Positions 1-64,000 of a DNA stretch of 64,000 nucleotides are shown one piece after another; positions within the stretch are counted from its first letter, which is position 1, and every line of letters begins with the position of its first letter. The DNA lies in NCBI GenBank assembly GCA_964612055.1, contig CAZTBI010000001.1:228824-292823 (forward strand), written 5' to 3'. The notes beneath the pieces are model-generated. The model did no database searches. It was given only the letters and a program-made list of their open reading frames with translations, and had not been told where the DNA came from. Both the position numbers and the translations under genes were made by a program. Source of the stretch: an uncultured Bdellovibrionales bacterium (GTDB lineage: Bacteria > Patescibacteriota > Minisyncoccia > Moranbacterales > UBA1568).

Positions 1-1192
1 TAGGTGCTCCACCGGCAAGCTCAGCAAAAGTGGGTGCCAAATCTACGTTCCCAACAATATCGTCAACTACTTCCCCCTTGGCTACCCCAGGGCCACGGAC
101 AATGAGTGGGAGATGAATATCCTCTTCATAGATAGTTTGCTTTCCAGCATCCAATCGGTGCTGGCCAAGATGAAATCCATTGTCTGATGTAAAGACGATA
201 TACGTGTTGTCGAGTTCGCCCGTTTTTTCCAAAGTCTGAATAATGCGCTCAATCATATCATCTACAGCCTGAAGTGAACCTAAGCGTTTTCGGTATTTCT
301 CATCAAGTTCAGCAATCTTTTTACTAGAAAGCGGGCCTTGCTCTCGTACCCATAGTGCTTTGTCAGAAACATCAGCCTCGTCAAAAGCTGCCGTCCTTGG
401 TACCTGTAGATCCGCAAACATGCCGGCGTGACGAGGGGCGGGAGTGGCAGGGGCATGTGGTGCAGTTGGAGCGAGATACATGAAGAATGGACTGTCTGCG
501 TTGGTCCGCTTCTCTAAGAAAGACACTGTTTTATCAGCGAGCACATCGGTTTTGAAATCCTCGGGGGCTTTCCCGTAGGTGACAACCTTCCCATTCTCAT
601 TCATTTCATAGTCGTACACCTCTTGTGTAAAGATCGCTCGCCAATCGTCCCAACCTGGTGGAACATGATTTTTTGAAGTCGCTTTGTCCTCACCCTTTCC
701 ATACCCATTGAGGTATTTTCCAATAAATGATGTGGTATAACCCCAATTCTTGAGCCAGACACCGATAGTCTCTTGTTCTCCGTTGACCCCCAGTTGCTGA
801 AACTTTTCAAAACCACCGTTTGGAAGTTGATTCCCCTTGACATGGGTATTGTTGGCGTTCTGACCACGAAGAATCGAAGCACGAGCGACACAGCACAGGG
901 CATAGTTGTCAAAATAGTTTGAAAAAGATGTCCCCTCATTTACCAGGTACTTCTGGAGCTTTGGCATGTATGCCAGTGAAGCCAAGTCTTGGTCATCAGT
1001 GAGGATAAAGAGGATATTTGGACTCTCAGATGATACTGGTCGTGACACTACTGGTTGCCGCGTTGTTGATTGGCGCTCGGAGACTGACCCTGTACCTGTT
1101 TTGAGAAATGCCACCGCGGAAGCAATGAGAAATAAGGCGAGGAGGAGGATACCCCCTACCTTTATAGCCTTTGTTGTAAAAAATCCTTTCAT
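1..1192 (-). CDS. Sulfatase family protein, N-acetylglucosamine-6-sulfatase-like; partial, C-terminus beyond the window edge. It has an N-terminal membrane anchor or signal peptide.
   Basis: My own translation of the minus strand from the ATG at 1192 gives MKGFFTTKAIKVGGILLLALFL...NILFILTDDQD...ALCCVARASILRG...YIVFTSDNGFHLGQH, which are sulfatase/alkaline-phosphatase superfamily hallmarks. The ORF is missing from the supplied ORF list because it runs off the window edge. Confidence 0.7.
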   Translation of the reverse strand, partial: MKGFFTTKAIKVGGILLLALFLIASAVAFLKTGTGSVSERQSTTRQPVVSRPVSSESPNILFILTDDQDLASLAYMPKLQKYLVNEGTSFSNYFDNYALCCVARASILRGQNANNTHVKGNQLPNGGFEKFQQLGVNGEQETIGVWLKNWGYTTSFIGKYLNGYGKGEDKATSKNHVPPGWDDWRAIFTQEVYDYEMNENGKVVTYGKAPEDFKTDVLADKTVSFLEKRTNADSPFFMYLAPTAPHAPATPAPRHAGMFADLQVPRTAAFDEADVSDKALWVREQGPLSSKKIAELDEKYRKRLGSLQAVDDMIERIIQTLEKTGELDNTYIVFTSDNGFHLGQHRLDAGKQTIYEEDIHLPLIVRGPGVAKGEVVDDIVGNVDLAPTFAELAGGAP

Positions 1193-1219
1193 CATAATTC
1201 TATCACTTACTTTACCTTA

Positions 1220-2485
1220 TTATTTATACATATTCGGTAAATCACGATCAAACAATGTATACGGATCGTTATAAAACTTTACGAATGAATCATAGTTCTT
1301 CTGACCAGGAAGCGGCACTCTATATCCTCCCTCTCCCCCTCTTGGTTCATTCGTCCAAGTCATAAAATAGACAATATTTTTCGCTACCGAATCAGCCTTG
1401 AGCGGTTCCAGGAAATCTTTCATGAACCAGTCTTGTGATGTCGTATTACCAAAACCTTGTTTCACTCCGGACTCGGTGATAGCAGCGACTTTCCCATGTT
1501 CTTCGGCAAACTCCACCAAAAAACGAGCGTCAGCTAATATAGCCTGAGTATAGTTATCACTCACTCTCTTCCCTTTTTCTGTCTCGTCTGTATCATAGCG
1601 GTCTACACCGACCACATCGACATAGGCATCACCAGGATACCGATCAAACCCTCCGTTAGGATGATCTGTTACCTGTGAAGGCGCGAAGGCGAAAAGCATA
1701 TTATGGACTCCTTTCTCATTGCGGAGGTAGTCAACCATATACCGCCAGGCAGCAATATATTCTTCCGGCGCACTATGCTTCTGTCCCCACCAGTCCCATG
1801 AACCGGTCATTTCGTGCCAAGGTCGGAATATGAGTGGTATTTTAACTCCATTCTCCTCCGCACTATTAGCAAAATCAGCGATATCATCAAGAATCTTTTT
1901 GAAATTCTCATTACCACTCTTGCCCGGCATAAGGTTTACCATTGGGTCACCATTGAAATCGTGAGAATCACCGAGGGTTACAGGGTTCGGCATAGGCATA
2001 TGAACTGTTACCACAGCTCCTTTGCGATAAGCATCAAGAACATACGGCTTGAGCCTATCCATTCCTTCGCCAACGGTGTAGTTTGTATTGAGATTGATCC
2101 CGTACAGGCCCGGACCATCACCAACAGCTGTTTCTATATCAGAAACATTTTTTTGACCAGCTTTTGCATTCCACTGCTGGCCACTAAGCGAAGCGTGCTG
2201 CTGACCAAAAATAAGCCCCTTCCCTCGGAGGGCCCGGAGATTCTGAAACAGCGCTACAGTTTCTTTGGTGGCCTTTTTATCCGAAGGAAGGGCGGTATCT
2301 GAAGAAGTATCTACACTTACAGGCTCTTCTGACGCCCGATTGTTTGTCTGGGTCTGGCGTGGCTGAGTCAAAACCGGTACCCCATCATCTGTCCTCTGTT
2401 TCATGAAAAACGTGACCGCCAGAACCCCAAGTACTACAACAAAGAGCGCTATCAAAAGGTATTTTAGAGCAGTAGCTTTATTCAT
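1220..2485 (-). CDS. Glycoside hydrolase family 26 (beta-mannanase-like), membrane anchored
   Basis: 421-aa ORF with an N-terminal TM helix and a WHEMTGSWDWWG motif typical of GH26. Confidence 0.6.
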   Translation of the reverse strand: MNKATALKYLLIALFVVVLGVLAVTFFMKQRTDDGVPVLTQPRQTQTNNRASEEPVSVDTSSDTALPSDKKATKETVALFQNLRALRGKGLIFGQQHASLSGQQWNAKAGQKNVSDIETAVGDGPGLYGINLNTNYTVGEGMDRLKPYVLDAYRKGAVVTVHMPMPNPVTLGDSHDFNGDPMVNLMPGKSGNENFKKILDDIADFANSAEENGVKIPLIFRPWHEMTGSWDWWGQKHSAPEEYIAAWRYMVDYLRNEKGVHNMLFAFAPSQVTDHPNGGFDRYPGDAYVDVVGVDRYDTDETEKGKRVSDNYTQAILADARFLVEFAEEHGKVAAITESGVKQGFGNTTSQDWFMKDFLEPLKADSVAKNIVYFMTWTNEPRGGEGGYRVPLPGQKNYDSFVKFYNDPYTLFDRDLPNMYK

Positions 2486-2548
2486 AAATGAGGGAAAAAT
2501 ACTAATAAGCGCATTATAACACTCTTTGTCTTAATACTCCCGGGGAAC

Positions 2549-2574
2549 AAAAAAGGACCCATTTAATGGGTCCA
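2549..2574 (-). terminator. Rho-independent terminator downstream of tRNA-Gln
   Basis: GGACCCATT-TAA-ATGGGTCC hairpin followed by a T-run on the minus strand. Confidence 0.5.
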
Positions 2575-2590
2575 CTTATTCTTTTCAATG

Positions 2591-2662
2591 CTGGGGAGGA
2601 AGGGATCGAACCTTCGCATGGTGGGACCAGAACCCACTGCCTTACCGCTTGGCTACTCCCCA
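2591..2662 (-). tRNA. tRNA-Gln, anticodon CTG
   Basis: Manual fold gives acceptor TGGGGAG/CTCCCCA, D arm GCC..GGC, anticodon stem GTGGG/CCCAC with loop TTCTGGT, T arm GAAGG-TTCGATC-CCTTC and discriminator G. No CCA is encoded. Confidence 0.8.
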
Positions 2663-2666
2663 ATAA

Positions 2667-2918
2667 CTACAAACTATCTAGTATTTCTTTTAGTTCTCTT
2701 CTGCCACTTCTTGTTTTCAGGTACAATTCTCTTTTTCTGGCTTTGTCCAGACTATCAAAACTTTCAAAGTAAATCAATCGTAGAGGCCTTCGGTTCATTG
2801 TGGCCCTACATCTGCCATTATTATGCTCCTCTAGTCTCCGCCTGAGATTATCTGTTGAGCCAGTATAAGTTTTACCGTCGCCTAGACTAAGGAGAATGTA
2901 TACTGTGTTTTCTTTCAT
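2667..2918 (-). CDS. GIY-YIG nuclease superfamily protein (UPF0213-like), about 83 aa
   Basis: MKENTVYILLSLGDGKTYTGSTDNLRRRLEEHNNG...ELYLKTRSGRRELKEIL is a classic GIY-YIG core. The ORF-track start at 3071 adds 51 residues that are a read-through of tRNA-like sequence, so the start was set at the ATG at 2918. Confidence 0.65.
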   Translation of the reverse strand: MKENTVYILLSLGDGKTYTGSTDNLRRRLEEHNNGRCRATMNRRPLRLIYFESFDSLDKARKRELYLKTRSGRRELKEILDSL

Positions 2919-2924
2919 AAGACC

Positions 2925-3020
2925 AGAACCCACTGCCTTATCCGTCCTCGTTTCTCTCGGCCGAGACAAGCCGCTTGGTTTACCTCGGCTCGCTTTAGCG
3001 AGACGGGCTACTCCCCAAGA
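2925..3020 (-). repeat. Degenerate partial copy of the 5' half of tRNA-Gln, interrupted by a palindromic insertion of about 65 nt
   Basis: Three blocks match the intact tRNA in order: TGGGGAGTAGC, CCAAGCGG and TAAGGCAGTGGGTTCTGGTC. Hairpin-forming inserts lie between them (CCGTC...GACGG ends). The T arm and 3' acceptor are absent. Confidence 0.55.
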
Positions 3021-3094
3021 ATGTATATCAAAACGCCCTCCTATCCTAGCGAAAAAGAGGCTCTCGGTCAAGATGAAAGCCTCCTTGGAAACAC

Positions 3095-4009
3095 CTACAC
3101 TTTCAGATAGCGACGGATGGCAATGGTGCTGGAAATCACTCCCAAGAGTACGCCGAGGAGTAAAAGTCCGAAGAGAACAGGAAAGAAGAAATGAAGGTAC
3201 AGTCCCATGAAATTCCCCTGCGGAATCGCTCCTTCAGTCAGTGGTGAGATAAAATAAGCAGCGCCAAAAAGAGAAATGGCCGTCACCAAAGCTGCCGCCA
3301 CTCCGTAGAATATACCTTCGAACATAAATGGCATACGTACATAGATGTTGGACGCCCCTACCAAACGCATGATCTCGAATTCCTGACGGTGCGAATAAAT
3401 AGTGATTCGAATCGTGTTGAACGTAATGAGAACAGCAATAAAGATAAATGACAAGCCGAGAATCAAGCCCACTCTCTTCGCAGTACTATTGATGTGATCG
3501 AGGCGATCAAAAATCTTTTTATTCTTGGCGTAGTTGATACGGCTGATGTCACTCTGGAAGGTCGAATGCTCTATCTGATTGACGATCACATCGTAGTATT
3601 CTGGCTGCACCGCTTTCACAACGAGCGAAGCCAAAAGTGGGTTTTCGCCAATTTCTTCTACTGCCTGAGCAATGATCGGGTCATTACCACTTTCTGAGAG
3701 GAAATTCTTCAGCGCATTATCTCGTGAAACGTACTCGACCGACGCTACTTCTTTTTTGTATTTGGCCAGTTCATCACGAATCTCCAAGATACGCTCTTCT
3801 GAAACATCCGGGTTGAAAGAAACACTCACCGTTACCTTGTCACGCATCCCTTGGAGTACATAGTGTGTCGTCACACCGAGCAGAGTCGAGAGACTGACGA
3901 TGAAAAGCGAAAGTGTCAAAATACTGACCGTCGCAAAAGACAACCAACCATTACGATGGAAGTTGAGCCAGCCTTCTTTAAATGTTCGCCACAGTTTCAG
4001 TGCTTTCAT
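3095..4009 (-). CDS. ftsX: Cell division ABC transporter permease FtsX
   Basis: Four C-terminal TM helices plus a periplasmic domain, FtsX-like. A start at the ATG at 4009 (MKALKLWRTF) avoids a 50-nt overlap with ftsE. Confidence 0.75.
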   Translation of the reverse strand: MKALKLWRTFKEGWLNFHRNGWLSFATVSILTLSLFIVSLSTLLGVTTHYVLQGMRDKVTVSVSFNPDVSEERILEIRDELAKYKKEVASVEYVSRDNALKNFLSESGNDPIIAQAVEEIGENPLLASLVVKAVQPEYYDVIVNQIEHSTFQSDISRINYAKNKKIFDRLDHINSTAKRVGLILGLSFIFIAVLITFNTIRITIYSHRQEFEIMRLVGASNIYVRMPFMFEGIFYGVAAALVTAISLFGAAYFISPLTEGAIPQGNFMGLYLHFFFPVLFGLLLLGVLLGVISSTIAIRRYLKV

Positions 4010-4016
4010 GTTTTTA

Positions 4017-4733
4017 TTATTGTAACATATACTTCCCCTTGCTTTCATCATGAGCAATACGCCCATCCTTCAAAATAACAACGCGCTTACCTAAATTATC
4101 AACAACCCCTTTGTTGTGGGTCGCCAAAATGACCGTAGTGCCAAAGGAATTAATCTCAAGGAGTAGCTGGATGATTTCATTACTGGATATTGGATCCAAG
4201 TTACCGGTCGGCTCATCAGCAATAATCACCTTTGGACGATGGATAAGAGCTCGGGCCAAAGAAACACGCTGCTGCTCTCCTCCAGAAAGTTGGTGTGGAA
4301 ACTTGTCCATCTTTGTTGCCAAACCAACGATGTCGAGTATTTCTGGCACTTGAGCGCTGATCTCTTCTTCGCTCACACCATCAACTTCGAGTGCGTAGGC
4401 CACGTTTTCAAAGGCTGTCTTCTGTGGGAGAAGCTTGAAATCCTGAAAAACTGTCCCGATGTTGCGACGATAGTATGGGAGATGCTTGCGATTGATCTGC
4501 GTTATTGGACGCTCACTGAAATACACCTCGCCCTCTGTTGGTATCTCTTCAGCATAGATCAATTTGAGGAGTGTCGATTTTCCCACGCCACTCGCTCCCA
4601 CCAGAGAAAGAAACTCTCCAGGATAGACTACCAGGTTGATGTTTTTCAATACCGTAATATCACCCTGGTAGGTTTTTGAGACATTTTCGAAACGAATAAT
4701 AGATCGTTTCTTTTCTGGTATTTTTTCTGGCAT
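4017..4733 (-). CDS. ftsE: Cell division ATP-binding protein FtsE
   Basis: Walker A GASGVGKST, ABC signature LSGGEQQR and Walker B IIADEPTGNLD. Confidence 0.9.
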   Translation of the reverse strand: MPEKIPEKKRSIIRFENVSKTYQGDITVLKNINLVVYPGEFLSLVGASGVGKSTLLKLIYAEEIPTEGEVYFSERPITQINRKHLPYYRRNIGTVFQDFKLLPQKTAFENVAYALEVDGVSEEEISAQVPEILDIVGLATKMDKFPHQLSGGEQQRVSLARALIHRPKVIIADEPTGNLDPISSNEIIQLLLEINSFGTTVILATHNKGVVDNLGKRVVILKDGRIAHDESKGKYMLQ

Positions 4734-4755
4734 AGTTTTTATTTTGAAAATTCTG

Positions 4756-5845
4756 TTATTGCGATTGGAGATAACGGAGTGTACTTTCTATGAACATATC
4801 CAGTGATCCATCAAGCACTTTGGCCGTATCACTGGTTTCCGTGTCGGTACGATGATCTTTGACGAGGGTATAGGGGTGGAGGACATAGGAACGAATCTGG
4901 TTTCCCCACTCAGCGCTCTTGTATTCACCCCGGAGTTTGCGCTTAGCCTCTGCTTCTTCTTCCAATTGCTTCTGGAGCAACTTTGATTTCAAAAGTTTCA
5001 TTGCCTGCTCACGATTCTGGAGTTGAGAACGCTCAGTTTGACAGGTCACCACTGTGTTCGTCGGTAAGTGCGTGATCCGGACTGCGCTCTCGGTCTTGTT
5101 GACGTTTTGTCCGCCAGCGCCAGAAGAGCGATAGGTATCGATACGCAGTTCTTCAGGCTTGATGACAATAGCCGTGTCATCATTTTCGATCACCGGCATC
5201 ACTTCGACCGAAGCAAAGGAAGTCTGACGCAAGCTATTGGCATTGAAAGGCGAGAGACGCACCAATCGATGAATCCCGGCTTCTCCGCGTAAATAACCAT
5301 ACCCATAGACACCGTCTATCTCGAGAGTCACGCTCTTGATCCCTGCTTCACTACCACGGGCTTCATCGAGAATACTGGTCCGAAAGCCTTTCTTCTCAGC
5401 ATACCGGAGATACATGCGCATCAGTATCTCTGCCCAATCCTGAGCATCGACACCGCCAGCTCCACTTCGAATAGTGAGCAGTGCTGAGCCACGATCATAC
5501 GTTCCTCCCAAGAGCGTTTTGAACTCCCAGTCGTGTATAGCTTGTGCCGCCTTCTTATACTCATCCTCTACCAAGGCCATAGCTTCAGTAGTATTTTCTT
5601 TGGAAAAAGCTTCCAAATCAGAGAGGGCATTTCGAAGCGATTCAAAAGACTGACGTTCTTTTTCGAGAGTTTCTATTTCTTGCATGATGCGACCAGCTTT
5701 CTTTGGATCATTCCAAAACCCTGGCTGCTCACTCTCTCGCTTCAGTTCGTCTTTCTTTTTTTCCTTTGCGGCAAAGTCAAAGGTAGTCCTGCAACTGCAG
5801 GAGTTTTTGTTGAAGAGCTGCGATGTTTTCCTGTACTTCGCTCAT
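4756..5845 (-). CDS. prfB: Peptide chain release factor 2 with a programmed +1 ribosomal frameshift
   Basis: SPF and GGQ motifs are present in the 309-aa ORF. An upstream 22-codon frame-0 ORF (MSEVQENIAALQQKLLQLQDYL) ends at CTT TGA C, and the +1 frame joins in-frame (DFAAKEKKKDEL...MQEIETLEK). Confidence 0.85.
5776..5782 (-). promoter_or_regulatory. prfB +1 frameshift site CTT-TGA-C, with an AGGA Shine-Dalgarno-like element 3 nt upstream
   Basis: Read directly: minus-strand GAC TAC CTT TGA CTT TGC. Confidence 0.8.
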
Positions 5846-5948
5846 GAGTCTCATTATAGCAACTTTCTTATTATTCGAGAAGGAATCCCTGCCCTCAGGT
5901 TGAAATTTTTCGCTCTTTGATATAGACTGGTCTCCATGCCGATGTAGC

Positions 5949-6025
5949 TCAGTTTCCGCCAGAGGCGGACCAGCCTCGGGCTGGGGTACGAATGATAACG
6001 CACTTCCGCCAAAGGCGGATAGACT
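5949..6025. repeat. Three stable 6-bp hairpins with triloops in the prfB/tRNA-Thr divergent intergenic region: TCCGCC-AGA-GGCGGA, CCAGCC-TCG-GGCTGG and TCCGCC-AAA-GGCGGA
   Basis: Read directly. The CCAGAGGCGG 10-mer recurs at 6156-6165 (reverse complement) and at 14170-14179. Confidence 0.45.
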
Positions 6026-6049
6026 CCACGCGCAGGTTATTTTTTAAGA

Positions 6050-6122
6050 GCCGTCTTAGCTCAGTTGGTAGAGCGTGGCATTCGTAACGCCAAGGTCCGG
6101 AGTTCGATCCTCCGAGACGGCT
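6050..6122 (+). tRNA. tRNA-Thr, anticodon CGT
   Basis: GCCGTCT acceptor, GCTCAGTTGGTAGAGC D arm, anticodon loop TTCGTAA and T arm CGGAG-TTCGATC-CTCCG. Confidence 0.85.
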
Positions 6123-6193
6123 CTCAGGAAATAACACTTAGGTTTTTAGGTTCCCTGCCCGCCTCTGGAGGGAATCCCGGTCATCGGCTCAAA

Positions 6194-6229
6194 GAAAAAA
6201 CAGCCCTCGTAAACACGGGCTGTTTTTTA
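6194..6229. terminator. Bidirectional Rho-independent terminator
   Basis: A-run, then CAGCCC-TCGTAAACAC-GGGCTG, then a T-run. It lies between tRNA-Thr and the convergent dsbA-like gene. Confidence 0.6.
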
Positions 6230-6237
6230 TCGCCTCA

Positions 6238-7266
6238 TCACTTGGCGAGCTCTTGGTCGATAGCCTGCTTGATGTCGGTAGCTGTGACTGCACCATCAAG
6301 AAAAGTCCCCCCAATAAAAGTAGCTGGGGTAGTGCTCAAGAAAAGCGTTGCTGCCTCTTCTTTATCCTGTGCTATTTTTTCTTTGTACGTACCATTCTCG
6401 AGACAACTTGAGAATTTCTTGTAATCAAGTTTCAGCCACCAAGCGTAATCCTTGAATTTCTGGAGATTCGAGACCTTACCCCACTCCCCTTGCTTATTGA
6501 AAAGATGATCGGCATAGATATCAAACTTTCCTTGTTCATTGGCACATTCCGAAGCCAAGGCGGCATTTTCTGCCTGAGCATGATAAGAGAGTGGTAGGTG
6601 CTTGTAGACCAGACGCACCTGATCACCATAGGAAGCAGCTACTTGCTTCAGCGTAGTATGAAATGTTTTGCAGTGTGGACATTCAAAATCAGAAAACTCA
6701 ATCAGAGTCACTTTGGCATTTTCCGAGCCAGAGACAATATCTTTTTCACTAACTCCTGGAAGTTTCAAATATCTTCCAGCCGGCAAACCGATTTTTGCCA
6801 TGTCAAAGAAGTAACGACCGTCACGTACCTGAAAAAGACTTGATGCCTGAGAGTAAAAACTGGTGTGAAGAATGTCTTTGGAAAAAACAAAAGCTGGCAA
6901 CGTCACTACGCCAGAACGCTCAGCCAGACCCTTCCCAAGAGGATCAGCGATATCAATCTTGGTCGCTTCCAGAGTCGGGACGACACGACGAAGCCAGACC
7001 AGAGCCTCGCTCGGATCACAGGCACTACAATCCTTATCCGTGATCACTGAAAGCTCTACCTTTGGATCACCATATCCCACCCACGTCTTTCCGGATGTCT
7101 CAAGGACGTTGTGCGTTCGCGTCGCCCAAGGGGAAAATCCTTCACCACTTACGAGCTGAACAAAATCAACACACAGACTCCCGAGAAAAAGTCCGCCGAG
7201 AATAATCGTCAACGCCAAAAGATTCTTGGTCTTTTCGTTCTTTTTCTCAAACAATTCTTCTTGCAT
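6238..7266 (-). CDS. Membrane-anchored thiol:disulfide oxidoreductase with two thioredoxin-like domains (DsbA/BdbD family)
   Basis: N-terminal TM helix, and CSAC and CPHC redox motifs. Confidence 0.7.
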   Translation of the reverse strand: MQEELFEKKNEKTKNLLALTIILGGLFLGSLCVDFVQLVSGEGFSPWATRTHNVLETSGKTWVGYGDPKVELSVITDKDCSACDPSEALVWLRRVVPTLEATKIDIADPLGKGLAERSGVVTLPAFVFSKDILHTSFYSQASSLFQVRDGRYFFDMAKIGLPAGRYLKLPGVSEKDIVSGSENAKVTLIEFSDFECPHCKTFHTTLKQVAASYGDQVRLVYKHLPLSYHAQAENAALASECANEQGKFDIYADHLFNKQGEWGKVSNLQKFKDYAWWLKLDYKKFSSCLENGTYKEKIAQDKEEAATLFLSTTPATFIGGTFLDGAVTATDIKQAIDQELAK

Positions 7267-7284
7267 AGATAGAGATTATCAGGA

Positions 7285-7605
7285 TTATTCCCCTTCCTCC
7301 GAACATGATTCTCCACGAGGGGCTGGCTCTTGTGAGGTCGCCAGTGTCCCGCCGTTTTGAATCAACTCTTTCTGAAGGATGTTCAAATCAACAACATTTG
7401 AAGAGCGAGAGAGCTTGTAATCGTCGAAACCAATGGTGAGTGTGTCGTTCACGATAGACTTCAAGAGGGCGCCGGTAAGCAAGGCAACAAGAAAGAGCAG
7501 GGCTAAATCACGAGATGTATATTCGCGATGAAGTAGGTTTTTTGCAAAAACCTGAGCTTCCTTGGCTTTTTTTGAAGCTTTATCCTGCCAATCAATCATT
7601 TCCAT
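7285..7605 (-). CDS. Hypothetical small membrane protein
   Basis: 106-aa ORF with one TM segment; no recognisable domain. Confidence 0.35.
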   Translation of the reverse strand: MEMIDWQDKASKKAKEAQVFAKNLLHREYTSRDLALLFLVALLTGALLKSIVNDTLTIGFDDYKLSRSSNVVDLNILQKELIQNGGTLATSQEPAPRGESCSEEGE

Positions 7606-7705
7606 AGGCTTGAAAGTTGAAAGAGTACCTTAGCACGAGACCGTCCTTTTTGACAATCCCCGTCTAAAAGAAAAAAGGCCCTACTTATATAGGCGCCCTC
7701 TTTTC

Positions 7706-8467
7706 TTACTTCGAGCCAAAAGCACTTGGCGTACGAATGGTTTTGAAACCATCTGTTGGTCCGAACCACTTTGAGAGATAACCTTCGCAGTTATTACTCT
7801 TCTGGCAGGTACCATCAAACGTATTGTAGGCTGAGTTTGTTTCGCGCCAGTAATCAATACCCATTTGCAATCGTGCTAGACCACTGATTCGCACCTCCAT
7901 CTCAACAATATAATTCATGCCGGGCTTGGCAGTGGCCTTTGGATCTGTCCAGCCATGATAAATAAAACGTGGTGCTTTACTGACATCAATAACGAGCGCT
8001 TCATCCCCCTTCTTGACCATTCCTTTTGTTGGCTGCGAAGGACCTCCTTGGTACCAACCTGGAATACGTGGGTATAATTCTCCATCAAAAGTCGCCGCGC
8101 CATTATTGTCCGAGAAGTCTGTAACCTCACTCACTACTTCCTCTGTATTAGTAGAGAGGTCATGTTCAATCAACCGGATCGCTCTAATTTCGAGTTTTGC
8201 CTCTTGATCAGCCGGCGTATCACACGGAACGACACTCACCACTTGCATAAGAGCAAGTACCGCATGAAAATCTTCCGGCGCCGTCCCTCGCCAAATAGTT
8301 TCTTTTTTATGCTGTGCCCCAAATGGCACGGTGAAGGACTGAAGCGCCAAAGGAGCCTCTTTGCTCAAAGCGCACACCGCCTCAATCGTTTTGAGTTCTG
8401 GTCCAAATGTAGCGGCATAACTTGCCACCAACATTGTAAGTATTCCAAAATAGACAATTCTTCCCAT
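7706..8467 (-). CDS. Hypothetical secreted protein
   Basis: 253-aa ORF with an N-terminal signal-peptide-like hydrophobic segment. Confidence 0.45.
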   Translation of the reverse strand: MGRIVYFGILTMLVASYAATFGPELKTIEAVCALSKEAPLALQSFTVPFGAQHKKETIWRGTAPEDFHAVLALMQVVSVVPCDTPADQEAKLEIRAIRLIEHDLSTNTEEVVSEVTDFSDNNGAATFDGELYPRIPGWYQGGPSQPTKGMVKKGDEALVIDVSKAPRFIYHGWTDPKATAKPGMNYIVEMEVRISGLARLQMGIDYWRETNSAYNTFDGTCQKSNNCEGYLSKWFGPTDGFKTIRTPSAFGSK

Positions 8468-8525
8468 AACTAAAAGGTGGGGTTAGCGTTCAAAATGACT
8501 CTACATTTAAGCACTTTTCTGTGTT

Positions 8526-8867
8526 TTAGTCAATGGAGATAATGTCGTCCAGAACACTGTCCAAATCATCGATACTTCGTGAACCAATGCCATCAGCCTT
8601 GCACGATGGGTTCTTCAATTCTGCTCGAACAGTTTCTACCACCGAAACCGGCTTCACTCCCTTGATAATATTGTCATTTACGGCGATATTTGGCCCCTCC
8701 TTGCAGCCAGACAGACAGCGTGGGGACTTCATGACCAACGCTTCTTCAGAGGCAAATCCTTGCTTCAAAGCAAGGAGAATATTTTCTGCCCCTCTTTGGC
8801 AGCAGCTTTCCTCGAAACACACTTTGATAGTGGCTCGGACATCTTTTTGTGGAGTGATTTCTTCCAT
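8526..8867 (-). CDS. Thioredoxin-like [2Fe-2S] ferredoxin (NuoE-like fold)
   Basis: C-x4-C (VCFEESCC) and C-x3-C (RCLSGC) followed by GPNIAVND, resembling TRX-like 2Fe-2S ferredoxins. Confidence 0.55.
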   Translation of the reverse strand: MEEITPQKDVRATIKVCFEESCCQRGAENILLALKQGFASEEALVMKSPRCLSGCKEGPNIAVNDNIIKGVKPVSVVETVRAELKNPSCKADGIGSRSIDDLDSVLDDIISID

Positions 8868-8908
8868 ATCCGTCCTACTCTATCACGCTTCCCATCTCTT
8901 GACAATAC

Positions 8909-8943
8909 TCAAAAGAAAGGGTATAAATAGAAGATTTCTTTGA
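8909..8943 (+). promoter_or_regulatory. Putative sigma70 promoter for the GNAT genes
   Basis: TTGACA, 17-nt spacer, TATAAA. Confidence 0.35.
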
Positions 8944-8991
8944 CAATCTAACTCTGTCCGCAAGACAGCTCTCAACAACTGAGGAGTCACC

Positions 8992-9605
8992 GTGAAAAAT
9001 ATCACCGCAACCGCATTGCTTTCTGATGGACAGGAAGCTCCAATCGAAACCTACAGTGTCGAACCAAATGATGCTGAGTACCTGCAGTTATTTCGACGTA
9101 TCGTGCATTTGCACAGAGACGCGGCTCTCGTGACGCATGGACTGATCGCTCTCAGCAACGAGGCAGGCAAGTACTTCGATCGAGACCCCTTCGAACAAGC
9201 CACGGGTGACTATCAAAGGTACGCCCACTCCAAGGAAGAGCATTTCATCCACTGGATCATCGTGAAAGGCAGGAAGAAACAACAAGCCCACGTTGGTGGC
9301 ATTGTCGAATGGACCCCTATCACTACCGGAGAAGCAGTCATTCTGCGTCTCTATGTTCTGAAGGCCTTTCGACGCCGCGGTGCGGCAACGGCGCTCCTCG
9401 CAGAAGCTGTTGGGCATATGACCGGCCAAGGATACCAATTCGTCACGGCACTCCCACAGAAGAATCCACGCGATGGCAAAGGATTCCTCATCAGAAGCGG
9501 TTTCTTTCAAACCATGCTGGGGTTTTCCAGAAAGGTCTCCAGGCACCAACTGAATCAACCTCCCAGCTCGAGGAACTCGAGCCGATCATTGTTGTCAACG
9601 ACTAA
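8992..9605 (+). CDS. GNAT family N-acetyltransferase, probably frameshifted or miscalled near 9480-9530
   Basis: GTG start with a GAGGAG SD. GNAT motif A LKAFRRRGAATALL. Frame 1 runs to 9873 with a low-complexity tail overlapping the next gene, while frame 0 ends cleanly at 9605 just before the next SD. Confidence 0.45.
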
Positions 9606-9626
9606 ATACTCACCAAGGAGCATGCG

Positions 9627-10151
9627 ATGCATATCCGTGTCGAATCCCCCTACGTACCGATTGATGGCGAGCTCGCCGCCTTTCGTACGCTCACTGGTCA
9701 AAAAGCCGCACAACTGCATCGACTCACCCAAGAAGCAGCCACCGTGCCAAGAACAACTCTGCACAGATTCGTTTCTGCGCGACATGGCAAGTATGTCTTT
9801 GTCGCCTTTGCCACAGAAAGCGACTTCCCGGTTGCCTTCGCCACCTGCATCGTCGTCGAAACCGGCGTCATGAGCTACGGCATCATCACCGACTTTGTCG
9901 TCTTGGCAGAATGTCGTAGAAAGGGAGTGGCTCATCAGCTGGTCTTCGACATCGTGAGAAGAATGAGTGACGCAAGCGTCCTTCTGGCTTCAGGAAACAA
10001 ACAGCTAACGCTACTCCACGTGGCGATAAGCTCACACCTCATTTCTTGTCGCAAGCTCTTCGAGGGCTGCGGGTTCACGCTCGTGCACGGCAACAATGGA
10101 AACGTCACTGAGAGCATCTACGAACTCCGCCTCACGAAGACTGAAGACTGA
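9627..10151 (+). CDS. GNAT family N-acetyltransferase
   Basis: AAGGAG SD 6 nt upstream of the ATG; motif A VVLAECRRKGVAHQL. Confidence 0.7.
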   Translation: MHIRVESPYVPIDGELAAFRTLTGQKAAQLHRLTQEAATVPRTTLHRFVSARHGKYVFVAFATESDFPVAFATCIVVETGVMSYGIITDFVVLAECRRKGVAHQLVFDIVRRMSDASVLLASGNKQLTLLHVAISSHLISCRKLFEGCGFTLVHGNNGNVTESIYELRLTKTED

Positions 10152-10178
10152 GGATTGCGGACGAAGAACAGACAGACA

Positions 10179-10209
10179 CCCGAAGCGAAACACGCGCTTC
10201 GGGTTTTTC
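10179..10209 (+). terminator. Rho-independent terminator
   Basis: CCCGAAGCG-AAACACG-CGCTTCGGG followed by TTTTT. Confidence 0.55.
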
Positions 10210-10307
10210 ATTTGTAAAATTGACAGTAAATAAAGGTTGCGCCATGATGCTATCAATCGACATCGTCGAGAGTTCCTTTGTCTTTCAACCCCTCTTGGGA
10301 GAAAGTC

Positions 10308-10628
10308 ATGCAAACAGCCCTTTGTTTCGATGCTCAAGATCTCGCGTTTGAAGCAGCAGTCAGACTCCATGCTCCCTGTCCACAACACGAGCTCCTGCGC
10401 TACTTCCTCTATCCGCAGAAATACTGGGAAGGCTTTCTGGAGCGCTTTGGCAGACCCGGAGCAACACCCGAAGAACAGGCTTCCAAAGAAGGTCTCGAGT
10501 ATGTCTATGCCAAATGGTTCTTGGCACTGCGCGAAGCCTGCATGGACCCGGAAAAGGAAATCGTGGTCACCCACGGTTCGCCGGACAGCGACTACAGGTT
10601 ACTCCGGAGCACCGAGGAGCAATCATGA
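10308..10628 (+). CDS. Hypothetical protein, high GC
   Basis: GGGAG SD. The stop overlaps the next start (ATGA). The ORF-track start at 10278 is a TTG. Confidence 0.4.
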   Translation: MQTALCFDAQDLAFEAAVRLHAPCPQHELLRYFLYPQKYWEGFLERFGRPGATPEEQASKEGLEYVYAKWFLALREACMDPEKEIVVTHGSPDSDYRLLRSTEEQS

Positions 10629-11020
10629 TCACACGAGATGATGCTGTCAGAAAAGAGACAATGGCTGATTTTCATACCATTGTCGCGCAAGCTGCAGACT
10701 GCATCGCTCAGGCTTTGAGCTCCATGGAACAGCCGCCACCTCTACAACTGACGCAGGACGAATACGAAAAGGGCGAATGGCCAATACCAGCACCCTACAG
10801 AAAGCTCATCGATCAAGTCCGGAGAGAATTTCAGAATGAGCGACTGTACGAAATTTCAAACGCTCAACTACGCCTTGCAATTCTTCAAGGGACTGAACGA
10901 GTTTCGCTTTTGTATGTTGGTGGAATGCTTGTTGTCACACCCAAGCCAGACAGATGCAGCACGCACTGGAGTCATCGTGGAAACTCTCGTCGTCGCACAT
11001 CGCTCCGCAATCAAGCCTAG
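10625..11020 (+). CDS. Hypothetical protein, high GC
   Basis: GAGGAG SD. Translationally coupled to the upstream ORF. Confidence 0.45.
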   Translation: MITRDDAVRKETMADFHTIVAQAADCIAQALSSMEQPPPLQLTQDEYEKGEWPIPAPYRKLIDQVRREFQNERLYEISNAQLRLAILQGTERVSLLYVGGMLVVTPKPDRCSTHWSHRGNSRRRTSLRNQA

Positions 11021-11131
11021 GCCAACATACCTCGGCTTTTTCATTTCTTGACTTTGTGATATATTTTCGATAGAGTTCAAGGTTCGTGAAACCGCGAACA
11101 TCTATCAACCCTTCCCCAACGGAGGTTTCTC

Positions 11132-11470
11132 ATGACAGCACAACAGTTGTTTGCCAAACAGGCGTTTGCCATGGCCTTGAGCTCGGCCTGCGGGGTCGAC
11201 ATCAAGCCCGAAGCAGTGTCCGTCTCGTTCATGTCGGACGAAGTGCTCCAATGCCTCGTCGTCCGTCCCGGAGGTGTCGCCGAAGGAACCTTCCATGGCG
11301 ACGAAGACGGTGGCATGGTTCACATCGAATCGATCGGCCAGAAGCGCTGCGCCTATACCTACTGGTTCGAGGCCTGCACGGACGGCACGGCGGTCCCGAT
11401 CGAAACGGTGCTGGCATACGCCAACTACGAAGATCGCGTGATCCAAGTCCTGGAGCTGGAAGCAGCCTGA
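11132..11470 (+). CDS. Hypothetical protein, high GC
   Basis: GGAGG SD 6 nt upstream; followed by a terminator. Confidence 0.5.
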   Translation: MTAQQLFAKQAFAMALSSACGVDIKPEAVSVSFMSDEVLQCLVVRPGGVAEGTFHGDEDGGMVHIESIGQKRCAYTYWFEACTDGTAVPIETVLAYANYEDRVIQVLELEAA

Positions 11471-11504
11471 GACCACAAGCGCCGGCACGCCCGGTACACA
11501 AAAC

Positions 11505-11543
11505 GGCAGCACCAGTCCCTGGTCTGCCGCTTTTCTTTTTTTT
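11505..11543 (+). terminator. Rho-independent terminator
   Basis: GGCAGCACCAG-TCC-CTGGTCTGCC followed by GCTTTTCTTTTTTTT. Confidence 0.5.
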
Positions 11544-11557
11544 ATATCAAATTTTCT

Positions 11558-12076
11558 CTAACGCGCCAGAGAAAGGTCGGCGGAGTTGAAAAGCACAGAG
11601 AAGTCCTCGCACCAGGTCAGCACGTAGCGATATTGTGATAGGTCGGTACCTGCCGGTACCGTATAATTTATATTTCCCTCTGTTCCCTTGATCTTCCCGA
11701 GATCAACGTATTTGGTCGCTTGGAGATCAGTCGAAAGATAGACGCGCAGGTCCGGGCCATTGATTGTCTTGTAGTTTTCATAACGGATAATCGTCTCGTC
11801 ACCGTTTTTCACTACCCGTACCGTCCCCGATGCTGGGTGAGCTGTTGTTGCAACCACAGGAACAGTTCCAGCGGCGCTCTTATTCGGGTCAGGCTCCCCT
11901 ACCGCAATCGACTGGGGTATTTCTTTCGACTGACCATCCTGACGTGCAGGTTCGGGCAAAACATCATTGACGACTTTGTTCCGAAGCAACGGAGAAAGCG
12001 CGTACCATGCGATAGCGAGCGCTACAGTAGCTACAAGCGCGAACAAGATATGCTTCTTTTGTATGCCAGCGCTCAT
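11558..12076 (-). CDS. DM13 domain protein, membrane anchored
   Basis: C-terminal LRVYLSTD...LGKIKGTEGNINYTVPAGTDLSQYRYVLTWCEDFSVLFNSA resembles the DM13 domain. The start was set at MSAGIQKK, just before the TM helix. Confidence 0.55.
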   Translation of the reverse strand: MSAGIQKKHILFALVATVALAIAWYALSPLLRNKVVNDVLPEPARQDGQSKEIPQSIAVGEPDPNKSAAGTVPVVATTAHPASGTVRVVKNGDETIIRYENYKTINGPDLRVYLSTDLQATKYVDLGKIKGTEGNINYTVPAGTDLSQYRYVLTWCEDFSVLFNSADLSLAR

Positions 12077-12123
12077 AGAGTTGCAACCAATGTTTATGCG
12101 TGTAGTATAGCAGATTGACAGGA

Positions 12124-12372
12124 ATGAGCTTTTACGGCACCATGGGGAAGCGTATTTCTCACCCCCCCAACTGGTCAAGGAGACGAGAAGTGTCGAAAAC
12201 TGGACAACAAAGCCAAGGTGGTTCGGGCAAGCCGAACTTCAAACCCTACAGGAAGGGTTCCAGCAAAAAGGGTGCGGCTCGCCGGAAAGAGCGTGCGGGC
12301 AAGCAGTGGGCTGCTGGCGAAAAGAAAAAGGACAAGCTGCGCGAAGAGCGCCAGAAGTCCGACAGGTGGTAA
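12124..12372 (+). CDS. Possible small highly basic protein
   Basis: ORF in high-GC DNA followed by a terminator-like hairpin, with a weak SD. It may be spurious. Confidence 0.2.
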   Translation: MSFYGTMGKRISHPPNWSRRREVSKTGQQSQGGSGKPNFKPYRKGSSKKGAARRKERAGKQWAAGEKKKDKLREERQKSDRW

Positions 12373-12439
12373 TCCGCCTTCAATCGAAACAATCGGCAGA
12401 CAACGAAGTCCCGGTAGCAACGCTCCCGGGCTTTTTCAT

Positions 12440-12690
12440 TGACACAAAAGTCTGAGGGAGTTACCTTATGAGCAACAGAGTATGAAGAAGCATAGGAGTG
12501 TCTAATCTTCCATTAGCTGGGCACTTCAGCACAGATGGTCTAGAGCAAATGCTTCTCGGTGGGTAGGATTCCATAGGGAAAAGTCCCCCCTTATGACATG
12601 TTACCTTCTCGCAAGGCTTACGAGCAGCAACCTGAGATGGCGCGACTCTGTTGGTCCGACCACTGGTCTGGGGCATAAATAAAGAAGGCG
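12440..12690 (+). ncRNA. Candidate non-coding RNA in a roughly 250-nt gap flanked by terminator hairpins
   Basis: No convincing ORF or SD. TTGACA at 12439-12444. It ends at the strong bidirectional terminator at 12687-12727. Confidence 0.2.
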
Positions 12691-12727
12691 TCGGAGCAAC
12701 CGCTCTCGACGCCTATTTCTTTTTTTC
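12683..12727. terminator. Bidirectional Rho-independent terminator
   Basis: GGCGTCGGAGCAACCGCTCTCGACGCC with an A-run upstream and a T-run downstream. Confidence 0.6.
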
Positions 12728-13111
12728 TTCCTTCTTTTTGATCGCTCTCCATTGTTTCTGGTAAAAGCGACAACGCTTTGCCAACCATTGGATGGCCTGG
12801 TGATAGCTCATCTCCTGGTGCTCTTCGAGAAACTTAATCACCCCGCCGTGCCGACCACAACCAAAACAATGATAGGTTTGCATGGTTGAACTCAAAAGAA
12901 ACGAAGGCGTTTGCTCCTCATGAAATGGGCAAAGAGCTCTGTACCTCCTTTGCCCATTACGATCTCGCCTCAGTTTCATGAAGCACCTGATCACTGCAAC
13001 GATATCAGCTCTACAACAGAGCCGATCGACGTACTCTTTCGAATAATACATCGTAAGCTCCTGGTTGAAAGAACAATATTCCTTTGTATCATCGAGCCAA
13101 GAGAAAGTCAA
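12713..13111 (-). CDS. Stand-alone DnaG-type CHC2 zinc-finger protein
   Basis: CPFHEEQTPSFLLSSTMQTYHCFGCGRHGGVIKFL matches the primase zinc-binding domain. No TOPRIM or polymerase domain follows. Confidence 0.6.
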   Translation of the reverse strand: MTFSWLDDTKEYCSFNQELTMYYSKEYVDRLCCRADIVAVIRCFMKLRRDRNGQRRYRALCPFHEEQTPSFLLSSTMQTYHCFGCGRHGGVIKFLEEHQEMSYHQAIQWLAKRCRFYQKQWRAIKKKEEKKK

Positions 13112-13464
13112 TTCTTAAAGAAATAAAAAACCCGCACCTTTCTTTCGAAAGATCCGGGTATCTGAGGAACCGAAGAGGGGCTAGGAAAAGCGGAACCTCT
13201 GCGGTATGCGAAAGAGCGGTCGACCGGACACGTAGCGACATTCCAGTCGCCCATATTCAGTCAGCCTCCTCAGGCGAAACAGCAACTGTGCGCAGACGCA
13301 GCCAATTTCTCGCGGGGCCACCCAGCACCTCTGGTTCCTATCCCCAGGTTTGGGTCGCATACCTTTCCGCAAGCCGTACTGGTGTTGGCACCACCCTGCT
13401 TTTTCCACGGCAATGAGGATGTATTTGTCATCCGCTCCAACCTTCACAAGCATGGCAACCTCCT

Positions 13465-13761
13465 TCAGATTGAGTACTTCGACCAAACAAGGATGATGTA
13501 CTTCTGGTAAGAAGCGAAGTCTTGCCCTTTGGCAGCGCCCTCCGCGTCTATTTTCCAAATGGACTCTTCCTTCCCAGGACCATTCCCTTTGACGATGTAG
13601 TGCTCGCCAGACTTCCAAAGAGCGAAACAGGTGTCTTGCTTTCTGTCTGGGCAGTCCACAGGGGCTATGATCCTCGCCCCACGGAGGTCAGGCTTTTCCT
13701 GAGCCAAGACTCCAGTGTGGCACAGAAGGGCCAACGTAAAGATAACGAGGTAGCGTGACAT
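13465..13761 (-). CDS. Small secreted hypothetical protein
   Basis: AAGGAG SD 9 nt upstream of ATG (MSRYLVIFTLALLCHTGVLAQE signal peptide). Confidence 0.5.
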   Translation of the reverse strand: MSRYLVIFTLALLCHTGVLAQEKPDLRGARIIAPVDCPDRKQDTCFALWKSGEHYIVKGNGPGKEESIWKIDAEGAAKGQDFASYQKYIILVWSKYSI

Positions 13762-13845
13762 GATTGGGACTCCTTTCACCATGCCAAAAGAACTCTTTCT
13801 GCTACCCGCTTTGTAGCACCAGGCCGAAGTGAAGTCAATCTATCC

Positions 13846-14133
13846 CTAAGCTTCGAAGCCGATTTTGGATGTCGGAGCCTCCGATGGGGCGACATTACCG
13901 AATTGTGATTCGTATTTAGCCAGGTTATCGGTCATGGCCATGACTATACGTTTGAAATGACTAGGACTGACAATCACTCGGGCATTGAGTGTTCCTGTTG
14001 GAGGAAAAACATTCAAGAAGTCCAAAACGAATTCTTCTTTCGTGTGCAAAATATTGGCCATATTTGAATAGTGACCTCGCAGAATCTCGTCACTGGCCTT
14101 AATCTGAATTTGTGGTGCTTGTGGTTGTTCCAT
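13846..14133 (-). CDS. DUF3467 family protein
   Basis: MEQPQAPQIQIKASDEILRGHYSNMANILHTKEEFVLDF...FKRIVMAMTDNLAKYESQFG matches what I recall of DUF3467. Confidence 0.55.
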   Translation of the reverse strand: MEQPQAPQIQIKASDEILRGHYSNMANILHTKEEFVLDFLNVFPPTGTLNARVIVSPSHFKRIVMAMTDNLAKYESQFGNVAPSEAPTSKIGFEA

Positions 14134-14201
14134 AATGTTGTAATTATTTATTTACCTGCATGACCCTCCAGAGGCGGGCAGGCATTCGCACCCCTTTTTT
14201 T

Positions 14202-14288
14202 TCAACTTCTCATCCAGAGTTTATCCGCCGAAGCCAGGCGTAGGAGGACTTTGATTTGAACTTGGTTTGGTTGTTGTTGTTCGGTCAT
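14202..14288 (-). pseudogene. Truncated N-terminal copy of a DUF3467 gene (MTEQQQPNQVQIK...) plus a shared GGATGAGAA tail; copy A
   Basis: 28-codon mini-ORF starting 14 nt after the upstream gene. Its first 13 codons parallel the DUF3467 N-terminus. Confidence 0.45.
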
Positions 14289-14302
14289 AAGTTTTATTTA
14301 TT

Positions 14303-15130
14303 TTAAATTATTTGTGATAACTTCAGACTCTCCTGTATCCCAAGCGGTTTGATATGGGTGAGCTTTTGCATGAGAGTGTTATCGAGAGATGTATCCACAA
14401 GCATACCGTCTGGTTGTGGTGAAGGCATTGGCACACCATGGAGCCCAGCTGTGGGTACTCCCAGTGTCTCCATTCCCTCTCGGGTAAATTCATACACATT
14501 CATTCTCTCGCCAGAAATATGAATGAGACCAGTATAGTCCGAAAGAGTCAGTATCGTGATGATTTCGGCAGCTTGGTGATAACTGAGAGGAGATTTGTAC
14601 ATGTCAGTGAAACGAGACACTTCCTTCCCTTGGTTCAGATCCTTACGAACTACTTCCAGTCGATCGTCGAGTACACCACTAACGAATCCATACATATAGC
14701 TCGGTCGGATGATGCAATGATTTTCCGTATTCTTTCGAACGAGGTTCTCACAAAGTTCCAGATTCCTACCGTAGAGCGTTACAGGCTGAGGTTGATCGGA
14801 TTCTGTATACATACCTTTCTTGCCATCAAAGATACCATCACTTGATATGTACACTATTCTCGAATTCTTAAAGAACTGGAGAAAGCGCTTCATGGCTTGT
14901 TCGAGAGCGGCGCTATCCTCTGTAAATTCTATCTTGGCTGGGATGATCACTGCGTCAATCTCTTTGCCAGCAAAAACTTTCTCCGGATCATCATTGAAGA
15001 AATCATACTGGCGAGAGGTCTTAAATTTCTGATGCATATTATGCGTCATGACAACATCAGCACCACGTTCTTTGAGTACGCGACATAATTCTTCTCCAAG
15101 AAACCCTGTCCCTATAACCGCTACTCGCAT
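14303..15130 (-). CDS. NAD(P)-dependent sugar epimerase/reductase (RmlD-like)
   Basis: MRVAVIGTGFLGEEL Rossmann motif. Confidence 0.65.
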   Translation of the reverse strand: MRVAVIGTGFLGEELCRVLKERGADVVMTHNMHQKFKTSRQYDFFNDDPEKVFAGKEIDAVIIPAKIEFTEDSAALEQAMKRFLQFFKNSRIVYISSDGIFDGKKGMYTESDQPQPVTLYGRNLELCENLVRKNTENHCIIRPSYMYGFVSGVLDDRLEVVRKDLNQGKEVSRFTDMYKSPLSYHQAAEIITILTLSDYTGLIHISGERMNVYEFTREGMETLGVPTAGLHGVPMPSPQPDGMLVDTSLDNTLMQKLTHIKPLGIQESLKLSQII

Positions 15131-15147
15131 AGTCTTTAATTTTATCC

Positions 15148-15846
15148 TTAGAATTTTCGATGGGAAAATTGGACGATATAGGCAAGCTGAGTTTCCATAT
15201 ATTCTGGTTTATCTCGACGGTAGGAAAAGTATTTTTCCTTGAGACAGTAGGAACACTCACCGGAGTCTATTATTTTTTCAGGCAGTATACCGAGACTTTC
15301 GGCCTGCTGACGCATAATCCCCTTCAAATCAACATGAATACCATTGTCACGAGAGATATATTCTGGATACTGAGCAAATGATGAAAGGACGTCTTCTTGT
15401 ATTTCAAAATGTTTCGCACAAATACCAGGACCAAAAGTAAGAATTATTTCAGATCTTTTCCCACCAGCTTTTTCAATCGCAGAAAGAGTCTCGGCAATAA
15501 CTCCAGCGACAATACCGCGCCATCCACAGTGCGCCAAGCCGATGATGCCAGAGTGTTTTTCTTCAAAGTAAACCGGGAAACAATCAGCTCCGGTGAGCGT
15601 GAGAATAATATCTGAGTCTTTGGTAACGAGAGCATCTGTTTCGGGGGTGATATATGGAGAATGTCGATTGATCATTGCCACCCGTGTACCATGTACCAGG
15701 TTCGCAACAACAATTTGCTTTCCGCCAAGTCTGAGTGCTTCGAAAAACTCTTTACGATGAGCAATATTCTCTGCGCGCGGATTGGTAAGCGGCAAATACA
15801 TCGAGCCATCCTTCTTTTCCGAAAATCCTTTCAAAACTTTGTTCAT
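15148..15846 (-). CDS. pgeF: Laccase-domain protein YfiH/PgeF
   Basis: GADCFPV and HCGWRG motifs. Confidence 0.8.
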   Translation of the reverse strand: MNKVLKGFSEKKDGSMYLPLTNPRAENIAHRKEFFEALRLGGKQIVVANLVHGTRVAMINRHSPYITPETDALVTKDSDIILTLTGADCFPVYFEEKHSGIIGLAHCGWRGIVAGVIAETLSAIEKAGGKRSEIILTFGPGICAKHFEIQEDVLSSFAQYPEYISRDNGIHVDLKGIMRQQAESLGILPEKIIDSGECSYCLKEKYFSYRRDKPEYMETQLAYIVQFSHRKF

Positions 15847-15864
15847 AAGATTATTATAGCACTC

Positions 15865-15918
15865 TTGACTTTCTTATGAAAAAGTGCTATAAAATGAGGT
15901 TGGCAAATTCCTTGCCAA
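15865..15918 (+). promoter_or_regulatory. sigma70 promoter (TTGACT-17-TATAAA) followed immediately by the inverted repeat TTGGCAA-ATTCC-TTGCCAA, a candidate operator
   Basis: Read directly upstream of the high-GC ClpP-like gene. Confidence 0.45.
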
Positions 15919-15963
15919 TCCGATTAAATAATCGGCCAGAAGATCTTTTACAGGAGAGACAGC

Positions 15964-16536
15964 GTGAATTTCAACCACTTCTTCCCGCTCTACACCAGCC
16001 ACATGACCGGCGATGACGCCGTGACCGCTACCCAAAGCATCCAGAACGGGGAAGCGTGCGGAGTGGTGATCAACTCGCCCGGTGGCACCATGAACAGCTT
16101 CATGGACGAAGCCGTGGCCCTCATCGATCAGCGGTTCACGGCTCTGGGACTCACCATTGGCTCGCTGGCTGTCGACTACTACCTCTGCGCCAGTACCCGG
16201 ATCGCACTCCCCAGCTCCACCTTCTTCGTCCACCACCCGCAGTTCGGGCCAGAAGAAGAAGCAGGCCAGACGCTGGAACAGCTGTTCTGGAAGTACGAAG
16301 TGAGCCGGGCGCTCATCGAAACTGGCCAGGCATCGGAACGGGCACGCAAAAGCCACAACGAGCTCATCCGCGTGATCCTCGGTACCGCCGACTGCCAGTA
16401 TTTCGGCGTACGATGGGTCGCCAAGCGGACCGGTCTCGAGCCGGGCATCGTCGACCAACTCATGCGCGACGAAGTCATGCTCACCGCGAGCGAAGCGCTC
16501 CAACTGGGGTTCGTGCATCACATCATCGACACCTAG
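15964..16536 (+). CDS. ClpP-like (S14/crotonase-fold) protease homolog, high GC, probably horizontally acquired
   Basis: GTG start with an AGGAGA SD. VVINSPGG, FVHHPQ and LTASEALQLGFVHHIID resemble ClpP-family cores. The gene is about 62% GC. The antisense ORF 15874-16608 was judged spurious. Confidence 0.5.
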   Translation: MNFNHFFPLYTSHMTGDDAVTATQSIQNGEACGVVINSPGGTMNSFMDEAVALIDQRFTALGLTIGSLAVDYYLCASTRIALPSSTFFVHHPQFGPEEEAGQTLEQLFWKYEVSRALIETGQASERARKSHNELIRVILGTADCQYFGVRWVAKRTGLEPGIVDQLMRDEVMLTASEALQLGFVHHIIDT

Positions 16537-16554
16537 GTCAAACGACCAAGGCAT

Positions 16555-16600
16555 CAAAAAAGCGCTGACAGAGAAATCTGCCAGCGCTTCTTCATTTTTA
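16555..16600. terminator. Bidirectional terminator
   Basis: AGCGCTGACAGAGAAATCTGCCAGCGCT with flanking A and T runs. Confidence 0.5.
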
Positions 16601-16652
16601 TTTCTCATCCGTCGCTTTGATTTGAATCTGATTTGGTTGTTGTTCGGACATA
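16599..16652 (-). pseudogene. Truncated N-terminal DUF3467 copy B (MSEQQPNQIQIKATDEK-stop)
   Basis: 17-codon mini-ORF starting 5 nt after the upstream gene stop. It is homologous to DUF3467 codons 1-16 and to copy A. Confidence 0.45.
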
Positions 16653-16656
16653 ATTA

Positions 16657-17238
16657 TTACTTTAGAAAAGGATATTTCTCCTGAAAGAAAGTTTTGAGAC
16701 TAACAAAATTATCTTCTCTTACATGACCCCATCCTTGAAGATCTTGCTTTCTACTTTGTGCAATGAATATATCAATTACAGAAAAGAAATCTTTTATTTG
16801 AGATGCATAACTCTTAATTATTTTCCCTAGCTCTTCTTCATCGATAAAGTTGTGCTCTTTATTTTTTTTGAGAACATACATAAGCTCCTGAAGAAGCATA
16901 AAAAAGTCGGTTGCTTCTTCTCTCACCATTTCTTCAGCTCCACCTCCCGTGTACTGAATGCCACCTTTTGTTATCTTAAAATCGTTTAATGGAATACGTT
17001 TGACTAGAATGCTCTGAAGATACTCATAAAAATGAAGGAAGAAAAATTTTTCGTAGTACTCTTGAAACTTTCTGCCATAGTAAAAGGTTTGTGTTACCTT
17101 TTTCTGAAAATCTCTAACACTTTTTTGGTTTTTCTGATGTAAGTATGCAGCAGCTGCAACTGCTATCCCTAAACCAGATAATAAATCACCCATGTTTCCT
17201 GCTTCTTGACTAGTGACGAGTTTAATCAAATCTTCCAT
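16657..17238 (-). CDS. Hypothetical protein, AT-rich
   Basis: 193-aa ORF with no recognisable motifs. Confidence 0.4.
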   Translation of the reverse strand: MEDLIKLVTSQEAGNMGDLLSGLGIAVAAAAYLHQKNQKSVRDFQKKVTQTFYYGRKFQEYYEKFFFLHFYEYLQSILVKRIPLNDFKITKGGIQYTGGGAEEMVREEATDFFMLLQELMYVLKKNKEHNFIDEEELGKIIKSYASQIKDFFSVIDIFIAQSRKQDLQGWGHVREDNFVSLKTFFQEKYPFLK

Positions 17239-17263
17239 AAACAGTTAGTTTTTCAATTATTAG

Positions 17264-17293
17264 CCAAAAGCGGGGCGAAATGCCCCGCTTTTA
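17264..17293. terminator. Terminator downstream of dnaK
   Basis: AAAA-GCGGGGCGAAATGCCCCGC-TTTT. Confidence 0.6.
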
Positions 17294-17302
17294 TGCTACA
17301 CC

Positions 17303-19231
17303 TTATTTTTTCTCTTCGCTAGGCTTCTCCTCGCCAGCAGGCTCGGTTTCGGCGTCCCTTGGAGCTTCCGTAGAGCCTTCCTTCTTCTCGCCATCTTCTG
17401 CCTGGCTCGGCGAAGCTTTAGCGGAGTCGGCAGCGGCTTGGTACAGTTTTTGTCCGATTTTTTGCGCCTCTTGAGACAAAACCTCGGTAGCTTTCTTGAT
17501 GGCTTCTAGATCATCGCCATTCTTTACCTTGTTCAATTCCGTGATGGCGTCTTCGACTGGTTTCTTCTCATCAGCCGTGACCTTGTCACCCGCATCCTTG
17601 AGTGCCTTTTCTGTCGTGTAGGACAGAGTATCAGCCATATTACGAGCTTCGATCAATTCTTTCTTTTTCTTGTCTTCATCAGCATGCATCTCAGCATCCT
17701 TCTTCATACGCTCGATCTCCTCTTTGGAAAGTCCAGTTGAAGACTCGATACGAATGTTCTGACTCTTGCCGGTCGCCTTGTCCTTGGCGGTTACCGAGAG
17801 AATACCAGAAGCATCAATGTCGAATGTGACTTCGATCTGTGGCACCCCGCGTGGAGCAGGCATGATGCCATCGAGGATGAACTGACCGAGAGATTTGTTG
17901 TCAGAGGCCATCTCACGCTCACCCTGGAGCACATGAATCTGCACGCTCGGCTGATTGTCAGACGCGGTCGAGAAGACCTGTGAGCGGCTAACTGGGATAG
18001 TCGTGTTGCGATCAATAAGCGGTGTCCGGACTCCTCCCATGGTTTCGATACCAAAGGTAAGCGGCGTGACATCAAGCAAGAGCACATCTTTCACCGAACC
18101 TTCGAGCACACCACCCTGGATAGCAGCACCGAGAGCCACTACTTCATCTGGGTTCACCGTGATGTTTGCCTTCTTGCCGAAGAATTTCTCAACAGAAGAA
18201 AGGACAAGTGGCATACGGGTCATACCACCGACCAACACCACTTCGTTGATATCAGAGACAGAGAGCTTGGCATCAGCAAGTGCTTTCTTGACTGGTTCAA
18301 ACGATGCCTCAACCAAGTCACCGACTAATTCTTCCAGCTTGGCACGGCTCATCTTGATCAGAAGGTGCTTCGGACCATCGCTACCGGCAGTGATAAACGG
18401 CTGATTGATTTCTGTTTCTTGAGCGGTCGAGAGTTCAATCTTGGCTTTTTCAGCAGCTTCCTTGATACGCTGGAGCGCCAATGGATCTTTCGAGAGATCG
18501 AGTCCTTCTTGCTTCTTGAATTCATCGAGAATCCAGTGAATAATCCGCTGATCGAAGTCATCACCACCTAAGTGGGTATCACCGTTGGTCGAACGGACTT
18601 CTACGGTGTCTTCGGAAACTTCGAGGATAGAGATATCAAAGGTTCCACCACCTAAGTCATAGACAGCGATCTTCTCATCTTTCTTTTTGTTGAAACCATA
18701 GGCGAGCGCTGCTGCTGTTGGTTCGTTGATGATACGACGGACATTGAAGCCTGCGATTTCTCCAGCTTCTTTGGTCGCTTTGCGTTGCGAATCATCGAAG
18801 TAGGCCGGTACGGTGATGACCGCGTCGGTGATCTTTTCTCCGAGCTTTTCCTCAGCATCCGCTTTCAGTTTGGCGAGGATCATACCACTAATTTCCTGTG
18901 GTGTGTATTCTTTGCCACCCATGACGATCTTCACCCCTTCACCGGCCTGAATAACCTTGTACGGCAAGGTCTTCATGTCGCGGCTCACTTCTTCATCGTT
19001 GAAATGTCGTCCGATGAGACGCTTCACGGAGAACAGCGTGTTCTCTGGATTGGTGACCGATTGGCGCTTGGCAAGCAAACCTACCAGACGCTCATTAGTC
19101 TTGCTCATCGCTACCATCGACGGCGTGGTGCGATTCCCCTCCTTGTTTTCGATAATGCTAGGAGTCCCTCCTTCGACAAATGCCATCGCCGAGTTGGTGG
19201 TCCCGAGATCGATACCTAATATCTTGGCCAT
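17303..19231 (-). CDS. dnaK: Chaperone DnaK (Hsp70)
   Basis: [16 protein letters not shown] and other Hsp70 signatures. Confidence 0.95.
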
Positions 19232-19271
19232 ATGTTTGTAGTTACTACTTATATTCTTTATTATCTGAAAG

Positions 19272-20177
19272 TTATTTTACTGATACTTTTGCTGGGCGGA
19301 TCACTTTGCCTCCAAGTCGGAAACCATTTTGGAGTACTTTCGCTATCACATGCTTTTCTGCTTCTTTCTTCCCTTGCCCGTCCGTAGCCTCGGCAGAGGA
19401 GGGTTCGTTTTCTTGACTGACGGCTTCATGAATAGTCGGATCAAATGCGTCCCCTTCTTTTGCTTCTATCACTTCGACACCGTTCTGCTTTACTACGTCT
19501 TCCAACTGTTTCTCGATGTACTGGATACCAACGACCCAAGGGCTCTCTTTCTGTTCCGGTGGGACATGCATGGTCGCGGCACGGAAGTTATCGAGAACTG
19601 GGATGATATCGAGAACCAATTTTTCTATCAGATAGCCGCCAAGTTCTTTCTGTGATTCCTGCTGACGCTTTTTGTAGTTTTCAAAGTCCGCCTGTATTCG
19701 CTTGAGATCTGTCAGATATTCTTCCTTCTGTATATGAGTTGTAGCAGAACGGATAAACTCCTTTAGCCATGATTTATACTCTTTTCCGGATTCTATCTCC
19801 TCGACCGTCTTCCAATCGTATTCAGAATGTTCATCACTGATATTGATTTCTCCACCTTTGAAAATAGTGAGGTAGGCGAATACCGCTCGGTATGGGTCGT
19901 TGTTTCGGTCTGAATCAAGTTTCATGTGACATCCAGCAACCGCACCCTTGAGGTCAAATTCTATCTCTTCTCCTAATTCTTCTTTAATTTCACGAAACAG
20001 AGCCGCTTCCACATTTTCTCCTGTATCTACTCGACCCCCGGGAAGCTCCCATGGGCCATACTTCTGATGATACTCTGAATCCTCAAACGCATCCTTCACC
20101 AAAAGAAACTTCTTATCGCTTGGTCGGTACAGAATTATTTTCTGACTGAGTTGGAAATGTTCGTAATTTTTGTTCAT
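19272..20177 (-). CDS. grpE: Fusion protein: N-terminal Nudix hydrolase domain plus C-terminal GrpE nucleotide-exchange factor
   Basis: Residues about 1-150 carry a perfect Nudix box [25 protein letters not shown]. Residues about 155-301 are GrpE-like (DFENYKKR helix, [14 protein letters not shown] tail). It sits between hrcA and dnaK. Confidence 0.8.
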
Positions 20178-20181
20178 ATTT

Positions 20182-20937
20182 TTATCCGATGAAATATACG
20201 GCGTTACTGGTTACTAAAATTATTACGAGTGAGGAGCCGAGCATCTTGCGCATGTATTCAATGAGGGATTTGTTCTTGGCGTAGTCCATGCGCTTGGGAC
20301 CGATGATAGCGAGCATGCCGCGTCCTTCGTCTGTCTGATAGGGAGCCACAATCATGGAACAGTTATTGATACCACTGATAGGGTTTTCATTACCGATAAA
20401 AATACGTGTTTCACCATCTTTCAATTTCAGCATGATACCGTCTACTTTTTCATCGAGCGAATCCAGTGTTTCTACCAACTGACAGAGCTCATCCATTTCT
20501 TGAAATTCTGGATTGTCGATCAGTTCCCGAATTCCGAAATCGTAGTATTCATCTTTATCAACGATACCTGAGACGGCGAGGTTACCAGAGAGGGATGAGA
20601 GGAGCTTGGCGGTACTGCGACCCAGGCGCATGTGCTTGGCTTTCAGAGTCAGGAGTTCTTTTTGCAAACGACGTTGATCTTCGCGTGACAGATCCTGATC
20701 CCCCATCATCTCCTCAACGTAGATCCGATACCCTTGGTCAGTCGGGATACGTCCGGCAGAGACGTGCGGTTGATACAGATACCCCTCTTCTTCCAAGGCT
20801 GCCATGTCGTTTCGCAACGTTGCCGAGCTTACTCCGAAATCATAATGTTCAAGCAGTGCCTGTGAACCAACTGGGATCGCTGTCTTGGTGTACAGTTCGA
20901 CGATCGCAGAAAGAAGTTGTTTTTGACGATCATTCAT
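20182..20937 (-). CDS. hrcA: Heat-inducible transcription repressor HrcA
   Basis: HrcA-like sequence. Start set at MNDRQKQLL. The ORF-track start at 20979 is a GTG inside the CIRCE element. Confidence 0.85.
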   Translation of the reverse strand: MNDRQKQLLSAIVELYTKTAIPVGSQALLEHYDFGVSSATLRNDMAALEEEGYLYQPHVSAGRIPTDQGYRIYVEEMMGDQDLSREDQRRLQKELLTLKAKHMRLGRSTAKLLSSLSGNLAVSGIVDKDEYYDFGIRELIDNPEFQEMDELCQLVETLDSLDEKVDGIMLKLKDGETRIFIGNENPISGINNCSMIVAPYQTDEGRGMLAIIGPKRMDYAKNKSLIEYMRKMLGSSLVIILVTSNAVYFIG

Positions 20938-20958
20938 AAAGTTTTCTATTACAACTTC

Positions 20959-20999
20959 ATTATATAAAGTGATTAGCACTCTGTCAAGTAGAGTGCTAA
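20959..20999 (-). promoter_or_regulatory. CIRCE operator TTAGCACTC-N9-GAGTGCTAA, with the -35 TTGACA inside the spacer and a -10 TATAAT (17-nt spacing) for the hrcA-grpE-dnaK operon
   Basis: Read directly: CIRCE at 20973-20999, -35 at 20982-20987 and -10 at 20959-20964 on the minus strand. Confidence 0.85.
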
Positions 21000-21064
21000 T
21001 TAGGAAGCATCTGGCATTTTTAGGTATGAAAAAAGCCCGGAGGATAGCGATCCTTTCGAGCTTG

Positions 21065-21250
21065 TCAGCGATTCATCAAAGACGGCTTCTTGCTATCCAC
21101 GCTGTTGTGGGCATAGCAAGGAACGCGCGCCGGGCAAGTCTCACAGAACATACTGCCGACGTGTTGCTTGGCATCTTCGATTGGTATCCGCATACCGACG
21201 CCATTTCGTTTGGCAAGACACATCACGGTTGGAACAAGAGGCACTTCCAT
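21065..21250 (-). CDS. Small Cys4 protein (61 aa), paralog of the 21443-21619 product
   Basis: GAGGAA SD that incorporates the stop of the upstream ORF. Cys spacing C-x24-C-x2-C-x5-C is shared with its paralog. Confidence 0.45.
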   Translation of the reverse strand: MEVPLVPTVMCLAKRNGVGMRIPIEDAKQHVGSMFCETCPARVPCYAHNSVDSKKPSLMNR

Positions 21251-21254
21251 TGTT

Positions 21255-21428
21255 TCCTCATTTCTTGTTGCGCATCCGGTGTGGAACCTTACGGCGGTTG
21301 TTTTTCTTCCGCCGCGACGTCGGGTTGTTGGAATGACTCGATCCCCTTCGACTCAAGGCCGGTTCAGCAGAAGCAGCCAACGCCATTGCCCAGAGCAATA
21401 CAGGGAGCACGAGGTAATCTTTCAGCAT
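21255..21428 (-). CDS. Small secreted, highly basic peptide (57 aa; signal peptide ending ASA, then an Arg/Lys-rich 36-aa mature part)
   Basis: AGGAGA SD that incorporates the TAG of the upstream ORF. Translation: MLKDYLVLPVLLWAMALAASAEPALSRRGSSHSNNPTSRRKKNNRRKVPHRMRNKK. Confidence 0.4.
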
Positions 21429-21442
21429 TTCAGTGTCTCCTA

Positions 21443-21619
21443 TTTCTCAGTCGAGGGAGGCTGGTTGCATGATTGCCTCACAGGACAATGTTCACACACC
21501 CAACCACCATTGTTGTACTTTCGGGCTTTTCGCAGCTTGATGTGTTCTCCGCGTCCCCTGTTGGCAACTTGGCAGTAGACCAGAGTTCTACCGCCAGCCC
21601 TGATGACAATAGTCTTCAT
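21443..21619 (-). CDS. Small Cys4 protein (58 aa)
   Basis: AAGGAG SD 7 nt upstream. Translation: MKTIVIRAGGRTLVYCQVANRGRGEHIKLRKARKYNNGGWVCEHCPVRQSC. It is absent from the ORF list because it is under 60 aa. Confidence 0.45.
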
Positions 21620-21656
21620 GATCTACTCCTTCTCAATCAAAAAAATGAAGCACTCC

Positions 21657-22046
21657 TCAGGAGAGGCCGAACTTGGCGAGGAAGGCAGCTTCTTCCGCCC
21701 GAGACCTCTCCTTTGCTAGCTCGTCCAGAGCCATTGAACATTCAACCCCGCATACGCCCGACCAGAGACGCTTGACTGGATCGTTCGGCTTTTTGCCGTC
21801 ATCACGATACCCCCACGGGAGTTGAAACGTCTTCTTGCAGCCTGTAACAGGCTGAGCAAGGCAGGTAAGAACCGGCAGATGATCATGTTCCGTACCACGA
21901 GCCTCCGTCGGCCGTTTATAGACGATGGTTTTTTCGGGACGCCTCTCTCTTTGCTCATCCTCATCACTGTCTACGAGATGCGGCAGGGCTCCACCGCGCA
22001 GCCTCTTGAAATCGTCCAGCGACGTCAATTTCGCAGGTCTGGCCAT
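21657..22046 (-). CDS. Hypothetical protein, high GC, with a CxxxC pair
   Basis: 129-aa ORF in an operon with yidD and the small-protein module. Confidence 0.4.
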   Translation of the reverse strand: MARPAKLTSLDDFKRLRGGALPHLVDSDEDEQRERRPEKTIVYKRPTEARGTEHDHLPVLTCLAQPVTGCKKTFQLPWGYRDDGKKPNDPVKRLWSGVCGVECSMALDELAKERSRAEEAAFLAKFGLS

Positions 22047-22074
22047 TGCTTTCCCCTTGGTTCGTTGTTAAAGA

Positions 22075-22326
22075 TCACGACAATGGGTCGTACCCACCGT
22101 CGTTCCATGGATGGCAGCGAAGGACACGTTTGCATCCTATCCAGCTTCCTCGGAAAACTCCATAGCGTTCGATCGCCTGATAGGAGTACTCTGAGCACGT
22201 CGGATAGAATCGGCAGAAGCGCTCGCCGAAAATCTTACCTATGATCCCATGGTCAAAGGACAGGGTTTTTTGATAGAGACGAATAAGCCCAAGTACGATG
22301 CTCTTCCACATATCGTCATTCTCCAT
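22075..22326 (-). CDS. yidD: Membrane protein insertion efficiency factor YidD
   Basis: RFYPTCSEY...[15 protein letters not shown] motifs. Confidence 0.75.
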
Positions 22327-22399
22327 CTTTCAGGCGAAAAGTCAACTCTAAGAAGAATTTTATGATATAATTCAGAGGAAATAAAAACCGAAAGAAAAA

Positions 22400-23308
22400 A
22401 TGAAAACCATCGAGCACAAACACCTCACATGGATTGATTTTGAGAATCCAGCGCCGGACGATATCACCTATCTCCAGGAGAACTTCAATATCCATCCGCT
22501 GGCCATTGAAGAACTGGTCACGCCAACGTACCAACCAAAAGTCGTTCAGTACGATGGCTGTTTGTTTTTTTCCGTCCACATTCCGCTTTTTGATACCAAA
22601 CTGCGCACTACCTATCCGGGTGAACTCGACATCATTCTGACCAACCACCACCTGATCACCAGTCACAAGCAAGGCATCTATCAATTGACCAACTTTTTTG
22701 AGTCACTCGAAAAGAGCGAAGGAAAACGCCGTCTCTTTCTCGAGAACTCCCCTGCCAAGCTCCTGCACCAATTGCTCGAAATTCTGCTCAATTCTTGCTT
22801 TCCTCGACTCGATCATATTAGTAAGAAGCTCGACTTTATCGAAGCCGAAGTGTTCGCTGGCAAAGAAAAGGAAATGGTGTTTGAAATATCCGTTCTCAAA
22901 CGTGATGTGCTCAATTTCCGCCGAACGCTCAAGCCGCAACGCGCCATCATCGAATCCCTCGTTCAAAAAGATCATCCGTTCATCCCGGATGACATGAAGG
23001 TATATTTCAGTGACCTGGTCGGTACCAACATCCGTCTCTGGAACATGCTCGAGAGTCAAAAAGAAACCATCGAAGCCTTGGAAGATACCAACAACTCTCT
23101 CCTCTCGAACAAACTCGACCAGACCATGAAAGTGCTCACTATCTTCTCGGCCATCCTCCTCCCCCTGACTGCCTACTCCAACATGATGGCCATGAATGCT
23201 GCCGTACCCTTTCTCGGGAACCACTACGGCTTTTGGATCCATCTCGGCATCATGGCCGTGATTTCTGTCATGACCTTTGGTATCTTCAAATTCAAAAAGT
23301 GGCTGTAA
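22400..23308 (+). CDS. corA: CorA family magnesium/cobalt transporter
   Basis: Two C-terminal TM helices and an AMN variant of the GMN motif. The antisense ORF 22316-22684 was rejected. Confidence 0.8.
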   Translation: MKTIEHKHLTWIDFENPAPDDITYLQENFNIHPLAIEELVTPTYQPKVVQYDGCLFFSVHIPLFDTKLRTTYPGELDIILTNHHLITSHKQGIYQLTNFFESLEKSEGKRRLFLENSPAKLLHQLLEILLNSCFPRLDHISKKLDFIEAEVFAGKEKEMVFEISVLKRDVLNFRRTLKPQRAIIESLVQKDHPFIPDDMKVYFSDLVGTNIRLWNMLESQKETIEALEDTNNSLLSNKLDQTMKVLTIFSAILLPLTAYSNMMAMNAAVPFLGNHYGFWIHLGIMAVISVMTFGIFKFKKWL

Positions 23309-23333
23309 AAAAAGACACGTCGTTGACGTGTCA
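23307..23333 (-). terminator. Terminator for the 23341-23961 gene
   Basis: GACACGT-CGTTG-ACGTGTC followed by a T-run on the minus strand. Confidence 0.45.
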
Positions 23334-23340
23334 CATTGCT

Positions 23341-23961
23341 TCACTGAAGCACAATCGAAGAGCCACCCCCTTCTTCGCCCTCTTCCATTTCTTCAGAATC
23401 ATCAAGATAGAACTTCAAGGTGCCTGAGAGCTTCGGGGAAAGTTCGACCTTATAGAAATCAGCCATCCCCGCGATTTGAAAAGCGATTTCTTGACCTATC
23501 TCCGTTCCGGCCTCGACAGCTTCCTCCAAGGCCTCTACACTGCCCATCACAAACTCGATAAGGGTCTCTCGATCGATTTTGAGACGTGTCCATTCCGCGA
23601 GATCGGACCTACGGAAACGAAGTATGAGATCTGGGTAGTTCCTTAGATCGCGGACAAGTGTCACAAACTCGAAATACTCAGCGAAGCATTCTTGGCTTTT
23701 CTGGTCATTTTCTGCCTCCGCCGCTTCGTACACCATTTGCTGCATCTGTGCCGCATACGCTACCTGATCGAACGCTTCCCCGCCCCTTCGGAACTTCTTC
23801 AGCCGTTCAAAATTCTTCTCAATCAAAGCGGTCAATTCTATGGCAGAAGGAAGCCCCTCAACCACCTCTTCCCCCTCTTCCATTCTTTCCAAGATTCCAT
23901 AGCAGGAAACTATTTCCTTGAAAACAGTCACCATGGTTTCCAAGGTTTTCCACGCATCCAT
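23341..23961 (-). CDS. Hypothetical protein; paralog of the 24099-24722 product
   Basis: Shared blocks LAEWTRLKIDRETLIEF / LHEWATLTVDRETLYPF. Confidence 0.45.
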   Translation of the reverse strand: MDAWKTLETMVTVFKEIVSCYGILERMEEGEEVVEGLPSAIELTALIEKNFERLKKFRRGGEAFDQVAYAAQMQQMVYEAAEAENDQKSQECFAEYFEFVTLVRDLRNYPDLILRFRRSDLAEWTRLKIDRETLIEFVMGSVEALEEAVEAGTEIGQEIAFQIAGMADFYKVELSPKLSGTLKFYLDDSEEMEEGEEGGGSSIVLQ

Positions 23962-24046
23962 GTCCGTCTCCTTTCGGAAGGTGAGTTGTGAATGTTCTGA
24001 TTGACCAGAGTATAGTGAGTACGCTTCGCTTTGTCAAAGTTCCAAC

Positions 24047-24080
24047 AAATGAAAAAGGACTGGCACGTTGGCACAGTCCT
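24047..24080 (-). terminator. Terminator for the 24099-24722 gene
   Basis: GGACTG-GCACGTTGGCA-CAGTCC followed by TTTTTC on the minus strand. Confidence 0.5.
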
Positions 24081-24098
24081 TGCGTCTGATATGAAAGT

Positions 24099-24722
24099 TC
24101 ACGAAGTGATTTCCCGAAGCCCCTCTCGTGAGCGGAGCCAAATCGGCGAACACCCTTGATCGTGAGCGGTACTCATGTACCAGTCAACCAACCGACGCAG
24201 CCCGCTCGAAAGGTTGATACCGAAGAGATCGGCCGTCAGAGTGATGAGTTCGGCATTCACGTGAGCGTCCTCCGGGTCAGTCGTCGTCGTTTCGTAGAGC
24301 TCAGCCGCTGTTGCATTCAAACTTCCAATCAACGTCTCAGCAAACGGGTAGAGAGTCTCTCTGTCCACCGTCAGCGTCGCCCACTCATGCAGACCAACAG
24401 AACGGAAGAGGGCCACCAAATACGGGTAATGCTCGAGCATGAACACTTGGCACTGAAACCGGCAGTACTCAGTGAAAATCTGCGTCATGTCGTCAGCGCT
24501 TTCAGCCTCAGCCAGTAGCTGATGAACCTTCTTTGAATACTCTTTCATCCTGAAGACCCCAGTCCGCCCACGAAGCTGAGTCATGGCTTCCAAACGCCGA
24601 GAGATCCTGTGTTCAAGCTCGGTCATGGTGTAGCCAACGTTTCGGCCATTGGCCTGAAGTCGCCGGTAATGCTCAAGGTGAACGATTTGACTGAAAATAC
24701 TCGGAAGCAGATTCATTTCCAT
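24099..24722 (-). CDS. Hypothetical protein (paralog pair with 23341-23961)
   Basis: 207-aa ORF with its own terminator. Confidence 0.45.
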   Translation of the reverse strand: MEMNLLPSIFSQIVHLEHYRRLQANGRNVGYTMTELEHRISRRLEAMTQLRGRTGVFRMKEYSKKVHQLLAEAESADDMTQIFTEYCRFQCQVFMLEHYPYLVALFRSVGLHEWATLTVDRETLYPFAETLIGSLNATAAELYETTTTDPEDAHVNAELITLTADLFGINLSSGLRRLVDWYMSTAHDQGCSPIWLRSREGLREITS

Positions 24723-24833
24723 TTTGTTCTCCCTTCTGGAAATAGGTTGTTAACGTCCCAATCGGAATTGCGCTCAGTATAGTAACAGCTTCTCCCTTTG
24801 TCAAAAACGGCTGAAAAGCGCTATACTGGAGCA

Positions 24834-26246
24834 ATGATTCTCTACAATACTCTCTCCAAAAAGAAGGAAGAATTTGTCCCGCTCCATACTGGAAAAGTGG
24901 GGATGTATGTCTGTGGCCCGACGGTCTATGACTATATCCACGTGGGAAATATTCGTTCCTACGTTTTTGCTGATACTCTGCGTCGTGTCTTGGAAGATAT
25001 CGGCTACGAAGTGCGCCTGATCAAAAACATCACTGATGTCGGCCATCTGACGGCCGATGATATCGCCCAGGGTGACAGTGGCGAAGACAAGATCGCCAAG
25101 AAAGCTGCTAAAGAACACAAAACTCCGGAAGAAATTGCGAGTTTCTACGAAGAATACGCGCTCTCTACCGAAAAGAAAATGAATATCGAGCCGGCCCACT
25201 ATTTCCCACGTGCCACAGCACATGTGAAACAGATGATTCGCCTGATTGAGGAACTGATCATCAAAGGTCACGCGTACGAAAAGAATGGCAATGTTTTCTT
25301 GGATGTCACTACCTTTCCTGAATATGGGAAACTCTCGGGCAACAGCCTCGCTAATCTGGAAGTCGGCGCGCGTCTCGAAGAACACCCTGACAAGAAAAAT
25401 CCTTGGGACTTTGCTCTGTGGCTCAAAGCACCAGAAAAACACCTGATGCACTGGTCATCACCATGGAGCGAAGGCTATCCTGGCTGGCACATCGAATGTA
25501 GCGCCATGGCCATGGAGTACCTGGGTGACACCCTGGATATCCATACGGGTGGTGAAGACAATATTTTCCCTCATCATGAAGCAGAAATTGTGCAGTCCGA
25601 AGGAGTGACCGGCAAACCTTTTGTCCGCTATTTCGTCCATGCCAGGCACATGCTCATCGATGGTGCCAAGATGTCGAAGTCCAAAGGTAATTTCTATGTC
25701 TTGGAAGATTTGATCGAGAAAGGCTACACCCCGATGGACTTCCGCATGCTTTTGAATAGCGCTCATTATCGGAGCCAAATGAATTTCACCTGGGAATCAC
25801 TGGAGCAAGCCAAGAAAAACAAAGAGGCTTTATTCGCGACTGTTGATCGTTTGAATAGCTTATCAAAAGAAGAGACCAGTCCCGAAGGTTTCGATGGGGC
25901 TGATATGCTGCACGAAATTCGCAATGCTGTGCAAGATGATTTGAATACTCCCCAGGCACTCGCTCTCACCCTGGAACTGGCAAAGAAAATAAATACGCTG
26001 CTTGATAAGAAAGAAGTGGTGAATACCACGGTGCTCGGACTGGTATTTGAAAAGATATTTTTCTTCTTTGGGCTGGTTGCTGAAAATCAAACTGTCCCCG
26101 AAGAAGTTGAAGCATTGGCTAAAGCTCGAGATCTCGCACGAGAAAATAAAGATTTTGCGGAATCCGATCGCCTGCGTGATGAAATTACCAACCATGGCTA
26201 CCGTGTCGAAGATACCGCTCGCGGCTATCGCTTGAAAAAGATATAA
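24834..26246 (+). CDS. cysS: Cysteinyl-tRNA synthetase
   Basis: HVGNIRSY (HIGH) and KMSKSKGN motifs. Start at ATG 24834 ([14 protein letters not shown]); the ORF-track start at 24798 is a TTG. Confidence 0.9.
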
Positions 26247-26308
26247 GTGTCCTGAAAAATGTTGAGGGCCGGAAGTCGCGTAGACTCCCGGCCCCTGTTG
26301 TTGGTCCG

Positions 26309-26491
26309 CTATTCGCTGATGATTTCCTCATTGAAACCCTCGGGGGCTCCGGAGTAATGGATCATGGCTTCAGCCATGGGCAGATTATGAACCGGTGGCG
26401 ACTCTTCACGTTGCCGTTTCAGCCCGGGAAACAGCCCGAGCAAGGCAACGAAAAAGGCAATGGCTCTTTGCTTCGAAATCTTCAGCTTCAT
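26309..26491 (-). CDS. Small membrane/secreted hypothetical protein (60 aa)
   Basis: GAGGAGA SD 6 nt upstream, an N-terminal hydrophobic segment, and a terminator hairpin downstream. Confidence 0.45.
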   Translation of the reverse strand: MKLKISKQRAIAFFVALLGLFPGLKRQREESPPVHNLPMAEAMIHYSGAPEGFNEEIISE

Positions 26492-26645
26492 GCTGATTCT
26501 CCTCTTGGTATAGGGGTTTTTGATCTGCCCGTGAATTTCACGTACAGATTCTTATTATACTCCTTTTTAAGGGTTTTGTCAATGGTGCCTAAGAAGCTAT
26601 CCACATATCCCCCATTGCTGGCTCTCTTCCAAGGAGCACGCTATA

Positions 26646-28028
26646 ATGCACTATATTCAAGTTTCACTCCCAGGTATGGCAAGTAAGAACGATCACGTTC
26701 GCGTTCCCCCGCATAACCTCGAAGCCGAAGCCTCGGTGCTTGGTTCGCTGATGCTCGACAAGGACGCCATCATCAAGGTGGCTGATCTTTTGAAGGTGGG
26801 AGATTTTTATAAAGAAGATCACAATCTCATCTACGAAACAATGCTCGCCCTCTATGAAGAGCGTGAGCCAATTGATGTACTCTCACTTTCCAACAAACTG
26901 GAAGAAAAAGGGAAACTGGAACGAGTTGGCGGATCAAGCTACCTGGCATCGCTCGTCAACACCGTTCCTTCTGCAACGAACGTCGTCCACTACGCCAAAG
27001 TCGTTCAGAAAAAAACTCTCCTGAGACGCCTGATCAGTGCAGCGAGTGATATCGTCGAGATGGGTTATGACGAATCCGAAGATGTTCAAAAGCTCCTCGA
27101 TGAAGCCGAACAGAAAGTTTTTGCGGTATCACAAAAGTACATCAAGCAAGACTTCGTGCCCATCAAGTCTATTCTCGAAGTGGCTTTCAATCGTATCGAT
27201 GAACTCCACAAGAGTGATCATGCTTTCCGTGGTGTCCAAACCCACTACCCTGATCTCGACAATCTCTTGGCTGGACTGCAAAAATCTGACCTCCTCATCT
27301 TGGCGGCTCGACCATCGGTTGGAAAAACGACTTTCGCTCTTGATATCGCGCGTCAGGTCGGTGTCCACAGCAAAGTCCCCGTCGGTATCTTCTCCCTCGA
27401 AATGGGCGCCGACCAGCTGGTTGATCGTATGATTGCTGCTCAGGCGGGTGTCGACTTGTGGCGTCTGCGTACTGGCAAACTCTCGAGCGAAGGACCAGGC
27501 AATGACTTTGAAAAAATTTCTGATGCGATGGGAGTACTCTCTGAAGCGCCTATTTTCATTGATGATTCCGGATCACTCAACATCATGGAAATGCGTACCA
27601 TGGCACGACGCCTCCAAGCCGAGCACAACCTGGGCCTCATCATCGTCGACTATCTGCAGCTCATGGAAGGTCGGAGTTCCAAAGGCGATAACCGCGTGCA
27701 AGAAATTTCTGAAATTTCTCGTGGATTGAAGCAGCTAGCTCGTGAACTCAACATCCCGGTCATTGCTCTCTCGCAGCTGTCCCGTGCCGTCGAATCCCGC
27801 CCTGACCAAATACCGAAACTCTCTGACTTGCGTGAATCTGGATCTATCGAACAGGACGCTGACGTCGTTATGTTCCTCTACCGTGAAGACCGCGTGAAAC
27901 CAGATACTCCAAACAAGGGTATTGCCGATGTCATCGTGGCCAAGCACCGTAATGGTCCTGTCGGAAAGATCTCCCTCTACTTTGAAGAAAACTCGACCAC
28001 TTTCAAATCGCTCGAAAAAGCGCACTAG
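26646..28028 (+). CDS. dnaB: Replicative DNA helicase DnaB
   Basis: Walker A GKT, RecA-like C-terminal domain and N-terminal PPHNLEAEASVLG. An AAGGAG SD lies 9 nt upstream of the 26646 ATG; the alternative start is 26676. Confidence 0.9.
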   Translation: MHYIQVSLPGMASKNDHVRVPPHNLEAEASVLGSLMLDKDAIIKVADLLKVGDFYKEDHNLIYETMLALYEEREPIDVLSLSNKLEEKGKLERVGGSSYLASLVNTVPSATNVVHYAKVVQKKTLLRRLISAASDIVEMGYDESEDVQKLLDEAEQKVFAVSQKYIKQDFVPIKSILEVAFNRIDELHKSDHAFRGVQTHYPDLDNLLAGLQKSDLLILAARPSVGKTTFALDIARQVGVHSKVPVGIFSLEMGADQLVDRMIAAQAGVDLWRLRTGKLSSEGPGNDFEKISDAMGVLSEAPIFIDDSGSLNIMEMRTMARRLQAEHNLGLIIVDYLQLMEGRSSKGDNRVQEISEISRGLKQLARELNIPVIALSQLSRAVESRPDQIPKLSDLRESGSIEQDADVVMFLYREDRVKPDTPNKGIADVIVAKHRNGPVGKISLYFEENSTTFKSLEKAH

Positions 28029-28068
28029 ATACCAATAAACAATTAACAGTCGTTGCTTCTTGATTCCT

Positions 28069-28665
28069 ATGCAGTACCCAAAAGCTTTTCAATCGCTTAT
28101 TGCGCATTTCTCTGCCCTGCCGTCCGTTGGCCCGAAGATGGCGGAGCGTATCGTCCTCTACCTCTTCAAACAAGATCCGGAGAAGCTCCAGAACTTTGCT
28201 GAAAGTCTCGAAGAACTCCCCCGACTCAAGAGTTGCACGCGATGTTTTCATATTGCCGAAAAAGAACTCTGTGACATTTGCTCCGATAGTCGTCGCGACA
28301 CCACCGCCTTGTGCGTGGTCGAAGAACCACTCGACGTTATTGCCATCGAACGTTTGGGTATTTACTCTGGCCTGTATCATGTTTTAGGTGGTCTTCTTGA
28401 AACTGGCAAGAATGATAATAGCGGCAATTTACGCATTACCGAGCTCTTACACCGAGTTTCAGGCGACGGTATCGTAGAGGTCATTTTGGCCACCAACCCG
28501 ACGACTGAGGGCGATCTGACCGCTTTATACCTGAAAAAGAAACTTGAGTCTCTCGGGGTCAAAATTACCCGTATGGGACGGGGTCTGGCCACTGGTGGCG
28601 ACATTGAATATGCTGACGAACTTACTTTGAGTGCCGCCTTGACAAATCGCAAGGAACTGGCATAA
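28069..28665 (+). CDS. recR: Recombination protein RecR
   Basis: HhH, a C4 zinc finger (CTRCFHIAEKELCDIC) and a Toprim domain. The ORF-track start at 28060 is a TTG. Confidence 0.85.
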   Translation: MQYPKAFQSLIAHFSALPSVGPKMAERIVLYLFKQDPEKLQNFAESLEELPRLKSCTRCFHIAEKELCDICSDSRRDTTALCVVEEPLDVIAIERLGIYSGLYHVLGGLLETGKNDNSGNLRITELLHRVSGDGIVEVILATNPTTEGDLTALYLKKKLESLGVKITRMGRGLATGGDIEYADELTLSAALTNRKELA

Positions 28666-28703
28666 TTACAAGCATCGTTTTGAACCAAAGCGAAGGAGAC
28701 AGA

Positions 28704-28876
28704 GATGCCAGCAGTTGTTCCAGCATCAATCCCGGTTCCACTGGGAGATCCGCCAATCGACTACGACAGCCTTACCGAGGAAGAACGAAAGAAAGCCCTC
28801 CTCGCCCTTCAAGAAGGGACCGCCTATCCGGAGAACATCTTGCCTCCCACTGGCGTCTCACTTGCCAGCGAGTAAG
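28704..28876 (+). CDS. Small hypothetical protein (57 aa)
   Basis: GAAGGAGA SD. Followed by two terminators. Confidence 0.4.
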
Positions 28877-28951
28877 TCGGCAACCATGTGCAAAAAAATC
28901 AAGAGCGGACCCGAAGCCTCAGGTCCGCCTTTTCATTTTCTTTATTTTAGA

Positions 28952-28986
28952 AATAAAAAACCCGCTCTTGTAAGCGGGTTTTAGAT
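28952..28986. terminator. Bidirectional terminator between the recR side and rplU
   Basis: AAAAAA-CCCGCTCTTGTAAGCGGG-TTTT. Confidence 0.6.
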
Positions 28987-29295
28987 TTAAGCAGAAATCT
29001 TGGTGATCTGTACTTCTGTGTATGGCTGACGGTGTCCGAAACGAACGAGGTAACGCTTCTTTGGCTTGTGCTTCACGCCCTTTACCTTGTCATGACGATC
29101 TTGAGCGACAACTTTGCCCTCAACAACAGCCTTTTCCAATACTGGAGTACCAACATGAGCTACTTTGTCATCACCGACAAAGAGCACTTCAAATTTCACT
29201 ACACCATCAACTTCCGTGTCGAGCTTTTCAATCTTAACCTTGTCCCCTTCGGAGACTTTGTATTGCTTGCCACCAGTTCTGATAATCGCCAACAT
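28987..29295 (-). CDS. rplU: 50S ribosomal protein L21
   Basis: MLAIIRTGGKQYKV, typical of L21. Confidence 0.85.
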   Translation of the reverse strand: MLAIIRTGGKQYKVSEGDKVKIEKLDTEVDGVVKFEVLFVGDDKVAHVGTPVLEKAVVEGKVVAQDRHDKVKGVKHKPKKRYLVRFGHRQPYTEVQITKISA

Positions 29296-29373
29296 ACGCC
29301 AAAAATGAGCCATTTAGATACTTGCCTATTGTACCGGATTTCCCGAGCCCTGTCAAACCTGCTACCTTTCTAT

Positions 29374-30015
29374 TTAATTTTCTTCTTTTTGGACCTTTTT
29401 CAGAATAAGAACTTCTTGCCCAGTCTCTGGCTCAAGAACAAATTCAGATTCCAGTCCTAAATTGTCTACAAAAGCTTTTATTTTGTCCATTTCTCGAATC
29501 TGGTACTCTGGGTCAGAGGGACTCTGTAAGTCTAATTTAGCTTTTCTAAATGGACCAACACGGAACGTTCCTCCATCTTTCAAAACTCGGATGGCTTCTG
29601 GAAGCCACCTTGGATAATTTTCTAGTGAATATGTAGTAACAGCAAAGAGCGAAAGGACTTCATCAAAGCTCTCATCCCCGAAAGGAAGCTGCTCGGCAAT
29701 TCCGGCAACCACCAAAGGAGACTCAGGCAATCTTCCTCCAACGAAAGCTTTTATTTTTTCTTTTCGACTTGGCTGAAGGAACTTTCTTTGTTTTTCGTCA
29801 GCGTAATCAGGACTCATGGATATTACATCCGCTTTAATCCCTGCTTCTTTCATATCCCTTGCAAATCTTGCCTCTGGTCCAGCCCCCAGATCTAAGACTA
29901 CTTTTCCTTCCAAAGAATTTCTTTTAAAAGCAAGAAATCGCTCGTAATCATCAATACCTCTTCCTTTTTCTGGACCCTTCTCAATCGATCCTTTCCACGC
30001 TGGAGTCTCAAACAT
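29374..30015 (-). CDS. Class I SAM-dependent methyltransferase
   Basis: VLDLGAGPE motif I. Start chosen to avoid overlap with alaS. Confidence 0.6.
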   Translation of the reverse strand: MFETPAWKGSIEKGPEKGRGIDDYERFLAFKRNSLEGKVVLDLGAGPEARFARDMKEAGIKADVISMSPDYADEKQRKFLQPSRKEKIKAFVGGRLPESPLVVAGIAEQLPFGDESFDEVLSLFAVTTYSLENYPRWLPEAIRVLKDGGTFRVGPFRKAKLDLQSPSDPEYQIREMDKIKAFVDNLGLESEFVLEPETGQEVLILKKVQKEEN

Positions 30016-30019
30016 ACTA

Positions 30020-31921
30020 TTATTGTAAGATCGCTTTGATCCGGCGGACACCGGCCGAAGAGGCTTCTTCCTTGATAATCTTAAACTTCCCAAAGAGGGC
30101 TATATCAGCCGTCGTCGTGACATGTGGCCCACCGCAGAGTTCACGGGAATAGACCTTACCATCTGGTGCCTCTACCTGGTACACCGTCACTTTATCTGGA
30201 TATTTCTCCCAGAAACTTCCTTCGACGCCAGCGGCTTTGGCTGCATCTTTGTCCATTACTACTGTCCCGACTGTCGCCTGAGCAGCGATCGCCTCATTTA
30301 CGTAAGCTTCCACACGATCTAATATTTCTCGTGAGACTTTTTCTCCATAGGTGAAGTCGAACCGAGTGCGTTCTTCCGTAATATTGGATCCTGCTTGATG
30401 AACATCTGGTCCAAGCTCTTTGCGCAGTGCCGCAAGCATAAGATGGGTAGCTGTATGAAGCGCCGTCACCTTGACACTATGATCTGCTAGCCCGCCCTTG
30501 AATTTCCCAGCACTCGCCGTGCGAGAGAGGTCCTGATGTTTCTTAAATTCCTCACGAAAGGCCGCTTCATCAATAACCACTCCTTGCTCCTTGGCAAGTT
30601 CTTGAGTCATTTCAAGAGGAAAGCCGTAGGTAGATAGAAGATCGAAAGCATCCTTTCCAGTAAGAGCACCACTCTCTGTACGGCGCCCCAATTCTTTCAA
30701 CCCCTTCGAAAGCGTAGTTCGAAATTTTGTTTCCTCCTGAATCAGAGCTTCTGTAATAAAAGGTTTTTTCTCTGACAAGTTTGGATACGCTTCTTTGTAT
30801 GAACTAATAAAATCTTCTGCTAGAGCTGCCGCAAAGGACGTTTCTACTCCAAGAGCATCACTGTAGCGAATAGCACGACGAATCAAGCGGCGAACAAAGT
30901 AACCCTGATCCTTATTGGATGGCAAAACCCCATCTCCGATCAAGAAAATAGCAGCCCGCACATGATCCAAGACAACTCTCATAGCATAGGTAGTCCGTTC
31001 ATCGCTTCCATATGTTTTCCCAGAAAGTTTCTCTAGTGCTGTACGTGGGATATCGAAAAGTGGAATCATGAAGACATCAGGATTGTCTCGCAAGGCAGCA
31101 TCTATCCGTTCCAGTCCACCACCAAAGTCGACGTTTTGCTGAGCAAGTTTTTCAAAACCGGTAGCGGTCTTTTTGTACTCCATGAACACGTTGTTGCCGA
31201 TTTCCATGAAGCGGCCGCAATCACAATTCACATGACACGCTTCATCTTTCCACTGAGAAACTTCGTGAAGTCCTCGCTCAATACCGAAATCCCAGAACAT
31301 CTCCGTGTCTGGTCCGCCAGGTTCACCAACCGGCATATTCCCTGGTACACCAGCGCGACTCCACCAGTTCTTCTTTTCTGAATAGTAAAAGATGTGTTCC
31401 CCTTCACGCATACCATCTTGCTCTGGATTCTCCCCAATAGTCACCTCGATACCAACTTCTTTGAAAAGTGCCTGCCATTTTTCGGCTGACTCGGTATCTT
31501 TCGGAATGCCAAGCTCATCATTGCCACGGAAACAGGTAAAGTAGAGCTTCTTGGGATCGAGACCAAGCTCTTTCGTCAAAAACTCCCACATGAACGCGAT
31601 TTGCTCTTGTTTGAAATAATCACCAAAAGACCAGTTGCCGAGCATTTCGAAGAACGTGGTGTGACGATTGTCTCCAACCTCTTCAATGTCCTGACTACGG
31701 AAACACTTCTGCGAATCAGTGATACGCGTTCCCAACGGATGCTTCTCACCGAGAAGATACGGTACAATTGGCTGCATCCCAGAGCCAGTGAAAAGCGTGG
31801 TCGGGTCATTTTCTGGCACAAGCAAAGCAGAGGGAACAATCACGTGCCCTTTACTTTGGAAAAATTCGAGATACTTCTGTCGGATGTCGTTCGTATGCAT
31901 ACCCGGTGGTAATACTTTCAC
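30020..31921 (-). CDS. alaS: Alanyl-tRNA synthetase, short form (633 aa, no C-Ala domain)
   Basis: Class II catalytic core and an editing-domain HxxxH (HTATHLM), ending ...VRRIKAILQ. Confidence 0.85.
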   Translation of the reverse strand: MKVLPPGMHTNDIRQKYLEFFQSKGHVIVPSALLVPENDPTTLFTGSGMQPIVPYLLGEKHPLGTRITDSQKCFRSQDIEEVGDNRHTTFFEMLGNWSFGDYFKQEQIAFMWEFLTKELGLDPKKLYFTCFRGNDELGIPKDTESAEKWQALFKEVGIEVTIGENPEQDGMREGEHIFYYSEKKNWWSRAGVPGNMPVGEPGGPDTEMFWDFGIERGLHEVSQWKDEACHVNCDCGRFMEIGNNVFMEYKKTATGFEKLAQQNVDFGGGLERIDAALRDNPDVFMIPLFDIPRTALEKLSGKTYGSDERTTYAMRVVLDHVRAAIFLIGDGVLPSNKDQGYFVRRLIRRAIRYSDALGVETSFAAALAEDFISSYKEAYPNLSEKKPFITEALIQEETKFRTTLSKGLKELGRRTESGALTGKDAFDLLSTYGFPLEMTQELAKEQGVVIDEAAFREEFKKHQDLSRTASAGKFKGGLADHSVKVTALHTATHLMLAALRKELGPDVHQAGSNITEERTRFDFTYGEKVSREILDRVEAYVNEAIAAQATVGTVVMDKDAAKAAGVEGSFWEKYPDKVTVYQVEAPDGKVYSRELCGGPHVTTTADIALFGKFKIIKEEASSAGVRRIKAILQ

Positions 31922-31993
31922 TATTCTTAAAAATTGTAATCTTAGAGCATATCAGTTTACTTGCCTGGTGAAAGTTTTCCCACCGGGCATAGA

Positions 31994-32254
31994 CTACAGT
32001 GCGTTCATTTTTTTCTTCAGCTGGGAAATTTCTCCATCGACATCAAAAATATTCCGATCCAGAGCGGCCAGAGCGGCTTCCTTTTCTTCTTTCTCAGATT
32101 CTAAACGGGAGATATCTTTTTTACAACGAGTCACCTCCGCCTGAATCGCCTCTTTCTTTCTTTCGAGGCTTCTTTTCTCTCCCTCAAAAGAAAATACCTC
32201 TGTCTCGAGACGTCGTCGCTCCCCTGCTTTGTTGCCAGTGTTTTCGTCATTCAT
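31994..32254 (-). CDS. Small coiled-coil hypothetical protein
   Basis: 86-aa charged, heptad-like sequence. Confidence 0.35.
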   Translation of the reverse strand: MNDENTGNKAGERRRLETEVFSFEGEKRSLERKKEAIQAEVTRCKKDISRLESEKEEKEAALAALDRNIFDVDGEISQLKKKMNAL

Positions 32255-32325
32255 AGAGGAAATACTTACGTTTCCGATACCCGATGATACCAGAAGAAAA
32301 GAAGAAAATCAATCCCGCACCTTGC

Positions 32326-34224
32326 TTATTCTACGCTCCCAGGGGCCACTATGATTGTCACTCGACTCTTGGCAGTCGGGATAGAAGAAGAGAACCACTG
32401 AGGCTTGAAGGTGATCTCGACTTTTTTGATTTCCGGAAAAGAACCAAGAAGACTATTGATTTCGGCAGTATTCTTCCCCAAAATCCCGTTCAAAAGTTTT
32501 TCCTTGTCGATCACCGACTCGGAATCAACAACCGCGTGTACTTTGAGACGTATTTTTTTGGCATCGTAGTCAGGAATAGCTTCACCATAGGAAAGAGTAA
32601 CCGTCGTTGGCCGGAAGGTCACGCCGTCAAGCTTTTGCTCACCGTTTTCAATGATTTTCTGCTTAATAGCATCTTCAGAGAAGATAAAGCCTCGTACTTT
32701 AAAAGTATTCTTATACTCAAAGGAAGTAGCTACCGTACCAGAAAGTGGTAGGGCTATATTTCCAAGAGCCACAATATCGAGGTTCTCCTCGAGCACCCGC
32801 TCACCAGAGAGGAGTTCTCCCTTCACTGAGTTCAGATAGGCTTCTTTGACTTTTGCTTTGGCCTGATTCTCAGCTTTTTCGAGATCTTCTTTGGAAATAA
32901 CACGGAGGTCTGCACCACTAGCATCCCCTCCACCAGACATCGCTTTGCTCGACTCCGCAGAAAACTTCTCATATTTCACACTTCCCTTGAAACCAGGGAT
33001 AGTAAACTTGGTAGCGGCAATATTGTACCCCACCCCGACCTGATCAGCTATCACAGAAGCTTCGATAACTCCTGGTTGACTGTTGGTCATACCAGGCACC
33101 ACCACGCCACTGGTCAGACGAAATATCTTGCCATCCGGTGCCTCGAGACGCGTGGTCGCTACCAATGACTGCGATTCTGTACTGAAGCGGTTGGAAATAA
33201 CAACCGTCCCATGAGCTTTCTGGGCTGTCCCGAGAGACGCGCCCGTAGCATCGACCGAAAAGACGACTTCCTGTTGTTTCTCAACTAAGCGAACTGGCAA
33301 AATATTCTCTTCCGCAAGAACGCCTTCGGAACGACCATCAAACTGGAGATCGACACCCTGCGTAGTTTTGTACGGGATGACTCGAACCTCTGCTTTTGGC
33401 AAGAAGAGAAATAACAGCACGCCGACAAGAGAAAGGAACGACACTCCTCCGAGAAGGAGGAAGATGCCGCCAACCTTTTTTGATCCTACAGCAATTTTTG
33501 GCTTCGTATCAGGGCGGTTTCTCACGACTGGAGCGCTCTGCGGCATAACTGCCTTACGATCTGCCGAGAAAAAGTTTTTCAACCGCTCTTCCCTGTTATC
33601 CGTAGGTACACTTCCCATACTCGAAGCCACTTCTTTTTGAGAGGGCACATACGAAGGAGTCATCATTGTCCGCATCGGCTTTGGAGCTATCGGCTGCTGT
33701 CTCTGTGCCTGTTCTTCAACCCGCTTAGAATTGAGACTGGTCTGCTGCAAAGGAGAAGCGTTTCGCACTCTGAGAGCCTGAGGCTGAGGAGCCTGAGTTT
33801 GCTTGATCTCTCGACGTATGCCGTTTTCTCCACTTCCAGTATAAAAATCACTGCTCCCTAATTCTTCGGACCGAGGAGCATTTTGTTCGGCATTCAAAAT
33901 CTTGGCTGGCGCCTTTTTCTCACCCTCAGATGAAACAACCATCTCCATGTGAGTAGCTTTACGAGAAAAATCATCCGTATAGTGTTCGGTAGCGAGGCCA
34001 GCTTTTTCAGCGAGCGCTTTCCCTGTCTCGTCTTGAGTAACCACGATAACTTTTTTCCCTAATTTTTCAGCCTCTCTCTGAAACAAACGGAGATTGATGA
34101 TACTTTGCAGTACCAATGAGCGCTTCGGGAAAATAAAATAATTCTCCTCGGAAGACGAGTGACGGAGACGGCCGATGACTGAGATAATCTCTTCGTCATT
34201 TTCGATATAAAATGTCTGTGGCAT
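32326..34224 (-). CDS. Large bitopic membrane protein (cytoplasmic N-domain, one TM, about 370-aa external domain); hypothetical
   Basis: 632-aa ORF immediately downstream of the FtsA-like gene. Confidence 0.45.
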   Translation of the reverse strand: MPQTFYIENDEEIISVIGRLRHSSSEENYFIFPKRSLVLQSIINLRLFQREAEKLGKKVIVVTQDETGKALAEKAGLATEHYTDDFSRKATHMEMVVSSEGEKKAPAKILNAEQNAPRSEELGSSDFYTGSGENGIRREIKQTQAPQPQALRVRNASPLQQTSLNSKRVEEQAQRQQPIAPKPMRTMMTPSYVPSQKEVASSMGSVPTDNREERLKNFFSADRKAVMPQSAPVVRNRPDTKPKIAVGSKKVGGIFLLLGGVSFLSLVGVLLFLFLPKAEVRVIPYKTTQGVDLQFDGRSEGVLAEENILPVRLVEKQQEVVFSVDATGASLGTAQKAHGTVVISNRFSTESQSLVATTRLEAPDGKIFRLTSGVVVPGMTNSQPGVIEASVIADQVGVGYNIAATKFTIPGFKGSVKYEKFSAESSKAMSGGGDASGADLRVISKEDLEKAENQAKAKVKEAYLNSVKGELLSGERVLEENLDIVALGNIALPLSGTVATSFEYKNTFKVRGFIFSEDAIKQKIIENGEQKLDGVTFRPTTVTLSYGEAIPDYDAKKIRLKVHAVVDSESVIDKEKLLNGILGKNTAEINSLLGSFPEIKKVEITFKPQWFSSSIPTAKSRVTIIVAPGSVE

Positions 34225-34235
34225 AGGGATGGAAA

Positions 34236-35492
34236 TTATTTTTTCTCAAGTGACTCCATACTGCGACGTAAAATACTGGAAAGCATCTTTTCTTCTTCGA
34301 CGGAATCAAGGAGAGCAAGGTGCGCCAAACCAATCGGTGTCATATCCTGCGGATTATTTAGTTCTCCGGTGGTATCAGTAATACGAGCGACGTCACGAGG
34401 CTGTAGGAAAGAAACTTGCGGGACTTTTGGGAAAGGAAAGGTAGACCACTCTTGTGAAAGCAGTGCTTGTTTGATACCTGGCAACGCTGAACCACCACCA
34501 CAGAGGAAAATACGAGGTGGGAGCAGGTCTGTCTCAGCAAATTCAAGGAGCGAAAGCTCCACTCCACCGAGCCAGATACGACAGTCATCAGCAAACAAAG
34601 CGGCGATACGGCCTGCTTCTTCACTTTTCAAACGGCCATTGGCATAGTCTATCTTCATCCGTTCGGCGACATCGAAATTGACCTGAAATTCCTGCATCAA
34701 ACGCTTGGTAAAAGCACGACCACCCAAAGCAAACATCTTGGTCCCTTCCAGTCCGCCATTGCGCACCACAGCAATATCAGTGGTTCCTCCTCCAATATCA
34801 ATGAAGATAGCGCTGAAATCGAGCATATCAGCCACTTCTATGGAACGAGCTACCGCATACGGCTCAGCGGCCACAGAGAGAAGATCAAGCCCAAGCTCAT
34901 CGGCAATGGTTTCGAGAGCACCCAAGTGCACCATAGGCGCGTAAGCATTGAAAACGCTCATGGAGACCTCTCTCCCCTGGAAATCAACTGGATTGACTAC
35001 TGGATAGCCATCAATCCGGACATCGACGATGGCGGCATTGATCAATTTGACGTCGATATCATCCTTCCCCATTTCCCAGGCCAGCTGGCGACGAATACGC
35101 TCATAGGCTTTTTCCTGCACCTTTTGGATAATCATCTTGAGCTCTGGAACCCCAATGTGCATTTCTGGATTAACGCGTTCATAGTGCACCGTCGTCGTCG
35201 TTCCTTTGACAAGCTCGCCTGCAATACCGATGATACTTTTCTCTACTCGCTTGACCCCGGCTTTTTCTTTGGCCAAAGCAATGGCCTGACGTGATGATTC
35301 AATCACCCCACTAATATCAGAAACAGCACCGCTTTGCATATTCCCCATTCTCTGCACCACTCGACCGACACCGATAACCACACCGCGTCGTTCTTGTTTC
35401 TCGATACGAAGAATAAGCGCTTTGACAACTTCGGTTCCTATATCCAAAGCAAGCACCAAATCAGATTCCTGTTTAAAGGAGAATAACCCCAT
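34236..35492 (-). CDS. Actin-like ATPase, FtsA/PilM family
   Basis: LALDIGTEVVKALI, FIDIGGGTTDIAV and LCGGGSALPGI phosphate-binding motifs. Confidence 0.65.
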   Translation of the reverse strand: MGLFSFKQESDLVLALDIGTEVVKALILRIEKQERRGVVIGVGRVVQRMGNMQSGAVSDISGVIESSRQAIALAKEKAGVKRVEKSIIGIAGELVKGTTTTVHYERVNPEMHIGVPELKMIIQKVQEKAYERIRRQLAWEMGKDDIDVKLINAAIVDVRIDGYPVVNPVDFQGREVSMSVFNAYAPMVHLGALETIADELGLDLLSVAAEPYAVARSIEVADMLDFSAIFIDIGGGTTDIAVVRNGGLEGTKMFALGGRAFTKRLMQEFQVNFDVAERMKIDYANGRLKSEEAGRIAALFADDCRIWLGGVELSLLEFAETDLLPPRIFLCGGGSALPGIKQALLSQEWSTFPFPKVPQVSFLQPRDVARITDTTGELNNPQDMTPIGLAHLALLDSVEEEKMLSSILRRSMESLEKK

Positions 35493-35558
35493 AAAAAATC
35501 TTTGTGTTTTCTTTACGCTTCATCTCTCTTATTATACACGAGTGAGCGATAAAAGACC

Positions 35559-36587
35559 TTAGCGGAGACGTTTCGGAGTAATCTTGGCAGAAATTTCTTC
35601 CATCTCATGAGGAGTGAGCAGTCCTTCTACTGCACCATAAAAACCGACAACGCTGCCACTGTTGGCTATTCCATATTGGAGAGCTCGTGAAAGAGGCTTC
35701 CCAGTTAGGTGTGCTGCAAAGAATCCTGATCCAAAGGCATCCCCGGCGCCCGTGCTATCAACCACCTTGATTCTGGTATGAATCGGGCAGTGCCAGTATT
35801 CTTTTCCGTCATACCCCCACGATCCCCTCTTACCATCTGTCATACCGATGCATTTCACGCCAGTCTGAGCTAATTTCTCCAGAAGAAACAATTCGTCGTC
35901 GAGCTCTGCGTTCGTCGGTTTCGGCGTTGACTGCAGGAGCAGTTCGATAGCTTCATCCTTGTTGAGAAGCAAAAGATCGACTGATGGAAGCGTGTCAAAA
36001 ATACGTTTCGGATTCTCTTTGATGTTGTGCTGACCAGGATTAAGAGCAAGCTTCAGGCCAAATTTTTCCTTGGCCGAAAGAAGAGTGTCCATGTTTGTTT
36101 CCCAATTACCATTCAAGGCACTGACGAAAAGCCACTTGGCACCACGAAGTTTTGCTTCCTCAACTACCAAACGTTCGTTGGCATCACGGTTATGAAAAAT
36201 CGTCCGTTCACCATTTTGAGTGAGAACGATGATGGCCGAGAGATCAGTCCTGGCATCAGTCTGCTGACACACGAGATTGGTCAACACGCCCTCTTCTTCA
36301 AACTCCTTGAGCAAAATCTTTCCAAGCGCATCGCCTCCGACACAGCTATACGGAGCGACCTGATGACCTAATCGTGCCAGTCCCACGGAAACATTGGCCG
36401 CGACTCCACCGATGGCTTCGTAGCGATCAGCCACTCGGTACTTTCCCCCAAGTTCAAACGCAATTTTCTCCTTGGCAGTAATATCTTCTGGGGTTTCGAG
36501 TATCGTTCCTTCGTCGGTCGGAAAAAAAATATCCTGTGAAGTAGAACCGATACAAATGACCTCTGGATTTTTCGTGCCGAACCACAT
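35559..36587 (-). CDS. PfkB family sugar kinase
   Basis: DSTGAGDAFGSGF motif. Start at MWFGTKNPEVICIGS, which abuts the eno stop. Confidence 0.7.
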   Translation of the reverse strand: MWFGTKNPEVICIGSTSQDIFFPTDEGTILETPEDITAKEKIAFELGGKYRVADRYEAIGGVAANVSVGLARLGHQVAPYSCVGGDALGKILLKEFEEEGVLTNLVCQQTDARTDLSAIIVLTQNGERTIFHNRDANERLVVEEAKLRGAKWLFVSALNGNWETNMDTLLSAKEKFGLKLALNPGQHNIKENPKRIFDTLPSVDLLLLNKDEAIELLLQSTPKPTNAELDDELFLLEKLAQTGVKCIGMTDGKRGSWGYDGKEYWHCPIHTRIKVVDSTGAGDAFGSGFFAAHLTGKPLSRALQYGIANSGSVVGFYGAVEGLLTPHEMEEISAKITPKRLR

Positions 36588-36597
36588 AAAGAAATGT

Positions 36598-37878
36598 TTA
36601 GCGAGTAGACTCGTATATTTCCAAGAGACGATTATACTTTGCGAGACGCTCTCCACGAGAAAGCGATCCTGATTTGATGAATTCCGCTCCTGTCCCGAAG
36701 GCGAGATCAGCAATGAAATCATCCACTGTTTCTCCGGAACGATGGGAAATGACCCGATTCATCCCGTGCTCTTCTGCCAAACGCATACAATCAAGTGTCT
36801 CAGAAACAGAACCGATCTGGTTCACCTTGATAAGTACTGCATTACAGGCCTTCTTTTCAATTGCTTTCTTGAGACGCTCGACATTTGTCACCAAGAGATC
36901 ATCACCGATCAGCATCAATGGCTTCTTCCAGGCAGTTTCTTCTTTTTCCAATTTCTCCTTCATAGTTGGCCATCCCTCCCAATCCTCTTCATGCAAACCA
37001 TCTTCGATAGAAACGACCGCATACTTCTGCATCCATTCACGATAGACATTGATGAGACTCTCGCGAGAAAGCGCTGCCCCTTCCGGTTTCAAAAGATATT
37101 GATCTTCTGTCTTGTCATAAAAAGAATCAGCCGCAACATCAAGTCCAACAAAAATATCTTCCCCCATTTTGTACCCAGCATCAGTCACGGCCTGACCGAT
37201 AACTTCCAGGGCCTGCGCATGACTTTCTACTCGAGGAGCAAATCCCCCCTCGTCACCTACAGCCGTTGTGAAACCGCGTTGTTCCAAAATCTTCTGTAAT
37301 GCATGAAATACTTCACTGCCTGCCCGAAGCTGCTCAGGGAAAGTCTTGATTCCAAACGGGACAATTTTAAATTCCTGAACCGAGAGACCAGAATCGGCGT
37401 GCTTTCCGCCATTCACAATATTGAACATCGGTACCGGAAAAGAAGCCTCTGACTTCTTTTTGCCGTAAAGCTCGGCAATATGTTCATACAGTGGCATCTT
37501 GGCAGACTTAGCGGCAGCACGACAGGCAGCCAAGGAAACACCCAAGATAGCATTGGCTCCAAGACGCCCCTTATTCGGAGTACCATCAAGTGCCGTCATC
37601 TTCTCATCAAGTGCTTTTTGATCAGCAGCATCCATCCCGAGCACTGCTTCAGCGATTTCTGTGTTGACGTTAGCAACGGCCTGGAGTACTCCGGCGCCAC
37701 GATAACGCTTCGTATCACCATCGCGAAGCTCAACTGCTTCAAAGGCACCTGTTGATTTCCCGGATGGGACACCGGCACGCGCTACAATACCATCATCCAG
37801 GGTCACTTTTACCTCTACGGTTGGCTCACCACGAGAATCCAGAATCTCTCTCGCCTGTACAGCAGTAATTTTTGCCAT
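36598..37878 (-). CDS. eno: Enolase
   Basis: Full-length enolase signatures. Confidence 0.95.
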   Translation of the reverse strand: MAKITAVQAREILDSRGEPTVEVKVTLDDGIVARAGVPSGKSTGAFEAVELRDGDTKRYRGAGVLQAVANVNTEIAEAVLGMDAADQKALDEKMTALDGTPNKGRLGANAILGVSLAACRAAAKSAKMPLYEHIAELYGKKKSEASFPVPMFNIVNGGKHADSGLSVQEFKIVPFGIKTFPEQLRAGSEVFHALQKILEQRGFTTAVGDEGGFAPRVESHAQALEVIGQAVTDAGYKMGEDIFVGLDVAADSFYDKTEDQYLLKPEGAALSRESLINVYREWMQKYAVVSIEDGLHEEDWEGWPTMKEKLEKEETAWKKPLMLIGDDLLVTNVERLKKAIEKKACNAVLIKVNQIGSVSETLDCMRLAEEHGMNRVISHRSGETVDDFIADLAFGTGAEFIKSGSLSRGERLAKYNRLLEIYESTR

Positions 37879-37924
37879 AGATTCATTTCAACAGTTTAGT
37901 ATTCGGAAACTTTTCTTTAGTATA

Positions 37925-38974
37925 TCATGCCGTGAGTACGAGTAACCCAGGAAGCTCTTGGCCGCCCAAGTATTCGAGCATGGCTCCACCACCAGAAGAA
38001 ACAAAACTAACTTTTTTGATCGCATCAGCCTTTTCCAGAACCGCCAGCGACTCTCCACCGCCGATGACCACATAGGCTTCGCTCTTCAAAAGTGCATAGA
38101 GGATGGCCTCTGTCCCGATGTCATAGGGCTTCTCTTCAAACTTTCCCATCGGACCATTCCAAATAATCGTTTTGGCCATAGCAATAATCTGCGTGTAGTA
38201 AGCGACCGTCTGAGGACCAATGTCGAGTCTGAGATCAGAGTCAAAATCTTTTGGCAAAAGCACTTTCTCAGAAAAAACGAGCTTCTGATCAATAGCTTCA
38301 TTGGCTACCTTTCCTCCTACCAAGATAGCATCGTAATTCTTTTCCAAGGCTGAGATAAGCGGCAGCTTCGTTTCAATTTTTGCCCCACCAATAATAGCGA
38401 TGGCTGGATGCTCTGGTGAAAGACGGATACGATCAAGTTCGGTAATCTCTTCACACAAACGGAGACCGGCGTACGATGGAAGGAGCTTGGTTATCGCCTC
38501 AACCGAGGCATGCGCCCGATGACAAACGCTAAAGGCCTCATTGACGTACAAGGTGAAAGGAGCGGCTAATTTCTCTGCAAAAGCGGCATCATTTTGTTCT
38601 TCTTCCGGATAAAAACGCACGTTCTCCAGTAACAGTATCTGATTCTCTGAAAGCTGTTCAAGAGCTTCTTTGACGCCGTCACCGATGCAATCAGGAACAA
38701 ACACGACCGATCTCCCGAGGGAGCGCTCTATAGCGGGAATAAGTTTAGCCACCGAAGCCTCTTCATCTCTCTTCCCATCCGGGCGCCCAAAGTGGGTCAA
38801 AAGAGCGATCTTCACTCCAGAGGAAGAGGCAATAAGATCAATCGTTTTTTTGGCAATACTGAGACGAAAGTGCTCTTCACTGCCAGCTAGATTACTCTGC
38901 TCAATATTGAAATCGACACGTATCAACACTCTTTGATGAGAAACATCCGCTCCTTCAATACTCCGTAGCGCCAT
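37925..38974 (-). CDS. pgk: Phosphoglycerate kinase (short, 349 aa)
   Basis: PGK N- and C-domain motifs. Confidence 0.8.
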   Translation of the reverse strand: MALRSIEGADVSHQRVLIRVDFNIEQSNLAGSEEHFRLSIAKKTIDLIASSSGVKIALLTHFGRPDGKRDEEASVAKLIPAIERSLGRSVVFVPDCIGDGVKEALEQLSENQILLLENVRFYPEEEQNDAAFAEKLAAPFTLYVNEAFSVCHRAHASVEAITKLLPSYAGLRLCEEITELDRIRLSPEHPAIAIIGGAKIETKLPLISALEKNYDAILVGGKVANEAIDQKLVFSEKVLLPKDFDSDLRLDIGPQTVAYYTQIIAMAKTIIWNGPMGKFEEKPYDIGTEAILYALLKSEAYVVIGGGESLAVLEKADAIKKVSFVSSGGGAMLEYLGGQELPGLLVLTA

Positions 38975-39001
38975 ACATTTGAAAACATTATATATTATTT
39001 T

Positions 39002-40135
39002 CTATTTCCCCATTCCCAAAATACCGATCATTACTCCGATGAGAGCTGTCAGCGCCGTAAATATCCAAGCTCGCATGACAATTTTCGGTTCTGGCCAACC
39101 CTTGGCCTCGAAATGATGGTGAATAGGAGCAGCCAAAAATATTTTCCGTCCGAAATATTTCTTACTCAAAAGCTGCAGCGCCGCACTGCCTGATTCGATG
39201 GAGTAGAGTGCCACAATAATAAAAAGTACCAAGGCGGAGTTGGTCATCATAGCTACCACGCCAAGCGTTGTCCCGAGAGCAATAGCGCCGGTATCACCCA
39301 TGAAAAAGCGGGCGGGGTAGATATTGAACCAGAGAAATGCCATAAGCGCCCCAGCGAGTGCCGCACAAAAGGCGGCTAGATCCATCTTGTTGTGCACAAA
39401 CGCGATGAGCGAGAAAGCACTAAAGGCGATGAGGAGAACTCCACCATTCAAACCATCCAGGCCATCTGTTTCATTGGAAGAAATGGCTGCAAAGAGAATA
39501 ACGAAGATAAAGAGCGGAATATACCACCAACCAATCGTGAAATCGCCAATAGCTGGTACATGAATCTCATCCCAACCAAGCTTGCTATAAAACCACCAAG
39601 CACCAAGACCGGCGATAGCAAAAAGCCACCAAAAACGAAAAGCAAAACGCATACCACCACCTTTGTTCGTCCCGCGACCCCGAACACTCATGTAATCATC
39701 AAAGAGCCCTAAAATACCAGCTGTGATGAGGACAAAAAGTGGTAACCATACCTGAGAGCGCTTGAAAAAATCGAGCCGCGCGATAAAGTTGGTACTGGTC
39801 CACTCGGCAATAAATGGAAAGACGTAGTGGGAAAGGAGAACAAGTATAAGCACCGTGAACCAAACAATCACCCCACCCATCGTTGGCGTTCCTGCTTTAA
39901 TCGCGTGCATCTTGTTCACAAACGTCAGCTGCTCACCGTTGACTGATTTTTCCTTTATCTTGATCCCGAATTTATATTTGTAGAGAAGGTGTGTCCAAAG
40001 CGGTGTCAAAGCAAAAGCGATAAGAAAAGCCAGAAGTCCTGTCGTCAAAACCTTGAGAACATTGATGATCTGAGGAACACTCTGTATCTGGGCAATCTGG
40101 ATCGTTTCCATAAAGTAAGAAAAAATTATTTCCAA
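39002..40135 (-). CDS. mraY: Phospho-N-acetylmuramoyl-pentapeptide transferase
   Basis: NETDGLDGL and HHHFE motifs; 10 TM helices. Confidence 0.9.
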   Translation of the reverse strand: MEIIFSYFMETIQIAQIQSVPQIINVLKVLTTGLLAFLIAFALTPLWTHLLYKYKFGIKIKEKSVNGEQLTFVNKMHAIKAGTPTMGGVIVWFTVLILVLLSHYVFPFIAEWTSTNFIARLDFFKRSQVWLPLFVLITAGILGLFDDYMSVRGRGTNKGGGMRFAFRFWWLFAIAGLGAWWFYSKLGWDEIHVPAIGDFTIGWWYIPLFIFVILFAAISSNETDGLDGLNGGVLLIAFSAFSLIAFVHNKMDLAAFCAALAGALMAFLWFNIYPARFFMGDTGAIALGTTLGVVAMMTNSALVLFIIVALYSIESGSAALQLLSKKYFGRKIFLAAPIHHHFEAKGWPEPKIVMRAWIFTALTALIGVMIGILGMGK

Positions 40136-41163
40136 TCAAAAGCCTGAAAACTCCAGTCAAACATGGAGCGGACGCTCTGCCAACGTGACTGATCATCGAG
40201 TACCACTGCCACGATCTTGTGATTCTCAGTTCGATCAGTCGCTACTGCCAAGAGCGAGTACCCAGCGAGTGGCGTAAAACCAGTCTTGGTACCAATCAGG
40301 TTTGGAAATTGCCCGAGGAGCTGGTCAGTGTTGAAAATTTCATGCGTATATTTTCCATCACTCGAAGTAATATACACTTTTTCAAAACGCATGATTTCCC
40401 AAATCTCTGGGAATTTCAAAGCATGTGTCGCAATTTTCGCCACATCAGAAGCCGTAGAGTAGCATTCCGTTTCTCGACCATCAGGCTCGAGACCAGAAGG
40501 TGTACAGAAATGGGAATTTACCAAGCCAAGTTCCAACGCTCGTTCGTTCATGATCTTGGCAAAACCGTCTTGCGTCTTGCCCATATGTTTCCCAAGAGCA
40601 ATAGCGGCATCGTTAGCACTATTCATCAGCGCTGCTTTGAGCAGATCACGAGCCGTGAGTTTCTCTCCTGGCTTGAGTCGAATACCATTACAGAAACCAG
40701 AGCGTGGACACCCTACCCGAGTGCCATCAGAGTAGATCGCTTCTTCATCGATCGTTACCAATTCATCAAGATTCTTGATTCGTTCCATGACAAGTGTCGC
40801 GGTAAAAAGCTTGGTCAATGACGCGATCTGGCGCCTTTGATCAGCATTTCTCTCGTAGAGAACTTTCCCAGATTCCGCATCAACGATGATTGAAGCGTGC
40901 GCCGTCACAATAGAAAGACGAGGCGAGTATTCTTTTAGTTCAGGCTGAAAACTGGTCGCTAATTCGCGACTTTCAGCTACCAATGGCTCAGTAATGAGGG
41001 ACGTTACGCTTTGATCACGCTTCTCTTTCCCGCCGAAACGCTCATCTTCAACTTGCAAAAAACCGAGAATATTTTTCCCATGAGCAATAAGAGAACCGCC
41101 CTTTCCACCTACGGTGATATAGACTGCCCCCGCAACAATAATGAGAAGTATCAGTACGCGCAT
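40126..41163 (-). CDS. D-alanyl-D-alanine carboxypeptidase (S11, PBP5/6-like)
   Basis: SLTK, SAND and KTGFT motifs. Confidence 0.8.
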   Translation of the reverse strand: MRVLILLIIVAGAVYITVGGKGGSLIAHGKNILGFLQVEDERFGGKEKRDQSVTSLITEPLVAESRELATSFQPELKEYSPRLSIVTAHASIIVDAESGKVLYERNADQRRQIASLTKLFTATLVMERIKNLDELVTIDEEAIYSDGTRVGCPRSGFCNGIRLKPGEKLTARDLLKAALMNSANDAAIALGKHMGKTQDGFAKIMNERALELGLVNSHFCTPSGLEPDGRETECYSTASDVAKIATHALKFPEIWEIMRFEKVYITSSDGKYTHEIFNTDQLLGQFPNLIGTKTGFTPLAGYSLLAVATDRTENHKIVAVVLDDQSRWQSVRSMFDWSFQAFDWK

Positions 41164-41166
41164 ATC

Positions 41167-41772
41167 CTATTTGTTTTCATTTTCAGTTGATTGAGAGAGC
41201 ACTTCTTCCGGTGCCGCTCCAGCTTCTTGCTCTAGAATCATGCGGAGACGCTCATCCTGCGAAAGAGCTTCGTACTGGGGGAGCTCAGAAACCTTTTCGA
41301 TACCGAGTACCTGTAGAAAGTGGAGCGTCGGACGATAGAGATAGCCACGACTATCACTCGGATTCCCCTCACGGGATATCAAATCTCGCAGAAGGAGATT
41401 ACGGAGCGTGAAGCTACAATTCACCCCTCGAATAGCATCGATCTCAACTCGAGCAATCGGGGCTCGATAAGCGATAATCGCCAAAACCTCCAGCGCTGCT
41501 TTGCTCATGTTTTCTTGAAGCGTGCTCTTGGTGAGAGACTCCACCACTGAGGCATTTTCTGGTTTTGTAGCTAAAAGCGCTGTCTTGTCATCTCGTACAA
41601 GCATAAGCCCCCTTTCAGTATCCTCTCCATATTTTTGAGCCAATTGGTCAAGAGCTGTACGTACCTCTTCCTCTGGAATTTCAAGAATTTTTGCTATCCG
41701 AGATACGGAAACCGGTTCTCCGCTGACGAAGAGGAGTGATTCCAAGACTGAAAGAGGATGCGTGTGTGCCAT
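41167..41772 (-). CDS. scpB: Segregation and condensation protein B
   Basis: ScpB winged-helix repeats. Confidence 0.85.
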   Translation of the reverse strand: MAHTHPLSVLESLLFVSGEPVSVSRIAKILEIPEEEVRTALDQLAQKYGEDTERGLMLVRDDKTALLATKPENASVVESLTKSTLQENMSKAALEVLAIIAYRAPIARVEIDAIRGVNCSFTLRNLLLRDLISREGNPSDSRGYLYRPTLHFLQVLGIEKVSELPQYEALSQDERLRMILEQEAGAAPEEVLSQSTENENK

Positions 41773-41778
41773 AAAATT

Positions 41779-42483
41779 CTAGACGAGGCGTTTTATTCGA
41801 ATATCACTGAAAAACTTTTCTTGTTCCACATGGATGAAACGCTGCTTGATGAGTTCGAGCATAGCGAGGAAAGAAACGATCACTTCTACCTTATCCTGTG
41901 CCGTACTGATAATCTCATGAAAGGAGGATTCCACTCTTTCGGAAAGGGTTCTCTGTAAAAGCGCGATCTTCTCTTCCAAGGTTATGATAGCCGCCACTTC
42001 CTTTTCTGGAAGCACTTCAAACACCGGAATATCCCCCAAAACACTCATGAAGTGATCATGCAACGCTTCTTTGGTAATGTCTTTGGGAGGATAAAAAACT
42101 ACTTGCGTCCCTAAGAAACTTTCCCGAGAAAAGGCGCCACGAGACTTCATGAAGAGATTTCCGAGTCCCAACGAAGCTTCTCGGAAGAGTTTGTAGGCTT
42201 TGAGACGATACTCCAGATCCTCCATCGCCTCTTCCTCTTCATCACTGAAATCAAGCACCGGAAGCAGCGCTCGTGACTTGATCAAGATCAACCGGGCAGC
42301 GATTGAGAGGAAAACGGAAAGATTTTCAAGGGTGATCGCCTCTTCATCACGAATATAAGCCAGGTACTGATCAGCCACCTGCGCCAAACTGACCTGCGTG
42401 ATATCAAGCTTTTCTTTTTCTATTAAAGCAAGCAAAAGATCAAGTGGTCCTTCGAACTTCTCGAGATGAAAGTGATAGGCCAT
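41779..42483 (-). CDS. scpA: Segregation and condensation protein A
   Basis: FEGPLDLLLALIEKEKLDI motif. Confidence 0.85.
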   Translation of the reverse strand: MAYHFHLEKFEGPLDLLLALIEKEKLDITQVSLAQVADQYLAYIRDEEAITLENLSVFLSIAARLILIKSRALLPVLDFSDEEEEAMEDLEYRLKAYKLFREASLGLGNLFMKSRGAFSRESFLGTQVVFYPPKDITKEALHDHFMSVLGDIPVFEVLPEKEVAAIITLEEKIALLQRTLSERVESSFHEIISTAQDKVEVIVSFLAMLELIKQRFIHVEQEKFFSDIRIKRLV

Positions 42484-42561
42484 AACAAAGAGGAAATGCT
42501 TTACTACATTTCCTCACTAGAATACCATTTTTTTTATCTTTTTCCAAGGAAAGAAGTCGCT

Positions 42562-43755
42562 TTATAAAGCCATCCGAAGGCGTTCCCGAGCACTCTTTGT
42601 ATCTTTCAAGAACAGAGTCTCTATCAGAGCGAAGAAAAGCATCAGGGCCACGATAAAGAAAACGCTCCAAACAGGGAAAAGGAGGAGCATAAGGGTCGAA
42701 AGAATGGCGGCCACAATATTTGCGAGCGGTCTGGCGGTCCGGAAAAAAGCAATAACGTCGAGATTGTCGCCATCAATTTGCTTGTAGAAATAGGAATCAC
42801 GAAGGATCTCAATACCAGCAATGCCCACCCGCGTCATAAAAAGCGCCGTCCCCCACACGGCCAAATTACCTGCTGGAAGAAAGGGTAGTACCAATGTCGC
42901 AGCCATGACAATGGCGATACTTCCCATAAGCATTTCTTTTTCTCCAAAATAACGATCCGCGAGCACTCCCAACGGGTACTGGAGCAGAACAAATGGGATG
43001 AGCATGACGGTAAAAATGATCCCAATATCACTCCAAGAGAATCCAAGGGAACGAAGATAGATCGGCGTATAGATAATCATGAGCGCATAGAAGAATTCCA
43101 TAGCAAAAGAAATATGATAAATGCGGAGTAAATTTCTCTCCTGCATCATTTTTTTCACCGTCTCACGAAAGCGAAGCTTCTCCTGAAATACATGATTATC
43201 CTTACGGAAACCGAGGAGCGCCATAACAAAAACTAACGCATACCCAACGACCAGAACCAAGAAGATTCCATCATAACTGAACCGATCAAGCGTTTGGAGC
43301 GAAAGAAATGGCGCTATAAGAAGCCCAGCATTCATGATAGTCAGGTAGAGACCACGAATAGTTCCAGAGACATGATCCTTAGAAAAGCTTTCCAAGAGAA
43401 TATCGAGCGCCACCCAGGTCACATTCGTTGTGACAATAAGAAACAGCGCTACGCCAAGCGTCACCCATTGATTCGTGACCACCGCTAAAATCGCTGCCGC
43501 ACAGATACTCATCCCCAATGAGAGATAGAGAATCCGCGCCTTGCCCATGAAACGAATGAGTGGCTGGAGGTAAAACAATGTTATCAGTACTCCTCCATAA
43601 CCCAAGAAGTAGAAGATGCCAACATTCGTTACCCCAGAAACCACTGAAAAATACGTAGAGAGTACGTAGATAAAAAAAGCATCAAGAAATCCGATGATGA
43701 AGGAGATGAGGCTGATGAGGCGAATTTTGTTTTTTTGTAGATTTTCTTCGGTCAT
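42562..43755 (-). CDS. MFS transporter
   Basis: 12 TM segments. Start moved to MTEENLQK to avoid overlap with the next gene. Confidence 0.65.
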   Translation of the reverse strand: MTEENLQKNKIRLISLISFIIGFLDAFFIYVLSTYFSVVSGVTNVGIFYFLGYGGVLITLFYLQPLIRFMGKARILYLSLGMSICAAAILAVVTNQWVTLGVALFLIVTTNVTWVALDILLESFSKDHVSGTIRGLYLTIMNAGLLIAPFLSLQTLDRFSYDGIFLVLVVGYALVFVMALLGFRKDNHVFQEKLRFRETVKKMMQERNLLRIYHISFAMEFFYALMIIYTPIYLRSLGFSWSDIGIIFTVMLIPFVLLQYPLGVLADRYFGEKEMLMGSIAIVMAATLVLPFLPAGNLAVWGTALFMTRVGIAGIEILRDSYFYKQIDGDNLDVIAFFRTARPLANIVAAILSTLMLLLFPVWSVFFIVALMLFFALIETLFLKDTKSARERLRMAL

Positions 43756-43792
43756 TTTTGTTTTTTTCTCTTCGTAGTATGCCACAAAGATG

Positions 43793-44206
43793 CTATTCGA
43801 GACAGCTCGGGACATAACCGCGCTTTTCTGCCTCTTCTTTTGAGGCAAAACATACTCTGTTTTCCGGCTTAATCCTCTTGGCTACCGCACAGGTCGGAAG
43901 GTGATATTTGTTCGAATTCTTACTTCCCACAAAAACACAGCCTGTTTTTTCGCTACTTTTGGCGACAATTGGCTCAACATGCGAGAGTACCTGTTGTTCA
44001 GAAGACGGAACGGTTTCAGTCCCGGCCGAAGTAATACTCTCGATAGGAACCGACGGAAGAGACAAAACAAGCGGCGTTTCCTGCTTCATTTTCCCCTGAA
44101 GCAGGCCTGCCTCAAAACAGAGGACTCCTACCAGTAAAACTCCGATGAGCGCCCCTAAACGCCCTTTATTCTCTTGTAACCACTGTAAGATACGTTCTTT
44201 CATAGC
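43793..44206 (-). CDS. Membrane-anchored protein with an Ada-like zinc-binding domain
   Basis: C-terminal KYHLPTCAVAKRIKPENRVCFASKEEAEKRGYVPS resembles the Ada N-terminal metal-binding motif. Start at MKERILQ. Confidence 0.45.
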   Translation of the reverse strand, partial: AMKERILQWLQENKGRLGALIGVLLVGVLCFEAGLLQGKMKQETPLVLSLPSVPIESITSAGTETVPSSEQQVLSHVEPIVAKSSEKTGCVFVGSKNSNKYHLPTCAVAKRIKPENRVCFASKEEAEKRGYVPSCLE

Positions 44207-44370
44207 ATACTTGACCAATAGCCAGAGCCGTGATATACTCCCTCTACAGTATATCGCACTTTCCGTAATGTGTAAGCGCTCCCTCGTGCCGTTACAAGTC
44301 CGTACTTCGACAGGCATACCAGGGAAAGGATTGAGTGTTTTTCATACTTAAACTTGTAACGGTATAAATT

Positions 44371-44661
44371 ATGGCAACCAGAAAAGCAGGTGGATCAACC
44401 ACCCTCGGCCGCGATTCGATTTCTAAGCGTCTCGGCGTCAAAATCTTCGGTAACCAGGCTGTTGCCGTCGGTAACATCATCATCCGTCAGCGTGGAACCC
44501 AGTTCCACCCAGGCAAGAACGTCAAGCGTGGTGAAGATGATACCCTCTTTGCCCTAGCCTCCGGATTCGTCGAATTCCAGGCTCGCAAGGTCAAGGACTT
44601 CACTGGTAAGATCGTTTCCCGAACCTTCGTGAACATCCTCCCAGAGAAGAAGCAGTCCTAA
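44371..44661 (+). CDS. rpmA: 50S ribosomal protein L27
   Basis: [18 protein letters not shown]...[13 protein letters not shown]. Confidence 0.9.
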
Positions 44662-44671
44662 TACTTCCGAT

Positions 44672-44706
44672 ATAAAAAACACCTCCTTCCGGGGGTGTTT
44701 TTTATT
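44672..44706. terminator. Bidirectional terminator between rpmA and pyrG
   Basis: ACACCTCCTTCCGGGGGTGT followed by TTTTTT. Confidence 0.6.
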
Positions 44707-44722
44707 ACTCCAAAGACTACTC

Positions 44723-46372
44723 CTACTTCTTCTTACAAGCTTCAAGAAAAGCGACAAAGAGCGGGTGCGGGTGAAGCAGCGAGGACTGGAATTCCGGGTG
44801 GAACTGGGTCGCCAGGAAAAACGGGTGCTTCTCTTTCGGAAGCTCGGCAATCTCCATGAGCACACCATTCGGCGAAGTCGCGGAGAATACCATACCAGCC
44901 TTTTTCAACTGCTCTACATATTCTGGATTCACTTCATAGCGATGGCGATGACGCTCAAGAATCCTTTCTGTACCGTAGGCTTTGGCAGCCAGAGTCTTTG
45001 GCAGAACCTTGGCTTCATAGTGACCGAGGCGCATCGTCGCCCCATAATTTTTCTTGCGGAGGTTCTCTTTTTGCTCCGGCATGATATCGACTACTGGCTG
45101 GGTCGTTTTTTGATTGACTTCGGTGGTATGAGCCTCTTTCAATCCCACCACGTGACGGGCATATTCGATGACGGCCAGTTGCATGCCGTAGCACAAACCA
45201 AAATATGGAATCTGATTTTCACGACAGAAACGAATAGCATTAATCTTTCCTTCAATACCACGACTCCCGAAACCGCCAGGAATAATAATACCGTCATACT
45301 TTTTGAGTCCCTTCAATCTCTTCGCATCCCCTTCAAACTCGGTACTATCAATCCAGGTCAATTCTGCTTTGCGCCCCACCTGACAGGCAGCGTGTTTCAA
45401 TGCTTCAATAACGCTAATATAGGCATCAGAGAGGACAAAATCACCGGTCTTAAAATACTTCCCTACTACACCAATTTTCACTACCTCCTTGGCCGCTTTG
45501 ATACGCTTCACCCGCTTCTCCCATTCCCCGATACCAATCACTTTCTTCGCCTTCAAACCAAGCTTCTTCAAAAGGATGTCGCTCAGGTGATCCTTCTCAA
45601 AATTTACTGGTACATCATAGATACTCTCAACATCTGGGGCACTGATGACGTCTTCCCTGTGAACATTGCAAAAAACCGCAATCTTTTCTTTGCGTTTCTC
45701 ATCCAGCGGTCGATCAGCCCGAGCAATGATAATATCCGGTTGAATGCCAGTACCATTTAAGGTTCGGACAGCATGTTGTGTTGGTTTCGTCTTCATCTCC
45801 CCTACCTTGGATGGCGTAGGAATATAGCTCACAATGGCGGTGATCACATCTCCTGGCTGCTCGGTTTTGAGCATACGGATAGCTTCGAGAAAAAGGATGT
45901 TCTCATACTCCCCAACTGTTCCACCAATTTCAATGATCGCGATATCAGCCTTGGCTTGTTTCACCGCCCTCTTGATGCGACTGATCACTTCCATCGGAAT
46001 ATGTGGCACCACCTGGACACATTTCCCGGCATATTCCAGGTTCCTCTCCTTTTCAATGACGGTTTTGTAGACCAAGCCGGTCGTCATGTAGTTATCCCGA
46101 GTCAGTTCAATATTCAAAAAACGCTCATAATTCCCCATGTCTTGATCAGTCTCGTACCCATCTTTCAAAACAAACACTTCGCCGTGCTCGGTCGGGTTCA
46201 TAGTGCCAGCATCGACGTTGATGTACGGATCAATCTTGAGCGCCGTCACATTGAAGCCCTTCCCCTGAAGAATCTTACCTATAGAGGACGTCGCGATACC
46301 CTTACCGACACCGCTCATCACACCGCCTACTACGAAAATATACTTGGTCTGCTTCGCTTTTTGTTTTGCCAT
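44723..46372 (-). CDS. pyrG: CTP synthase
   Basis: Full-length synthase domain plus a glutamine amidotransferase domain. Confidence 0.95.
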   Translation of the reverse strand: MAKQKAKQTKYIFVVGGVMSGVGKGIATSSIGKILQGKGFNVTALKIDPYINVDAGTMNPTEHGEVFVLKDGYETDQDMGNYERFLNIELTRDNYMTTGLVYKTVIEKERNLEYAGKCVQVVPHIPMEVISRIKRAVKQAKADIAIIEIGGTVGEYENILFLEAIRMLKTEQPGDVITAIVSYIPTPSKVGEMKTKPTQHAVRTLNGTGIQPDIIIARADRPLDEKRKEKIAVFCNVHREDVISAPDVESIYDVPVNFEKDHLSDILLKKLGLKAKKVIGIGEWEKRVKRIKAAKEVVKIGVVGKYFKTGDFVLSDAYISVIEALKHAACQVGRKAELTWIDSTEFEGDAKRLKGLKKYDGIIIPGGFGSRGIEGKINAIRFCRENQIPYFGLCYGMQLAVIEYARHVVGLKEAHTTEVNQKTTQPVVDIMPEQKENLRKKNYGATMRLGHYEAKVLPKTLAAKAYGTERILERHRHRYEVNPEYVEQLKKAGMVFSATSPNGVLMEIAELPKEKHPFFLATQFHPEFQSSLLHPHPLFVAFLEACKKK

Positions 46373-46543
46373 ACGAGTATGAAAAATGATTTTTATTACT
46401 AAACGAAGCGAGTGAAAAGAAAATTTATTTTCGTTTCCGAGCGAGTGCTAGTAAAATCAGGACAATATTTTACCTGTTATAGAGAAAGAGCCGCTACCAG
46501 GGACAGTGTGGGGAGCGGCTCTTTGTAAAATAGCGTTCGATCT

Positions 46544-46984
46544 TTACTCCGATTCTATCAGAACGGTAAAGCTCGCCTTCACTCCGTGACCGAAATCCGC
46601 TGAAACAGGGAATTCACCCACTTCTTTGAGAGCCTTATCTAAAACGATCACTTCTTTACTCACCTTGATACCCAGAGCTTCCAAAGCAGTAGCCACTTCT
46701 TCGCGCCCTACAGAACCGAAGAGTTTTCCTTTTTCAGCCTTGCTCTTGATCACCACTTTCTTGCCAGAAAGTGAAGTAGCTACCGTACGGTGCTCCTCAG
46801 TTGTTTTGGCCATTTCTTCCTTCCGCTTCGCAATAAAACGTTCCGCCTGTTTGATCGCACCAGGCGTCGCCAAATCAGCCAACCCTTCCGGAAGGAGATA
46901 GTTAAATCCGTAACCATTTTTTACTTCTTTGATGTCCAAAGCTTTTCCTAAGCCTTTCACATCCGTCAAAAGAATCACCTTCAT
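46544..46984 (-). CDS. rplI: 50S ribosomal protein L9
   Basis: MKVILLTDVKGLGK. Confidence 0.85.
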   Translation of the reverse strand: MKVILLTDVKGLGKALDIKEVKNGYGFNYLLPEGLADLATPGAIKQAERFIAKRKEEMAKTTEEHRTVATSLSGKKVVIKSKAEKGKLFGSVGREEVATALEALGIKVSKEVIVLDKALKEVGEFPVSADFGHGVKASFTVLIESE

Positions 46985-47124
46985 AGTGCAGTCATTCATC
47001 TATTACTCCGGTCAGCATACCGTACTTCCAGCCTTTTGGCAAGCAACCCGTCTTAATAAAAGAGTATGTCTCGGTAAGAAAAAAGCCTTGAGGGAGATAC
47101 CCACAAGGCCTGGAGCCCGAAAGC

Positions 47125-47730
47125 CTACGTCGCTGAAAATTCCATACTGAGCAAAGACTCAACGCGGAACCCATTCTTCGTTCCTGCTGGCCGGCCGTCG
47201 AACTCGATAACCGTGCCGATGGCGGAAACATTGGCATTGAGGCTCAATGCCTCGATACTCTTGAGGCAGGTCTGGATCCGTGGCCAGCGCCCGGGAGCCA
47301 GAAATGGCTCAATCAGAATGGCGTTAGCGCCTCGGAGCACCTCTGGCGCATGCAAAGAGAACGCATACGTGCCATCGTGATTCTCCTTCATGGAGAGAAA
47401 GGACACCGGACGATCCGATGAATACAACCCCTCCAGAATGCGTGCCACGCTGTGAGCCAGAACGGCGCCATGGTCATCGATCCCGATAACCAAAGTCACT
47501 TCCTTGGTATGGAAGAGCCTCGCCAGACGACTGGCGAACACCTCGGTTTCTGCTGGCCGAAGCAACATCGCCTTGAGTAGCGGGAGTTCCGTCAGGATTC
47601 CGTCATCGCCGATAGCGGCACTCGCTATCACCGAAAACAACTTTTGGCGAAATTTGATGTCTTCCTCCAAAAGTCCAGTGGGACGCAGCGTCCTCACCTC
47701 AGCAAGGGTACCTACTGTTGATGCGCTCAT
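47125..47730 (-). CDS. Hypothetical protein, high GC (about 57%), occupying the position of the missing ppaC body
   Basis: ORF with a VIGIDDHG segment and no firm family assignment. Confidence 0.4.
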   Translation of the reverse strand: MSASTVGTLAEVRTLRPTGLLEEDIKFRQKLFSVIASAAIGDDGILTELPLLKAMLLRPAETEVFASRLARLFHTKEVTLVIGIDDHGAVLAHSVARILEGLYSSDRPVSFLSMKENHDGTYAFSLHAPEVLRGANAILIEPFLAPGRWPRIQTCLKSIEALSLNANVSAIGTVIEFDGRPAGTKNGFRVESLLSMEFSAT

Positions 47731-47812
47731 AACAACTTCCTCCTCAGAAAGGTCTATGATGAAAAAGGGCACAAAGAACGACGTTTTATTATTCCACGAA
47801 ACTGTCTATCAG

Positions 47813-48058
47813 TCAATAGGATAGGTCTATCTTTTGAGAAAAACAAAGAGTGTTAACCAAGCCATGAGCATCTGGAAGTTCCTGTGGATATGAAATAGCA
47901 AAGCGATTCAGAATGTATTTTGCCTCTTCGTGTGGTTCACCAAAAATCCCTACCACTGCAATTTTGCCCATTTTCTGTAAAAACTCAGCATAAGCAACAG
48001 AGCCTGACACGCCGTCAAGGTCTGGATTGACATAACAAGTAACAAGAATTGGTTTCAT
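47813..48058 (-). pseudogene. N-terminal 81-codon fragment of a DHH-family Mn-dependent inorganic pyrophosphatase (ppaC-like), truncated
   Basis: MKPILVTCYVNPDLDGVSGSVAYAEFLQKMGK...EPHEEAKYILNRF matches PpaC/DHH N-termini and stops after 81 codons. The ORF-track N-terminal extension is a read-through of the tRNA-Ala sequence. Confidence 0.45.
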
Positions 48059-48077
48059 AGAGATATCAAAAATTTTG

Positions 48078-48148
48078 TGGACCTGGCGAGAATCGGACTC
48101 GCGCCTCTGCAATGCGAATGCAGCGTTGTACCACTTAACTACAGGCCC
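48078..48148 (-). tRNA. tRNA-Ala, anticodon CGC
   Basis: Acceptor GGGCCTG/CAGGTCC with the G3:U70 wobble pair, anticodon stem CTGCA/TGCAG, loop TTCGCAT. No CCA is encoded. Confidence 0.8.
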
Positions 48149-48277
48149 AAAGGAAACGAAGGTATTGTAGAGCAACTAAAGAGAAAACTCAAGGAAAAAT
48201 GAAAGCTCGCGAAAACCCTGGTTCAGGTCTTCGCGAGCGGGACTAAGGAGAGAGCCTTAGTACTCCTGGAACCCCTT

Positions 48278-48502
48278 TCAGTTGGGGACGGTGGGCATCT
48301 GCGGGAGCCGCGGATCCGACTCGGGCTCAGGGCTCGGGCGCGGACGACGGCCTTCCGTGCCGATGTAGATCGGCGCCTGATCCATCACCGCTGCGACGAT
48401 CATCGCCTTGGGCGGCTCCGGGGGCGGGGCGGCCGGGGCAGCAGCGGCGGCGGCGATGGCCATGGACATGACAGCCAAACGCGCCAGTGTCTTTTTCTGC
48501 AT
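48278..48502 (-). CDS. Small Ala/Pro-rich secreted protein, about 70% GC
   Basis: AAGGAG SD 8 nt upstream; signal peptide MQKKTLARLAVMSMAIAAAAAA. Confidence 0.45.
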   Translation of the reverse strand: MQKKTLARLAVMSMAIAAAAAAPAAPPPEPPKAMIVAAVMDQAPIYIGTEGRRPRPSPEPESDPRLPQMPTVPN

Positions 48503-48761
48503 TGGAGTAACTCCTTGTTTCCCTTTGGGCGGTTCCTTGGACTATTCCTCGGACTCCTCAGGGACACCTAGAATAGCACAAAAAAAGACCCCTGTAAAGC
48601 CCCGCACCTTTTTGGCATTATTCCCCACAATGAAACCAATCCTTACGGCACCTAGTTTTTATTTATATAGTATGTAAGCACCCCCACTAAAATGATTGCA
48701 GAGATACTCCTGCCAAAAAGGTGCGGGGTAAAGAGTCCTTCGTGGCTTAGAAAAGGTGTTT

Positions 48762-49229
48762 TTAGAAATCCAATACCGGAACTACCTCAGTTTCCAGTAT
48801 TGTATCCCCTTCTCCAAAGAGAAATTTCGTACGAAATTTTTTACCAGTCAGGAACACCGGCACCCAATGAATGTCGTCCGGCCACATCTCATCGTAAGGA
48901 ATAGCATCAGTCGTGAACCACTGCGGTCGCATCTCTTCGGTTTCTCGCGGTTCCCCTGTCCAAGTATCAACCCGAAAAACGTGCACTTCCAAAATATCAC
49001 CTCGCGCATTTTCAAATTCAAACTCATGAATACCAACTTTTTCCATCTCCGTGATCACGATACCGCACTCTTCCTCAGTTTCTCGTTTGGCAGCAGCCTC
49101 AATCGTTTCCCCTGCTTCTACCTTCCCGCCAAAGCCATTCCACCGTCCCGCGCCAAACCCACGCTTCTTCATACCTAGAAGTATCTGATTTTCCCGAAGC
49201 ACAAGACACAGTGTCAGTATTTTCCGCAT
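48762..49229 (-). CDS. Nudix hydrolase
   Basis: Nudix box GGKVEAGETIEAAAKRETEEECG. Confidence 0.8.
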   Translation of the reverse strand: MRKILTLCLVLRENQILLGMKKRGFGAGRWNGFGGKVEAGETIEAAAKRETEEECGIVITEMEKVGIHEFEFENARGDILEVHVFRVDTWTGEPRETEEMRPQWFTTDAIPYDEMWPDDIHWVPVFLTGKKFRTKFLFGEGDTILETEVVPVLDF

Positions 49230-49305
49230 AGATATATTGACATTTTATCCTCTTCGTGATTAGTTTAGCACATAGTTCATCGGTCCCATTCACAGGAGGG
49301 TTCAT

Positions 49306-49591
49306 CGTGACCACTCACCTCACCATATTACAGCCCGGACCGGATCATTCCTGCCCACCAGACGCGATCATCGTAGAACTTTCTCCGCCAGAAGTTCACT
49401 CACTTGAATCCGCTCGCAGATTCTGGAAGGAAGCTGGCGAATCTCCAGACATTGTCGTCGGATACATCCCCTTGGAACTCCCAGATGAAGTTGCGGAATA
49501 CTTGAATGACCTCCGAGCAAGTGACGGTCCCGAAATGTTGGAGCAGATCATCAATGCCGCCTTCAATCTTGGGAGAGCCTATCAGGGCTAA
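49306..49591 (+). CDS. Hypothetical protein
   Basis: GTG start with an AGGAGGG SD. Confidence 0.3.
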
Positions 49592-49791
49592 CGAAAAGCC
49601 CTTGCCGCTAAGCGTTAGTAATGTTATATTCAAGGCACGGGGCTGGGGGATTTGAGAGGACGCTGGTATTCGCTTGAATACCAAAAATTATAAGAACAAC
49701 GCTTCCTATACTCTCTCCCCCTCCCCTTCTCCCTTCCGCAAACGCGGACCCATCCCAGGCCTTTGACTCACGTCATTGGCCTTTTCTATTT

Positions 49792-50376
49792 TTATTCACC
49801 AAAGAGTTTCTTTTCTTCTTTCCGAAGCAGTTCCATAAACTCATCAAAGTACGGCTGTATTTCTGGCGAGAGAGCTATTTTAGCTTTCTTATGCTCATAG
49901 AGCATTTCAAGGGTGATCTTTTTTTCTTGCCAGGTTCGGCCATTATCAAGATACACTTTCAACATTGGCTCAACCTTATCAAGAGCATAGACAAAACGAC
50001 TTTCCGGATCTTCTTTGGTCACATAGCCCTTGATAGCGGTATGTATTTCCGGAACATCTGGGAATTCTCCCACCAGTCGCTCGGCTGCCAAACGTTCGCG
50101 CTCCGGTTTCGATGCCAAGAACTCTTTATCCTCACTGTATATATAAGTGTCGCCAGCGTACACCTCGACCAAATCATGAGCTAGAGCATACGAAAAGACT
50201 TTTTCCTTATCAAGTGACAGATGCTCACTTTCGATAATATACCAAGCCAGCATTGCGAGACTATACGAATGCTCTACATCATTCTCCCAACGCTCCGAAC
50301 CCGGCACGCGGATCACGCGCTCCACTTTCTGCAACTCATTCAAAATTTTCGCAAAGCCAAGCAGTTTCTGAAGCAT
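49792..50376 (-). CDS. HD-domain phosphohydrolase (YfbR-like 5'-deoxynucleotidase family)
   Basis: H...HD...D motif: VEHSYSLAMLA, ALAHDLVEVYAGD. Confidence 0.7.
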   Translation of the reverse strand: MLQKLLGFAKILNELQKVERVIRVPGSERWENDVEHSYSLAMLAWYIIESEHLSLDKEKVFSYALAHDLVEVYAGDTYIYSEDKEFLASKPERERLAAERLVGEFPDVPEIHTAIKGYVTKEDPESRFVYALDKVEPMLKVYLDNGRTWQEKKITLEMLYEHKKAKIALSPEIQPYFDEFMELLRKEEKKLFGE

Positions 50377-50382
50377 ATTTTC

Positions 50383-50838
50383 TTATATCTTGAATCCTGA
50401 TTTTTTGATAATTTTCAATTGATCACGGAAGGCACTATGAAGAGGTTTTGGTAACTTACTCGATCGAAACCAAGCAAGTTCTTCCATCTTATCCGGCTCA
50501 CCAATTTTCACTTTTTTGGGATCAACTTGCGCAACAAAGAGAAATGCAATCCAATGGGTCTTAGTAGTACCGTTCTTTCGCAAAACATTGCGCGCACCAA
50601 AAAACTGAAGCTTCTTCGCTCTTACACAATACTCTTCCCGTATTTCCCGGATGACTCCTTGTTCAGGGGTTTCTCCAAATTCCAATGATCCTGATCCGGT
50701 ATCCCAACGGCCAACTTCATCTCGACAATTCTTACTCCGTTTGTGCATGAGAAGATTTCCTCTTCCATCGTGACAAAAAAATACACATGTCACCCCGATA
50801 AAATCTACACCCTTTTTCAGATCAAATGATTTTTTCAT
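50383..50838 (-). CDS. Nudix hydrolase
   Basis: Nudix box GSGSLEFGETPEQGVIREIREEYCV. Start at MKKSFDLKKG. Confidence 0.75.
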   Translation of the reverse strand: MKKSFDLKKGVDFIGVTCVFFCHDGRGNLLMHKRSKNCRDEVGRWDTGSGSLEFGETPEQGVIREIREEYCVRAKKLQFFGARNVLRKNGTTKTHWIAFLFVAQVDPKKVKIGEPDKMEELAWFRSSKLPKPLHSAFRDQLKIIKKSGFKI

Positions 50839-51029
50839 ATCGGCTCTCCAAATACTTCTTCTTTTACCCTTTTCACTTCGTCCTCTTTCTCGATAATAAC
50901 TCCTTTGTGAAGTTTGTAGAGAAGCGGGATCACGCCACAATTTTCACATTTTCCCCAATTGCAACCCTTTTGCTTATGATGAAGCCTACGACACATCCCC
51001 AGTTCTTTTTCAAAAGTTTCCTTGTCCAT
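50835..51029 (-). CDS. Small Cys4 protein (about 64 aa), translationally coupled to the secA stop
   Basis: The ATG lies 3 nt after the secA TAG; CNWGKCENCG and two further Cys; ATGA overlap with the downstream Nudix start. Confidence 0.35.
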   Translation of the reverse strand: MDKETFEKELGMCRRLHHKQKGCNWGKCENCGVIPLLYKLHKGVIIEKEDEVKRVKEEVFGEPI

Positions 51030-51031
51030 AT

Positions 51032-53725
51032 CTATGCCCCATGACACTTCTTATATTTCTTACCGCTCCCACAGGGACAAGGATCGTTTCGGCCAACTAT
51101 TTCTTCATTAACAATGGGGGCTTGTTTCTGGGTTTCGCCCTGATTACTGCCACCGCCCGCTTGAGCCTCTCCTTTCAGCGTCGCAAAGGATTCAATATTT
51201 TCACTGGCACCACGAAATTGCATCTCGCGAGGGCGCTCCTGCTCCACAGTTCCGGTAGCACTCACTTTCAGGATCGTCATCAAGTACGTCTTGCGCACCG
51301 TATCCATCAGTCCAAGGAAGAGATCGAAGGCTTCCCGCTTATATTCGATAAGCGGATCGCGCTGACCATAGCCACGAAGCCCAATTCCCTGTCGCAAATA
51401 ATCAATCTCATCTAGGTGATTCATCCAGAGCGTATCAAGGGAGCGAAGGTAGAGCGACTTTTGAATGAGGCTCCAGGTCTCTTTACCAATCATTTTCTCT
51501 TTCTGGTTGTAGACCTTTTTGGCTTCACCGAGCAGGTGTTCGAGAATAAGATTTTTCTTTTCAATTTCATCCTTGGAGCGATCATCACGAATAGCCTCAA
51601 GCTTCTTCAATGCCTCTTTTTCATTAAGCGTCGAAAACATGGCATTGGCTTCGTTCACGATCTCCTGCATGTTCCACTCGCCCTCTTCGACAGCGGTATG
51701 GAAACCAATCACATGATCCAACTCTTCGGAGAGCAAGCGCAGCGTTTCGTTCTCAAAATCTCCCGTTTCAAGAATGGCACGACGCTTGCGGTAGACGACT
51801 TCGCGCTGCTTGTTCATGACATCATCATAGTCGAGCACGTGCTTGCGAATATCAAAGTTGAAGCCTTCAATCTTCGACTGGGCGCTCTCGATCGTTTTCG
51901 ATATAATGCCATTTTGAATCGGCTCATCATCAGGCAAACCGAGCGTCGTCATCATACCCTTCATTTTCTCGCCACCGAAACGACGCATCAGCTCATCTTC
52001 GAGCGACACAAAGAACTGCGACACTCCAGGGTCACCCTGACGTCCAGCACGACCACGAAGCTGATTGTCGATACGACGGGCCTCGTGACGCTCGGTACCG
52101 ATGATGGTGAGTCCACCCAGTTCCCGCACGCCATCGCCTAATTTGATGTCCGTACCACGACCAGCCATGTTCGTTGCGATAGTGATGGATCCTTTTTGGC
52201 CGGCATTAGCAATAATATGCGCTTCCCGTTCGTGATTCTTGGCATTCAATACCTCATGGGTGATACCTTCATGCTGCAGTAACGTACTCAAGTACTCAGA
52301 TTTTTCAATAGCGACTGTGCCAATAAGGGCTGGCTGGCCAGTGGTATGGATCTCTTTGATATGTTCCACAATAGCCCGAAACTTTGCTTCCTCCGTCTTA
52401 TAGACAATATCCGGCAAGTCCTTGCGTGTCATCGAACGATTGGTCGGGATTTCGAGCACATCGAGCTTGTATACCTTGGAAAGTTCCTCAGCAGAAGTCG
52501 AGGCGGTACCAGTCATACCAGCCAGTTTCTCATAAAGACGGAAGTAATTCTGAAAAGTAATAGTAGCCAAGGTGCGAGATTCGCGCTGTACCGTTACGCC
52601 TTCTTTGGCTTCAATAGCCTGATGGAGTCCCTCACTATAGCGGCGACCTGGCATAAGCCGTCCGGTGAAGTCATCTACGATAATCACCTGATCATCTTTT
52701 ACGACGTAGTCACGATCGAGTTTGAAAATGATATTGGCTTTGAGTGATTGTTCCAGATGATGGACATATTGGACATTGCCGGAGGCATAGATATTGCCCA
52801 TCCCCAAAAGCCGTTCGACAGAGTTCATACCTTCATCGGTCAGCGTCACCACCTTCATCTTTTCATCAATCACGTAGTCTTTCTCTTCTTTCAGATTCGG
52901 AACAATCTTCGCAAAGCGTTCGTAGAGCTTGGTCGATTCACTATCTGGCGCCGAAATGATAAGCGGGGTGCGGGCTTCATCAATCAAAATAGAGTCTACT
53001 TCATCGACAATAGCGAAATGAAGATGACGCTGTGTCATCTCTTCTAAGGTTGAAACCATGTTGTCACGCAGGTAGTCAAAACCAAATTCGTTATTGGTAC
53101 CGTAGGTGATATCAGTTGCATAGGCCTCTTTTCTCGAGATAGGGACCAAATTTTCCATCTCCACGCTGACCTCATCACGATCTTCGACATTGGAAGTGTA
53201 ACGATACGAAACCCCCTGACCAACAATACAAGAAGTAGTAAGCCCAAGCGCCTCATACACCTTGCCCATCCAGTTACAATCACGCTTAGCAAGGTAATCA
53301 TTGACCGTCACCACGTGCACACCTTTCCCTGTTAGAGCATTGAGATAAATCGGCAGTGTCGATGTCAGCGTCTTTCCTTCACCCGTTTTCATCTCAGCAA
53401 TTTTCCCCCGATGAAGAGCAATGCCACCTAACATCTGTACATCGTAGTGACGCTCACCGATGACACGCCTCGCTACTTCTCGCACCACCGCATAGGTTTC
53501 GGGCAACAAATCCTCCAGCGTTTCGCCGTCCGTCAGTCGCTTCTTGAATACCTCGGCTTTCCCTCGTAGCTCATCAGAAGAAAGAGCCTGAAGTGCTTCT
53601 TCAAAGGTATTTATTTTTTCAACAATCGGGCGCAGTTTATCCACCTCGCGCTCATTCGAACCAAAAAGTTTTTCCAAAAATGACATAAGTATACGTAATC
53701 GATAAAAGTTCTTCCATTGTAGCAA
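51032..53725 (-). CDS. secA: Preprotein translocase ATPase SecA
   Basis: DEAD-like motor domains and a C-terminal zinc finger [14 protein letters not shown]. Confidence 0.95.
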
Positions 53726-53744
53726 AAATGACCGTACCAGTCAA

Positions 53745-53784
53745 AAGAAAAATCCCGCCAAAATGACGGGATTTTTCCTTATTT
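53745..53784. terminator. Terminator downstream of hpf
   Basis: AAATCCCGCCAAAATGACGGGATTT hairpin with flanking A and T runs. Confidence 0.55.
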
Positions 53785-53790
53785 TAAGCC

Positions 53791-54141
53791 CTAAAATCGA
53801 GCCGACTCATCTAGGACAAGTTTCTTTTTAATCGAACGATTGCCCCGTAATTTAAGATCACGATTACGATTCTTTTTCTTATCTATCTGGACTTCGAGTT
53901 CATCAATTACTTTATCTGTTGAGCCTTCGACACTTTCCGTCATTTCTTCAGCTCGGTAGAGATTGTGCGGCGTTTTCACCATGATCTCTACGCGAAATTT
54001 CCCCTTCTTATCCTGTTCCATTTCCACTTCAAACTCCGTCACTGGATCTACGAGTTTTTCCACCCGCTCCAAACGCTTGAGGACATAGTCTTTCGTTCGA
54101 TCATCGATCTCGATACCCTTGAATAAGAAACGCGTATTCAT
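53791..54141 (-). CDS. hpf: Ribosome hibernation promoting factor (RaiA/HPF family)
   Basis: The N-terminal region and overall S30AE/RaiA-like fold. Confidence 0.75.
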   Translation of the reverse strand: MNTRFLFKGIEIDDRTKDYVLKRLERVEKLVDPVTEFEVEMEQDKKGKFRVEIMVKTPHNLYRAEEMTESVEGSTDKVIDELEVQIDKKKNRNRDLKLRGNRSIKKKLVLDESARF

Positions 54142-54159
54142 AGCTTTGCTGTTAAGAAA

Positions 54160-54375
54160 TTACAGACCGTAAGCCGCGGACAAAGAGTTCAGAAAAAACG
54201 GAATAGCAAAAATGAGTCCGAGGAGCGGGAGAAAAAACATCACGAGTGTCACTATCAGTGTCCAGAGGAAATAACGACGCGTCTTCTCGACAGACTGGTA
54301 AATCTGCTCGAGTTTTGCGTCCTGCGCTTGAATTTTCTGCAAAATTTCTTGTTCCATAGCCTCAGTATAGCACAC
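54160..54375 (-). CDS. Small membrane hypothetical protein
   Basis: 71-aa ORF with one TM helix. Confidence 0.3.
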   Translation of the reverse strand: MCYTEAMEQEILQKIQAQDAKLEQIYQSVEKTRRYFLWTLIVTLVMFFLPLLGLIFAIPFFLNSLSAAYGL

Positions 54376-54432
54376 CTGCGATAAACCTTTTTAGAGAAGA
54401 AAAAAGGCGGTCTGGAAATTCCAAACCGTCCA

Positions 54433-54747
54433 TCAGTCCCATTTTGGGAATGGTCTGAGATCATCCATCTGGAGAGGCTTCCTTTCCCGACTATCAGCCT
54501 GATCCGAAACAGATTCTTTCCCATCACCCATCTGCATCTGATTCATGACTCCCGGGATGGGTATGTTGTTCACCCGGTAACAATTCAAAGCGCATGCCTC
54601 AGTGCAAAAGATGCCGTACAGACCCTCTGATCGCACGGCATTTTCCCGCAACGCGGATTGGCAACATCCGCAGCAGTAAAAATACAAACGGTCGTCGTGC
54701 ACAACCACCTCGCTCTCAAAAGAACCAAACAAAAAGACGGGAAACAC
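54433..54747 (-). CDS. Small Cys-rich protein with a TRASH/YHS-like C-x2-C-x19-C-x3-C metal-binding motif
   Basis: YFYCCGCCQSALRENAVRSEGLYGIFCTEAC. Confidence 0.35.
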   Translation of the reverse strand: MFPVFLFGSFESEVVVHDDRLYFYCCGCCQSALRENAVRSEGLYGIFCTEACALNCYRVNNIPIPGVMNQMQMGDGKESVSDQADSRERKPLQMDDLRPFPKWD

Positions 54748-54842
54748 GCCCCCGCCTCACCAAATATTCTCGAATTCTTTCTTTGTTTTCACACTTTCAG
54801 TATACACCCGGAAAAGGATACTTCTACATACCCTGTCAATCC

Positions 54843-55772
54843 CTAAAATCCCACGTATTGCACCTCTTCTTGAAGTCGGATCCGTAATTCATCACGGACC
54901 TTTGTTTTAACTAAACTCGCTAAGGTGACAATATCTTCCGCTGTCGCTGTTCCAGTATTCAAAAGGTAGTTTGGATGCCGCTCACTCACCATGGCGCCAC
55001 CAATTCTTTTCCCACGCAGCCCGACATGATCGATAAGCCAGCCAGCTGGCAGCTTTCCGCCTTTTGATGGCATACCGGTGTCTTTCTCAAATTCTTGAAG
55101 CAGGTGCTCGTCCTTCACTTCTGGATTCATGAAAAATGATCCAGCACACTTGGCATCCTGCGGATGTTTTGCTTCACGCGCTGCTACCGTTTCTTTGATC
55201 ACTCGCTCCAGCATCCCCTTTTCACCAGATAAAAGTTTCATCTCAGCAGAGAGAATTACGAATTGAGGATTTTTCTTGAAAAGACTAGTTCGGTAACCAA
55301 ATTCACATTCCTCCTGACGATATTCTCGCACCATGCCCGTGTGACGATCCAGTGTTTTGACAGACACAATAACATCACCAATTTCCGTACCAAAAGCCCC
55401 AGCATTGCCACGGACCGCTCCACCAAAAGAACCGGGAATACCGGCGAGTTTCTCGATGCCTTCAAGCTCAGCATCCTTCGCCTTCCAGACAACATCAAAA
55501 AGCGAGACGCCTGCTCCAGCAGTAATCTTTTCTCCCGATACATGCAGACCACCATCGACAACATGCACTACAATCCCTGGAAACCCTTTATCAGAAAATA
55601 AAACATTACTTCCACCGCCTAAAACGTAGAGTGGAAGCTTGTGCTGTTCGGCGTATTCAAGAATTTCGGCAATCTCAATAGCACCTGACACTTCGGCATA
55701 GTACCGAGCTGAACCACCGATACGAAACGTGGTGAACGGCGCCAAGGGAATATTCTCTTGCAAGGCAATCAT
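54843..55772 (-). CDS. murB: UDP-N-acetylenolpyruvoylglucosamine reductase
   Basis: FAD-binding FTTFRIGGSARYYAE. Confidence 0.9.
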   Translation of the reverse strand: MIALQENIPLAPFTTFRIGGSARYYAEVSGAIEIAEILEYAEQHKLPLYVLGGGSNVLFSDKGFPGIVVHVVDGGLHVSGEKITAGAGVSLFDVVWKAKDAELEGIEKLAGIPGSFGGAVRGNAGAFGTEIGDVIVSVKTLDRHTGMVREYRQEECEFGYRTSLFKKNPQFVILSAEMKLLSGEKGMLERVIKETVAAREAKHPQDAKCAGSFFMNPEVKDEHLLQEFEKDTGMPSKGGKLPAGWLIDHVGLRGKRIGGAMVSERHPNYLLNTGTATAEDIVTLASLVKTKVRDELRIRLQEEVQYVGF

Positions 55773-55825
55773 ACCAAAAAATATTTGTGTGAGTTTTTTT
55801 ATTTACTTTTCGCACTCGCCCCTTC

Positions 55826-57244
55826 TTACTTCTTGGCCAAGGCATGAGAAATTTCCCAAACACTCCCTGCGCCTAAAGTAATGATAACATCTTGCCGCCC
55901 CATTGTCTTCTCAAGATCAGAGGTCAGCATGACAGTATCAGAGGCATATTCTGCCTTACCAGGAAAAAAACGATTAATGAGATCAACCAGGTCACGAGAA
56001 GAAACACCCCCCTGAACTTCTCGGGCACTCCCGTAAATGTCGAGTACCACTACCCGATCTGCGGCATCAAAACTCTGAGCAAAATCAGTCAGAAAAGCCT
56101 TGGTTCGAGTAAAGGTGTGGGGATGAAAAACGACAGAGAGCTTCTTCTCAGGGTACAGATCACGAAAAGCCTGGAGTGTCGCTCGGATTTCTTCTGGATG
56201 GTGTGCATAGTCGTCATACACAAGAGCGCCGTAACGTTCTCCAATATACTCAAAGCGTCGCTCCGTACCAGAAAACTTTTCGAAAGCATCTTTGATGCGC
56301 TCAGTTTTTTCCCCTAAAACCGACAGGAGTCCGAGAACGGCAGTGGCATTTAAAGCATTGTGCAAACCGGCAAGCTTCAGGTGGAAAGGGCCCTGTCTCT
56401 CCCCCTCATGGAGTACGGAAAATGACTGGCGAAACACTTCTTTCTCCCCGACAAAGCCCATTTTCTCCGGAACGTATTCTACGACTTGAAAATCTGCCCC
56501 CTCGAGCGTTCCATAAGAAACCTTGCGACAATGCGCATGACTAGCAATACGAGCCACGCTCGCCGAATCAGCGCAATACACAAGAATACCGTGGGCTGGG
56601 ATACGAGCAACAAATTCTGCAAATACCCGCTCATAACTTTCCATATCCGGGAAAAAGTCCGGGTGATCCCAGTCGACACTCGTCAGAATAACGGCAAAAG
56701 GCGTATAGTGCGCTAGTTTATTCTGATATTCATCAGCTTCAATTACGAGGTATTCCCCAGAGCCAGAGAGAGCATTACCGCCCCAACTCATGATGCGACT
56801 CCCAACAATCGCCGAAGGATCTTTTCCGCAAAATTTGAGCGTGTCAGAAAGGAGAGCACTCGTAGTCGTCTTGCCATGCGTGCCGCACACTGCGAGCGTC
56901 AGTTTTTCTTGCGTGAGAGCACCTAAAGCCTCTGGATAACTGAGTACCGGGATGCCTTCTTCAAAAGCTGCTACCAACTCCTTATTCTTTTCTCGGGTAT
57001 ACGCTGTCGAATAGACAATCAGATCAGCCGATGCGGGAATATTTTCTGGCTGAAACTTTTCTGAAACAGTTATCCCCAATTTTTTGAGTATGGGGTCAGT
57101 AAAGAATACTTCTTCGACATCCGAGCCGGTCACTAGCGCTCCTTGACGAAGCAATAACTCAGCCAGCGCCGTCATACCAGCGCCTTTGATACCGACCATG
57201 TGAATTTTTTTGAAGCGTGACAGACGCAGATCGGAAATAGACAT
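55826..57244 (-). CDS. murC: UDP-N-acetylmuramate--L-alanine ligase
   Basis: MVGIKGAGMTALAELL; Mur ligase domains. Confidence 0.9.
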   Translation of the reverse strand: MSISDLRLSRFKKIHMVGIKGAGMTALAELLLRQGALVTGSDVEEVFFTDPILKKLGITVSEKFQPENIPASADLIVYSTAYTREKNKELVAAFEEGIPVLSYPEALGALTQEKLTLAVCGTHGKTTTSALLSDTLKFCGKDPSAIVGSRIMSWGGNALSGSGEYLVIEADEYQNKLAHYTPFAVILTSVDWDHPDFFPDMESYERVFAEFVARIPAHGILVYCADSASVARIASHAHCRKVSYGTLEGADFQVVEYVPEKMGFVGEKEVFRQSFSVLHEGERQGPFHLKLAGLHNALNATAVLGLLSVLGEKTERIKDAFEKFSGTERRFEYIGERYGALVYDDYAHHPEEIRATLQAFRDLYPEKKLSVVFHPHTFTRTKAFLTDFAQSFDAADRVVVLDIYGSAREVQGGVSSRDLVDLINRFFPGKAEYASDTVMLTSDLEKTMGRQDVIITLGAGSVWEISHALAKK

Positions 57245-57248
57245 AAAA

Positions 57249-58373
57249 TCAACGCTTCATAAGTGTTCGGAGTCCGTTCGCAATGGCAAGCGCTGCATCC
57301 GGGTGATGAAACTGGTTCATTCTTTCGCCCATAGCCGCCCTAAGGTCGGCATCAGCCATAAGTTCTGTAATTTTCTCAAGCAAAATATGCTCTCTCAAAT
57401 TTGGTTCTTCCAGTACGATAGCACCACCGATCTTGGCAATATCATAAGCATTGAGACGCTGCTCATCATTAGCAGCGCTCGCCAAAGGTGCCAAAATAAC
57501 CGCCTTCTTCAAAGCGGCAAGCTCCGAGATAGAACCCGCCCCGGCTCGTGAGAGCACCACTGAAGCGAGCGCCAAGACATCCGCCAATTCCGAAGCGGAG
57601 AAAAAATCTCGTGGTACATAGCCCCCACCTTCAGTTGCTATGCCGTTCTCCTGTAGCACCTTGATGATGTCCTCGTAATTCTCACGACCTGTCTGATGCA
57701 CCACCTGGATCCCAGCCTGTAAAAGCTCTGGGAGAATATGCAGTACCGCCTCGTTCAAGATAACTGCTCCCTGGCTTCCTCCCAGAACCAGAAGCGTCGA
57801 CTTGTCGACGGAAAGCCCGAGATGAGTAGCTGCTTGCGCCGCATCACCGCGAAGTAATTCTTCCCGCACCGGATTGCCCGTCAACGCCGTTTTGGCTTCC
57901 GGAAAATAATCCCGAGCACTCGGATACGCGATAGCGATGCGTGTCGCAAAACGAGACAGTAGCCTGTTAGCACGACCCGCTACGGCATCGGAATCATGGA
58001 TGATGATAGGGATGCGATATACCCACGCCGCCAAAACCACCGGCACCGAGGCAGACCCTCCTTTCGAAAAAACAGCATCCGGCATGAAGAGGAAGAGTTT
58101 CCACAAAGATTGCAGGAAACCGATTGGCACCTTGAACGGATCGATAAAATTGCGCCAGGAAAAATAGCGGCGCATTTTGCCGGTCATCACATACTCCGCC
58201 CTGATCCCTTCGGCGGCCATAGCCTCGCTTTCAAACTGACCTTTGGATCCAACGAAAAGAAACTCCACCCCTTCGGGAAGTTCTTGGCGCAAAGCGCGCG
58301 CCACAGCGATTAACGGAAAAGTGTGTCCGCCGGAAACGCCACCGGAAAGGACAATACGCGGAAGAGAGGCCAT
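57249..58373 (-). CDS. murG: Undecaprenyl-PP-MurNAc-pentapeptide GlcNAc transferase
   Basis: GT28 N- and C-domains, with GGSQGA. Confidence 0.9.
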   Translation of the reverse strand: MASLPRIVLSGGVSGGHTFPLIAVARALRQELPEGVEFLFVGSKGQFESEAMAAEGIRAEYVMTGKMRRYFSWRNFIDPFKVPIGFLQSLWKLFLFMPDAVFSKGGSASVPVVLAAWVYRIPIIIHDSDAVAGRANRLLSRFATRIAIAYPSARDYFPEAKTALTGNPVREELLRGDAAQAATHLGLSVDKSTLLVLGGSQGAVILNEAVLHILPELLQAGIQVVHQTGRENYEDIIKVLQENGIATEGGGYVPRDFFSASELADVLALASVVLSRAGAGSISELAALKKAVILAPLASAANDEQRLNAYDIAKIGGAIVLEEPNLREHILLEKITELMADADLRAAMGERMNQFHHPDAALAIANGLRTLMKR

Positions 58374-58384
58374 AGAAAAGCTTT

Positions 58385-59494
58385 TTACACCTTAAGTGTA
58401 GAATGTTTGGATATATTAAGCAATATTCCCACCGCTGCCAAAAGTACTGCCAGAGAGGTGCCTCCGTAGCTAATGAACGGGAGCGGGATACCAGTCAGAG
58501 GAATCAAGCCGGTAATAGCTGAGATATTGATAAAGGCTTGAAAAACGATCCAGGAAACGATGCCGACGGCGAGGAGTCGGCCAAATTCATCTGGGGCTCG
58601 AAGCGCAATTCGGACTCCGCGCCAAGCGAGAAAAAGGAAAAGACCGACCACTACTGTTGCCCCGACCATACCCAGCTCCTCACCTAAAACAGCAAAAATA
58701 GAATCTGTCACTGGCTCAGGAAGATAGTTAAATTTCTGACGACTCTGCCCGAGGCCAACACCAAATATTCCTCCGGAACCAATCGCAAGGAGCGCCTGCG
58801 TCATCTGATAACCGAAACCCATCGGGTCATGATCTGGATTCATAAAAACAAGGAAGCGCTGCATGCGATAGGGCGCTATCTTAATCAGGATAAAAAGTGC
58901 GAACAGTCCACCCGCAAAAAGAGAGAAGATATGGACAATACTCGCTCCGGAGGCGAAAAAGATGGCCAGGGAAATAAGGAAAATAAGTCCAAGCGTTCCA
59001 GTATCAGGCTGCTTGATAATGAGGAATCCCACCACGGAAAGAAGCGCCAGGAATGGAACCAATCCTTCAAAAAAGTCTGAGGTCTTGGCTCGGCCTTTGC
59101 TCGAGAGCCAGGCTGAGAGGTAAAGGATGATGGCAAACTTCATAACCTCCGACGGCTGGAAGGAAAGCGGCCCGAGCTCTACCCAACGAGCAGCGCCGTA
59201 CACTGTCGTCCCGAATCCAGGAATAAAGACCAGGACCAAGAGCACAATGGCCACAATAAAAATTGGCACGACAAAACGCTGCCAAATATGGTAATCAATC
59301 TTCTGAAGAATGTAGAGAAAAAGCAGTCCCACTCCCAACCCAAAGAGTTGTTGTTTCAAAAAGTAGTAATCATCACCAAAACGCACCCGCCCGTAAACGA
59401 CACCGGCACTGGCAATCATAATAAGGCCGATGCCAAGTAACGTGAGGAGGGTGAAAAAGAGCGTCCGATCAAAATGACTTTCGTTTCCTTTCAT
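58385..59494 (-). CDS. ftsW: SEDS family peptidoglycan glycosyltransferase FtsW/RodA
   Basis: 10 TM helices. Start at MKGNESHFDR to limit overlap with trmD. Confidence 0.85.
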   Translation of the reverse strand: MKGNESHFDRTLFFTLLTLLGIGLIMIASAGVVYGRVRFGDDYYFLKQQLFGLGVGLLFLYILQKIDYHIWQRFVVPIFIVAIVLLVLVFIPGFGTTVYGAARWVELGPLSFQPSEVMKFAIILYLSAWLSSKGRAKTSDFFEGLVPFLALLSVVGFLIIKQPDTGTLGLIFLISLAIFFASGASIVHIFSLFAGGLFALFILIKIAPYRMQRFLVFMNPDHDPMGFGYQMTQALLAIGSGGIFGVGLGQSRQKFNYLPEPVTDSIFAVLGEELGMVGATVVVGLFLFLAWRGVRIALRAPDEFGRLLAVGIVSWIVFQAFINISAITGLIPLTGIPLPFISYGGTSLAVLLAAVGILLNISKHSTLKV

Positions 59495-59516
59495 GATAAT
59501 CTCGAAACTGTTTGTT

Positions 59517-60182
59517 TTAAGCTGTAGAATGTTTCTTTTCTGACATCTCTTTACGCCACTTTTCGATCTCGGCATGATGACCCGAGAGAAGTATTTCTGG
59601 TACGCGCTTCCCCTGCCAGACTTCCGGCTTCGTATACTGAGGATATTCGAGTGTTCCAGGGACCGAATGCGATTCCGTCTCAGCACTTTCGGCATTCCCG
59701 AGTACTCCCGGTACTAGCCGAGAGACCGCATCTACGACGATCATGGCTGGAATTTCTCCGCCGGTCAGGACGTATTCGCCAATGGAGAGTTCTTCATCTA
59801 CCAAGTGTTCTGCTACCCGCTCATCCACCCCCTCATAACGGCCACAAAGAAGGATCAGTCGTTCATGCGCCGCCAAACGCTTGGCATCCTCTTGGGTGAA
59901 CACCTTCCCCTTGGCAGAAAAGAGAATGGTGCGAGTATTTTTTTCCGGCGTCAGAGCCTTCACGTGTTCCAATGCTTCAGCAATCGGCTCGACTTTGAGC
60001 ACCATGCCAGCCCCGCCACCATACGGGGTATCATCCACTGTTTTGTGCTTATCGTGAGCAAAGTCACGAAGCTTATGAGTCACTATTTCGATGAGATTAT
60101 TTTCTTGTGCGCGCTTCAAAATAGACACGTCAAAATACGCTGCAAAGCTTTCTGGAAACAGGGAAATAATATCAAAACGCAT
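59517..60182 (-). CDS. trmD: tRNA (guanine37-N1)-methyltransferase
   Basis: [11 protein letters not shown] start and a SPOUT knot region. Confidence 0.85.
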
Positions 60183-60282
60183 AGGGTTGCAATGCTTGAT
60201 TTTCACTCATTTTAGCATAGAAAAAGAAAAAAGGCCGCAGAAGTGTTGCTTCTCAGCCTTCCATACGACTCTTATCGAGCTT

Positions 60283-60882
60283 TCATTCCCAACGGTCGCT
60301 TTCGTACACCCCCTCGGTCGCTACCACTAAGAAAGGCTGTGCTCTTTCGGATTCCCGTACTCCATCCTTCGGTTCGGTACTGTGCATCGCCCAGCACCGA
60401 TCCAAGTCGCGCTTGTACCACCAATGCATCACTTTGTAGAGCACGAGGAGCAAGATGAGTTCAATGAACCACGCCCCCATCAGAACCTCCACCGGGAGCT
60501 CTCCGCGCAAGAAGAACTTGATCAAGAGAGCGTTCACGATGAGCGTCGCCACAGCCCGCAGGAAGCCCCAGACATGGAACTGGGGCTGGATCATGCTCGG
60601 CCGGAAACACTTCTTTGCCCCATGGAACTTGCCTTGAACCGTGGCGCGGTCGTAGCCGTCCACGCCGCACATACCCCAGGCCAGCACAGAGAGCAGGAAG
60701 CTGATCGCTCCCGAAACATAAACATGCAAGACAATCTGATCATTCACGTCTCTCTCCTTGCGCCAAAGCGCTTTTTGGTTGAACGATACGCCAGTTGGCG
60801 TGATGAAAGGTACACTGCCAGTAAACCGACAGGAGACGAGGGGCATCAGGGCACATGCAGGATACCCCTTTTCTCCTGCCAC
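60283..60882 (-). CDS. Hypothetical membrane protein, high GC
   Basis: ORF with 2-3 TM segments; start uncertain. Confidence 0.35.
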   Translation of the reverse strand: MAGEKGYPACALMPLVSCRFTGSVPFITPTGVSFNQKALWRKERDVNDQIVLHVYVSGAISFLLSVLAWGMCGVDGYDRATVQGKFHGAKKCFRPSMIQPQFHVWGFLRAVATLIVNALLIKFFLRGELPVEVLMGAWFIELILLLVLYKVMHWWYKRDLDRCWAMHSTEPKDGVRESERAQPFLVVATEGVYESDRWE

Positions 60883-60914
60883 GAAGCGGAACGCTTCGTG
60901 AGGGAGGAGCTTCT

Positions 60915-62288
60915 TTACTCGACGTCACTCAAAACCGTATTTCTATTGAGCACAAATTCTTTTTCTTCCTTGGTGCCATCAGTCTTGATAATAGTTACCT
61001 TGACTGGTACATCGTTCAGTCCTGGTTGCTTCTCGACTTTCAAATCATACCAGGTACGTTCGATATCCTTCGGCAATGTATAACGGAATACCACGGTCTT
61101 CTCAGTGCCAAGCGGGACATGTACCAAAACACCAAAATATTTTTTGTTCAGAAATTGTCCGAATGCCTTAGGCAAAGATGTATTGCCAGTCACTTCCGTC
61201 AGGAAGCTTCCTTCGGGAACATAGACGCGCAGAAAGGTCTGATAATCCTTGGTCAGCCAACTTTTTTCCTTGGCCGTATGCTTATACGTTACGGCAAGTA
61301 CAGCCTCCGGCGTTTCCTTGGAAAGATCAATCGTATAACTATAGGAACGCTTCATGAAGTAATCACTCTTGAAAGAGTTCAGGTTAGCGTCTACTAACAA
61401 GAGATAATCATCTTTCCACGTACCGTCAAGTCGACCATCCCATCCGGAGGCCATGACTTGATCCTGAAGAGCTGGGTCTTTGAAAGAAAGCTGTACGTCC
61501 TTGCGATGCAGATCATCCAGAACTACCTTGAACAATTCATACTTCTGTGTCAGCGACAAGCCTTTCACACGGTGCAGGATCTCCAGCCCGAGAATACCCA
61601 TCACCGACTTACGTTCACCAAACTCTATACCCTGCTTGAGATAGCCCTGCTCCACTTGATATTCGAGATCAAGGATAGCGTTGTCCGCGCCATAGGTACC
61701 AGGGAAACCATCGATTTCAATCGGACCGGTGATACGAAGAAATGATGTCAGCACATTCGCCGTCACTCCAACTACGCCATCGAACTGTTCCTGCCCCTGT
61801 CCCATGTGGTAGAAATCCTCCGCCCACTTAGCATTCTCTGAAAAATCAGGTGAATAGTTGGAGTCACGAAATTTCCAGGAAGGAATATTAAGTGTCTCCT
61901 TCATCGGATACGGTGGCGCTATCGTGTCAGGAATACGGCCGTCAAAGTTGCCCGTGTCATGGACAGCAAAGTGAGTAATATTACCATCACGCACTTTCAA
62001 GATACCGAACGACCCAATAAATCCCCCACCCGGGCGAAGTTCCAAATTATTCTGGAATAAGATAAGAAAAATCTTCTCTGCTCCATTGGTATCAAGGAGT
62101 GAATCAGCCAGCGAAATAACCGTATCGAGATCCGTTTTCAATTCCTCCTTTACAGGAAGCAAGCCCAAGAGACGCTTCAAACTCTCAAGTCCATGGGTCT
62201 TCACCTGCCAAAACACGAACCAACCGGAAAGAAAAATAATCGCGACGGTAACGAACGTGAACCAAAATTTCTTCGAATGTTGTTTCAT
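60915..62288 (-). CDS. DUF4012 domain protein, membrane anchored
   Basis: LELRPGGGFIGSFG signature. Confidence 0.6.
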   Translation of the reverse strand: MKQHSKKFWFTFVTVAIIFLSGWFVFWQVKTHGLESLKRLLGLLPVKEELKTDLDTVISLADSLLDTNGAEKIFLILFQNNLELRPGGGFIGSFGILKVRDGNITHFAVHDTGNFDGRIPDTIAPPYPMKETLNIPSWKFRDSNYSPDFSENAKWAEDFYHMGQGQEQFDGVVGVTANVLTSFLRITGPIEIDGFPGTYGADNAILDLEYQVEQGYLKQGIEFGERKSVMGILGLEILHRVKGLSLTQKYELFKVVLDDLHRKDVQLSFKDPALQDQVMASGWDGRLDGTWKDDYLLLVDANLNSFKSDYFMKRSYSYTIDLSKETPEAVLAVTYKHTAKEKSWLTKDYQTFLRVYVPEGSFLTEVTGNTSLPKAFGQFLNKKYFGVLVHVPLGTEKTVVFRYTLPKDIERTWYDLKVEKQPGLNDVPVKVTIIKTDGTKEEKEFVLNRNTVLSDVE

Positions 62289-62300
62289 AAAAGTTCTTTA

Positions 62301-63344
62301 TTACTTCCCGCCAGATAAAAGTTCGTTTAAACGACGTTTGTATTCTTCTACCGTCGGTTCTTCATGCTTCACCGGAACCTCTTCTTTGACTACTTCTTCC
62401 GAAGCGACCGCTTCCGGAAAGATCTCCACGACCTCAATCTCAGGAACCTCCTCTTCCTCCCGCAACATTCCCTGCGGCAACTCTTCGTATGTTTCTTCAA
62501 ACTGAAACGGCAGATCCTCGACATCCATACCTGGAAGCAAACGTTCATCCGAAACAACCTCAGGGCGTGAGACTTCCTGCGATTTATCCGACTCTACCAC
62601 AGTCTCCCTTGATTCCTGTGCCTCATGAGAAGACTCAAAAGCCAGGTTAGTAGGACGAGCAGGAACGAATTTCCGTGGATCAATAAAAGGGACAGCGGCT
62701 CCAACTTCAAACGAAGGGGCGATGGCTACTTTGCGCTCGCCGAACAAAAGCGGCACAACGGACAGTATTCCAAAGAAAAAGGCCGTGATACCAAAGGCGC
62801 TCGCGAAACTTACCAATACGTATTGGAGCGGGTCGCGGAGCACGGTCTTCGTGATCGACTCATCGACAACGCGCATGTCGATATCTGTCTTGATATTATA
62901 ATAGAAAGAAGCTACCGCAAAGAGTGCCTTGGTCGTTTCTTCAGAAAGAAGCTTGGCTTTTTCTGCTCTGTCCTGTCTGGCAGTAATGATGAGCACACCG
63001 CTTTTGTCACTCCGTTTCACACTCACCGTCTCATTCCACAGCTCCTTGCGCTTGTCCTGGGAATAACCCTGAAAATCATCATCAATCAAGTCGCTCCCTT
63101 CAAGGACTCGATCATAAAACGAAAGGTTCTTGGAAAGTTCCGCGAAATTCTCTACCACTTGATCAGCAGCCACATTCGAAGACTTTCCAATCACCAGTAC
63201 CCGCACCTCCGACTCATAAGCCCGAAAAGAATCCAACCAAAACAGAAGTGCTGCCAAAGTCACGAAAAAAAGAGTCACCGCAAAAGAGCGCTGCCAGGTA
63301 CTATAAAGGATAGAATTTTTCTTATTTGCTGCGGAAAGAGACAT
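62301..63344 (-). CDS. Polysaccharide chain-length determinant-like protein (Wzz/CapA-like topology)
   Basis: Two TM helices flank a large external loop, with an acidic C-terminal tail. Confidence 0.45.
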   Translation of the reverse strand: MSLSAANKKNSILYSTWQRSFAVTLFFVTLAALLFWLDSFRAYESEVRVLVIGKSSNVAADQVVENFAELSKNLSFYDRVLEGSDLIDDDFQGYSQDKRKELWNETVSVKRSDKSGVLIITARQDRAEKAKLLSEETTKALFAVASFYYNIKTDIDMRVVDESITKTVLRDPLQYVLVSFASAFGITAFFFGILSVVPLLFGERKVAIAPSFEVGAAVPFIDPRKFVPARPTNLAFESSHEAQESRETVVESDKSQEVSRPEVVSDERLLPGMDVEDLPFQFEETYEELPQGMLREEEEVPEIEVVEIFPEAVASEEVVKEEVPVKHEEPTVEEYKRRLNELLSGGK

Positions 63345-64000
63345 AGTGTTCCTTGAGATTTTGACTGAGTACGTCCTGATACACTTCGAGAGTCTTTTTG
63401 GCGATAGCGTCCCAGCTATAGTGCTCGCGCACCCGTTCCTGAGCTGCCTTGCCCAGCGCCTCGACTTCGTCACTTCTATTGATGAAATACGCCAATTCCT
63501 TTTTCAATCCATCAACATCCTTGACCGGGAAAAAGGCTCCAGTATTGGCTACAGCCTCTTTGTGCGCCTCGATATCACTCACCACCGGCAAGAGTCCATG
63601 ACCCATCGCTTCAAGCAACGCAAGCGACAGACCCTCCTGCTCGGAAGGCTGAACATACAGGTACGCGTGCGAGTACAGAGTCTCGAGCGCCTTGCCCGTC
63701 TGTTCTCCCACCAAAAGAATGTTGGAGCGACCCTCGGCCAAATGCTTCAGGAACGCTTCATACTCTTCCGTGTTTGCCTGCGAACCGACGATCACCAGCT
63801 TGAAGTTATTCGGAATCCGGTTGGTATCTTCCAGCTCCTTGAAAGCCTTGATAAGATAGTGTGTCCCTTTGTGTGGTACCAAGCGATGCACCGCCAAAAG
63901 ATAGCGCTTGGAACGAAGTCCAAACTCTGCAAGAGCACGGGTATCTTTTTCAAAGGCTACTTCGGCACCACTCGGAATAAACGTGACTGTGCGACCATAC
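63322..64000 (-). CDS. Glycosyltransferase family 1 (GT4); partial, N-terminus beyond the window
   Basis: C-terminal GT-B half with the LVPHKG and EGLSLALLEAMG motifs. Confidence 0.7.
   Translation of the reverse strand, partial: YGRTVTFIPSGAEVAFEKDTRALAEFGLRSKRYLLAVHRLVPHKGTHYLIKAFKELEDTNRIPNNFKLVIVGSQANTEEYEAFLKHLAEGRSNILLVGEQTGKALETLYSHAYLYVQPSEQEGLSLALLEAMGHGLLPVVSDIEAHKEAVANTGAFFPVKDVDGLKKELAYFINRSDEVEALGKAAQERVREHYSWDAIAKKTLEVYQDVLSQNLKEHYVSFRSK

Follow-up and report, generated by a model that had tools for sequence, protein, structure and literature searches.

The 64-kb window analyzed here, a single stretch of 64,000 nucleotides, carries a genuine fusion of a Nudix domain to the co-chaperone GrpE within the hrcA-grpE-dnaK operon of a Moranbacteria-like bacterium of the candidate phyla radiation (CPR) (Table 1). 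The fusion occupies one reading frame between hrcA and dnaK, in which no internal stop codon occurs. As an initial sequence-only reading had proposed, the first 150 residues of the 301-aa product contain a Nudix box, and the remainder is a GrpE. An HMM check found both domains on the same polypeptide, each above its cut-off: Pfam NUDIX (PF00293) matched aa 13-142 with 56.5 bits against a gathering cut-off of 21.1 (E 3.8e-15), and Pfam GrpE (PF01025) matched aa 147-300 with 124.5 bits against a cut-off of 25.8 (E 4.4e-36), covering profile positions 25-163 of 165. The characteristic motifs lie at aa 47-71 (the Nudix-box stretch), aa 164-171 (DFENYKKR), and aa 285-298 (the beta-tail motif). The suggestion that this architecture had not been described was also borne out, in that literature searches on GrpE plus Nudix, Moranbacteria plus Nudix, and GrpE domain architectures returned no paper on a Nudix-GrpE fusion. 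Databases annotate proteins of this type as plain 'nucleotide exchange factor GrpE'.

Table 1. Features of the Nudix-GrpE locus (positions are those of the window).
Feature	Position	Strand	Basis or remark
CIRCE operator (predicted HrcA site), TTAGCACTC-N9-GAGTGCTAA	20973..20999	.	0 mismatches
Sigma-70-type promoter, TTGACA-17-TATAAT	20959..20987	-	12/12 consensus positions
hrcA	20182..20937	-	PF01628 C-terminal domain, 83 bits; ORF list
Variable cassette vs relative L003	19725..20217	-	493 bp here (hrcA end + Nudix codons 1-151) vs 121 bp
Nudix-GrpE fusion gene	19272..20177	-	301 aa + stop codon, ATG start
Nudix domain, aa 1-150, type A lineage	19728..20177	-	Pfam aa 13-142; AlphaFold; Foldseek
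Nudix box, aa 48-70	19968..20036	-	Motif + conservation in 104 homologues
Single predicted helix, aa 136-203	19569..19772	-	AlphaFold, pLDDT 88-98
GrpE domain, aa 147-300	19278..19739	-	Pfam 124.5 bits; PDB profile matches; AlphaFold
dnaK, 642 aa, last operon gene as seen here	17303..19231	-	Pfam HSP70 PF00012, 848 bits

Adjacent nudix and grpE genes could be merged in silico by a sequencing or assembly error or by a missed stop codon, and in one related MAG the Nudix and GrpE halves do lie in different frames. For the gene in the window, however, such an artefact is almost certainly not the explanation. The ORF is unbroken, and two contigs that were assembled independently of each other, NCBI GCA_020049755.1 and Logan SRR16481186, both encode the identical 301-aa protein. 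A database search found the full-length Nudix-GrpE architecture in 106 of the best 120 database clusters, with 43-74% identity from end to end. Because two independent contigs encode the exact protein and so many of these clusters are full-length, a frameshift or mis-assembly, which the sequence-only reading had asked to be checked, is excluded. Altogether, the architecture is common to more than 100 protein clusters and hundreds of relatives or database entries, and these diverged homologues preserve both its continuity and the length of the junction. The contig scan for relatives used the full-length alignment as its query, and its taxonomic counts are lower bounds. The AlphaFold model of the 301-aa protein, with a mean pLDDT of 91.6, also argues against an accidental join, as the junction is predicted to be a confident single helix.

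The genes are arranged in the order hrcA, Nudix-grpE, and dnaK, all on the minus strand. A CIRCE operator without mismatches overlaps a consensus promoter, from which the hrcA-Nudix-grpE-dnaK operon is predicted to be expressed; this would place the fusion under heat-shock control. This operator is the sole match in the window even when up to three mismatches are allowed, with 0.02 matches expected by chance, and its coordinates place the -35 hexamer of the promoter inside the CIRCE loop. The listed start of hrcA is a GTG at 20979, with an alternative ATG at 20937 (MNDRQKQLL...); since the GTG lies inside both the promoter and CIRCE, hrcA likely begins at the ATG. An Rfam scan of the window returned three tRNAs and nothing else. 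A reading of the locus as a defence system was also considered and was rejected because the operon is a housekeeping one and the PADLOC match is only to a generic Nudix (candidate system PDC-S07, ~42 bits).

Few co-chaperones have been studied as thoroughly as GrpE, whose N-terminus is usually viewed as a short disordered tail. On profile and structural grounds, the C-terminal half of the fusion is predicted to be the regular GrpE of this bacterium, which serves DnaK as its nucleotide exchange factor. PDB profile matches for this half include 4ANI (E 9e-29), 3A6M, 8GB3, and 1DKG, and Foldseek matched it to 1DKG_B and to a GrpE-DnaK model. The AlphaFold model reproduces the GrpE architecture, with helices at aa 136-203 and 213-231, beta strands from 234 to 300, and an acidic insert of low model confidence at about aa 256-275. 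In the PDB profile alignment, residue 43 of E. coli GrpE falls at about profile position 140. All 25 NCBIfam GrpE equivalog models listed scored below their cut-offs (the best, NF010741, with 101.4 against 184 bits); these models were trained on other phyla, and such scores may be expected of a divergent lineage. The GrpE half shares up to 95% identity with unfused GrpE orthologues of its own clade, and no second GrpE was found within the 64-kb window. At the junction, the AlphaFold model shows no break: the C-terminal Nudix helix runs on through the long helix of GrpE and into the first of the four bundle helices. Of the 104 aligned sequences, 103 keep a spacing of 27 residues from the column of W137 to that of D164.

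The Nudix half, whose fold is predicted with a pLDDT of ~97, is apparently an active small pyrophosphohydrolase of the MutT/NudI/ApnA-hydrolase structural class, as judged from its conserved residues and predicted fold. When compared with the Nudix box consensus GX5EX7REUXEEXGU (PMC10148737), the sequence carries every specified residue except the final U, a hydrophobic position, which is E70 here. In an alignment of 104 homologues with a mean column identity of only 41%, G48, R62, E66, and E67 are invariant, and E54, E63, and G69 are kept in at least 90% of the sequences; outside the box, E116, H117, and W122 are likewise either invariant or present in at least 90% of the sequences. These 104 diverged sequences, like the three Nudix lineages of the family, keep the catalytic set (REx2EE, with Glu116 downstream of it) invariant or almost so. 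E116 resembles Glu98 of MutT solely in its identical spacing to the following Trp, and an hmmalign alignment to the E. coli MutT sequence did not extend to Glu98. The Nudix half also has motifs of its own: a conserved S-x-E-H-x-E-Y-x-W and, at its C-terminus, a K-P-W-L-K helix that passes into GrpE. Its internal loop differs in length among members of the family, from 38 to 51 residues.

Searches with NCBIfam models, PDB sequence profiles, and Foldseek gave the Nudix half similarity at the level of a class only. Foldseek comparisons with solved Nudix enzymes gave E values of 1e-9 to 5e-8, target-normalised TM-scores of 0.76-0.82, and identities of 20-24%. The structural neighbours from PDB profile and Foldseek searches comprise 3GRN (profile E 5e-18), 3I7U, MutT2, NudI, and BdRppH, and the Foldseek matches also include the Ap6A hydrolase 1VC8 and E. 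coli RppH. The curated NCBIfam models of Nudix subfamilies all scored far below their cut-offs. MutT, NudI, and NudG appear to be the nearest classes, though below the equivalog cut-offs (NudI, 39.2 vs 95; MutT TIGR00586, 28.7 vs 97.9; NudG NF007834, 29.9 vs 156); the RNA pyrophosphohydrolase models reached 18-27 bits against cut-offs of 116-259, and the NudE and YffH models reached 16 bits against cut-offs of 80-169. A Nudt16-like Pfam match was sub-threshold in the window protein (17 vs 27 bits) and was weak in several relatives as well. The hallmark of ADP-ribose, NADH, and CoA Nudix enzymes is a Pro some 16 residues past the box, the sequence SQPWPFPxS, or the NuCoA motif upstream of the box. 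Direct reading of the window Nudix sequence revealed none of these motifs. In Ap4A/ApnA hydrolases (NUDT2, IalA/RppH-like), a Tyr some 18 residues beyond the Nudix box is conserved, as Dunn et al. reportedly described in 1999; this Tyr is absent from the Nudix half, where residues 86-90 are K, L, D, S, and D in a segment of variable length. The similarity of the fold to 3I7U and 1VC8 is no better than that to NTP pyrophosphatases.

Comparison with relatives shows that the Nudix module is a cassette and that the N-terminus of this clade's GrpE behaves as a swappable socket. Depending on the close relative, the socket holds an acidic tail, a Nudix domain from one of two or more unrelated lineages, a pair of Nudix domains, or a nucleotidyltransferase of small size. 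One near-identical relative is L003, whose GrpE half is 95% identical to that of the window protein and whose short counterpart of the cassette encodes an acidic tail exactly where the Nudix domain sits, bearing out the earlier claim that the latter replaces the disordered GrpE N-terminus. By blastn and pairwise alignment, the edges of the cassette are sharp and its flanks are 96% (hrcA 3' end) and 91% (C-terminal half of grpE plus dnaK) identical between the two genomes. The GC content is 41.9% in the cassette vs 46.6% in the GrpE half. An unfused orthologue that is 95% identical to the GrpE half occupies the same operon context. When 166 GrpE domains were placed on a neighbour-joining tree, parsimony gave a rough figure of at least 21 switches between the fused and unfused states.

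Among the fused proteins, those of type C share 45-58% identity with free-standing Nudix proteins, as against only ~27-38% with type A, and a type C Nudix domain taken alone is 31% identical to that of the window. Because type C is nearer to free-standing Nudix proteins than to type A, at least two separate fusion events are indicated. Some relatives have the operon order hrcA, free type A Nudix, Nudix-GrpE, and dnaK; one relative protein is a tandem Nudix-Nudix-GrpE. In others, the same GrpE socket carries a small nucleotidyltransferase-like domain, which resembles MenT toxins and ANT/Lnu transferases, enzymes that add nucleotides to RNA or small molecules. A related free-standing Nudix from a non-CPR, high-GC organism is not encoded near heat-shock genes, and the association with the operon therefore seems to be specific to the clade. 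The window DnaK shares 94.6% identity with that of a relative whose GrpE is unfused. Fisher tests on each column of 33 DnaK sequences (15 with fused and 18 with unfused GrpE) revealed no significant co-variation with the fusion state; the lowest p value was 1.3e-4, with no clean separation. Since about 3000 tests were made and phylogeny confounds them, this value is no evidence of co-adaptation of DnaK.

The explanation that we favour, with moderate confidence, is a bifunctional protein in which a functional GrpE carries and dimerises a MutT/NudI-like Nudix enzyme that is induced by heat and cleans up nucleotides, but would not handle the departing ADP of DnaK directly. The Nudix half would take the place of the dispensable acidic GrpE tail and, because its last helix is continuous with the GrpE long helix, a GrpE dimer would present a rigidly fixed pair of Nudix domains at the end of its coiled coil. 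The whole fusion would be made from the CIRCE/HrcA-controlled heat-shock promoter, with GrpE contributing dimerisation, stoichiometric co-expression, and heat-shock regulation. Its most likely role would be a stress-induced 'house-cleaning', in which nucleotides that are aberrant or serve as signals, for example oxidised or non-canonical (d)NTPs and possibly dinucleoside polyphosphates, are removed; as all curated Nudix models fall far below their cut-offs, this term is a class-level guess. Two further points run against the favoured explanation: a separate gene in the operon would suffice for co-expression, and such genes exist; and at least two free-standing Nudix genes are already present within the 64-kb window. 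Moreover, fusion to GrpE specifically occurred more than once, and the junction has stayed stiff and constant in length; both facts hint at a functional tie to the chaperone for which nucleotide cleaning alone does not account.

One such tie would be direct coupling to the DnaK cycle, whereby the Nudix domain destroys a nucleotide that binds or inhibits DnaK (Ap4A, its relatives, or damaged adenine nucleotides) or whereby its occupancy tunes nucleotide exchange or thermosensing. Whether Ap4A matters to DnaK has been under debate since 1991. The choice of GrpE as partner by at least two Nudix lineages, the rigid junction of fixed length, the presence of a second type of nucleotide-handling enzyme at the same socket, and the predicted heat-shock regulation of the operon are all consistent with coupling, as is the presence of the Ap4A hydrolase 3I7U and the Ap6A hydrolase 1VC8 among the closest folds. 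The geometry is unfavourable, however, as the N-terminal end of the GrpE long helix points to the DnaK linker and substrate-binding domain and, in the published GrpE-DnaK structures, lies remote from the nucleotide cleft; in addition, ADP itself is an atypical Nudix substrate. The Tyr of ApnA hydrolases is absent, the module has been lost or replaced where GrpE is 95% and DnaK about 94-95% identical, and no DnaK column co-varies with the Nudix domain. Direct coupling is consequently rather unlikely, and the more specific proposal of the sequence-only reading, that a tethered Nudix enzyme hydrolyses GrpE-released ADP or DnaK-bound Ap4A, found no support, given this geometry, the absence of both the ApnA signature and a curated Ap4A assignment, the dispensable and interchangeable nature of the module, and the lack of co-adaptation in DnaK. 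The premise of that proposal has support in the literature, in that Ap4A cross-links to DnaK in E. coli (review, PMC10148737); coupling thus stays a live minority hypothesis.

A further reading is that, in Moranbacteria-like CPR bacteria, the GrpE N-terminus has evolved into a docking socket from which nucleotide-processing enzymes act on the DnaK machine, its bound nucleotides, or its clients. We consider this unlikely; under this reading, Ap4A-type inhibitors would, for example, be destroyed at the chaperone, or a nucleotide-based mark would be written or erased there. The substrate might also be a nucleotide on a macromolecule brought near by the chaperone, through RppH-like removal of a 5' pyrophosphate or of an Np4/NAD cap from RNA, or through trimming of ADP-ribose on DnaK-held proteins. 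BdRppH and E. coli RppH among the structural neighbours, the weak Nudt16-like matches in the window protein and several relatives, the resemblance of the alternative nucleotidyltransferase module to MenT and ANT/Lnu transferases, and the proximity, in our own reading of published complexes, of the GrpE N-terminal end to the DnaK substrate-binding domain all point in this direction. Nevertheless, the RppH models and the Nudt16-like profile score as poorly as described above, the protein has no RNA-binding or macro-type domain, and the argument is purely inferential, making this possibility improbable. Finally, the Nudix domain might serve without hydrolysis as a ligand sensor or a folded substitute for the tail that modulates GrpE, much as in NrtR regulators, where a Nudix domain senses ADP-ribose. 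The GrpE coiled coil is a thermosensor in E. coli and Thermus, and a Nudix domain placed exactly at the tail position could pass a conformational change to it through the rigid helical junction. Retention of the full catalytic set in 104 diverged sequences and three lineages would, however, be unexpected for a pseudo-enzyme, and a non-catalytic role is accordingly very improbable.

Whichever explanation applies, the present labelling of these proteins as GrpE conceals, in hundreds of database entries, another domain that is predicted to be an enzyme, and the GrpE N-terminal position has been used repeatedly, and apparently independently, for nucleotide-acting enzymes on a rigid helical mount. 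If these enzymes communicate with DnaK, they would provide a new link between chaperone cycling and stress nucleotides such as Ap4A; if they do not, the family would be a clean natural case in which streamlined genomes have put a coiled-coil protein to new use as a scaffold that dimerises its cargo and is inducible by heat. The docking-socket reading, if true, would add a previously unrecognised layer of Hsp70 regulation that is polymorphic within populations. In any event, the near-identical natural variants (acidic tail, Nudix A, Nudix B, tandem Nudix, and nucleotidyltransferase) constitute ready-made experimental controls.

Among known systems, canonical GrpE proteins (E. coli 1DKG, Geobacillus kaustophilus 4ANI, Thermus 3A6M, and M. 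tuberculosis 8GB3) are among the closest counterparts. The C-terminal 155 aa of the window protein match the GrpE profile throughout, and the gene shares the hrcA/dnaK-flanked, CIRCE-controlled setting. The difference lies at the N-terminus, where canonical GrpE has a disordered acidic tail and the window protein has a folded, predicted enzyme of 150 aa, whose last helix supplies the first turns of the long helix. With solved small Nudix enzymes, namely, the M. mazei MutT-like protein 3GRN, NudI (6DT3/3OGA), M. smegmatis MutT2, the Aquifex Ap4A hydrolase 3I7U, and BdRppH (3EES), the window domain has the Nudix fold and the canonical box in common; unlike the window protein, none of these enzymes is joined to a chaperone component. 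A parallel in concept is offered by other nucleotide-related domains fused to Hsp70-system proteins, such as the PilZ-DnaK proteins of Myxococcus xanthus, which are reported to carry a c-di-GMP receptor domain on DnaK (PMC10313047). In both systems, a nucleotide-recognising domain is joined to a component of the DnaK machine; the sequences are unrelated, however, and the M. xanthus proteins place a receptor on DnaK itself, whereas the window protein places a predicted hydrolase on the exchange factor.

The sequence-only reading had placed a Nudix hydrolase and a GrpE on one 301-aa ORF between hrcA and dnaK. Indeed, the ORF is uninterrupted, all three motifs quoted in that reading were found in its product, and Pfam assigned both NUDIX (PF00293; aa 13-142, 56.5 bits against a gathering score of 21.1, E 3.8e-15) and GrpE (PF01025; aa 147-300, 124.5 bits against 25.8, E 4.4e-36). 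A junction artefact was ruled out: two independent assemblies, NCBI GCA_020049755.1 and Logan SRR16481186, each have a contig encoding the identical protein, and a search of 5.8 billion proteins gave 497 matches, among whose 120 best clusters 106 are full-length (274-345 aa, 43-74% identity, both Pfam domains precomputed). Homologues that have been named are labelled simply "nucleotide exchange factor GrpE" or "molecular chaperone GrpE", and those with a stated source come from Candidatus Moranbacteria/Moraniibacteriota, Patescibacteria and Peribacteria. The window thus belongs to an organism of the candidate phyla radiation. In one MAG (JALWAF010000016.1; L042:2968-3829), the Nudix and GrpE halves lie in two overlapping reading frames; either the MAG contains a frameshift or an assembly error here, or the fusion is decaying.

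Features of the fusion operon and its surroundings (window coordinates)
Feature	Position	Strand	Remarks
RmlD-like reductase	14303..15130	-	ordinary neighbour
Cu-oxidase_4 (YfiH-like) protein	15148..15846	-	ordinary neighbour
DnaK gene	17303..19231		642 aa; 40 nt downstream of fusion ORF
Nudix-GrpE fusion ORF	19272..20177	-	301 aa; ATG start
Acidic low-complexity insert, GrpE beta domain	19350..19412		aa ~256-276 of fusion protein
HrcA-type gene	20182..20979 (as listed)		4 nt upstream of fusion ORF
Sigma-70 promoter	20987..20959	-	TTGACA-17-TATAAT; 12/12 consensus
CIRCE element	20973..20999		perfect; TTAGCACTC-N9-GAGTGCTAA
Stretch upstream of promoter (~650 nt)	21000..21656		only overlapping ORFs; no Rfam match
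ORF	21657..22046	-	129 aa; no Pfam match
YidD	22075..22326	-	ordinary neighbour
CorA	22400..23308	+	ordinary neighbour
Free-standing Nudix gene	48762..49229	-	155 aa; Pfam NUDIX 65 bits
Free-standing Nudix gene	50383..50940	-	185 aa; Pfam NUDIX 58 bits

Judged by sequence, both halves of the protein look functional. The Nudix box (G48-RVDTG-E54-NVEAALF-R62-E63-I-K-E66-E67-L-G69-E70), described earlier as textbook, is canonical apart from its last position. Across an alignment of 104 fused proteins (mean column identity 41%), G47, G48, R62, E66, E67 and E116 are invariant and E54, E63, G69, H117 and W122 at least 90% conserved; an alignment of the Nudix half alone (44 sequences) gave the same pattern. 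E116 precedes the near-invariant W122 by six residues, a spacing that matches Glu98 and Trp104 of E. coli MutT; this is a pattern argument rather than a robust alignment. The C-terminal half is the recognisable GrpE it had been taken for, retaining the 15-residue family stretch and other family columns and reaching 95% identity to the ordinary, unfused GrpE of close relatives; no second GrpE is encoded elsewhere in the window. Purifying selection acts on the Nudix and GrpE domains alike.

An AlphaFold2 model built with the 104-sequence alignment (mean pLDDT 91.6) contains one predicted helix, residues 136-203, that runs from the Nudix C-terminal helix through the GrpE long helix to the four-helix bundle. 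Its sole low-confidence stretch (aa ~256-275) is the acidic insert in the beta domain. P0039, the nearest relative with an unfused GrpE, has this insert too; other proteins have a shorter version or none. In a PDB profile search, residue 43 of E. coli GrpE aligned at profile position ~140 and the Thermus GrpE alignment began still earlier, at position 123; the Nudix terminal helix thus stands in for the opening turns of the long helix of canonical GrpE. No flexible linker separates the domains, the predicted helix being continuous and the spacing fixed: the W137 column and D164 are 27 residues apart in 103 of the 104 sequences, and W122 and D164 42 apart in 97, whereas the stretch between E67 and E116, within the Nudix domain, varies from 38 to 51 residues. 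The predicted mount is a rigid one. As proposed earlier, the Nudix domain stands where the disordered GrpE N-terminus usually lies, a position filled in P0039 by a 33-aa acidic tail.

The Nudix module is both dispensable and interchangeable. Identities to the window protein are discordant between the two halves: P0002, a fused relative, shares 82% of its Nudix and 68% of its GrpE half, P0004 shares 33% and 93%, and P0039 lacks the Nudix but matches the GrpE half at 95% and has its unusual acidic insert as well. In DNA sequence, L003 (the P0039 contig) matches the window at 96% identity over the 3' end of hrcA, as far as ~20218, and at 91% from ~19724 onwards through grpE and dnaK; sharply bounded between these flanks are 493 bp in the window versus 121 bp in L003. 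GC content is 41.9% in the cassette versus 46.6% in the GrpE half. On a 116-kb contig of another relative (L001), the CorA ... hrcA-grpE-dnaK synteny is kept around a 167-aa GrpE with no Nudix. Several fused and unfused proteins have a common first dozen residues (MLKKKVNQESG...), followed by either the Nudix domain or the acidic tail, an outcome that homologous recombination between alleles would produce.

The survey of related genomes that the sequence-only reading had called for covered GTDB species representatives, with fusions confirmed by alignment-built HMMs on stop-to-stop ORFs. It yielded at least 18 fused loci, none outside the candidate phyla radiation among the matches listed, and at least about 25 unfused Moranbacteria-like loci. 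The two states are interleaved on a neighbour-joining tree of 166 GrpE domains, where parsimony requires at least 21 changes, a rough figure for a clear pattern. Some third-party-assembled MAGs titled Bdellovibrionales, Micavibrio, Fimivivens or Bathyarchaeia (L004, L005, L007, L008, L013, L017, L019, L026 and others) carry Moranbacteria-type hrcA-grpE-dnaK operons; their DnaK, where compared, is 72-89% identical to that of the window, and the implausible titles therefore look wrong, as mislabelling.

Fusion of Nudix to GrpE recurs. Scoring with a type A profile separates three Nudix groups, all with the canonical box: type A, which includes the window protein (at least 100 bits, 104 sequences), type B (55-78 bits, 13 sequences) and type C (33-52 bits, 9 sequences). 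Type C (e.g., P0366) is 45-58% identical to free-standing proteins of 140-156 aa from DPANN archaea, Peregrinibacteria and others, but only ~27-38% identical to type A, which argues for at least two independent fusions. In L084-L086, a free-standing type A Nudix gene (P0123) sits between hrcA and a type B fusion, giving the order hrcA, Nudix, Nudix-GrpE, dnaK (L084:4001-5334), and P0122 in L091/L092 is similarly arranged (L091:2203-3586), the typing of the fused Nudix covering L084 but not L091. The free-standing type A proteins of such operons measure 150-158 aa, and P0142 (447 aa) is a tandem Nudix A-B-GrpE; thus, two Nudix lineages co-occur with GrpE.

Another enzyme appears to use the same N-terminal position. 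At two related Moranbacteria loci, L034 (2521-3447) and L036 (2503-3483), and in ten protein clusters (P0269-P0277 and P0279; 301-326 aa), GrpE bears a different domain of ~165 aa, with an invariant G-S ... D-x-D signature and no Pfam match at Pfam's thresholds. Its AlphaFold model (pLDDT ~90) resembles the lincosamide adenylyltransferase LnuA, ANT(2'')-Ia, the MenT1 toxin and CCA-adding enzymes, a likeness by which it is predicted to be a small Pol-beta-type nucleotidyltransferase. In P0304 (490 aa; JGI/ENA metagenome), this same nucleotidyltransferase-like domain is joined to an HhH-GPD DNA glycosylase in place of GrpE.

The nearest solved protein to the fused Nudix by sequence profile is the uncharacterised MutT-like 3GRN of Methanosarcina mazei (E 5e-18), followed by NudI, BdRppH, CTP pyrophosphohydrolases, MutT proteins and Nudix Ap4A hydrolases. 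Foldseek returned 3GRN, Aquifex Ap4A hydrolase 3I7U, M. smegmatis MutT2, NudI, BdRppH and Thermus Ap6A hydrolase (target-normalised TM-score ~0.8, identity 20-24%). Every NCBIfam Nudix equivalog scored far below its cut-off. The classical subfamily markers, reportedly those of Dunn et al. in 1999, were absent too: ApnA hydrolases are marked by a Tyr ~18 residues past the box, ADP-ribose pyrophosphatases by a Pro ~16 residues past it, NADH pyrophosphatases by SQPWPFPxS and a further group by the NuCoA motif. These results name no substrate, and the prediction stays at class level, as a small MutT/NudI/ApnA-like pyrophosphohydrolase. Two further Nudix genes, ~30 kb from the operon and near a tRNA-Ala gene, are free-standing, so the fused Nudix is not the genome's only one.

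The operon has a promoter and operator of the heat-shock type. No other CIRCE match turned up in the window at up to three mismatches, and the -35 hexamer falls within the CIRCE loop, in what is by sequence the classic arrangement for HrcA repression; from this, the fusion protein should be heat-shock inducible. The GTG at 20979, listed as the start of hrcA, falls within both the CIRCE and the promoter and is therefore wrong, the true start likely being the ATG at 20937. CorA-hrcA-grpE-dnaK synteny is retained in relatives.

GrpE is a parallel dimer, so two Nudix domains would sit side by side at the tip of its coiled coil. In published complexes of GrpE with DnaK (E. coli, Geobacillus and M. 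tuberculosis), this tip presumably faces the DnaK linker and substrate-binding domain and not the nucleotide cleft; it is the beta domain, at GrpE's other end, that wedges the cleft open. ADP, moreover, is not known as a usual substrate of Nudix enzymes. Fusion state is tracked by no residue of DnaK, and the window DnaK shares 94.6% identity with the DnaK of a relative whose GrpE is unfused. We therefore favour, at about an even chance, a working GrpE that would scaffold, dimerise and co-regulate a stress-induced nucleotide-cleaning enzyme.

The same points count against the earlier proposal that the tethered Nudix couples nucleotide exchange to nucleotide hydrolysis, which we do not favour. 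Real coupling to the DnaK cycle, for example by clearing Ap4A, is nevertheless the main rival, since the fusion recurs to GrpE specifically, its junction is fixed and a second kind of nucleotide enzyme occupies the same position; we retain it as an unlikely reading. Ap4A cross-links to DnaK in E. coli (PMC10148737).

The function proposed for Nudix-GrpE is directly testable with natural controls. In line with the sequence-only reading, no description of the architecture was found in full-text literature, a scope that leaves out most subscription journals, where an earlier mention is possible. Both domains belong to textbook families, and the fusion is already in public databases under plain GrpE names; what appears to be new is a GrpE with a predicted enzymatic N-terminal module and its population-level cassette polymorphism.

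Follow-up and report, generated by a model that had tools for sequence, protein, structure and literature searches.

The locus lies between a tRNA-Ala(CGC) gene and rplI in a window of 64 kb, by which we mean the whole stretch of 64,000 nucleotides that was analysed, and every one of its features is on the minus strand (Table 1). The 3′ end of the tRNA reads ...GATTCTCGCCAGGTCCAC, and the G3:U70 pair pointed out in the initial annotation can be read directly from the letters of its acceptor stem (GGGCCTG/CAGGTCC). Rfam searches, both of the whole window and as a sensitive scan of 46900–48800, gave no noncoding RNA except tRNA, GC-rich patches included. Eighteen nucleotides past the tRNA begins an ORF of 81 codons (the stub), with its ATG at 48058 and a TGA stop at 47813–47815. 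The deposited form (P0001) is a 120-aa version with a TTG start at 48175, which reads through the tRNA-Ala gene, as had been recognized at the outset. The promoter-like site upstream of the tRNA is the only candidate that could drive the stub, which would at most be co-transcribed with tRNA-Ala. The neighbouring ORF, ending at 47125, starts at GTG 47772 or, more likely, at ATG 47730, and public gene calls hold only the ATG version, of 201 aa. The hairpin 3′ of this gene was missed by the automated scan because its loop exceeds 8 nt.

Table 1. Features of the tRNA-Ala to rplI locus, in window coordinates.
Feature	Position	Strand	Basis or remark
Promoter-like site TTGAGT-17-TACAAT, upstream of tRNA-Ala	48164..48192	-	Consensus match only
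tRNA-Ala(CGC), conserved left anchor of the variable interval	48077..48148	-	ARAGORN; Rfam 64 bits
DHH gene leader, 18 nt	48059..48076	-	Homologous to the leader after the R element in L033, L045 and L050
Entire 81-codon chimeric ORF, pseudogene-like remnant	47813..48058	-	
Part of the stub that comes from a DHH-DHHA2 gene of about 308 aa (its codons 1-65)	47864..48058	-	
Junction, deletion or illegitimate recombination	47863..47866	-	End of DHH homology vs start of MFS identity
Last 13 codons of MFS402 (Tet(A)-like MFS transporter), stop included (MAWLTLFVFLKR and stop)	47827..47865	-	
Presence/absence segment, 782 bp, with the 201-aa gene	47045..47826	-	
Promoter-like site TTGACT-17-TGnAATAAT (10/12), 201-aa gene	47788..47816	-	Overlaps the stub stop codon
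201-aa gene, predicted type I phosphoribosyltransferase fold	47125..47730	-	GC 0.554
Hairpin AGGCCTTG...CAAGGCT, then T-run, 3′ of the 201-aa gene	47078..47111	-	By eye only
rplI promoter-like site TTGCCA-17-TATGCT, conserved right anchor	47014..47044	-	Consensus match
rplI (ribosomal protein L9), core gene right of the variable interval	46544..46999	-	

Residues 1–65 of the stub product match positions 2–66 of the 308 in NCBIfam PRK05427 (E = 4.5e-9) and the S. mutans PpaC structure (PDB 1i74; E = 1e-5), and are 73–91% identical to intact relatives, in agreement with the initial description of a truncated DHH-family gene with the N-terminus of a DHH/Mn-dependent pyrophosphatase. Motif I, H-x-N-P-D-x-D in PpaC, reads C-Y-V-N-P-D-L-D in the stub, where D13 and D15 are present and H9 is replaced by Y, and truncation has removed D75, the DHH motif (H97-H98), position 149 and the DHHA2 domain. 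The claim that no remainder of the gene exists held for the whole 64-kb window, in which tblastn with two full-length relatives returned nothing further (E > 2); tblastn with E. coli Ppa gave no match to another pyrophosphatase in the window. The DHH part has a GC content of 40.6% and a GC3 of 0.32 (mean 0.49), respectively 1.8 and 2.3 standard deviations below the window genes.

The 65 DHH codons are followed by 16 out-of-frame codons. Homology to DHH genes extends to 47863–47866 and identity to the MFS402 gene runs from 47865 on, with a microhomology of at most about 3–4 nt (CATG), so that the stub is fused out of frame to the final 13 codons of MFS402. Read in the frame of MFS402 the tail is intact; the stub, which reads it in another frame, stops 11 nt beyond the MFS402 stop. 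Over window positions 47878–46961 the identity with contig L003 is 98.8%, and L003 keeps an intact 402-aa MFS gene that stops exactly at the position of the stub tail. A mis-join of the DHH fragment to the MFS/201-aa region might be suspected, as the source is a metagenome-assembled genome and the locus is polymorphic and prone to mis-assembly. However, the junction recurs at 100% identity in two Logan contigs, L001 and L002 (window 48126–44371), from runs (SRR16481186 and SRR16481187) that may share the study of the genome; it is therefore not the artefact of one assembly, and we give a chimera hardly any credence. The evidence supports a real rearrangement: there is an insertion/deletion junction, as the initial annotation held, but it is located inside the stub and not, as was then thought, at the border with the GC-rich ORF.

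The same annotation saw the GC-rich gene as standing in place of the remainder of ppaC, which would mean that a foreign gene had inserted in ppaC at the tRNA site and taken the place of the 3′ part of ppaC. The stub does adjoin the tRNA, the gene beside it has a higher GC content (55%), and the 201-aa segment is polymorphic, the 782 bp being present in the window and in L001–L003 and absent in L004–L006. Nevertheless, the anatomy of the junction contradicts such an insertion, as 39 nt of the MFS 3′ end separate the DHH part from the 201-aa segment, and L003 has the same segment after its intact MFS gene, with identical flanks. In addition, no DHH remainder lies downstream, the window has neither an integrase nor an att duplication, and the 201-aa homologues elsewhere in Moranbacteria lie near tRNA-Ala or rplI and are always 4–8 points GC-richer than their own contigs. 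We consider the insertion very improbable. The 201-aa gene has a promoter-like site to itself and is followed by a hairpin and a T-run; it appears to be an independent unit and, on this reading, did not cause the truncation of the DHH gene. Its GC content was measured as 55.4%, rather than the 57% first given, which is 1.9 standard deviations above the long ORFs of the window (n = 57, mean 47.8%, standard deviation 4.1%); four other ORFs equal or nearly equal it, and the gene is GC-rich, yet no dramatic outlier.

The 201-aa family is small and lineage-specific: out of 1.8 billion, 24 representatives reached E ≤ 1e-3. An AF2 model of the protein made from four sequences (pLDDT 54) was replaced by one made from a 21-sequence alignment (pLDDT 89.8), and the predicted structure has the phosphoribosyltransferase (PRT) fold, its top Foldseek matches in the PDB being APRT, XPRT, OPRT and PurR (E = 1.7e-9, TM 0.62). 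The likeness to type I phosphoribosyltransferases (APRT, XPRT, OPRT and the effector domain of PurR) is therefore one of predicted fold, at a TM of about 0.6 and a Foldseek E of about 1e-9, whereas the sequence identity is 18–20%. Pfam and NCBIfam profiles give the family sub-threshold PRTase hints only, the score of the protein against PF00156 being 20.4 bits, below the gathering threshold of 26.3. The canonical PRPP motif, two acidic residues with a T/S-G-x-T loop, was not found in the protein; its PRPP loop is degenerate (ILIEPFLAPGRW) and reads I-L-I-E-P-F-L-A-P-G-R-W, the EPFLAPGRW part being a further difference from the known enzymes. E141, P142 and W149 are invariant in four close family members, and in the broader alignment of 21 sequences P142 alone is still nearly so.

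The gene from which the stub derives belongs to a DHH-DHHA2 family of more than 737 full-length clusters of about 308 aa, which is widespread in Patescibacteria and which NCBI names only 'DHH family phosphoesterase'. Intact relatives can be aligned with PpaC over their full length (E = 3e-30) and resemble it (B. subtilis 1k23, S. mutans 1i74) in length, about 308 aa, and in two-domain architecture, the proteins of L033 and L045 carrying both DHH and DHHA2; the stub aligns to residues 1–65 only, and the window has no DHHA2. The family keeps D13, D15, D75 and H97, but differs from PpaC in having Y9, R98 and N149 in place of H9, H98 and D149, with Y at position 9 in at least 90% of its members. 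These three PpaC positions are two metal ligands and a catalytic histidine, H9 being a metal ligand. The label 'ppaC' is doubtful because of these substitutions, and a pyrophosphatase activity of the Patescibacteria subfamily is at most putative. This widespread subfamily with altered catalytic residues is an observation in its own right, and a literature search returned nothing on it, or on tRNA islands in Patescibacteria.

It is likewise doubtful that ppaC, the name first given to the gene, stands here for a housekeeping gene. It is missing from the tRNA-Ala/rplI locus in most relatives, and the comparison suggested with the initial annotation found it intact there in two. In L033 the order is tRNA-Ala, a 268-aa gene, the DHH gene (313 aa) and rplI. 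In L045 the DHH gene (P0070, 308 aa, about 91% identical to stub residues 1–64) is followed by four further called genes, an MFS402 orthologue (77%) and rplI. The stub probably does not mean the loss of a housekeeping enzyme.

Could the 81-aa product nevertheless have a function of its own, for example as a regulatory peptide consisting of the DHH N-terminus? Its reading frame is intact from an ATG on and could be co-transcribed with tRNA-Ala. However, its exact product forms a cluster of one, a singleton among 15 billion proteins, and not a conserved stand-alone family such as the initial annotation had considered as the contrary case; a look-up of the exact 120-aa product in assemblies gave no match either. 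The last 16 residues are an out-of-frame reading of the MFS gene, the conserved residues and motif listed above are gone along with the DHHA2 substrate-binding domain, and a 65-codon fragment presumably cannot form the two-domain active site. A functional small protein seems to us most improbable, and the 81-codon ORF is probably a non-functional relic.

The interval in which it lies is highly variable. Among about 25 Moranbacteria contigs compared, the distance from tRNA-Ala to the rplI start ranged from 57 to 6096 nt in the 13 loci with both anchors; L030 has the longest interval, 6.1 kb, and in L011 the site is empty, with 9 nt from the tRNA end to the conserved rplI flank. Homology of the window with all relatives resumes at the rplI promoter-like site. 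The cargo of the relatives consists of varying genes, all on the same strand and some of them housekeeping-like (queA). Strains L003–L006 share an identical L9 protein with the window yet differ in cargo: L003 has MFS402 and the 201-aa gene, the latter placed after the end of MFS402 and flanked as it is in the window, L004 and L005 have MFS405 and MFS402 without the 201-aa gene, and the interval of L006 holds different cargo. These comparisons support the view that the tRNA-Ala flank is a hot spot for gene gain and loss in Moranbacteria. Repeats of the tRNA 3′ end lie downstream of the functional tRNA in L003, L004, L005, L027, L028, L033 and L037. In the window, no second copy of GATTCTCGCCAGGTCCAC was found even at up to three mismatches, and there were no integrase or recombinase domains in its cargo ORFs or in 20 scanned cargo ORFs of relatives. 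The idea of a tRNA integration site thus stands as regards the hot spot and the tRNA remnants in relatives, but not as regards the window itself, which lacks a duplicated tRNA end and an integrase. A phage origin was rejected, because scans of viral contigs for the 3′ end of tRNA-Ala, for a full-length DHH relative and for the R element described below gave no matches.

We think it probable that the 81-codon ORF is a dead DHH fragment, fused by deletion to the tail of an MFS gene in a strain-variable interval, in a case of ordinary genome decay. The ancestral order would have been tRNA-Ala, the DHH gene, possibly more genes, MFS402, the 201-aa gene and rplI, with which the gene order of L045 agrees. 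One illegitimate event at a microhomology of at most 3–4 nt may then have joined DHH codon 65 to about codon 390 of the MFS gene, either as a deletion in situ or as an illegitimate end-join during allelic replacement, and would have removed the rest of the DHH domain, D75 and the DHH motif with it, along with all of DHHA2 and almost the entire transporter gene. The exact parent arrangement, in which one locus would have the DHH gene beside the tRNA as well as MFS402 and the 201-aa gene, was not seen in any contig examined, so that we infer a one-step deletion rather than see it.

In the case of allelic replacement, a homology-facilitated illegitimate recombination, incoming DNA of another Moranbacteria strain with tRNA-Ala followed by the DHH gene would have undergone homologous recombination at its tRNA/NUDIX end, while its other end was joined illegitimately to an internal site of the resident MFS402 gene, and the stub would never have been full-length in this lineage. 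Exchange of the interval between strains is evident, the DHH fragment is AT-rich for the genome, and its nucleotide identity to L045 is 83.6%, compared with 76% for the flanking core gene pyrG and 70% for rplI, a similarity that may fit recent lateral import at least as well as in-situ decay. On the other hand, the N-terminal residues of DHH proteins are strongly conserved family-wide, which is enough alone to raise the identity; the low GC content may be intrinsic, as the DHH gene of L045 is also AT-rich relative to its own genome; and no donor sequence was found. We regard such a replacement as a possible but rather unlikely origin of the junction.

Many cargo genes of the relatives are bounded by a conserved element, R, which we note as a side observation. 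It is about 85 nt long, conserved across species and terminates in ...GTAGTCCAC; its opposite strand carries a conserved ORF of 28–33 codons (VDYLLLNWNsIIAELxxWQELGMAIEQAQ), and a Pfam search with the 31-aa micro-ORF gave no match. Three independent presence/absence comparisons break exactly at the end of R, and in L050 and L053 the DHH gene has R on either side; no copy was found in the window. R as a structured RNA was rejected, as it has no consensus structure (alifold −1.5 kcal/mol) and no Rfam match. A decayed tRNA 3′ half was rejected as the sole explanation, only the terminal GTCCAC being convincingly alike; R is found after tRNA-Arg(TCT) as well, a tRNA without this ending. The tRNA-adjacent accessory genes of Moranbacteria might be single-gene cassettes (leader, gene, R), shuffled without an integrase or by one acting in trans, a reading that we hold to be distinctly doubtful. 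If it were true, the stub would be the 5′ relic of one cassette directly at the tRNA-Ala terminus (...GGTCCAC), and the cassette-shuffling system would be an undescribed one.

Under the preferred explanation, decay by deletion, the deposited 120-aa 'hypothetical protein', which overlaps the tRNA gene, would belong in the record as a pseudogene fragment and should not be entered as a pyrophosphatase when metabolism is reconstructed from this reduced CPR genome. The locus would be a clean, small example of accessory-gene turnover at a tRNA-anchored hot spot in streamlined Patescibacteria, in which an efflux transporter, a DHH phosphoesterase and a PRTase-like protein come and go and are erased by short-microhomology deletions.

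Two known systems invite comparison. Integron cassette arrays and CALINs are similar in that the units of the relatives are same-strand, mostly single-gene and in many cases bounded by R, but they differ in having IntI, none of which was found here, and attC hairpins, no conserved hairpin being seen in R; moreover, R also sits beside tRNA-Arg without cargo, and the window is without R. The likeness to tRNA-linked genomic islands lies in variable content bordered precisely by the 3′ end of a tRNA and the promoter of a core gene, in the direct repeats of the tRNA 3′ end in relatives, and in near-identical strains that differ in content. Such islands have an integrase, whereas there is none in the interval of the window or of 13 relatives; here the units are single genes of 0.8–1.3 kb, and the window has no duplicated tRNA end. 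The stub is a gene remnant within a tRNA-linked variable region.

The stub, an ORF of 81 amino acids, as the initial annotation had it, from the ATG at 48058, is most likely a remnant made by one illegitimate join between a DHH-family gene and a transporter gene. Its first part does resemble the N-terminus of Mn-dependent pyrophosphatases and DHH proteins, as was originally proposed; it matches NCBIfam PRK05427 over positions 2-66 of 308 (E = 4.5e-9), PDB entries 1i74 and 1wpp (E = 1e-5 to 1e-4) and, below threshold, Pfam DHH (E = 0.005). Two full-length DHH relatives used as tblastn queries matched the window only at 48058-47861/47867, with nothing else in the 64 kb (E > 2), in agreement with the original view that no ppaC remainder exists. 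The region 48126-44371 was recovered at 100% identity in two Logan contigs from different runs. In the public record, the ORF appears as a 120-aa version with a TTG start at 48175 (P0001; 47813-48175, minus strand), which overlaps the whole tRNA-Ala gene and, as already suspected, translates it; this gene call is an annotation artefact. The tRNA-Ala itself is real, being both called by ARAGORN and matched in Rfam, and its G3:U70 pair was seen by direct reading. A promoter-site scan found no promoter in the 18 nt between the tRNA gene and the stub.

Close-strain contigs with an identical L9 were found by exact-protein look-up of the 201-aa product and L9, and the junction was mapped by blastn of these contigs against the window and by direct reading. 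The contig L003 is 98.8% identical to window 47878-46961; upstream of the match, L003 has an intact MFS transporter gene of 402 aa (MFS402), which resembles the Tet(A)/(B)/(C) family (182 bits, under the 475-bit NCBIfam cut-off). Perfect identity starts at ATGGCTTGG (47865), and window 47865-47827, read in the MFS frame, gives MAWLTLFVFLKR and a stop, the end of the transporter with its last 12 residues. The DHH homology extends to codon 65/66, where ...D-A/T-H-E-F... in the closest relatives corresponds to ...D-A-H-G in the stub. Because the DHH homology ends there and the MFS identity begins at 47865, the breakpoint lies at 47863-47866, where the two sides have no more than about 3-4 nt in common; the final 16 stub codons are the out-of-frame transporter tail and an 11-nt spacer. 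The junction is a real join, but the MFS tail separates the DHH fragment from the GC-rich ORF, and the truncation was not caused by the 201-aa gene, which had been seen as replacing the remainder.

The GC content of the 201-aa gene, given as 57% and described as high, is 0.554 (GC3 0.634), and other window ORFs stand at 0.575, 0.562 and 0.562. Compared with the window's 57 long ORFs (mean GC 0.478, sd 0.041; mean GC3 0.493, sd 0.076), both this gene and the DHH part of the stub (GC 0.406, GC3 0.317) fall in the tails, about 1.8-2.3 sd from the mean. The ORF of lowest GC in the window is a separate one of 193 aa (0.337, GC3 0.29); it stands far under the mean and is a stronger compositional outlier than either. 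Homologues of the 201-aa gene are consistently 4-8 GC points over their own contigs, so the GC excess is a family trait and not the mark of a recent import from a distant donor. The family is tiny, with 4 clusters in a 5.8-billion-protein set and 24 representatives at E ≤ 1e-3 among 1.84 billion, and members lie near tRNA-Ala(CGC) or rplI in other Moranbacteria-like contigs (L017, L019). An AlphaFold model from 21 sequences (pLDDT 89.8) resembles the type I phosphoribosyltransferases APRT, XPRT and OPRT, and PurR (Foldseek E ~1e-9, TM ~0.62, 18-20% identity); the PRPP loop is degenerate (ILIEPFLAPGRW) and the match to Pfam PF00156 is sub-threshold. The gene has a promoter-like site, TTGACT-17-(TG)AATAAT (47816-47788), and, read by eye, a downstream hairpin and T-run. 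It is carried on a 782-bp segment (47045-47826) that the window shares with the near-identical strains L001-L003 and that L004-L006 lack; in L004 and L005, the rplI promoter region lies within 6 nt of the MFS stop.

Intact DHH genes occur at this locus in relatives. L033 (JBAQNF010000066.1, Moraniibacteriota) has the order tRNA-Ala, tRNA remnant, 268-aa gene, the ~85-nt element R, a 313-aa DHH-DHHA2 gene and rplI; its DHH protein is 73% identical to stub residues 1-64, and the L9 of that genome 74% identical. Closer still is the protein P0070 (~91% over residues 1-64), whose contig, L045, reads R tail, DHH, 340-aa gene, 252-aa gene, MFS399, DUF805, MFS387 (77% identical to MFS402), rplI and pyrG. 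With DHH on the tRNA side and the MFS402 orthologue beside rplI, this is the order that a single deletion would require to yield the chimera in the window. A DHH cassette would have been placed directly after the tRNA, and one deletion or illegitimate end-join would have fused DHH codon 65 to transporter codon ~390; the catalytic core and the DHHA2 domain would have been lost, together with almost all of the transporter gene and whatever lay in between, and the 201-aa gene and rplI would have retained their own promoters. Lateral import of the DHH segment, instead of decay in situ, is a serious alternative, because the DHH fragment is closer to L045 (83.6% nucleotide identity) than are pyrG (76%) and rplI (70%). 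The stub is a pseudogene fragment, presumably functionless, and lies in a variable stretch of a CPR genome that is anchored by a tRNA gene; it is real but ordinary.

This variability was seen in the longer contigs of the pyrG 90% cluster (L007-L012) and in representatives of 22 GTDB species, retrieved with L9 (L023-L044). Synteny is kept on both sides, and the tRNA-Ala(CGC)-rplI interval measures 57, 129, 662, 876, 1077 (window), 1100, 1386, ~2000-2400, 4174 or 6096 nt; in the shortest, L011, only 9 nt separate the tRNA end from the conserved flank. Homology with the window always restarts at ~47044, the promoter-like TTGCCA-17-TATGCT site of rplI. The called cargo is nearly all on the same strand and includes MFS transporters, VTT/DedA, NUDIX, PAS, PGA_cap, queA, DHH-DHHA2 and unknowns; no recombinase genes were found among the scanned interval ORFs. 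In three more distant species, queA (tRNA ribosyltransferase-isomerase) lies within the variable interval, directly upstream of rplI; it may have been the original occupant and have disappeared from the clade of the window.

Several relatives carry remnants of the tRNA-Ala 3' end (GGGATTCTCGCCAGGTCCAC, with a conserved G/C-rich arm in front of it) 50-300 nt downstream of a functional tRNA-Ala gene; L003 has the tRNA, a 37-nt 3' half and then GGGATTCTCGCCAGGTCCAC, and L004 and L005 one remnant each. Such remnants are what site-specific integration at the 3' end of a tRNA gene classically leaves behind, and they may record serial integration or replacement, with almost no element DNA remaining in between; alternatively, they may stem from tandem tRNA duplication followed by decay. 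The functional 3' halves differ between lineages. Distant species share the remnant, a degree of conservation that would not be expected of a neutral scar. The suggestion of an integration site is partly supported, by the variable interval and by the remnants in relatives, but the window holds a single copy of the tRNA-Ala 3' end, no second being found, and the scanned ORFs lack a recombinase.

The borders of single-gene cassettes in relatives are often marked by R (3' end ...GTAGTCCAC), with 13 copies in the first locus set and 15 more, matched by the last 26 nt, on 13 metagenome stretches; none was found in the window or in viral contigs. Presence/absence boundaries fall at the R end in three comparisons: the MFS405 cassette (L004 against L003), the right border of L006 against the empty site of L011, and the DHH leader, which comes after R in L033, L045 and L050 but after the ...GGTCCAC of the tRNA in the window. 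In L050 and L053, an R copy stands on either side of the DHH gene, and R directly follows tRNA-Arg(TCT), without cargo, in L052 and L059. R contains a promoter-like TGCTATAAT, and its opposite strand has a 28-33-codon ORF conserved in length and sequence (VDYLLLNWN..ELxxWQ.LGMAIEQAQ), with codon-position variation of 253/158/276 and no Pfam match. Conserved RNA structure and an Rfam match were sought for R and neither was found. It may serve as a site for recombination or as a promoter module; it may also be a micro-gene, or no more than an ordinary dispersed repeat.

Coordinates of features in the window and in contigs of relatives
Feature	Position	Strand	Remark
secA	51032-53725	-	
NUDIX	50383-50940	-	
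HD	49792-50376	-	
NUDIX	48762-49229	-	
74-aa Pro/Ala-rich ORF	48278-48502	-	
Terminator-like hairpin	48205-48238	-	beside 74-aa ORF
tRNA-Ala(CGC)	48077-48148	-	ARAGORN; Rfam 64 bits
81-codon stub	47813-48058	-	
201-aa ORF	47125-47730	-	
rplI	46544-46999	-	
pyrG	44723-46372	-	
193-aa ORF	16657-17238	-	
tRNA-Ala 3'-end remnants	L003:123-291; L004:57-145; L033:4967-5044; L027:4997-5048; L028:5071-5122; L037:6396-6448		
R copies	L004:1393-1476; L006:636-721; L030:1830-1916, 2870-2955; L033:5916-5995; L050:1941-1966, 2977-3002		others besides
queA	L023:4926-5975; L027:5811-6872; L039:4329-5477		
DHH homologues, one in-frame TAG each	L013:165-1091; L014:3938-4336		codons 136 and 92

The window is part of a 485,659-bp NCBI contig, and its pyrG and rplI products group with proteins named Candidatus Moranbacteria or Moraniibacteriota (Patescibacteria, CPR). 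The same NUDIX, tRNA-Ala, rplI synteny occurs in L023, L024, L027-L032 and L034, which are TPA MAG records titled 'uncultured Bdellovibrionales bacterium', with L9 74-82% identical to that of the window; these titles are probably taxonomic mislabels. The 74-aa ORF (GC 70%, GC3 0.81) has a hydrophobic, signal-peptide-like N-terminus, and no Rfam match was found for the region of this ORF and the adjacent hairpin. Homologues by position, between NUDIX and tRNA-Ala in relatives, have 80-116 aa, 36% identity and also ~70% GC; the FTGEQR with which its closest relatives end is missing from the window copy.

A search with the L033 DHH protein gave at least 737 clusters (E ≤ 1e-10), nearly all of ~308 aa and from Patescibacteria, which go under the name 'DHH family phosphoesterase' at NCBI or 'manganese-dependent inorganic pyrophosphatase' at JGI. 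The homologues in L013 and L014, on low-GC contigs, each have an in-frame TAG in an otherwise well-conserved reading frame, and L014 also codes for an AEP-type primase-helicase; TAG could be recoded here, in a recoded phage or mobile element, or the two genes could be nonsense pseudogenes. A tblastn search of the 64-kb window with E. coli Ppa (approximate query sequence) gave no match. Most relatives have no DHH gene at this locus, and its presence differs from strain to strain; the stub is therefore no record of the loss of a core enzyme. The label ppaC is doubtful, given this absence and the residues of the family. Full-length relatives can be aligned with B. subtilis PpaC over the entire length (E = 3e-30), and in a 17-sequence alignment the Patescibacteria proteins retain D13, D15, D75 and H97. 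In family II pyrophosphatases, H9 and D149 serve as metal ligands, and H98 is a catalytic residue. Whereas PpaC has H9, H98 and D149, the Patescibacteria DHH-DHHA2 proteins, a widespread subfamily (>700 clusters, P0061-P0180), have Y9, R98 and N149; their substrate may well differ from PPi despite the JGI name, and they are best called family II PPase-like DHH-DHHA2 phosphoesterases.
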